In this document: piece by piece, positions 1 through 32,607 of the stretch
How positions within the stretch are numbered: position 1 is the stretch's first letter
How the letters are laid out: each line of letters begins with the position of its first letter
Assembly (NCBI GenBank): GCA_900128585.1
Contig: LT642214.1
Location: 1 to 32,607 of the forward strand
Source of the DNA: Stramenopiles sp. TOSAG23-3
Lineage: Eukaryota
Length of the DNA: 32,607 nt
Direction: 5' to 3'
Program-made: the position numbers and the translations under genes
The notes under the pieces: model-generated
The model's input: the letters and a program-made list of their open reading frames with translations, nothing else
Databases searched by the model: none
What the model was told of the DNA's origin: nothing

Positions 1-3000
1 GTGCTGTGAACGTTTTCAAAGCGATAAAGGTGACAGCCGGTCTTAACATCCCAGACTTCAATACGACCGTGGTCGTCGCACGTCAAGACTTGGTGGTACG
101 TTTTAGAGTACAACACTGATTTCAAAGTCTCTTTTGTTACCCAATCAACCCCTACCTTCGTCTCTCCATTTATTGTCCCGTTGCTATTTACTGAACCTAA
201 TGGTGCCCACTCTTTGATGATGGCATACTTGCGCAGTGATGCACGTAACCCTAGAGTAATTGTTCCTTGCGAATCACAGTGCATTGTAAACACTTCTCCT
301 TTTGCAGCAGTACTGCGACTGTTCGCGCTGCTTCTCGAATAGCTGACATATTCAAACGGGATCTTCTGCAAGAGCTGTGTGTCAACCGTACTGAAAACGT
401 TTAACATTTGAAGCGCTGTTCCGCCGTCCTGCGATCTCGGCACGCTCAATGACAAGATTCTATCATTTTTGTAGTCAAAGTGGACAGAGCGCACTGGAAA
501 GCCAGTGCTGATTGTGCGGAGCACGGTGCATGAACGGGGGGTCCAATGGAGTAAATCACGGCTCATACCGTAACTAATCACAGTCCCGTCCTTTTCGTTT
601 ACAGCAAAGCCGTGGACTGCTTTCTCGTGTTCTGTAAAAGCACGACAGCTGCCATCATACTCTAAAAACTTGCTGTCACCGTACACATCTCCTAGAACTG
701 GTCGGTCGTATGTTATTTTTTGCATTTTTATAGTCCCATCCAGAGATGAAGAAAAAATTGCGCCGTATTGTTCGACGTAGCTTATTTGGGTGACACGATC
801 TCGGTGCATAGCTTTATGGATCCAGCTCCCATTCTCAGAACATACTAAACCTTCTACCTGTTCGATTGGGCCCTTCACTATGTAGTTCTCTGTTTTTAAA
901 TTTTTGGCAACACCCCCCCGAACCTTTTGAAGGACTTTGTAATTTTGTCGCCATTCTTTTGTGAGAACGAAACCGATAATGTCCCCTCTTGCAGTTCCCA
1001 TCCACATCATATCTTTTTTCAACGTAGAAGTGCCACTGGATGTGGTTTTTGAAGGCAGTGCTACGTTGTAAAAATTCATTACGCAGGGAGATCGAGGCAG
1101 CATGGAAATCTTGTATTTCACGTCCCAAGTCTCATTTTCGTGTTTTGACAAACCTAGCCGTTTGCTGCGCTCATCCCACACGGTGCTGCTTATGTAGAAA
1201 TAGATTTCTCGTACTCTAGTTGCAACAGCCAACAACGGACTGCTGCCACATTGGCACATCGCTGTCGCAGTCGACGACAAGGGAACATTGGTCACGTGAC
1301 AGCGTTCTTTCTTTCTTTCAAATCCTGGTTCGTTGCCTTTTAATATGTCGACGACAGAGAATCCTTTGTGTGTTTCAGTGTATGTAGCTAGTCTTTCGAT
1401 TGAAGAGAACGGTCGCCCCGAAACGTTTCGTGCAACATGTAGAATGGCGTCGTCGGGGTGTTTTCTCAAGTTGGAACCCTTTTCAGGGTCACCAATCATG
1501 CGTTTGTCTATTGAATTCAATTGCACATGTGAATACTTGGACGCCACAATGCCAATGTCCTCTTTTTTCTTCTTCTCATCTTCTGTCGTACTATTAGAAG
1601 TGCCTTCTCCTGAGTTTTGTTGGCTCCCTAGGATAAAATTTGCAAAGACTGACCAAGACACCAGGCCTTTTCTATTCTCATCCATCAAGGCAAAAGCTTC
1701 TGAAACAAGGTGTTTCGCCCGATGGTACAAGTCGCCACGGTTTAAACTGTTTAATGCTACCCCTACTGTTGAATGAAAATTGCTCAAAGAAGCCATTGAA
1801 TCATTCATCAATTTCGTCTTGCTCGAGTCGGTCTTGGATAATTTTTGCAGAGCGTTTGCTTTGGTTTGCTGTAACCCGCTTTGATTATCCATTCTAGGTA
1901 ATTTCTTTGGAGTGGACTGCTTCGGTTTGAAACCTAACTTCAGTTTCTCTAGCTCTTTGACGCCGAGTGAGTTTCCCAGTAGAAAAAAGAGCTCTTGCAC
2001 GTTTTCTGGATCGCCAGACTGTAATTTTTGAATTCGTTTCCTGTTTCCATCGACGCTTGCAATTCTTGTGGAAAGCGACCGTCTTTGCTTTGGTATGGGA
2101 AAACCCAAGCTTGCTGAGATCACATTTTGTCTACTGCCTTCTTTCTTTGCAGAATCTGCACCTAACCATTTCGATAAAAGTGAAATGTATTCTCGAGACC
2201 TATCCTCGATGATAGTTAGGTGAGGAAATATGTCGACGAGTTTAAATTTGATGTACAAAACACCTGCGTTTAATTCGACATTGGTTGGGTGGTTAATATT
2301 ATATGAGAGAACTTCGCTTTGAAATTCCTTGTTGTGATCTACTATTGCTTCGAAAAGTTGGTCAACAGGTACTGAAACTGATCCCATTGGATCATCATCT
2401 TCGTCTATCTCATCTTGAGCTCCTGCGTCCTTTTTTGACTCATCTGTTTCTCGGACGTTTTCCTCTAATCCAGCATCTCGGTCAAATAAGTTAATGAGGA
2501 TACGTGTCTTCACTTTTTCTACAGAAAAGACCATTTCATCTGAATCTGAGTCCCACTCCGGGTTAACGGTCTGTTTTATTTCTCGCGATTCAAAACGCTT
2601 TTTTTCATATGAAAGTACTAAGTATGGGTCCGACGTGCCTAGTATACCATCCATCACGAGAACGTCTTCCGCCCTAATAGGGCGAATGGACATGCACCGA
2701 ATATTTTTTGTTCTCTTGTGAGCCTGAGATCGAAGGTTTTGGGACAATGCCTCAATCAGTGAAAACTTTGATCTTGCAAATTCCCACAACCCCTTCGAAG
2801 CCAAGAACGCAGCACTATTGTGACGGGAAAGTAACGCTATCCACTTGCCAAACTCATACGCAATGTCAAGGTTCTTCTTGGTGTTCCGACCCATCAGAGA
2901 AATATACCAATTTACCGGGACTGTACCAAGGTAAACAAACGATAAAGGGTTAAATATTGAACGTTCGTACAACAACAGCAGTTCTTCGTCATCCCTTGGA

Positions 3001-5366
3001 TACGCAGGATACTCTGTAATCTTGAGAACGTTGGAGCGAAAACGCCTACGTGACCACATCTCCCTAAACGCAGAGGCAGGTCGCTTTTGGGAGAACGGCA
3101 AATACCTTGATCTCGCAGCTTTTCGAAACGATGGATGGGAAAACGTAACTCTGATGTGCTCCGTAGCTTTAGATGTTGGGCTTCCTACTGTATTTTGTAA
3201 ATTAAGGTCATCATCAATTTCATCCACAATTCGTAAAAACCCGTGAGACAAGAACAGCAATTTTCTCACGTCTTCCTTTGAAACTTCTAAAAGCCTGCAC
3301 AAAGATCGCAAAGATAGACCTACATCTTCGGGAATAGTAGACAAGATTCCAAAAAAACCGGGCAAAAGGTTTGAAATGTTTTCATCGGTGACCTTACTTT
3401 CGTACCTGCCCAGGACATGTGACGCAACAGCAAATGCGGGATCAATCTGGCTTTGGCTCCCGTTGCACGCCAGCAAAACTTCCTCCAACAGAATTAGGCT
3501 GTCGTCAGGTAGTCGATCTGGCCTATTGTCGGCATGGTCAACATAGATATCGGCGCTAAATAGCCTACATTCGATACCAATCATGAACAGTACCAATGGA
3601 TTTACCGCACAGGCGCTAGCGGAAAATATTTTTTCAACTTCCCGATCTTTTGGTCGCAATTTATCGTCTACGTGCTTAAACCCAGTAAAAAACCATTGTG
3701 CACTTCCTTTGTCCATTCTGTCCGACAAAATCATCTTTTTGAGGCTTTTGTTCTTTTTTATCATGCCAATCACTTTGGAGAGAGAGAAGAAGCTTTTGTT
3801 TGATTCTTTTAAGGCCATTTTGTCACTTGAACCTTTTGTCAAGCTTTTCATATTATCGTTCGTAATGGGTTTCACTATGGCTTGCGGCTTGGAACTTTTC
3901 TTTTCTATGGTCCACTTTAGGTAAATAGAACTAACAGTGGTTATACCGGTGTACTCACCAGGCAGTTCAAGATCGTACCACTTGCTAACCCATTTCCTCG
4001 AATCTCGGCGGTGAAGCGGTGAGGAGTCATTATTGCAGTCCTGGTAAAAAGAATTTAACGGGATAATCACGTTCCCGAGTAACTCACTGTCCCCTAGCAA
4101 ATCTTTGTCATAAATTCGAACGTAAAAATGAGGTTCAATGTCTCTCTGAGTGCTTGGAGAATTGAAGACAAACTCCTCGTTCCAAGCTGGTTCTAAGGAT
4201 TTCTCTATAATTTTGGTATGACGTTTCTCCCCACACCATTCAACTTCGCAATATGGATCGCTCTTTCCAGTCGCATCGGCTGCAATAATCTGTTTTGCCT
4301 CAAAAATTCTAATTTGCAAGTGGGTATCAAGCGGCATAGACTGGAATAATTCCTTGTTGCTCGTGTCGCTGCAAATTCCATGGCCACCACCGGATGCTCT
4401 TTTCGAGCTACTACTCAACAATTTTGAAACAGACGTTGTTTTCTGCTCCCTGTTCGGGCTGTGAAACTCAAGCTGCCAGTCCTGTTTCTGTATGACGGAC
4501 GTCATACTTGTTGAAAGAGATGGAAGAGAAAAAGAGTGGTGCATACCATTCTGAAAATATTTGGAAGAATCAAAGCCTCGCTTTCCCCTTCCGTGCACTT
4601 CATGAAGGTTCTCAGTTTGGTTGTTTAAGTGGCGGTGTTGGCTCCTTTTTTGGCTTCTCGCACGATGAGAACTTCTTTTCTTCTTTGAGCGTCTTCTATT
4701 TTCGAGCGCATATAGCGATTTGCTAAACAAATTGTGCCCTTGCCTAATCGAAGAAGCGGGGGGAGGCAGTGTCGAATTCTGTAACGTGTTTCTTAAACCT
4801 TTCTCTCGCTTTCGCCATTTGTGTGACAGGATGGAATCTACTAATCTCTTGGTTGCTTCTTTGTAATTCAGAAGATTCAAAAACTCTTGGGATGCTGGAA
4901 ACAGCTGAGATAAAGCATCGCTGACTATCTTTGCGGTGAACTCTGGGATTACATCAAGCAATCGTTGAAGTGCTTCTTTGGAAAGTCGCTGCTTTGCCAT
5001 CGATTGTAATTTCCGCCAGAGTTTTCTCGTCTTATTTTCCATTTTAAATTGCTCTTTTTCGTGTTGTGTAGACAACACAGCAAACTGATGGTAAGAAAGC
5101 CAAAAAAATTCAATAAAAATATTCTCGTATGTCTCGTTTCGGATTAGTAGTGGGATAGCATCCCTCGTCAAGGAAGCCCCTATTTTTAAACTGTACTGAA
5201 ACGAGTGAAAAATAATCTTTTTGGAAAAATCATTCGCCTTTAAGTCCATGGCATCTCGCCTTCGAATATGCTGATTCGCAACGACAGCCTCAAACGATTC
5301 TATCGAAGTGGCAGTGGCGGAGTTTCCAATGCCACCATCGAACGAGGCTGATGCTAGCAACGGCAT
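1..5366 (-). CDS. Large C2-domain x2 / EF-hand-like / WD40-repeat protein, 3' end outside the window (>=1788 aa)
   Basis: Manual translation from ATG 5366 (MPLLASASFDGG...) shows no stop down to position 1. C2 domain 1 at ~4320-3910 (HLQIRIFEAKQIIAADATGKSDPYCEVEW...KSLEPAWNEEFVF...VRIYDKDLLGDSELLG). C2 domain 2 at ~2700-2230 (VMDGILGTSDPYLVLSY...KQTVNPEWD...LFDRD...DDDPMG). EF-hand-like segment at ~1700-1630 (FALMDENRKGLVSWSVFANFI). WD40-like repeats below ~820 (HRDRVTQI...SSSLDGTIKM; TCDDHGRIEVWDVKTG). Confidence 0.88.
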   Translation of the reverse strand, partial: MPLLASASFDGGIGNSATATSIESFEAVVANQHIRRRDAMDLKANDFSKKIIFHSFQYSLKIGASLTRDAIPLLIRNETYENIFIEFFWLSYHQFAVLSTQHEKEQFKMENKTRKLWRKLQSMAKQRLSKEALQRLLDVIPEFTAKIVSDALSQLFPASQEFLNLLNYKEATKRLVDSILSHKWRKREKGLRNTLQNSTLPPPASSIRQGHNLFSKSLYALENRRRSKKKRSSHRARSQKRSQHRHLNNQTENLHEVHGRGKRGFDSSKYFQNGMHHSFSLPSLSTSMTSVIQKQDWQLEFHSPNREQKTTSVSKLLSSSSKRASGGGHGICSDTSNKELFQSMPLDTHLQIRIFEAKQIIAADATGKSDPYCEVEWCGEKRHTKIIEKSLEPAWNEEFVFNSPSTQRDIEPHFYVRIYDKDLLGDSELLGNVIIPLNSFYQDCNNDSSPLHRRDSRKWVSKWYDLELPGEYTGITTVSSIYLKWTIEKKSSKPQAIVKPITNDNMKSLTKGSSDKMALKESNKSFFSLSKVIGMIKKNKSLKKMILSDRMDKGSAQWFFTGFKHVDDKLRPKDREVEKIFSASACAVNPLVLFMIGIECRLFSADIYVDHADNRPDRLPDDSLILLEEVLLACNGSQSQIDPAFAVASHVLGRYESKVTDENISNLLPGFFGILSTIPEDVGLSLRSLCRLLEVSKEDVRKLLFLSHGFLRIVDEIDDDLNLQNTVGSPTSKATEHIRVTFSHPSFRKAARSRYLPFSQKRPASAFREMWSRRRFRSNVLKITEYPAYPRDDEELLLLYERSIFNPLSFVYLGTVPVNWYISLMGRNTKKNLDIAYEFGKWIALLSRHNSAAFLASKGLWEFARSKFSLIEALSQNLRSQAHKRTKNIRCMSIRPIRAEDVLVMDGILGTSDPYLVLSYEKKRFESREIKQTVNPEWDSDSDEMVFSVEKVKTRILINLFDRDAGLEENVRETDESKKDAGAQDEIDEDDDPMGSVSVPVDQLFEAIVDHNKEFQSEVLSYNINHPTNVELNAGVLYIKFKLVDIFPHLTIIEDRSREYISLLSKWLGADSAKKEGSRQNVISASLGFPIPKQRRSLSTRIASVDGNRKRIQKLQSGDPENVQELFFLLGNSLGVKELEKLKLGFKPKQSTPKKLPRMDNQSGLQQTKANALQKLSKTDSSKTKLMNDSMASLSNFHSTVGVALNSLNRGDLYHRAKHLVSEAFALMDENRKGLVSWSVFANFILGSQQNSGEGTSNSTTEDEKKKKEDIGIVASKYSHVQLNSIDKRMIGDPEKGSNLRKHPDDAILHVARNVSGRPFSSIERLATYTETHKGFSVVDILKGNEPGFERKKERCHVTNVPLSSTATAMCQCGSSPLLAVATRVREIYFYISSTVWDERSKRLGLSKHENETWDVKYKISMLPRSPCVMNFYNVALPSKTTSSGTSTLKKDMMWMGTARGDIIGFVLTKEWRQNYKVLQKVRGGVAKNLKTENYIVKGPIEQVEGLVCSENGSWIHKAMHRDRVTQISYVEQYGAIFSSSLDGTIKMQKITYDRPVLGDVYGDSKFLEYDGSCRAFTEHEKAVHGFAVNEKDGTVISYGMSRDLLHWTPRSCTVLRTISTGFPVRSVHFDYKNDRILSLSVPRSQDGGTALQMLNVFSTVDTQLLQKIPFEYVSYSRSSANSRSTAAKGEVFTMHCDSQGTITLGLRASLRKYAIIKEWAPLGSVNSNGTINGETKVGVDWVTKETLKSVLYSKTYHQVLTCDDHGRIEVWDVKTGCHLYRFENVHS

Positions 5367-5970
5367 GTTGCACCTCTACCGTTAATCGTTCTGAACTCAC
5401 AGACTTCAACCGTTCAAGCTATTTCTAATCCACTCCGTCGTTTCCAAACAGCTTCTCTCTGTGGCAAAAATATATGCGCCGCGAACAACAAAATTACTCG
5501 TGGTTGGTAGAAATGAACAGAAAAAAAGCTCGTTTTATTACTGTTATATGTGTTGTATCTTTGTGGCATTATTCTTTTTATGCTCTGTTCTTGTAAGTGG
5601 TTTGGATAATATTTCTTCACTCAACAAATAGAAGAGCTTTTTAATTAATTTAATTAATATAGTTTAAATGGCTTAATTGGAATTATTATAATGGCTTTTA
5701 TATATTATTATTTTAACGGAAATCGTGTGTAAAAATTAACTATCAAACATATGCTGTGCTTATATGTGCTGTCCCATAATGTGAAATACAATTTTAAATA
5801 CAAAAAACGAACGAAACAAACAACGAATTTTTGAGGGGGAAAATATGAATAACTCCAAGGTGGAACAAGTACCGGTATTAATATTATCAGGTACAGGCAT
5901 AATACCAGGTACCAGGTACCTGTATAATACCCGTACAGCAATACAGTAGAGGAACTGAGAAAAAAGAAGC

Positions 5971-6000
5971 AAGAAGAAGAAGAAGAAGAAGAAGAAGAAG
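5971..6000. repeat. (AAG)n microsatellite
   Basis: Uninterrupted AAG run, seen directly. Confidence 0.9.
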
Positions 6001-6082
6001 GACGAGGAAATAATCGAACATCTTGTTGTAGTAAACAGTTTACCCTAATGGGATGAATGTTAATACTTTATTTTCCCTTTTA

Positions 6083-7321
6083 CTACTTTTTATTATCAAG
6101 ATACTCCTGGCTCACTCGTTTCAAACCATCCGTGCGAGGTAGTCTTAAACTATCTGTGGCCGACGTTATTCCGCTCAAGGCCGACACTCGCTTAAGTCCT
6201 TCCGTACGAGGTAGTCTCAAACTGTCTGTGGCGCTCGTTATCCCCTTCAAGGCCGCCAAGCGGCTTACAGCTGGTTTGTTTTTTTTCAACTTTTCCGACC
6301 GCTCAAGCTTGAGTGAATCGTTCGCGTTTGCTATTCCTTTCGTTAAATGTTTCAATGGAGACGGTAAGTTCCTGTAAAGCATGTGCTGCTCGTATAACTT
6401 GTCGTCAGGGGAGACGGCAAACGTGAATGACTTTTTACTGCATGCCACAGGATCGTTATCCAACATTTCGATGACGTCGTCTAGCAGCACGTTACGGCAG
6501 GAGCTGTTGCCCATAGCATTGATGTGTGAAATGTGAACGTGCAGGTGGAAAAACGACGGAAGGTAGTGAAAGTATGCGCATAGTTTCTCGGCGGGTACTC
6601 CATACTTTTCGGTGATCGCGTCCATCCCCGCAGATCTAATGTTCCTCAGAAGGGACAAGTGCTGGCCATTCAAATTGCGTATTGTACGGATGCCGTTCAT
6701 GCGAACTATGGCCAAGCAGCACAAATCCTCCACAACGGGGTCCTCATCCATGGCAGAGGCCCAGTTATTACTGTTCGGCATCAAAACAAAGCCGTCCATA
6801 CTGTCATCATCGCTATAAATAATCGACTCTTGCTCTGCCTTCCCATCCAATATGTTGTACAGCCACTCCAACTGTGAATCAAGGTCCCGGCAGCGATCGT
6901 TCAAATAGTTTCTTGTCACGTCCAAGTAGGCCTGCCCTGATTCTCTCAAATAGACCAGCTCTTTTTGCCTGTTCTTCTTAATGTGAAATTCCGTGGCAGG
7001 GTATATAACCTTTACGTCCAAGGGAAACTTCGCGATTCCTTCGGAAACCATGCTGTAGATGCTGTATTCCTCGTTCTCCAGGGTCGGGGGGCTGCCTAGC
7101 GTCCCTGTCGTTACCAAGTCGAAAACGTCCTGCTCGTTTGATTTAAATAAGGGCATGTTCACAACAACGATGGCCAACTTTCCGCTTTCCTCATCGTCAT
7201 CAAAGCATCCTAAAATTTTCCAGACCGAACTAGACTTGTAAATAATTTCCCGCGGTTTGAAGTTCGACAAACTGATCCGTGCCGTTTTGCCGGCGTTCGC
7301 TGTCTCACTAACTGCTGCCAT
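6083..7321 (-). CDS. DCPS: m7GpppX diphosphatase (scavenger decapping enzyme, HIT family) with a C-terminal repeat extension
   Basis: DcpS-typical segments: VIYPATEFHIKK, EWLYNILDGKAEQESIIY, IRTIRNLNGQHLSLLRNI, and the HIT motif FHYLPSFFHLHVH. Confidence 0.93.
   Translation of the reverse strand: MAAVSETANAGKTARISLSNFKPREIIYKSSSVWKILGCFDDDEESGKLAIVVVNMPLFKSNEQDVFDLVTTGTLGSPPTLENEEYSIYSMVSEGIAKFPLDVKVIYPATEFHIKKNRQKELVYLRESGQAYLDVTRNYLNDRCRDLDSQLEWLYNILDGKAEQESIIYSDDDSMDGFVLMPNSNNWASAMDEDPVVEDLCCLAIVRMNGIRTIRNLNGQHLSLLRNIRSAGMDAITEKYGVPAEKLCAYFHYLPSFFHLHVHISHINAMGNSSCRNVLLDDVIEMLDNDPVACSKKSFTFAVSPDDKLYEQHMLYRNLPSPLKHLTKGIANANDSLKLERSEKLKKNKPAVSRLAALKGITSATDSLRLPRTEGLKRVSALSGITSATDSLRLPRTDGLKRVSQEYLDNKK
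6113..6255 (-). repeat. 72-bp (24-aa) tandem coding repeat in the DcpS tail
   Basis: GITSATDSLRLPRT(E/D)GLKRVS occurs twice (GAGGTAGTCT at 6136 and 6208, period 72). A degenerate upstream copy reads GIANANDSLKLERSEKLKK. Confidence 0.9.
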
Positions 7322-7564
7322 TCGAGCCCCAAGAAGAAAGCAAAGGTCCGAGAAAAATCAAAGTATGAAAGCCCAGAAGGTTTGGTGTAATCTGTTGTAA
7401 ATCTTTTGCTGTTTTTCCTACGAATAACAAACAAGGTATGAACTCTACTTCTGACGGAATTCTTTCTTCGTAGATTAACTGAAAGCTCTGGAGTATTAAA
7501 CATTACAAGTTTCTTAGTTGTTTTTAATACAACATCATCATCATATTACCAATTTCATTTCATT

Positions 7565-7565
<1 letters not shown>

Positions 7566-7614
<49 letters not shown>

Positions 7615-7870
7615 NNNNNNNNNNNNNNNNNNNNNNNNNNNNNNNNNNNNNNNNNNNNNNNNNNNNNNNNNNNNNNNNNNNNNNNNNNNNNNAGAAGAAG
7701 AAGAAGAAAAAAGAAGAAGAAGAAGAAGAAAAAAGAAGAAGAAGAAGAAGAAAAAAGAAGAAGAAGAAGAAGAAGAAGAAAGAAGAAGAAGAAAAAGAAA
7801 AAGAAAAAGAAAAAGAAAAAGAAAAAGAAAAAGAAAAAGAAAAAAGAAGAAGAAGAAGAAGAAAAAAGAA
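7566..7870. repeat. Poly(A), assembly gap (N 7615-7692) and (GAA)n/(GAAAAA)n microsatellite
   Basis: Seen directly. Low-complexity sequence flanks the scaffold gap. Confidence 0.95.
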
Positions 7871-8208
7871 TATGAATATGATGAATAGTCTATGCATCAA
7901 CACAGCAAAAGGGATATTACAATTGACGGGGGAGGACGGGGGAGACGGGGGGGGAGGGAGGAGAAGAAGAAGAGAAGTAATAAATAATAAGAAGAAGAGA
8001 GAAGAAGAAAATAATTAATAATAATATATAGTACCTTGTAGTAATAATAATAATAATATGTGTGGTGTGTTTTTTTAATGTTATTAATTTTTTCAGTTGA
8101 AGTTAGACTAAATGATTTCAATATAAGAAAGGAAAATATGTGCCATTTATTGTACATTTGATACATTGCAGAAGAAAACAGTCAACTGGAAGGTTTAGGA
8201 AGTACAGG

Positions 8209-8270
8209 TTTTGTTCATAGGATCATTTGTACAGCGCACTTTTGTTCATAGGATCATTTGTACAGCGCAC
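8209..8270 (+). repeat. Perfect 31-bp tandem duplication immediately before the GPx start codon
   Basis: TTTTGTTCATAGGATCATTTGTACAGCGCAC at 8209-8239 and 8240-8270, followed by GCC-ATG. Confidence 0.95.
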
Positions 8271-8273
8271 GCC

Positions 8274-8804
8274 ATGGGTTCACTAATTACGAAGCACGAA
8301 GACGTGACAACCCCCTTCAAGTCTTTTTATGACATAAACTGCACGAACATTAACGGCGAGAAAATGGAGTTGGAGAAAAATACGGTGACTTTGGTTGTCA
8401 ATACAGCCGCCGAATGAGCGAAAAAACGGCAAATACCGGCCATGTTGAAGTTGTACAACAAGTACAAAGACCAAGGGTTTCGCCTGATACTGTGCCCATG
8501 CAATCAGTTCAACAAACAAGAGCCGGGGACGAACGCAGAAATTAAGCAAAAGTATGCTGACCAGTTTTCCATACCAGCTGAACTCCTGCACTCTAAGCTT
8601 GACGTCCAAGGCGACGGGATCCACGACATTTACCGATACTTGCGCTCCGCCAACTTGAAAAACCAATCCTCAGGCAAGAATGGGATTGAATGGAATTTTC
8701 AGAAGTATGTCGTCGATAGAGACGGTCAAGTCATCAAAAGGTATGGGCCCGCAGTAACTCCTGAATCGCTCGATACGCCAGAAAAGATTCAGGCCTGGCT
8801 TTAA
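8274..8804 (+). CDS. GPX: Selenocysteine-containing glutathione peroxidase (176 aa, Sec at TGA 8415-8417)
   Basis: ORFs 8211..8417 and 8442..8804 share one frame and are separated only by a TGA at the GPx catalytic position (VTLVVNTAAE-U-AKKRQIP). The downstream GPx motifs PCNQFNKQEPG and IEWNFQKYVVDRDGQVIKRY are intact. A SECIS lies in the 3' UTR. Confidence 0.95.
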
Positions 8805-8824
8805 ACCCAAGATACGTTTGGCAA

Positions 8825-8920
8825 GCAGCACGGTTCGCCCTCGAGAATGAACGGCGTTAGCTTAAATAACCTCAAATGGTTTTGTTAACGCTGTGAAATC
8901 GATTGGCACCGTCAGGCTGT
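8825..8920 (+). promoter_or_regulatory. Eukaryotic SECIS element (type II)
   Basis: Core ATGAA (8847-8851). A 10-bp helix pairs CGGCGTTAGC (8852-8861) with GTTAACGCTG (8884-8893). Unpaired AAA (8864-8866), apical mini-stem AACC/GGTT, 3' TGAA (8894-8897). Lower helix pairs TCGA/TCGA, GCC/GGC, ACGGT/ACCGT, CAGC/GCTG. AATAAA follows at 8939-8944. Confidence 0.92.
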
Positions 8921-9439
8921 TTCTAACACTCTACTCTCAATAAAGAACGAGGAAGGGGGGAAAAAAGTTTACCCAATGAATACTTGTTTATTCACAGGTC
9001 GTACCAGTATTTTTCTTTGTTTCTTAGACTACCAAATAGTATAATATTCTTAATAATTTTTTCCAAATACTACCCATGCTGTTCCTTACCATTCTAATGT
9101 ATTAGCTATACAAATAGGGACTTTATTTGGTGGTATAATATTAAATGTACCGGTACGATAATTACGAGTATTATCTTATGAGTAATACCAAAACTCATCT
9201 TCTATTTTTTTTTATTATAATACTGTAAGTATTATTTTAATAATAAAAAAATACTAGACGACTACTAGACTACCACAAAAAAAAATCTTTTTTTCGAAAA
9301 AATAAATTCGAGTTGGACAGAGGTTTCATAGTCCATCACAATCCGGATTGGCTTGAAAGTAAAACGCAACATTTTCAAATTTGTGCTGAGTGTGCGTGTT
9401 CAAGTAATAGCTTCACAAGGTTCAGCTGATTACAAACTC

Positions 9440-12400
9440 ATGGAAACTTCGGGGAAAACAAACAAGAAGAAAAAGAGGCGAGAGCCGGGATGCTGTTCGC
9501 AAGCAAATTTCTTATGGGTCTACCCGTACTTGATGATCGGGTACACAAAGTCTTTGACGGTAGACAAAATGCCTCCACTTTTTTCCAGGTTTGAATCGAA
9601 AGTCAGAACGGTGGAAGCGATAAATCATTTTGATAAAAACAAAGAAGACGGTGCACTTGCTAGACTAAAATCTACCTTTTGGTACCAAAACCGGTTTACC
9701 TTCAACGCTGGGCTCTGCGTGTCCGTTTGCCAAGGTTTGTTGAATAACCTCGGCCGGCCGTTGGTGTTGAAGCTTGTTATTGACGCGGCTATGCCCAGTA
9801 CTTCCCTGAGTTTCAGTCAAGCTGTATGGGTTGTTCTTCTCTTTGGTGCTGTCATTTTTTTGGAGGGTTTGTCCACCGTCAATGTCAGACAGATTTTGGC
9901 AAACGAGGTTGCTTCCAACATCTTGTCCTGGTTGATACCGCTCATTCATCAAAAGTCTATGCGGATTTCTTCTTCTAGTGGGCCGGCACTGAAGGGCGAC
10001 AAAAATGCATCCTCCACTAACGAAAGTGCAATTATAGGGAACGATCTTATTCGTGGGTTTTCGGAAGTGAAGTGGATGTGTAATTTGCCGCAAAATGTTG
10101 TTGGTTTCGTGGCCGGGATCACGGCCCTGGCGCTTCTGCTAGGTTGGAACTGTTTGGTTGGCATCCTAGTCATGGCGATAGTGCTGCTCATTAACTGGCA
10201 AGTCGCAAAATGCTCAGAAAAAATTACCAAACAAGAACTAACTGCGACAGATGCACGAATTGTTTCATTAAAGGAAGTGATTGGTGGCATTGAACAGGTG
10301 AAGTTTGGTGCATGGGAAGAACCTTATCTGAACCTCCTTGAAAAGAAGCGGCTTCTGGAGACCCATTATATTTTAAAGGCAAGACGGTATCAAATAGTGA
10401 ACATGGCCTTGGGCAGGTGCTGTCCTATTCTTGCCGGGTGTGCAACCTTCGTGTACATGGGTTTGACGCAAGGCGATAGCTTGACAGCCTCGCAGGTATT
10501 TGCCTCTTTAGCAGCATATAACAGTCTGCGCATGCCTTTAATAACGTTACCGATGAATTTGATTCAAATGTTTACGCTGAGAGTAACAGCACAGCGCTTG
10601 GCGAGTTACCTCGACAGTCCGGAGCAGCATCGAACTAACGCCGCAAACAGCGGCAGTAACGCAATTGTTCAGATTAAAGACGCCACTATAGGTTGGGGAA
10701 AGTGCGATGGGCGCGATTCAACGCATCGCAAGGATGGCGTCGCTGAATCTGCGCCCGAAGACCCCGGCTTAGAATCCTTCGAACGCTTTGTTTTGTTAAA
10801 TGTCAGCTTAAATATTGAAAGGCGAGGTACGGGAAATTTAGTCGCCATTGTTGGACAAGTCGGCTCGGGGAAATCCACTCTTATCAACGCAATGATTGGC
10901 ACCAATGCGTTAGACGCTGGTACGGTGGAAACTGTAGAATCCGTAGGCTACGTTCCTCAGAAACCGTTCGTACTCTCTGGAACTATCCTAAATAATATTC
11001 TTATGGGAAGAAAGTACGATGAAGCAAAAATCAAGGAAGCCATCTCTGCATCCGCTTTCCTGACAGATTTGAAGCTGATGGATTCTGGTGTGAACACGGA
11101 AGTGGGGGAACGTGGGACAACACTTTCTGGCGGGCAGCAGCAACGACTGGCGATTGCGCGGGCAGCGTACGGGGATCCAGAACTCCTGATCGTAGACGAT
11201 GCACTTGCGAGTGTTGATGGACACGTTGCAAATTCGATTTTTAAAAGCATTTGTATACAGAGAAAAAGTAAAGGGTTGACGACGGTCGTAGCCATTAACC
11301 AGTTACACTTTGTCCATAAATTTGACCATGTCATTTTTTTGAAAGGTGGTAAAATCGCTTCTCAGGGGACATACCAGAAAGTTTTTGAAGAAAACGAGGA
11401 CTTTCGTGGGTTGATTGCGTCGGGGGAAGAGGCAGAAGGTCAAGATATTGACCAGCTGGACGAAGGTGCGCCCCACGAAGCTCAACAAGCACCACATGAA
11501 TTGGGCAGCAACGAAGCCTTGACGACGGAAGCTTCCGCAGCAAAGCTCGTAAAGGAAGAGAAAATCAAGAAAGGTCTAGTTTCGGGCAGAGAAGTACTTA
11601 TGCCGTACTATAAAGGATTGGGGGGGCACTTTTATCCTGTTGGAGCACTCGTCTTTGCTGTCGCTGCCTATGCCCTGATGGCAGGGAGTGATCTGTGGCT
11701 TGCAAGCTGGATAACAGACATGAAAGATATTTCTACAGATGAAAACAGCAGCCGCGCTCTTGGCTACGCCGGATTGGCATTTCTTCAATTTCTCGGCGTC
11801 CTGTTTTTAAGTTTGTACAATGCTGTGAGTACAACAAAGGCCGCTAGGTTAATTCACAAGCTCACGATAACGCACCTCATGCATGCGCCTATGCGATGGT
11901 TTGAACGTACACCTAGTGGACGTATTTTATCCCGCTTTAGCGGAGATTTATCGCTAGTTGATCACGTATTTGCGTTCATAGTGGATGATATTTGGCATTT
12001 TTTCTTCATCATTGTGGCCTTCCTTGTCGTAATTGGACTAATTGTACCCCAAATTGTTCCGGTTCTGTTCTTCGCCACAATATTTTACTCCTTCGAAGTG
12101 GTCTCTGTAGACCGCTCGAATCGAGAAGTAAAACGGGCAAGCAACAATTCCTTGGGGCCAATCATGACATTGGTTCAAGAGACTGTTAATGGGCGGGCGC
12201 TGATACATGCAATGAAATTCCACAGTTTCTTCTCAGAGCAAATGTATTCCCATGTGAATGAATGGAGCAGATTTAACTACTTTGGTGCAACCATTATGAA
12301 TGCTGGAACCCACTTTGTGAACCCACTTTGTGAACATCCTTGCCTTTTTTATATCTGTTTCTGCAGCATCAGTTGTCCTTTTTAATCGAGACGACTTTCA

Positions 12401-14441
12401 AAACCCAGCCATGGTTGGCGTAGCGCTTGGCTATTCGTTTCTCTTGCCATACTTTCTCGGGCTCTTTGCCTTGATGATTCAAATGTTGCTGACAGCCGCA
12501 ACTTCATTGGAACGCATACTACAATATCAAAGCGACGAGGTACCACAAGCCCCGGCGTGGCACTTGAAACGGGATAAAGAGTTAGAACGAAAAGACTGGC
12601 CATCGGATGGAAATATTACGTACGAACACATGTCGTTGAAGTATAGACCGGAGCTGGAGCCCGCTGTAAAAGATGCCACGCTTACTATCCGTGCCCAAGA
12701 GAAAGTAGGTGTGATTGGCAGAACAGGCGCCGGAAAGTCCACACTCATGGTTGCACTCTTTCGCCTCTGTGATCCTTGCTCTGGGAAGATTTATGTAGAC
12801 GATGAGGACATCTCTAATATCGGTCTCCAGCATCTCCGCCAAAATATAGCAATCATTCCTCAGCGTTCTCTTATTTTGGAAGGATCCGTACGGCACAACT
12901 TAGACCCGTTTGACAAACATGAAGTGCAGAAGCTCTCCCAAGTCCTGGTTGACGTTGCCCTCTGCAAAGATGTTAAGGCTGCAGAAACCCTACTCCGTGT
13001 TGAAATTGGGCCAAATGCTAATTCAGGGCTGTCCGCAGGAGAGCAACAGCTTCTGTCAATAGCACGAGCATTGCTGCAACATCATGTGCGTGTGGTTATA
13101 ATGGATGAGCCCACTGCAAATATCGACATGCGCACTGATGAAATGGTCCAGCGCGTCATTCGAAAAGCTTTCAGCAAGTCCACGGTTATTACGATTGCGC
13201 ATAGATTGAACACAATTATAGACTTTGACAAAATTGTTGTAATGGACAAAGGTAGTGTGGTCGAGATTGGTGCTCCAGTAGATTTGCTGGACAACCCAGA
13301 CAGTTTCTTGTGCAACATGGTCACGGCCATGGGCAAAAAAGCGGCGGTGGCATTGAGGAAAAAGGCAAAAGATGCTGCTTTCCATCGCCAGGAGGAAAGA
13401 CCAGATCATAAAAATGACACGAGCGGCGGCAGCGGTGTAGAGTTTGTTGCTGATACTCAAGTTGAGGTTGTCGTTGTGAGGGAGGAGGAGTATGAAGTCA
13501 AAGTGACTGATGGTGATGACCTCAGCGCATACGAACGACGGTGCTGGCTAGACTTTGTGTCTAAATGTTTTGAAGCAAAAGGTACGCCAAGAACATTTTT
13601 CGAAGCTCAATTGAAACAGTTGCCAAAGCATACAATAATGTCGCTGGTCGATTCTACCGGCCACTGCCTGTCCACTCTATGCATATTTGAGGTTGAATTT
13701 CGAGAGTACCGAACAGCAGGAATAGGATCGGTTTGTACAAGTGAACGCCATCGAGGGAAAGGGTATGGATCGCATTTGCTGCAATACTCGAAGAGGTTTA
13801 TCGAAGAGTCCAATAGGTTCGATATCTGTCTGCTGCACTCTTCAAAGCCAAACCTGCAGCTTTTTTACGAAAAGTTAGGGTGGGCGAGGAAACTATGCGT
13901 GTCCTACGGGATGTGGAGGGTGGGAGCATCTGGTCCAGGGACACCTGGATCTAGCGTTAGAAAAGCGCTAGTGGGAGATCGACCTGCGATTGAATTATTG
14001 TACAATGATCAAGCAAGTAGAGCGTCAGATAGACTAATACAAAAACGTAGAAACAGAAGTGATTGGAATCATTGGTTCTTACATTTTCAGGAAGGCAGTC
14101 AAACAGAACTGCAAAATGTCTATGTTTTCGTTAGTGAAAATGTTGTTAAAGCTTACTGTGTCATCCAAAAATATAAAGAAAATTACCAAGTTGCTGAGTA
14201 CGCCAGCACCACGCAGAACCAAATAAAAACAATCGTTTCCTGCATTGTGCCTTCGAAAGGTGGTGCGAGTGCCGTTGTTCAGGTTCCTTATAAGATTTCC
14301 TGTGATTTGCATGAATGGGTTGACATAGAGGAGAGGCAGCAATTTGAAGATAGTGGTTGGAGGTACTTCTTGGTTGGAAAGGACGGTGCCGATCCCGACC
14401 TGGAAGATCAATTTTTTTGTTGGAGAACGGATAACTTTTGA
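9440..14441 (+). CDS. ABCC/MRP-type full ABC exporter (TMD1-NBD1-TMD2-NBD2) with a C-terminal Eis-like GNAT acetyltransferase; frameshifted at ~12306-12331
   Basis: NBD1: GQVGSGKST, LSGGQQQR, LIVDDALASVD. TMD2: FERTPSGRILSRFSGD. NBD2: GRTGAGKST, LSAGEQQL, IMDEPTANID, TIAHRLNTI. GNAT motif A: GIGSVCTSERHRGKGYG. Removing one copy of the 13-bp duplication joins ORFs 9353..12385 and 12330..14441 into 1662 aa from ATG 9440. Confidence 0.9.
12306..12331 (+). repeat. 13-bp perfect tandem duplication causing the ABCC frameshift
   Basis: GAACCCACTTTGT x2 (12306-12318, 12319-12331). A single copy gives the in-frame peptide NAGTHFVNILAFF. Confidence 0.95.
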
Positions 14442-14654
14442 ATAAATATCCCAGCAGGACGAGACTCCAACTGGCACGCCAACGACCCTCAACCATTGCA
14501 TTGCCAACCGAATCTTCACCATCGGAACAGCACCCACAAATGCCGATTACGCACACCGACTTAAACGACCCTCCCCCGACACCTCAACTCACAAATGACA
14601 ATTCCCTGACTGGTGTACAAGACAGACAATGAACACTATTAAAATATTCACGTC

Positions 14655-15035
14655 GCTGCTTAGAAATCACACAATGACTGATTCATTTACGAGTGAGACG
14701 TCGGATGATGAAGTTGACTATGGGTCTTTTGACATCGACGCAATTCCACACACCGATTCGGATCAATGCATGGAGTACACGTGAGAATGATAATCAAGAC
14801 TAGGTGACAAGACAAGAAAATTGGCTGTTATTTTTAAGTAATTAAAATTTAGCTTCCTCATATACCGCGAAAATGAATCTACTCAGCATTTGTCCATTAG
14901 AAGTCCTTTACATTCCTTCATGTACTGCGAAATGATCTCTATTGTGATTTTAGTAATCAATAATACCCTTGTCACTCACCTAGTCTTAACTATCATTTTT
15001 CCATGTGTGCTAATTACTTAAAAATTAAAAACAAG
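14655..15035. mobile_element. Remnants of an unclassified repeat family (family A): a + copy at 14655-14811 and a tail-to-tail - copy at 14811-15008
   Basis: 14655-14811 aligns by eye with the reverse complement of ~27360-27516. 14941-15008 aligns directly with 27321-27390 and is an inverted match to 14777-14811. 14812-14880 matches 27601-27660. Confidence 0.7.
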
Positions 15036-15266
15036 TTAGGTTTAGTGGCATTTAGGGTTGGAACAGAAATCGTAATTGATATAAAGAGAGCGTCTTAATA
15101 AATATAAATTTTTTTTTTCTTAAAAATAATAAATATTAAATAACAACAGCCAACTTTTTGTTTTTATTATTGAAGAAGATAAATTTTAATCACTTTAAAT
15201 TACTGCCAATTTTTTTTTTAAGAAAGACTTTTTACGAACTTAGTAATTCCAATCTATGTCGTAAAC

Positions 15267-16385
15267 TTAATTACGTTGAGCCCCGTTCGGATAATTTTGC
15301 CTCCTGTCGTTGCCATAGTCATTGCGATGCCAGTCATTTGACTTGTTCCCTCTGGCATTGCCATCACCGTGCCGATCACCATACCATTGGCGTTTATTCC
15401 CTGGTTGCTCTGGCCAGCGCCGATGCCCACTTCTGTTCCTATTGGGCGGATTCCCATGACGCTGAGTGTCATCGCGTGATCCATCGAAAGTCCATCTCCG
15501 GCGCTCATGCTTGTTTCTATTGGGTTGATTCCCACGACGCTGAGTGTCATAACCATCAAGTCGCCTATCATAGTAGTCACCACGCTCACTGGGGAGAAGA
15601 AATGGCGATTTTTTCCGTGGTTGCTCTGTCCATCTCCGGCGCTCATGCGTGTTTCTATTGGATTGATTCCCACGACGCTGAGTGCCATAACCATGGAATT
15701 GCCTATCATAGTAGTCACCACGCTGCCGCTTTTTAAATGGGTTCCCTGTGGAATTACCTTCACCTTGCCTATCATCATACCGTTGGCGTTTATGTCCCGG
15801 CTTTTCTTTCCAGCGTCGACGCTCACTTCCGTTTCTATCTGGTGTGTTTCCACCGTGTCGATCTTTCTTTTTCACTGGTTTATTCCCACAACGTTGATCC
15901 TTCTTTTTCACTTGATCTTTGTTGCCACGGTTTTGCTTTTTATGCTTGTGTTTCCCCCTATTTTTTTCTTGGACTCCAACTATCACCAGCTTTTCTTGTC
16001 CAGGTGGAAGGGCAAAAATACCGCCAAGCCCAAGTTGGACATCAACAGTAGTTCTTCTTTTTCCCCCTTTACGACCAGGGCTAATAATCCTTTTCCCTTT
16101 CAAGGGAGCCTTTTTCTCCGGATTGAGCCCATAGTTGAAATAATTAACAGTGTTGGGCGCATCTGTAACTAAAGGTTTGGCCTTGGCTTTTGGAACCACA
16201 TTTGAAGCTTTTCCCCCCTTCCTCTCATTGTTGCCCTTGTTCTTCGTGCATGTGTTCTTCGTGCCCGTGTTCTTCTTGCTCTTATTTTTCAAAACAGCAG
16301 GTCGCGCTACGGGACAAGGTATAGATGTACGTTGAGGGTTCCATATTTTCTCTTCCTCATCGTCTGTTTCAGAACCACTGGACAT
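15267..16385 (-). CDS. Hypothetical low-complexity protein: K-rich N half, R/G/D/Y/N repeat C half
   Basis: 372-aa ATG-initiated ORF between AT-rich spacers. Repeats such as RGDYYDRR.DGYDTQRRGNQPNRNKHERRRW, with two near-identical units 138 bp apart (15491 and 15629). Confidence 0.75.
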   Translation of the reverse strand: MSSGSETDDEEEKIWNPQRTSIPCPVARPAVLKNKSKKNTGTKNTCTKNKGNNERKGGKASNVVPKAKAKPLVTDAPNTVNYFNYGLNPEKKAPLKGKRIISPGRKGGKRRTTVDVQLGLGGIFALPPGQEKLVIVGVQEKNRGKHKHKKQNRGNKDQVKKKDQRCGNKPVKKKDRHGGNTPDRNGSERRRWKEKPGHKRQRYDDRQGEGNSTGNPFKKRQRGDYYDRQFHGYGTQRRGNQSNRNTHERRRWTEQPRKKSPFLLPSERGDYYDRRLDGYDTQRRGNQPNRNKHERRRWTFDGSRDDTQRHGNPPNRNRSGHRRWPEQPGNKRQWYGDRHGDGNARGNKSNDWHRNDYGNDRRQNYPNGAQRN

Positions 16386-17179
16386 CCTTTTAAAATCTTT
16401 TTGAAACTGTCAGTTTGAAAGAGCAAAAAAAATTTTAAAGTTCGTATGTTCTTGTGTTGAACCATTGCCTTTAAGTATTTCATTGCAATATTGTATAGTC
16501 TAGCAGAAAATGTCGAATCTACTAGTCGTCTAAACAATAGTTAACTCAAAATTCAAAAATCAAATTATTGTTATTAGTCGTGTTGTCGTCTAAATATAAT
16601 AATCATCTGACATTCCATTCTTCTCATTATTATTATACACATTCGATTTTTTCCAGTTCATTTTTTCTTTACAGATGATGCTGTACTTCTGTACGTAATA
16701 GTCAGTCTACCCAAAAAAAAGAATCGGCTGTACCGGTGTTACCTGTACGAGGAGAACCGTATAATATAACCTGGGCACGCACTCGCATACGAAGAATAAC
16801 AATATAGATAAATAGACCGGTACGAGGATCAAGAATCAAGAAGAAAGCCGCCACCCGCAAAATCGCAAAATCATTCTTCTCCTTTTCTTCTTCGCATCAT
16901 CATCATCTCTTTTTTATTATACTGGTATTTTATTGATACTAGCTTTAGCTTGACATACGAGTATATATCTCCTACTACAAACAATTATTCTCTCATTGAT
17001 AGTCTATATAATCTAACCATCGCAACCTCTTCGTTCTCTATACTTTACTTTAATCTTAGTGAGATTACCAACAATTCGTGATCTTTGCATATATGTTTCT
17101 CGGAATTGAATCTATCAGGAAGTGTGGCAAATTTATACTTTCACCAACTTGGTAAAAGAACAACATCGAGCCTTACACT

Positions 17180-18475
17180 ATGGCAGCCTTGGCCACGAAG
17201 GGGGCAGACGAACATGTTTTGGGAAAAGAGAAGGTGGAGGAATATATGAACCGAAAATTCACAAGCGAGGAAAAAAAGCACCTTCACAGTCCGAATTTTT
17301 CTTCGATGAGCCCGCTGCAGAAAGATGTCCTCGCTGTGATGAAGATAGCCTTACAAGAGGAATTTTCGAAGATCGAAAACAAAGACTCTGACTTGCTTCA
17401 GGACAATCGTATCTATCGGTTTCTCCAAGGCCAGCTGTTCAACCTAAAAGACGGCGTGGCATTCATGAAGAAAGCGATAGCATGGCGGTCTGAAAGTAGC
17501 GTAGAGAACATAGCCAGCAACATCCGCTCCAAAAAAGAGGAGGGTGACTCATTTATGCGGATTGAGAAGGCTCCTTTTTGGAAAGAGGTTAGCCCCGTGT
17601 ACCCTTCGATTTCCTTCTTTGAAGGGTTTGCCTCGGACGTTCATTTTCAGCATGATAAAGAGGGCCACCCACTTATTATTAACCAGCTTGGAATGTCTGA
17701 CATTTCTACCATTTCGGATGGCTCCCTAAAAGAGGAGGAGATGGTACTGTTCATGACGCATTTAGCAGAGATGCGGGCGCTACATTTGTCGAAACTGTCC
17801 CAAGAGCGCCAGGAAATAGTGAGGTGTTTCTGCCTGCAAGATCTTAATGGGCTAGGGCTGAAGCACCTTGCATCGAAACCAAGGTATTTTATAAAACTGT
17901 TCATAAGCATTATGTCCGATTGCTACCCAGAGATAATGGCAAAGATTCGTATAATAAACGCCCCTTGGGCGTTCTCGATGGCGTGGACTATGGTAAAGCC
18001 ATGGTTGCCGGAACGGACCATAAAGAAAATAAAAGTCCTTGGAAGCAATTACCAGGACGAGCTGCTAGAAGAATTTGACCCGGTCCAATTGCCGAAAGCA
18101 TACGGGGGAACGTTGGACGTTCGTCTGCCAGCCTTGGTGCCAGCGGATAGCGACGTGGATGCCGTTACTGTTAGCCGGTCTTCGCAAGAGACCATTTCAT
18201 TTCCTGTTAAACGCGACGCATCATTCTCTTTTAAGTTTCAGTGTGACGCGGGTGATATCAACGTGAAGGTGGAGTTCTCACGCTCAGGTGATGTCACTAA
18301 GCCGACACTTCTCAACAGTATGGAAAGGAAATCCATGAGTTCAACAGAAATCAAAGTACCTTCCGATGCGGATGGAAACCTGTCGGTCACTTTTGATAAC
18401 ACATTCAGCTGGGTCAAGAGCAAAACCGTGCGGTACAGTTTTGTCGAAGAAAGAAGTAGCCCTACAAAGCTCTAA
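17180..18475 (+). CDS. SEC14-like CRAL-TRIO lipid-binding protein with a C-terminal GOLD domain
   Basis: CRAL-TRIO segments IYRFLQGQLFNL, HDKEGHPL, QDLNGLGLKHL, DCYPEIMAKIRIINAPWAFSMAWTMVKPWLPERT, QLPKAYGG. GOLD-type end TFDNTFSWVKSKTVRY. Confidence 0.92.
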   Translation: MAALATKGADEHVLGKEKVEEYMNRKFTSEEKKHLHSPNFSSMSPLQKDVLAVMKIALQEEFSKIENKDSDLLQDNRIYRFLQGQLFNLKDGVAFMKKAIAWRSESSVENIASNIRSKKEEGDSFMRIEKAPFWKEVSPVYPSISFFEGFASDVHFQHDKEGHPLIINQLGMSDISTISDGSLKEEEMVLFMTHLAEMRALHLSKLSQERQEIVRCFCLQDLNGLGLKHLASKPRYFIKLFISIMSDCYPEIMAKIRIINAPWAFSMAWTMVKPWLPERTIKKIKVLGSNYQDELLEEFDPVQLPKAYGGTLDVRLPALVPADSDVDAVTVSRSSQETISFPVKRDASFSFKFQCDAGDINVKVEFSRSGDVTKPTLLNSMERKSMSSTEIKVPSDADGNLSVTFDNTFSWVKSKTVRYSFVEERSSPTKL

Positions 18476-18529
18476 GGTGCTTCTGTAACGTGAAGTTCGT
18501 ACTTAGTACGAAGGAGTAGATTCGTATTA

Positions 18530-18812
18530 GGACCTTATTAAAAAAAAAATATATATATAGTATGTTTTAAGACTCTCATTTTAAATGAAATACTACTTCA
18601 AATCCAACCCTAATATAAAAAAAAACTGATTATATAGTATGTTTTAAGACTCTCAAGATTATCTCAATTGTAAGATCAATTCGTGACTATGACTACGATA
18701 TTGTACCATACGATCCTGAGCCCAATCATAATCCTCATAACTACGTAACCCTAATATATCCTATCTCGATTTTTTAATTTGATTTTTTAACTTAATTTCG
18801 GACCTTATTAAA
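18530..18812. mobile_element. 257-bp insertion (family B) flanked by the 13-bp direct repeat GGACCTTATTAAA
   Basis: Direct repeats at 18530-18542 and 18800-18812. The insert contains two copies of TATATAGTATGTTTTAAGACTCTCA (18554-18578, 18631-18655) and two AACCCTAATATA. Confidence 0.6.
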
Positions 18813-19015
18813 TACAAAAGTAACAATTTATTTTAAACTTTAGACAATATCTAAATATAACAGCACTTTATAATTTGTTTTTTTCTAATAAATAACAGCA
18901 TATGATATGATAAGTTCAGCGCACAGAGGTAAATTGGGATGATCCCAAAGAAAAAAGCGAGGACAAAAATAAGGATATTTACAAATTGCGGGTGCTGAAA
19001 AGTATGAATCTGCAG

Positions 19016-20113
19016 TCAAGTGGATAAATCAAATTCGAACACTAACGCGTTGTGATCACTAAGCTGGCGATAAGGCTCAGCAGGTGTCAAAAAAGGCTCT
19101 ACTTTGCACGAACGAACAACAGCGCTGCTCGTACACGAACTTTTGCTCTCGTTGGACGGATTTACAAGGAAACAATAGTCTAGTCGCTGACTTGCCCAGA
19201 AAGTCGCTTCAGTATCGCCGGGCACGTCCTCGCTTTCTAGGAACATGGCAGACCGTACTTCTGTTTGCCCATTCTTCTGCCACTCGTACGGGCATGTGGT
19301 AGAAACATGTTCCCCCCCATACGCTTCAAAAAATACATCTGTAACTGCCCCAGCCTTTAATTCACCAAAAGTTTTTTCGAGACTGCTTGTCAAATGCTGG
19401 TACTCACTCTGGACAACGCCGTCATGCCCCTCATTCACGAGGGTGTTAATGTTAAAATCTCCAGTAATTATGACGGGGCCCGAAAGCTTCTTTTCGTCGA
19501 ACACGGATGACACAAAACTGCAAAGTTCATCTACTTGACTCTTTTTGACCTGCGAGGAAGCGTCATCAGCCGTAAACGTGTACGATGCCTGGGTGTGAGT
19601 CGAGAACACATTCAAAAAGGCAGGCGTCCCGGACTCCTGTCCAACCAACACCTTCGAGTAAAGCACTCCTTTTTTGGCAAGCTTGTCACTTTCGCAGCCT
19701 CGGGTAAATGCCACAAATTTTTCTTCCACAATGTTATGCTTGGACAAGGTTACAAGCCCTCCGTCAATCACCTTGAACCCACCGGCAGTAAAACAAGAGC
19801 ATATAAGACTAGGAATTGGACATTTTGAATGGTACTCGAACTTGTGCAAACGCTTGGCGTTGGCGATGAACTTTTCCCTTCGACTGGTATAGCTCCCGAA
19901 CAGTTCTTGTAAGCACACGATATCAAAGTCTGCGATGGTTTCTTCCACAATTTTTTTGCTCCTGGCGTCTTTGTAGTCTGTACTCGAACCTACTGGGGGA
20001 GGCCTCAGGAACGTGTTGTAAGAAAGGAGTCTTATCCTCCGGCTACCCCCCTCCGGACCTCTCTGCAACGTTGCGTCAACGTCCTCTGCACTACTTCCGT
20101 TACCTGACGACAT
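19016..20113 (-). CDS. Endonuclease/exonuclease/phosphatase (EEP) family enzyme, neutral sphingomyelinase-like
   Basis: Motifs LLSYNTFLRPP, DIVCLQELF, DGGLVTLSKH, KGVLY, STHTQA, ITGDFN, RLDYCF, LSDH. First ATG is at 20113; the ORF track starts at a TTG (20158). Confidence 0.88.
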   Translation of the reverse strand: MSSGNGSSAEDVDATLQRGPEGGSRRIRLLSYNTFLRPPPVGSSTDYKDARSKKIVEETIADFDIVCLQELFGSYTSRREKFIANAKRLHKFEYHSKCPIPSLICSCFTAGGFKVIDGGLVTLSKHNIVEEKFVAFTRGCESDKLAKKGVLYSKVLVGQESGTPAFLNVFSTHTQASYTFTADDASSQVKKSQVDELCSFVSSVFDEKKLSGPVIITGDFNINTLVNEGHDGVVQSEYQHLTSSLEKTFGELKAGAVTDVFFEAYGGEHVSTTCPYEWQKNGQTEVRSAMFLESEDVPGDTEATFWASQRLDYCFLVNPSNESKSSCTSSAVVRSCKVEPFLTPAEPYRQLSDHNALVFEFDLST

Positions 20114-20764
20114 CTCGACAATACGAAACAATTTAACGGTGCCAGTCGAAATTTCCAACTTGAACCAAATTCTGCCACAAACAGACGGATGTTAAATTGA
20201 TCCGATAGATAATATATTGCATCTTCCATTTTATTAGTTGTTTAGATTTGTACAACTTCGCATTTGCTTGGTACGTACTTCGGAATGCAAGAGAGTTGGG
20301 GTGGGGGATTAATGGTCGCCGATGATGATTTTGTGGTGGGGGATTGGGGATGATTGGGTCCAGATGTCAGATTGCCTTGGTAGGTACGTACCAGTCGTGG
20401 AGGTGCTGCTAATAAGGCTTCGTATGGACAAAGCATACTTCGGCTGTGCTGTGTTGATTCGCCTGGTCACACCCACTCAGGCCATTATTTAATGATAGGT
20501 TTTTGTACTTAATACACTACATCTGAGTGTAATTATCTCGACAAAAATCACTCAAATTATTATTATTATAGGTAAAAAAAATATTTTATAGAAAAAATAG
20601 GCTCTCCTCCGAAATGAAATTACCAAGGTAGAATTTGTTAAAAGGTGTACCGGTTTTATAACAATTACGTGAACAGTAAAGTGTGGACAGTCTGAATCCA
20701 GTGTGCACCGCTTTTTTGTTGGTTCATTTTGCTATGGCCGACTGAGCGTTTGCGTGCGTAATAA

Positions 20765-21490
20765 ATGGAGTTCTTGCAAGATTCGTCCTCCGACTCTGAG
20801 GGCACTGAAATAGACACTAAGGGTAACAAGAACCGTTGTAGAAAGCTCTCAGTCGAAAACAATGGGGCTGATAGAACAGATACGGTGAAGCGGCAAAAGG
20901 TTCTGAGGTTTTCACCGGAGGAAGGGCTGTATTTTTCGCGCATTTTTGTTCCGCTAGTAAGTTCTCAAGTTTTACAAAAGTTGAAAGACTCGGGATTAGA
21001 AGCCCAAAAGGAATTAATGAATTCAAAAAAGTTCCCTTTTGAAAGCTGGAAAATACACGACTGCCTTCATATAAGTCTATCGCGCGAATTTGTTCTTCAA
21101 AAGCACTACGTAGACTCTTTCAAGAATTTGCTAGAGAAAGAGCTGAGCAGCGTCATTTCCTTCCGAATAAGTTTGACTGACGAAACTTCTGTGCTGGTAA
21201 ACGATTCAAAGTCCCGCTCATTTGTAGCCCTTAACGTTAACGGCGGGGTAGCTGCATTAAAGTCACTGGTGGATAAAGTCGACAGCGTATTGTCAAGGTT
21301 TTCGTTTCCCTCGTACTATGACAACCGAGTCTTTCATGCTTCCGTTGCATCTGTAGCCGGCGATGCTACAATGACAAAAAAGCCCGGAATTCAAGCCAGC
21401 GGCAGTATATTGGAGATGGGGGTCCATGTCCGAAAAGTACATTTAGGAATTGGAACGATTGGCTATGATTTTCCCTTGAAGGACTGCTGA
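20765..21490 (+). CDS. USB1: U6 snRNA phosphodiesterase (2H phosphoesterase, HVSL family)
   Basis: Two HxS motifs (LHISLSR, FHASVA), plus LVNDSKSRSFVAL and FPSYYDNRVFH as in USB1/Mpn1. Confidence 0.88.
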   Translation: MEFLQDSSSDSEGTEIDTKGNKNRCRKLSVENNGADRTDTVKRQKVLRFSPEEGLYFSRIFVPLVSSQVLQKLKDSGLEAQKELMNSKKFPFESWKIHDCLHISLSREFVLQKHYVDSFKNLLEKELSSVISFRISLTDETSVLVNDSKSRSFVALNVNGGVAALKSLVDKVDSVLSRFSFPSYYDNRVFHASVASVAGDATMTKKPGIQASGSILEMGVHVRKVHLGIGTIGYDFPLKDC

Positions 21491-21530
21491 ACTGTATAAT
21501 AGAATATTGAAGAATGACGCTGTTTAAGAG

Positions 21531-21599
21531 TTAGAGAACAAAAATAAATATATATAGTGTATGTTTTTTAAGACTCTCATTTTAGAGAACAAAAATAAA
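21531..21599. mobile_element. 33-bp insertion (family B) flanked by the 18-bp direct repeat TTAGAGAACAAAAATAAA
   Basis: Repeats at 21531-21548 and 21582-21599. The insert TATATATAGTGTATGTTTTTTAAGACTCTCATT matches the motif at 18552-18580. Confidence 0.65.
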
Positions 21600-21666
21600 A
21601 TCAATTCTTAAAGAGGTACGAAGATGTAACGCGTTCGTTTATTAGCAGATACACTGACAGTTCCCG

Positions 21667-23220
21667 TCACAGATTGTCCCCAGCTGCAAAATTTTTCCAG
21701 TCTTCCCCCCATTGATGGTCCAAGTTAACGCGTACAAAGTCCTCTGTATCCGCAGAAAACGGTTTAGTGTCTTCAGTAGGAGATCCCTCTGGTATTTTGT
21801 CTATATCAATCGCATCTTCTTCCTCTTCGTCCCTATTTGCACGTTCTTGGATGGGTTCGTTTTCGTTCTCGACATGCTTCTTGTCCGCATCTTTCTTTTT
21901 CTCCCTTTTTTTCCTCCTTGATCGTTCGGGTTTAGCCTTCTTTGTCTTTCTTCTCGACGAAGCTTTCGGTCTATGGCTGCTCCCTTTTTTCTTCTTCGTC
22001 GGCTTCTTCTTCTTGCTTTTTGAACGCTTTGAAACAACCAGCTCTTGGGATAGATATTTTGTTGCTTGCTCTGAATCTTCGACTTTCTCAATAGTCGTTT
22101 TAATAAAATGGTCCAAGTTGTCTTCGGTAAAAAAGCCACGAAGGGCTCTCGCGGCAACTTTCTTCTTACCTTCATCGCTCGTCCTTGTACTAGTGTGCAC
22201 CAGCACGAAGTGGGGAGCATTGGTGTCCGAATCCTGTTTGGGAAGCTTGTTTTCAATCGACAGTTCGTATTTCTTGAGGTTTACTTGCGCAAAGTTTAAA
22301 AATGAAAAAGAGTCGCGTGCAAGGTGTCTTAGGATATTCTTGATGTCGTCCTGCAAGGGGCCGTTTTCTTTTTTCAAGATCAAACCGCAAAACGCTACGT
22401 TCGTGGTCAGGCAATACTTTTCAAACATGTCTTGGTTTTTAATGGTATGCAGTCTGGGGTTTATGTTGGATGCTAACTCAACGAAATCCATGGCTTTATC
22501 AAAATTAGAATCAATGTCAGCTTCGTTTAGTAGATTGCTTGGAATCAGCACTGGCCTGCGTTTATAGGACGTAACGAATGCCACTGCTTTGCCTTCCTCA
22601 GCCGAAAAGTCAATAAAATCCACCAGCAGTTCTTCTACAGATTCGCCTTGCAGCGGTTCCAGGTCCGGTTGATGCGTCAAGCGAGGCCCCGGCTCGCTCC
22701 CAGAAAACAGTGCGATTGCAACGCTTTTGGAAAAGGTTGCTTTGCAGTCGATGACAGCGCCTTTAAGAACCCCGGCGCCTTCGCTCTCGTCTTCATCGAC
22801 AGCTATTCCGTGATCGTTAATGCCGAGCACAATTTTCTGCCACATTTTATTCAGCTCCGAACCTGTCTCTGACGACTGGCAAAGCACAACGTACGACGTA
22901 TTCCTCGACGAGTGGTCAGGAACCAAGATGCGCCGAAGCTCTACGCCTACCGCTTTGTCTTCCGCAGCTACGTTCAAAAATTTAATTTCCGAACTTTTCT
23001 TCAGTCCAAGGAACACGGTAAGAGAAAACATTAAAACCCCAACAAACCCCATACAAACAAACACTCGAGAGTATTGTGCCCACCACCGATTTGCCATAAA
23101 TGACTTGAACTGTTTCGCCTTCGATGGGGTCTTGCCCCCACCCCGTCCCATTGTTTTCTTCTTTTCTATCGAACGCTCCTTTACAGGCAGGTATTCCTCC
23201 TCCCCGTCTTCGTCTTCTGG
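21667..23220 (-). CDS. Membrane-anchored protein with a redox-inactive thioredoxin-like (PDI P5 C-terminal-like) region; possibly the C-terminal part of the J-domain gene
   Basis: TM segment VFVCMGFVGVLMFSLTVFLGL. Segments NQDMFEKYC..CGLIL and ALRGFFTEDNLDHFI resemble the P5_C domain (by eye). K-rich then acidic tail. Start uncertain: a possible ATG at 23151, or continuation from the upstream ORF. Confidence 0.6.
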   Translation of the reverse strand, partial: PEDEDGEEEYLPVKERSIEKKKTMGRGGGKTPSKAKQFKSFMANRWWAQYSRVFVCMGFVGVLMFSLTVFLGLKKSSEIKFLNVAAEDKAVGVELRRILVPDHSSRNTSYVVLCQSSETGSELNKMWQKIVLGINDHGIAVDEDESEGAGVLKGAVIDCKATFSKSVAIALFSGSEPGPRLTHQPDLEPLQGESVEELLVDFIDFSAEEGKAVAFVTSYKRRPVLIPSNLLNEADIDSNFDKAMDFVELASNINPRLHTIKNQDMFEKYCLTTNVAFCGLILKKENGPLQDDIKNILRHLARDSFSFLNFAQVNLKKYELSIENKLPKQDSDTNAPHFVLVHTSTRTSDEGKKKVAARALRGFFTEDNLDHFIKTTIEKVEDSEQATKYLSQELVVSKRSKSKKKKPTKKKKGSSHRPKASSRRKTKKAKPERSRRKKREKKKDADKKHVENENEPIQERANRDEEEEDAIDIDKIPEGSPTEDTKPFSADTEDFVRVNLDHQWGEDWKNFAAGDNL

Positions 23221-23332
23221 TATATCATGAACACATTGACATGAATACCTATTAAAACAACAGCAACAGCAACATGAACATTTTATGAAAATACAAAACC
23301 ATGAATCACAACGGCAATTGCAAAGTACAGTA

Positions 23333-24413
23333 TTATTTTTTCTGTGTTTTTTTTGTTGGTAGTCCTTTTCTTTTTGATCTTTTTCTTCTTCTTGGTGGGG
23401 ATGAATCATAATAATAAGCAGTGGTTGCGCTGCTATCTTCCTGTTCTTGTTCCGTCCATCCTGAATCGACTTCGGAATAATCGGCTTCACCACTTTCTTC
23501 CCCTAAGAAGAGAGCAGCATCAGCATCGGATACAATTGCTTTGTTAGCCTTCACAGCATTAGCAATTAATTTTTCGTTTAGTAGTTTCTCGCTGCTGTGA
23601 CCGTATTGATGCAAACTTTTTGTGGAAATCGTCGAGGAGGTTGTAGCGGATCCTTCATGCTCCATTCGTTTGCCACTCTTGGTTCGGTTCTGCAGTTTCT
23701 TTTCAGCGTTCTTCGGTTTCTTTCCTTTGATTTTCTTCTTCAACTTTGATTTCGCTTCAATTCGTGCTGCGACAGCCCATATATCTTCGTCATAGGGCCG
23801 GAGCAGAGTGTTGATAAATCGCTTCCAGCCGTGCAGGGAAGTTTCACCTTGGCGTTTGCAGAGTTTGGCAATGTTTTGCAGGCACACGCAAGCTTTTTTA
23901 GCTTTTTTAGCTTTGTTCTTCGAGCGACCGTACGATATTGCCACGGGAATCACCAGGAAGCTTCCCATAACGAAAACGAGGACCCAATTTGAAAGAGTGT
24001 CTGACATGATAGGCTGTGACCCAAACACCTTTCCCCCGCCGTGCGCTCCCCAGGCTTCTTCGAACGAGGAAAATCCGCCAAAATCGTCCCATTCCTCTCC
24101 ATTGATATCGTCCGGGCCCATGTCTCCCATGGCGTTTGGTCCACCCATGTCATACCGCCGTCTCTTCTTGACGTCGGATAATATTTCGTAGGCGTTCGCC
24201 AGTTCAACGAACTTTTCCTCCATTTCTTTTTTTTTGCTTCCCTTGTGCTTATCTGGATGAAACTCTCGCGCCAATTTGCGAAAACTTTTCTTTATGTTTT
24301 CCTGGGTCGCCCGTGGAGTTAAGTCCAATATTTGGTATAGGTTTCGCTTTGGCTTCACCTTTGGTCTAGGCGGCTCTGGCATACCTTCCTGTCTCCCGTT
24401 TCCATACTTTTTT
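23333..24413 (-). CDS. DnaJ (Hsp40 J-domain) membrane protein, 5' end at the assembly gap
   Basis: J domain RNLYQILDL...IKKSFRKLAREFHPDK...FVELANAYEILSDVKKRRRYD with HPD, a G/F-rich linker, and TM WVLVFVMGSFLVIPVAISY. The frame is open up to the NNNN at 24414. Confidence 0.85.
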
Positions 24414-24417
24414 NNNN
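24414..24417. other. Assembly gap (NNNN) hiding the 5' ends of two divergent genes
   Basis: The DnaJ frame runs into the gap from the left, and the ABCC on the right begins at the very end of TMD1. Confidence 0.85.
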
Positions 24418-24419
24418 AC

Positions 24420-27302
24420 TTTTTTGTTGCATCAAGGCGAATAACGAAGTTTTTGCACCAGACGGAAGTGAAAGGGTTGAATATTCTTCCCCTGCTGACC
24501 ACCGACGGTAAAAGCACCGCAAAGGTCTCTGTTGAAGGCAACGCGTCCTATTCGTACACCAGAAAGGTAGCGGACACAGGAGAGAACGAGGACAAGGACG
24601 CCAAAAACGATATCGAAAGCAAGCAGTTTAAGTTGAAAAATATCAACATGTCCTTGAGTTCCGGCCAGCTGTGCATGGTATGTGGAAAAGTTGGATCTGG
24701 AAAGAGCTCCCTGGTATCTGCAATACTGGGAGAGATGCATTCTCAGACCGATAGCGTAATAGAAATGCATGGCTCTGTGGCGTACGTACCGCAATCGCCA
24801 TGGATCCTGAACAAATCCGTGCGCCAAAACGTAGTGTTGCAGGCGGACCAAGCTGCCTCGGTCAACGAGGCGAGGTATCAGGATTCGCTGGTCGCAACGG
24901 AGCTGATCAATGATCTTCATATTCTGCCAGCTGGGGATCAGACTGAAATAGGCGAAAAAGGCATAAACATTTCTGGTGGTCAGAAGCAACGGGTAGCACT
25001 TGCTCGAGCAGTCTACGCGGACCGAGACATATACATCCTGGACGACCCGTTGTCTGCATTGGACGTCCACGTGGGGCAGAATGTGTTCGACCATCTTATA
25101 AAAGACAGATTGCGCGAAAAACTTGTGATTCTTGTTACTCACAACCTGCTGCTATTGCCAGACGCGGACCACATCCTTTACTTGGAAAACGGTGATCTGG
25201 TGGGAAGCGGAAAATACGACGACTTGCTTGAAAACAGCCAGTCCTTTCGCACATTGATATCGTCAATGGAGGACAAACATGTTGGGGAAAACGTGGAAGC
25301 CGTTAAAGACGCAGACCGCTCCCCTCTTTCCCCCAGCACCATCAAGGTGAAAGAAACCGAGACATCGTCTGTCTCCAGAAAAACAGGGAAGGGGCATAGC
25401 CCCTCCCTCGCTTCCAAAATTCCGTTGCACGAAACGACAGAGGAAGAGAGAAAAGCTGGCGCAAAGATGATAAGAGCAGAACAGCGCTCGAAAGGTTCTT
25501 TGAAGCTGAGCACTGTAGCGGCGTACTTTGGTAGCTTTTATCGAGGAATTTCTGCCTCGTTTGCGGTCGTAATTATTGTATTCTTGATGAGCTTAGCGGA
25601 AAGTTGCAACATGCTTACCAGTTGGTGGTTGAGCCATTGGTCGACGTCTGTGGAGCTCGCAATTAGTGGGTACCAAGACCACGCTTTTTATATTGGCATA
25701 TATGGCTGTTTTGTTCTAGGTGCTTTGATTCTATACTTCATATCTCAGATTGTTACGAGCGAGGGGGCTGTCGCGGCTGCAACGCGGTTGCACGACAGGA
25801 TGCTGCATGCTCTGCTCGCTGCGCCCATGAGGTTTTTTGAGACTACCCCAACGGGCCGCACACTCTCCCGCTGCTCGAAGGATGTCGACGAAGCGGATAC
25901 GTTGCTGCGAGTAGCATTCTCAAGCATGTTTACTTGCTTCATAGAATCATCGGCAACACTTGTGTTGGTCACTGTGCTCACGAATGGCTGGTTGGCAGTT
26001 GTTTTGCTACCGATTGGGTTTCTTTACTTTTATATTTTGAATTATTACAGGAAAACAAGCAGGGAGTTAAAGCGGTTGGACAGTGTCAGCAAGAGCCCTG
26101 TCTTTTCGCATTTTGCAGAGACTTTGAATGGATTGACATCGGTTCGTGCATTTCAAATGGAGGAACCCTTTGGAAAGAAAAATTTAGACATTATTGATGT
26201 CAACCATCGCGCATACTTTTTGTCTAATGTGGCCAACAGATGGTTGTCTATAAGGCTTGAACTTATCGGGGGCACTTTAACGCTGCTGACAGGCGTTATT
26301 TTAGTTTTTATCAGTTCTCCGACTACCGCTGCTTTAGCGGGACTGGCTTTGGTCTATATTACCAAAATGCTCAACACCTTAAACTGGGGCGTTCGTCAAG
26401 TCAGTGAGACAGAAGTCCGTTTCAACGCAGTGGAGCGATTGTTGGAGTACCAGGGCGACGATTTCCCAACAGAAGCACCTTCGGAAATGCTGAGCGATTC
26501 AGCGTTGGTTGGTGGGACAAAAGGATCTGCTGAAGGAAAGAGCTGGCCACTACATGGAGAGATAAAACTGATCAACTATTCCATGCGATACCGTGAAAAG
26601 CTCCCGTTGGTGCTCCGGAATTTGAACGCGACTGTTCCTGCTGGATCACGCGTGGGAATCTGTGGTAGAACTGGGAGTGGAAAGTCTAGTCTGTTTTCGG
26701 CAATTTTTCGACTTGTTGAGCCTGCAGAAGGCTCGATTGAGATTGATGGTCAAGACATAACAAGCCTAGGTTTAAAGACTTTGCGGTCAAAAATTGCTAT
26801 TATCCCGCAGGACCCTGTTCTGTTTGTTGGGAATGTGCGCGACAACTTGGACCCTTTTGGAACTTACTCAGATGCAGAAATCTGGGAGGTTCTTCGTTTG
26901 TGCAACATGTTTGACGTGCTGCAGCGCCGGGGCGTTGGTGAGTCAAGCACAGAAGTGAAGTTGATGGCACCGGTCAGTGAGGGCGGAAGCAACTTTTCTC
27001 AAGGGGAAAGGCAGTTGATGTGCATTGCTCGGGCCCTGCTCCGGAAACCCAAAGTGCTTCTCTTGGACGAGGCAACTGCTTCAATTGATATGGACACAGA
27101 CAATATTGTTCAAGAAATGATTCGGAAGATATTTTGCGACTGTACCACCTTGACAATTGCTCACAGAATCAACACTATTGCTGATTCCGATTTAATCATG
27201 GTTTTGGATAATGGCACCATTCAGGAGTTTGACACTCCTGCAAAGCTCTTGGAGGCACAAGGATTGTATTATGAGATGCTGCACAGTTCAGGGGAGAAGT
27301 GA
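24420..27302 (+). CDS. Second ABCC/MRP-type transporter, 5'-partial (NBD1-TMD2-NBD2; TMD1 lost in the gap)
   Basis: GKVGSGKSS, ISGGQKQR, ILDDPLSALD; FFETTPTGRTLSR, RWLSIRLE; GRTGSGKSS, FSQGERQL, LLDEATASID, TIAHRINTI. Ends shortly after NBD2 with no extra domain. Confidence 0.92.
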   Translation, partial: FFVASRRITKFLHQTEVKGLNILPLLTTDGKSTAKVSVEGNASYSYTRKVADTGENEDKDAKNDIESKQFKLKNINMSLSSGQLCMVCGKVGSGKSSLVSAILGEMHSQTDSVIEMHGSVAYVPQSPWILNKSVRQNVVLQADQAASVNEARYQDSLVATELINDLHILPAGDQTEIGEKGINISGGQKQRVALARAVYADRDIYILDDPLSALDVHVGQNVFDHLIKDRLREKLVILVTHNLLLLPDADHILYLENGDLVGSGKYDDLLENSQSFRTLISSMEDKHVGENVEAVKDADRSPLSPSTIKVKETETSSVSRKTGKGHSPSLASKIPLHETTEEERKAGAKMIRAEQRSKGSLKLSTVAAYFGSFYRGISASFAVVIIVFLMSLAESCNMLTSWWLSHWSTSVELAISGYQDHAFYIGIYGCFVLGALILYFISQIVTSEGAVAAATRLHDRMLHALLAAPMRFFETTPTGRTLSRCSKDVDEADTLLRVAFSSMFTCFIESSATLVLVTVLTNGWLAVVLLPIGFLYFYILNYYRKTSRELKRLDSVSKSPVFSHFAETLNGLTSVRAFQMEEPFGKKNLDIIDVNHRAYFLSNVANRWLSIRLELIGGTLTLLTGVILVFISSPTTAALAGLALVYITKMLNTLNWGVRQVSETEVRFNAVERLLEYQGDDFPTEAPSEMLSDSALVGGTKGSAEGKSWPLHGEIKLINYSMRYREKLPLVLRNLNATVPAGSRVGICGRTGSGKSSLFSAIFRLVEPAEGSIEIDGQDITSLGLKTLRSKIAIIPQDPVLFVGNVRDNLDPFGTYSDAEIWEVLRLCNMFDVLQRRGVGESSTEVKLMAPVSEGGSNFSQGERQLMCIARALLRKPKVLLLDEATASIDMDTDNIVQEMIRKIFCDCTTLTIAHRINTIADSDLIMVLDNGTIQEFDTPAKLLEAQGLYYEMLHSSGEK

Positions 27303-27320
27303 TTTTTTGAAAACAAATTT

Positions 27321-27660
27321 ATCTCTGCTCCTGTGATTTTACTCTAATCAATATACTCTTGCCACTTACTCTAGACTATCATCTGATGCACTCCATGCAT
27401 GATCCGAATCGGTGTTTGGATTGGCAAAGCTGTCAAATGACCCGTAGTCAACTTCCTCACCCGATGTCTCACTCATATAAAGATAACTCAAACCTTGTGC
27501 AATTTTCCAAGCAGCCGCAAACAAATTATAAGAAAAAATAAACTTTTTAACACATTTACGAGTAGCATTTTATATATCACACATGTGAGTATCATCAAAA
27601 ACAAGAAAATTGGCTGTTATTTCAAGTAGTTAAAATTAATGTGCTGCGAACTGAAATCTA
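27321..27660 (-). mobile_element. Family A repeat remnants: coding 3' end and UTR (27569-27321), plus a terminal segment (27660-27601)
   Basis: The minus strand encodes ...SYNLFAAAWKIAQGLSYLYMSETSGEEVDYGSFDSFANPNTDSDHAWSASDDSLE*, homologous to 14655-14803. ACAAGAAAATTGGCTGTTATTT is shared with 14812-14833. Confidence 0.7.
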
Positions 27661-27944
27661 GATTTAGACTTTCTAGGTTTACATACATACACCTTGTAAA
27701 TTAATTTCCCTGGGTCTGTAAAAAATAAATTCCCCTGCTGACAAAAAGTCATTCTAAGACTGATTAGTCTTCCCATCTTTGTTTCTTTCCCTCCTTTTTC
27801 CACCATTATTGACGTTCGTCTTCAATATTCCAAGCAAAGCCGGGAAGGGTAAGGGGATAATCACCAACATCTTCTATTGGACTGAAATCTACCCGTTCAT
27901 CCTCTGATGAAGGTAATTGGCTTAAGTCTCGAAATTAAAACCCT

Positions 27945-30869
27945 TTAGCTAATTTTCGGCCGAAAGAATCGCCCATCTTTGCTAAGCTCAAGATTGCTGC
28001 TGCTTAGTGAACCTTCGCCAATACTTAATTTTTCGACGCCTTCTTCAAGTTTTCCCAATTGTCCAGCATTGGTATTGCTGGTGCCAGATATTTTTCCTGC
28101 CAAGTATGCAGGAAGTTCATCTAACGCTACCTCTTTGCTTTCTCTCGCTTTCATGTCTTTCACCTGGCAAACGCCTTTCTGGATTTCGTTTTCTCCCAAA
28201 ATAACCATCCACGGGATGTCTTTTTCCAGGGCCATGGTCAATTGGCGTTTGAAAGCAATGTCTACCTTGTAAACGAACTTCGCTGATAATCCAACCCGCC
28301 ACAAAGACGAGCAGAGCTTCATTCGCTCTTTAATAAACGAGCCACCCGTACTAGCGACTAGAACGTCTACAGGCTTCGCTCCAAAGTTGTTGTTCAATTT
28401 CGCTTTCCTTTCCATTATAGCAAAAACCCGTTCAATGCCAATACTGACACCAACGCACGGGGTGCTCTTGCCAGAAAACATGCCAACAAGGTTGTCGTAG
28501 CGTCCACCGGCCGCTATGGAACCGACGCGTTCGCCCTTTTCTGTGATGACAGCTTCGTAAATCAAGCCAGTGTAGTAATCAAGTCCTCGCGCCAAGCTTA
28601 GGTCAAACGAAATGTTGTCCAACACACCCATGACTTCCATGTATTCAAACAGTAGCTTCAAATCCCCCATAGCCTTTGCAGCGCGCGGGTGGGTGGCAAA
28701 CTCGGTCCACTCCGTTTCCATTAGTTTCTTGTGCAGCGCCAGCGGGGAAGCGTGGGTCCGAACGTCGCTGTCCTCTTTCACATAACGACCGATTCGATCA
28801 GCAACAACCGGGTCTAGCCCTTTCACTTCGATCATTTCGCACCGAACTGCTGACCATGGTTCTTTGTCCAACTTGTCGATGGCAGAGCAGATGGGGCGAA
28901 ATTTCTGCTCTGGAACGCCACAAATATCGAGCATTGCGTCCAGGAGAACACGGTGATTTAACTTGATTGCAAAATCGCCAATAGGCAACGCGCGCAAAAT
29001 TTCAATCGCTACAGACAAAACCTCCGTTTCTGGGATCATCGGGTCGTACTCCCCGGCAACATCGTAGTCGCACTGGTAAAATTCTCGAAAGCGGCCTTTG
29101 GCCGCATTGGGAGTATCGCGACGGTAGACTTTTCCAATGTGAAAGCGTTTGATGTTTCCTACCGAGTGTGACGCCAAGAACCTGGCAAATGGGACGGTCA
29201 AATCGTACCTTAGCGCAAGCAATTCTCCTCCTTGGTCGGCAAGTTCGTATATCAGCTTGGAATCTTCGCCGTACTTTCCAGTCAACGTCTCTTTCAGCTC
29301 AAACACGGGTGTATCGATCTCTACCGCACCATGATTACGAAAAACTCCACGAATGACCTCAAACGCTTCTTGGCGAACTGCCATTTGCTGAGGCTCAAAA
29401 TCTCGCGCCCCCTTCACGACCTTGGGCACGCGCATGACTCCTCCACTTCCGATCCGGTCCAACAATTCACGCAGAAGCCCCGCGGTGCTCAGGCCATCTT
29501 TGCTGGGGTCGATGTACTGACCGACGTCCGACCCGCCCGCCAGCAGTTTCATGAACCATGATGTCCCGGCACCCAACGATAGGCCAGACGAGTTTTTCTT
29601 TCCTCCCCCTTTCTTGGCGGCCTTGGCGGCTTTCTTGGCGGCCTTGGCGGCCCTTTTGGCAGCAGCCTTCTCGTTCTCGACAGGGTTGCCACCTTTCGCA
29701 GCGTTGGCAGCCTCCATTTTTTTCTTGTATTCTTCTGCTTTCAAGCGAGCTTTCTCTTCCTTTGCCTTGTTGATCGCTTCCTTCTCGGCCCGTCGAGTTT
29801 CCAAGATAGTCGTGCTCTTTCGCAGCTCGGCAGTCAAAGTGCTTATTAACTTTGAGGCGCTCGCGTCGCCTGCAGACGGTGCCTGAGGGATGGCCTCGGC
29901 GGAAGCCAATAGACCTAGGCGGTCTTGCGACGCCTTGAAAAGCTTTGCAACGTACAAGCTAAGGGACTGGAGGGCAACCTCGACTGCGGTGCCGTCGAAC
30001 GAAGCGCGCATTCCGAGCGCAGGCGCACCGTTCAGTTCTGTCTTAAAGGAACGAGCGATGCTAGGTAAGCTCCACCGGGCGGGACCATGCTGCTGAGGGG
30101 TTAGCTCTGCCGCGTTCAACGATCGTTTCTTTGGGGCCTTCTTTCCCTCTGCCTTTAAATTCTTTGAATCTTTCAGAAAGATGCGAAGGTTTGACGCGGA
30201 CTCCACCACGCCCCTATGCGGACGGCACACGTAGTCTGCCTCGTTAAAGGCTGAAACAGGGGTTTGCAACGCCTCGCACGAGAGAGCAGCAACAGCATCC
30301 GCAATGTCCATCACAGATATCACCGTGTGTATCTCCAAGGCGGCCACCGCGGCCATAGCGATCACATCGCGTGAGAAAGCAAAGAGCTCAATGGGGGTTA
30401 GCTCTCCGATCGGGGCCAGCTTGCTGTCAGAGCTTCCCGAGTACGTCTCGCCTTCTCCAGTTTCCAAAAACTTTACGAGCGCCGGCGTGTACACCATTTC
30501 CGCCGCGTTCTTGGTCCGTGGCAATTGGGGGATTACGTCGCTGTTGAGCATCTCTGCCAGCATGTTCGCAACTTCTGGGCGCACGTCCGAGCGGCAGGCC
30601 ATAAACCATACCAAGTGGAAGCAGACGGTTGCGCGCGCCTCCGCTTTTGTATAGAACAAAGAGGAGGGCGCCGCTTCTGCTTTAACGTCAAAGTGTGGCT
30701 CTGGGGCTTTTTGCTTCTTGGCCATGCCCGCAGATTTTTTCATTTGCTCGATAACAGGAGTATCAAGTTGAACGTTCGCGCGATAGTGCGAAACTTTAAA
30801 CAGCTCTTCCAGGGTTACATTTCTATTCCCCACAAGGACGCTTTCCTTTGACGTGGCTGTCGTGGACAT
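27945..30869 (-). CDS. HARS1: Cytosolic histidyl-tRNA synthetase with an N-terminal histidine/phenylalanine ammonia-lyase-like domain
   Basis: HisRS core KGARDF, EIDTPVFELKETLTGKYGEDSKLIYEL, LRYDLTVPFAR, YRRD, GRFREFYQCDYD, LARGLDYYTG, AAGGRYDNLVG, plus the anticodon domain. The N-terminal ~350 aa are HAL-like (RPHRGVVESASNLR, PQQHGPA, ELNG). Confidence 0.96.
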   Translation of the reverse strand: MSTTATSKESVLVGNRNVTLEELFKVSHYRANVQLDTPVIEQMKKSAGMAKKQKAPEPHFDVKAEAAPSSLFYTKAEARATVCFHLVWFMACRSDVRPEVANMLAEMLNSDVIPQLPRTKNAAEMVYTPALVKFLETGEGETYSGSSDSKLAPIGELTPIELFAFSRDVIAMAAVAALEIHTVISVMDIADAVAALSCEALQTPVSAFNEADYVCRPHRGVVESASNLRIFLKDSKNLKAEGKKAPKKRSLNAAELTPQQHGPARWSLPSIARSFKTELNGAPALGMRASFDGTAVEVALQSLSLYVAKLFKASQDRLGLLASAEAIPQAPSAGDASASKLISTLTAELRKSTTILETRRAEKEAINKAKEEKARLKAEEYKKKMEAANAAKGGNPVENEKAAAKRAAKAAKKAAKAAKKGGGKKNSSGLSLGAGTSWFMKLLAGGSDVGQYIDPSKDGLSTAGLLRELLDRIGSGGVMRVPKVVKGARDFEPQQMAVRQEAFEVIRGVFRNHGAVEIDTPVFELKETLTGKYGEDSKLIYELADQGGELLALRYDLTVPFARFLASHSVGNIKRFHIGKVYRRDTPNAAKGRFREFYQCDYDVAGEYDPMIPETEVLSVAIEILRALPIGDFAIKLNHRVLLDAMLDICGVPEQKFRPICSAIDKLDKEPWSAVRCEMIEVKGLDPVVADRIGRYVKEDSDVRTHASPLALHKKLMETEWTEFATHPRAAKAMGDLKLLFEYMEVMGVLDNISFDLSLARGLDYYTGLIYEAVITEKGERVGSIAAGGRYDNLVGMFSGKSTPCVGVSIGIERVFAIMERKAKLNNNFGAKPVDVLVASTGGSFIKERMKLCSSLWRVGLSAKFVYKVDIAFKRQLTMALEKDIPWMVILGENEIQKGVCQVKDMKARESKEVALDELPAYLAGKISGTSNTNAGQLGKLEEGVEKLSIGEGSLSSSNLELSKDGRFFRPKIS

Positions 30870-31697
30870 GATAATAGAAGTTGAGATACAGTAGTATTTT
30901 TAATAATACAGAACTAATAATCCGCAAAAGTACAATTTTTTTGAGAAGAAAACAACGGCGTATTTTTTCCTTCACTATCTGCGAATTTCAACATAATACA
31001 TTGATTGTTTTTTGTTCATCCTTTTAAAACTATTTTTTATTTCGTGTCTATTTCTGTCTTCTCTGGCGACACGACGATATGTGGGGTGTAAAAGAGAGGA
31101 AGTACGAGGATATAATAATAATAATGAATAATAAAAAATAAAAAATTTATTTATAATATTTATATTGTTTCTTCTTCTTTCCGGATGATAAATATCCGAC
31201 TTTACTTTTTCTTCTTCGGTGCTCCATTCAATCCATTCAATCTTCAGTAAATAGACGACTTCGTACGTACGTATTATTAATATATTATTAATAGGTAAAA
31301 AGGAGGAACTATTATTAGCTAATTAATATATAAAAAATCTTCTTCTAAATAATTATTTATTTATTCTTCTTTTTTTTTAAATTTTTTATTTTTATTTTTT
31401 TATTATTTTTTGACAAAAAATAAATTTATTATCATCCAATATATCATACGTAGACAGACTAGTTGAATCTTGAATTGATATTTAGTCTAATAATTTATAC
31501 TGTAGTCGTCTAATAATAAGCGATTCTGACCGTTGTAATAATTATTTTAATTTTATTTTATGGTCTTAGTTGCCTCCGCTGGCAGTTTTCAATTTAGTGA
31601 CTGTTAAACGTCTACTTCTAGTTTTCGGTTCAGTTCAACTGGTTGAAATTGACAGTATTCTTCGCAAGAACGACGGTGCCAATTTTCGAAAACTCTC

Positions 31698-32447
31698 ATG
31701 GATAGCTTGAAGGCTTCGATCCCGCCTCTTGTAGACGAGAGCACCGACCCGGCGGTGTTGAAAGGGTACATAAAGGAAAACTTGATGGCAGACACCATAA
31801 ATCCTCACTTTAAGATCCGAGTTTCTGATGAATTTTTGAAAGCGAAAACAGACTGTTTATCGAAAGTCCAGTCTTTTTACAGTCTCGTCGCCTACGAAGG
31901 GGACGACCCTTGTGTTAGTTGCAACTTGCGTGCAGAGTGGGAGTGTACAAGAGCCTTGCGGGAATATTTTGACATGGTGCGTGTGAAAGTTACGTCAGCC
32001 ATGTTTGGCGAAGAGTTCCAGCGTCTGGAGTCTACGAAAGGGCAAAGGCGCTTCGAGGCAGATCTGAAAGTTCGATACTACCCGGAGAGAGGCCCTCGAA
32101 AGTTAGGAGCCCATGTCGACGGAAATTTTATGACATTTTTATGGTCAGACCGTCCAGGGCTACAATTTCCAAAGGAGACACCAGAATCTGGTTTGTCCCC
32201 CACGGACGTTCGTGCCATTGGATTGCCCTCTTTGTGCCCCCCAACGATCAGTTTGAAGGATGAAATGTGGGAAGACGTGGCGCAACACTCACGAGAAATA
32301 GTCATTACACTAGGAAATGGATTTTTTGATGAAGAGATTGTAAAAATTAGCGAATTTGCGGGGATAAACTGTCCAGTGCTCCACAGAGTAAGCTGCTCCC
32401 AGAGTGGGGATCGTTTCAGTATACCGTATCTTTTCAGTGTGGTTTAA
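31698..32447 (+). CDS. 2-oxoglutarate/Fe(II)-dependent dioxygenase (IPNS-like fold)
   Basis: VRYYP, HxD (GAHVDGNFMTFL), distal His (PVLHRV) and RxS (DRFSIPY). Confidence 0.85.
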   Translation: MDSLKASIPPLVDESTDPAVLKGYIKENLMADTINPHFKIRVSDEFLKAKTDCLSKVQSFYSLVAYEGDDPCVSCNLRAEWECTRALREYFDMVRVKVTSAMFGEEFQRLESTKGQRRFEADLKVRYYPERGPRKLGAHVDGNFMTFLWSDRPGLQFPKETPESGLSPTDVRAIGLPSLCPPTISLKDEMWEDVAQHSREIVITLGNGFFDEEIVKISEFAGINCPVLHRVSCSQSGDRFSIPYLFSVV

Positions 32448-32550
32448 AAAAGAACTTTAAAAAATGTAAGAAAGTTGTAGGGCCTGCGTCATCTTTTTTC
32501 TCTCCATCTCTCACACCCGCCTCTCCCGATTATATTCCCAAAAACGACAC

Positions 32551-32607
32551 CTATTCAATGATTTGGAGCTCCGTTGGTTCCTGCATTTTCTTGGCCTCTT
32601 CTTTAAC
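32551..32607 (-). CDS. Probable 3' end of a gene entering from the right edge
   Basis: Frame VKEEAKKMQEPTELQIIE-TAG is open to the window end with coding-like composition. Too short to identify. Confidence 0.35.
   Translation of the reverse strand, partial: VKEEAKKMQEPTELQIIE

Follow-up and report, generated by a model that had tools for sequence, protein, structure and literature searches.

A predicted ABCC exporter that runs in frame into an Eis-like tandem GNAT acyltransferase in a stramenopile

Exporters joined to enzymes, and Eis-type acetyltransferases

ABC exporters with a built-in enzyme that modifies their cargo are rare. In bacteriocin ABC exporters a C39 peptidase is fused at the N-terminus, a cytosolic enzyme domain within the exporter chain that acts on the cargo immediately ahead of its ATP-driven export. 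In Bacillus subtilis the efflux pump gene blt is co-transcribed with bltD, which encodes a spermidine acetyltransferase, a genetic coupling of a pump with a GNAT whose polyamine substrate is also handled by that pump (PMC11808394, in its available part). On the enzyme side, the accessible portion of PMC4964394 describes Eis as a hexamer in which Y126 is the general acid and F402 the remote base, and NMT as an enzyme whose base is its own C-terminal carboxylate, sitting in the active site. Eis enzymes also acetylate arylalkylamines (PMC5799202, as far as its available text goes).

The gene described here lies in a 32,607-nucleotide stretch of contig LT642214.1 of Stramenopiles sp. TOSAG23-3 (hereafter the window). 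Its predicted product is a single polypeptide of about 1660 residues, in which the order TMD1-NBD1-TMD2-NBD2 is followed by some 35 residues of flexible linker and then by an Eis-like GNAT acyltransferase, complete with both of its lobes (Table 1). Enzyme and pump would thus share one chain as in the C39-peptidase exporters, but those combine an N-terminal protease with a bacterial half-transporter, act on a peptide cargo and perform no acyl transfer. Blt and BltD, in turn, are two proteins of an operon, the pump of the MFS type and the GNAT small, single-domain and unrelated to the Eis clade. Eis itself is a free hexamer, whereas the GNAT of this fusion is eukaryotic and tethered to a membrane pump. 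The original prediction, made from the letters alone, knew of no described protein with this architecture, and we likewise found no other ABCC-GNAT fused form in the sequence collections searched and no description of an ABC-GNAT fusion, or of an ABCC pump with an acyltransferase, in the literature consulted, the available part of PMC7415369 included.

Architecture of the gene and relatives of its tail

Table 1. Features of the gene, with positions counted from the first letter of the window
Feature	Positions	Strand	Basis
Whole gene: short ABCC transporter (without TMD0), linker and tandem-GNAT tail	9440..14441	+	ORFs 9353..12385 and 12330..14441; 9440 is the first in-frame ATG
NBD1	10799..11206	+	Pfam ABC_tran, residues 483-618 of P0002 (translation of ORF 9353..12385), E 6.7e-20
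TMD2 (ABC_membrane)	11645..12301	+	Pfam, residues 765-983 of P0002; the duplication directly downstream cuts the window's copy
13-bp tandem duplication, GAACCCACTTTGT twice	12306..12331	+	Sequence; frame-breaking in the window's copy only
NBD2	12669..13304	+	Pfam ABC_tran, residues 114-263 of P0001 (translation of ORF 12330..14441), E 1.8e-24
Hydrophilic linker, KKAKDAAFHRQEERPDHKNDTSGGSGVEFVADTQ	13362..13463	+	Translation; no in-frame ATG inside
GNAT lobe 1, presumed catalytic	13464..13925	+	Pfam Acetyltransf_9 at tail residues 36-151, E 3.7e-9; model strands and helices at residues 11-164
GNAT lobe 2 (central-GNAT-like)	13950..14372	+	Model elements, tail residues 173-313
C-terminal tail, W-R-T-D-N-F and TGA	14373..14441	+	Terminal Phe conserved as last residue

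Judged by its sequence, the transporter half is a short ABCC4-like protein and a predicted ATP-driven exporter. Its four-domain order is recovered as two ABC_membrane matches and an ABC_tran match in P0002 and an ABC_tran match in P0001, and in two other versions of the gene, P0003 and L002, the transporter domains form one continuous frame. A hallmark of ABCC proteins is the asymmetry of their ATP sites, the Walker B motif of NBD1 lacking the catalytic Glu that NBD2 has; here we find LLIVDDALASVD in NBD1 and VVIMDEPTANID in NBD2. The remaining motifs are in place in NBD1 (Walker A GQVGSGKST, signature LSGGQQQR, and a Walker B, LLIVDD, of the degenerate D-D type of ABCC) and in NBD2 (Walker A GRTGAGKST, signature LSAGEQQL, Walker B VVIMDE with the catalytic Glu kept, H-loop IAHR). 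The best 60 PDB sequences listed are all ABCC members (ABCC2/4/1/3/5, YCF1, SUR, CFTR), and ABCC4 matches the transporter globally (query 34-1338 against residues 15-1302 of the 1325 of the chain, E 5e-146), which bears out the ABCC/MRP assignment of the original prediction. ABCC4/MRP4 has the same four-domain order without TMD0, its NBD1 likewise degenerate and its NBD2 of the consensus type; it ends, however, about 23 residues past the aligned part, whereas the fusion has about 325 more residues of enzyme. The ABCC paralog at 24261-27302, 5'-truncated by an N gap (24414-24417), also stops soon after NBD2, as had been noted: its C-terminal end lies 15 residues past the NBD2 alignment. The two NBD2 domains are 41% identical, up to ...VDLLD.

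That the frame continues without a stop from NBD2 through a linker into the tail was the core of the earlier claim, and ORF 12330..14441 confirms it. Its translation comprises the end of TMD2, NBD2 and the tail with no stop in between, reads ...KDAAFHRQEERPDHKNDTSGGSGVEF... at the passage from NBD2 to the tail, contains all the motifs then quoted and ends in ...FFCWRTDNF, the stop being a TGA at 14439-14441. The tail (window 13434-14438, 335 aa) holds a two-lobed GNAT module of 325 residues, placed after the hydrophilic linker. With one copy of the 13-bp duplication omitted, the whole gene is 1662 codons long. An Rfam search of the window gave no match.

The tail exceeds the curated Pfam cut-offs for Acetyltransf_9 (37.1 bits against 25, the match that had been expected), Acetyltransf_1 (36.7 against 20.7) and Acetyltransf_7 (34 against 27), which shows that the frame is not open merely by chance. 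PF13527 (Acetyltransf_9) matches all 44 aligned family members, the window's tail included; PF17668 matches by sequence three of the 44, the tail not being one of them. Lobe 1 carries WLDFV..CF..KGTPR, motif A GIGSVCTSERHRGKGYG (~13719-13769) and Tyr145 (13866-13868) within FYEKLGW, and the GNAT pyrophosphate loop, Q/R-x-x-G-x-G/A, is found as ERHRGKGYG. In an alignment of 11 sequences, G98, V100, T102, G110, L134, H135, Y145, G149, D333 and F335 are the same in every one. Searched as a single sequence, the tail gave weak PDB matches only (GCN5 E 0.0053, 3n7z E 0.026), and against NCBIfam sub-threshold matches alone (ArsN1a E 0.0017, RimI E 0.013).

A profile built from the tail and 43 relatives finds 3n7z at 1.4e-38, 2hv2 at 2.7e-24, Eis2 at about 2e-16 and M. 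tuberculosis Eis at about 1e-14. The AlphaFold model of the tail (pLDDT 88.9, pTM 0.86) begins its fold at residue 11, residues 1-7 having a pLDDT below 50, and leaves only about 22 residues after the second lobe. The top Foldseek matches of this model all belong to the Eis family, and VIA alignment of the whole model gives Z 19.5-21.1 (Eis2, Z 21.1 over 291 residues, rmsd 3.8; Eis 3r1k, Z 19.9). As for the second GNAT-like module that had been predicted, AlphaFold does fold such a lobe, but no Pfam family matches lobe 2 of the fusion protein. In Eis, 3n7z, 2hv2 and Eis2, as in the tail, an N-terminal Acetyltransf_9 GNAT precedes a second GNAT lobe. With Eis the tail further shares R-x-x-G-x-G and a conserved Tyr in FY..G[WY]. 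When the model is aligned to Eis, its terminal Phe falls on F402: the aligned stretch ends with model residue 335, paired with residue 402 of Eis. Tyr145 aligns with the FY of 3n7z and may correspond to Y126 of M. tuberculosis Eis. Unlike Eis, the tail has no C-terminal SCP2-like domain (about 110 residues in Eis; no Pfam match to an SCP2-type domain in the tail at E up to 1) and is some 70-90 residues shorter; members of its family have 270-460 aa, Eis about 400. The Eis-like tandem GNAT of the original prediction is thus upheld with a qualification: lacking the SCP2-like domain, the tail is not a full Eis.

NMT was considered as an identity for the tail and rejected on sequence. It has a two-lobed GNAT fold of similar size (VIA Z 19.9, model 4-334 against chain 143-496), but the tail matches neither NMT nor NMT_C in Pfam at E up to 1, and PF01233 (NMT) matches weakly two of the 44 relatives, with a best E of 0.0036.

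A full HMMER scan found 97 relatives of 74-462 aa, none of them fused; these are clusters at 50% identity, at least 97 in number, and carry no taxonomy labels. The 0 of 994 candidates retained by a word-based near-length search reflects a limit of its sensitivity, since the full scan found 97. Stand-alone relatives, of about 270-460 aa, have the same module end to end, with WLDFV..KGTPR..YF, GIGxVCT, LLHSS and the D-x-F end, but are separate genes, none joined to a transporter; of the 49 with the D-x-F end, 47 have their own starting Met. The terminal W-x-x-D-x-F of the original prediction is real and its D-x-F end a family hallmark: among the 66 relatives of at least 270 aa, 49 end exactly in D-x-F and 8 further ones in D-x-Y, D-x-I or D-x-V. 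The nearest relative, P0005, is 39% identical (query residues 36-335 against its residues 24-346). Searches for longer, fused forms returned P0003 alone (1 of 1130 and 1 of 7998 candidates), so that, among the sequences searched, the fused form is confined to the organism's own near-identical sequences; as all relatives found are stand-alone, the fusion appears to be lineage-specific. A metagenome scan with the single protein gave 8 loci, of which L003-L008 are distant GNAT matches (30-36% identity over at most 112 residues). The sources searched gave no name or function for the relatives' family. Atlas listings of Acetyltransf_9 proteins of 271-332 aa showed large prokaryotic clusters only, which does not in itself indicate a transfer.

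What the two halves might do together

We would put an even chance on the following reading as a whole: that a marine protist carries a real, expressed and lineage-specific fusion gene, whose GNAT domain N-acylates a cytosolic amine for export by the same protein. Since NBD2 is cytosolic, the GNAT would be located where the pump opens to the cytosol, and would there N-acylate its substrate with acetyl-CoA or a different short acyl-CoA. Candidate substrates are polyamines, arylalkylamines, amino-acid conjugates and amine xenobiotics. Acylation would take away the positive charge of the amine, and the product, released beside the inward-facing cavity of the transporter, could then be pumped from the cytosol across the plasma membrane or into the vacuole. 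The position of the enzyme at the C-terminal end may be explained by a need of this family, as in Eis and NMT, to have its own free terminal carboxylate, here belonging to the invariant final Phe, within the active site. By analogy, blt-bltD and the arylalkylamine-acetylating Eis enzymes could be regarded as precedents for acetylation followed by export.

Several points speak against such a coupling. ABCC pumps prefer organic anions, and an N-acetylated amine is neutral, not an anion, unless the substrate also has an acid group. None of the 97 relatives is fused, so that elsewhere the enzyme does its work unattached, and joining it to a pump may have been neutral. Also, Eis is hexameric, an assembly not readily reproduced by a domain that is attached to a monomeric pump. 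We are inclined to doubt, though would still entertain, a more ambitious version of acylation coupled to export, in which one polypeptide would unite conjugation by Eis-like N-acylation with ABCC removal of the conjugate, the substrate being channelled from the GNAT pocket to the inward-facing cavity; the short, SCP2-less eukaryotic family ending in D-x-F would thereby be assigned a role ahead of ABCC pumps, in detoxifying amines or secreting metabolites. If the halves do cooperate, they provide a natural case of conjugation and efflux in one molecule, a compact model for the hand-over of a substrate from enzyme to transporter, and a first functional clue for the stand-alone Eis-like family, with its 97 or more clusters. 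If they do not, this is one more lineage-specific gene fusion.

Alternatively, the GNAT could be a regulatory module that acetylates lysines of the pump or of a partner, or that senses acetyl-CoA, and thereby adjusts the activity or trafficking of the pump to the metabolic state of the cell. Eis is indeed described as acetylating peptides and proteins besides small amines (PMC4964394; PMC5799202; available parts of both), the GNAT motifs are intact, and the flexible, Lys-rich linker, KKAAVALRKKAK, would allow the domain to reach lysines of the NBD or of the linker itself. We nevertheless consider this reading unlikely: in the stand-alone relatives the pump is absent and there is nothing to regulate, and the deep two-lobe pocket of the family, together with the terminal carboxylate, appears to resemble those of enzymes that acylate small molecules or N-termini.

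It could also be that a recent read-through joined two neighbouring genes that kept unrelated jobs, the tether bringing no kinetic or regulatory benefit. The confinement of the fused form to the near-identical sequences of this organism, with all other relatives standing alone, is what such an event would leave, and the two parts are alike in composition (GC 0.466 against 0.442; GC3 0.482 against 0.422), as genes long adjacent in a single genome should be. However, the start codon of the GNAT is gone from the linker: after the in-frame ATGs at 13317 and 13329, the last ones upstream, none follows before 13638, which leaves the GNAT fold without a start codon just upstream. Moreover, the frame stays open across variants, an in-frame 6-nt indel included, and the C-terminal placement preserves exactly the free terminal Phe of the family. 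We give a simple join only a small share of the probability.

The junction and the private frameshifts

The original prediction had proposed to examine genomic and RNA reads across 13350-13520, and both DNA assemblies and RNA-library contigs turn out to carry the junction. The window, L001, L002, contigs of X2 and X6 and RNA-library contigs from two studies all show it in identical form. The bridging DNA contigs come from X2 (12241-14458) and X6 (11458-14060); the former overlaps another X2 contig, which covers 9200-12270 gapless, and differs from the window by the 13 letters only. The bridging RNA-library contigs come from X4 (11031-14536, 3487 nt) and from the polyA-selected X18 (13286-13795, zero differences); they are assembled metatranscriptome contigs given without strand or ends, for which DNA carry-over or overlapping transcripts are possible, and the parts they leave uncovered (9200-10169 in X4, 9200-12691 in X18) prove nothing. 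An intron at the junction was considered and rejected, as the comparison of RNA and DNA contigs reported no splice-like joint in 9200-14450.

Over the same DNA as the fusion gene, a single frame stays open in L002 for 1525 codons, and L002, both X2 contigs and the X4 RNA contig are open across the parts that they cover. The only variants seen inside the GNAT are one synonymous change and an indel of 6 nt that keeps the frame. The 6-nt deletion, at 14330 in lobe 2, is shared by X4, X6 and L002, and L001 has a D>G variant in the linker at 13405.

The window's own copy is interrupted in TMD2, upstream of the region that the original prediction described, where the 13-bp duplication shifts the frame. 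The three runs with coverage there (X4 RNA, X6 DNA and X2 DNA) all lack one copy of the duplication, as do L001 and L002, and P0003 reads an uninterrupted GTHFVNILAFF there. Since none of these five other sequences covering the site contains the duplication, it is private to the window or an artefact. Different private frameshifts occur in three of the four long assembled versions: besides the window, P0003 has lost 1 nt within the GNAT and L001 has an additional G in a G7 run. We read the three as assembly or amplification errors; they could alternatively reflect relaxed constraint. An assembly chimera, or a decaying gene that yields no full-length protein, would account for these broken copies and might be expected of a scaffold with N gaps such as the window, but is very improbable, given that the same junction recurs in all the sources named above, that every frameshift is private to a single record and that the other copies are open where covered. 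The organism's sequence is contained in marine metagenomes and metatranscriptomes of 13 studies, so that a secreted acetylated amine, if there is one, could matter ecologically.

The fusion gene and its junction

The fusion of an ABC transporter to a GNAT acetyltransferase is real. As the original prediction had it, the frame stays open past NBD2 into a GNAT-bearing region: it passes KKAKDAAFHRQEERPDHKNDTSGGSGVEFVADTQ and runs on, free of stops, for 325 more residues to a stop codon at 14439-14441. In the window the gene falls into two frames, whose sole separation is a 13-bp tandem duplication (GAACCCACTTTGT twice, 12306-12331) that is missing from all five other sequences over the site: contigs X4 (RNA library), X2 and X6 (DNA runs), and metagenome loci L001 and L002. 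Removal of one copy gives ...GTHFVNILAFFISV..., the same as database protein P0003, which represents the same gene. The earliest in-frame ATG lies at 9440, which makes a gene of 1662 codons. P0003 has a private 1-nt loss near window 13806, absent from those five sequences, and because of it ends early, inside the GNAT; L001 (L001:940) has a private extra G in a G7 run (window 11620). Since every frameshift is confined to one record, we read those of the window, P0003 and L001 as assembly or amplification errors. Gene calls on frameshifted records (P0003, L001) would lose part or all of the fusion.

Open reading frames in the window
Feature	Position	Strand	Basis or remark
ORF with TMD1, NBD1 and most of TMD2	9353..12385	+	ORF calling, Pfam
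ORF with end of TMD2, NBD2 and long tail	12330..14441	+	ORF calling, Pfam
ABCC paralog ORF	24261-27302	+	begins with NBD1, without TMD1
Lyase and HisRS ORF, 984 codons	27945-30899	-	Lyase_aromatic at residues 84-334, E 5.6e-25
Open frame, 1791 codons, continuing beyond the window	3-5375	-	two C2-domain matches

Contigs of four public runs were compared with window 9200-15000. The junction is bridged by DNA contigs X2 (12241-14458) and X6 (11458-14060) and, from RNA libraries, by X4 (3487 nt, spanning 11031-14536) and X18 (polyA library, 13286-13795, zero differences). All four prove presence only, without strand, ends or single-molecule linkage, with DNA possible in RNA libraries. The same junction is found in L001 (tail 100% identical) and L002 (99%), in the latter within a single 5'-open frame of 1525 codons reaching from TMD1 to the GNAT. 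Some of the DNA and RNA data sets are perhaps not independent of the window's source. No splice-like joint was seen inside the gene in the contig comparison. Within the GNAT, the variation seen is limited to a synonymous change at 14351 and the in-frame deletion of GGAGAG at 14330-14335, two residues of lobe 2, present in L002, X4 and X6; this deletion varies within the population and leaves the frame intact. The linker differs between loci by one D>G change. There is no in-frame ATG between 13329, within the ABC C-terminal helix, and 13638, past the conserved N-terminal GNAT motif, so a separately translated complete GNAT would need a start within the ABC coding region.

By its sequence, the transporter part belongs to ABCC. 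Every one of the 60 PDB sequences among the matches listed for it is an ABCC member, and the alignment to ABCC4 is global (E 5e-146), taking in query residues 34-1338 and residues 15-1302 of the 1325-residue chain; the transporter is therefore a short ABCC without TMD0. In the translation, Walker B is a degenerate D-D in NBD1 and a consensus D-E in NBD2. The neighbouring paralog ends soon after NBD2, as had been claimed, with 15 residues beyond the NBD2 alignment. A scaffold join has probably truncated this paralog; at its 5' end is a 4-N gap (24414-24417), into which a minus-strand DnaJ ORF also runs.

Identity and C-terminal end of the tail

The 335-residue tail (13434-14438) scores above Pfam cut-offs for Acetyltransf_9, Acetyltransf_1 and Acetyltransf_7. 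Among 1.84 billion representatives scanned in full with HMMER, 97 relatives reached E <= 1e-3 and 12 reached E <= 1e-10; at 74-462 aa, none of the 97 is transporter-sized. The best full-length relative, P0005 (346 aa, 39% identity), is matched over residues 24-346 by tail 36-335, so the tail corresponds to a complete stand-alone protein. Tail and relatives share WLDFV..CF..KGTPR..YF, GIGxVCT, LLHSS, FY..GW and a C-terminal W..D.F. Against the PDB, a family profile of the tail and 43 relatives retrieved Eis-family structures first (3n7z 1.4e-38, 2hv2 2.7e-24, then 2i00, 2ozg and 4my0), with Eis2 at ~2e-16 and M. tuberculosis Eis at ~1e-14; by Pfam, Acetyltransf_9 is found in 44/44 members, Acetyltransf_17 (the Eis central domain) in 3/44 and NMT in 2/44. 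The AlphaFold model from this alignment is confident (pLDDT 88.9, pTM 0.86) and folds residues 11-164 and 173-313 into one GNAT lobe each, followed by about 22 residues. Its best Foldseek matches are Eis homologues (TM ~0.6), and VIA-align gives Z 21.1 for Eis2, 19.9 for Eis and ~19-20 for N-myristoyltransferases. The original identification was right, and the description behind it held in all checkable details.

The R-x-x-G-x-G loop is intact in the translation. Pfam finds no SCP2-like domain in the tail, and in the model the residues after lobe 2 are too few for one. The tail is therefore Eis-like with one defining feature missing: Eis proper has an SCP2-like domain, whereas the tail lacks it, yet keeps an Eis-like catalytic core and C-terminal end. 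In the Eis rows of VIA-align, the last model residue (335) is the final aligned one, opposite chain residue 402. D333 and F335 are invariant in the 11 aligned sequences; the exact D-x-F end occurs in 49 of 66 relatives of at least 270 aa, and D-x-Y, D-x-I or D-x-V in eight more. Judged from these alignments, the last residue is strongly conserved. The family apparently needs a free terminal carboxylate, and the enzyme's C-terminal placement in the fusion fits. Invariant Tyr145, in FYEKLGW, aligns by profile opposite FY of 3n7z; we take it to be the counterpart of Eis Y126.

Possible role and distribution

The NBDs face the cytosol, so the enzyme sits, on its flexible ~35-residue tether, next to the cytosolic entrance of the pump, where acetyl-CoA would be at hand. 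The GNAT would N-acylate a cytosolic amine, neutralising its charge, the adjacent inward-facing cavity would take up the product and the pump would expel it, spending ATP; we prefer this reading and give it an even chance. The same logic is known from separate proteins in B. subtilis, where, according to PMC11808394, the blt pump and the bltD spermidine acetyltransferase are co-transcribed. Arylalkylamines are Eis substrates according to PMC5799202, a precedent again as a separate protein. The GNAT could instead have a regulatory or acetyl-CoA-sensing role, which we find unlikely, and we are just as doubtful that pump and GNAT form an uncoupled neutral fusion. That the gene is an artefact or pseudogene is, with the junction bridged by DNA and RNA-library contigs, very improbable.

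The search for both domains elsewhere, which the original prediction proposed, recovered among longer proteins P0003 alone, the same gene, with the tail (1 of 1130 candidates) and with the family profile (1 of 7998). P0014, P0019, P0025 and P0027 are short fragments without context (44-49% identity). We found no ABC-GNAT fusion described in the literature. The fusion is confined to one marine protist lineage in available data, and the architecture is novel as a variant of ABC exporters with an accessory enzyme. Eukaryotic entries number only 5 of 5152 among Eis-domain proteins of InterPro v48, according to PMC5799202.

Rest of the window

The window resembles a eukaryotic scaffold with few introns and carries long uninterrupted ORFs for C2, DcpS, CRAL/TRIO, DnaJ and HisRS proteins. 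The 1791-codon frame has no Pfam match besides C2 at E up to 1e-5. The lyase ORF also encodes a complete histidyl-tRNA synthetase (tRNA-synt_His and anticodon-binding domain); should the lyase prove to be a histidine ammonia-lyase, histidine would be the target of both halves. Two N gaps are present, that at the paralog and one of 78 N (7615-7692), which sits within an A-rich, low-GC stretch. Directly 3' of the fusion gene's stop codon lies a high-copy repeat (14451-15220), where summed contig depth in DNA runs climbs from ~7-280 into the thousands or even tens of thousands and the contigs have many loose ends and joints. With several imperfect inverted repeats (e.g. 14777-14807 / 14976-15006), it looks MITE-like.
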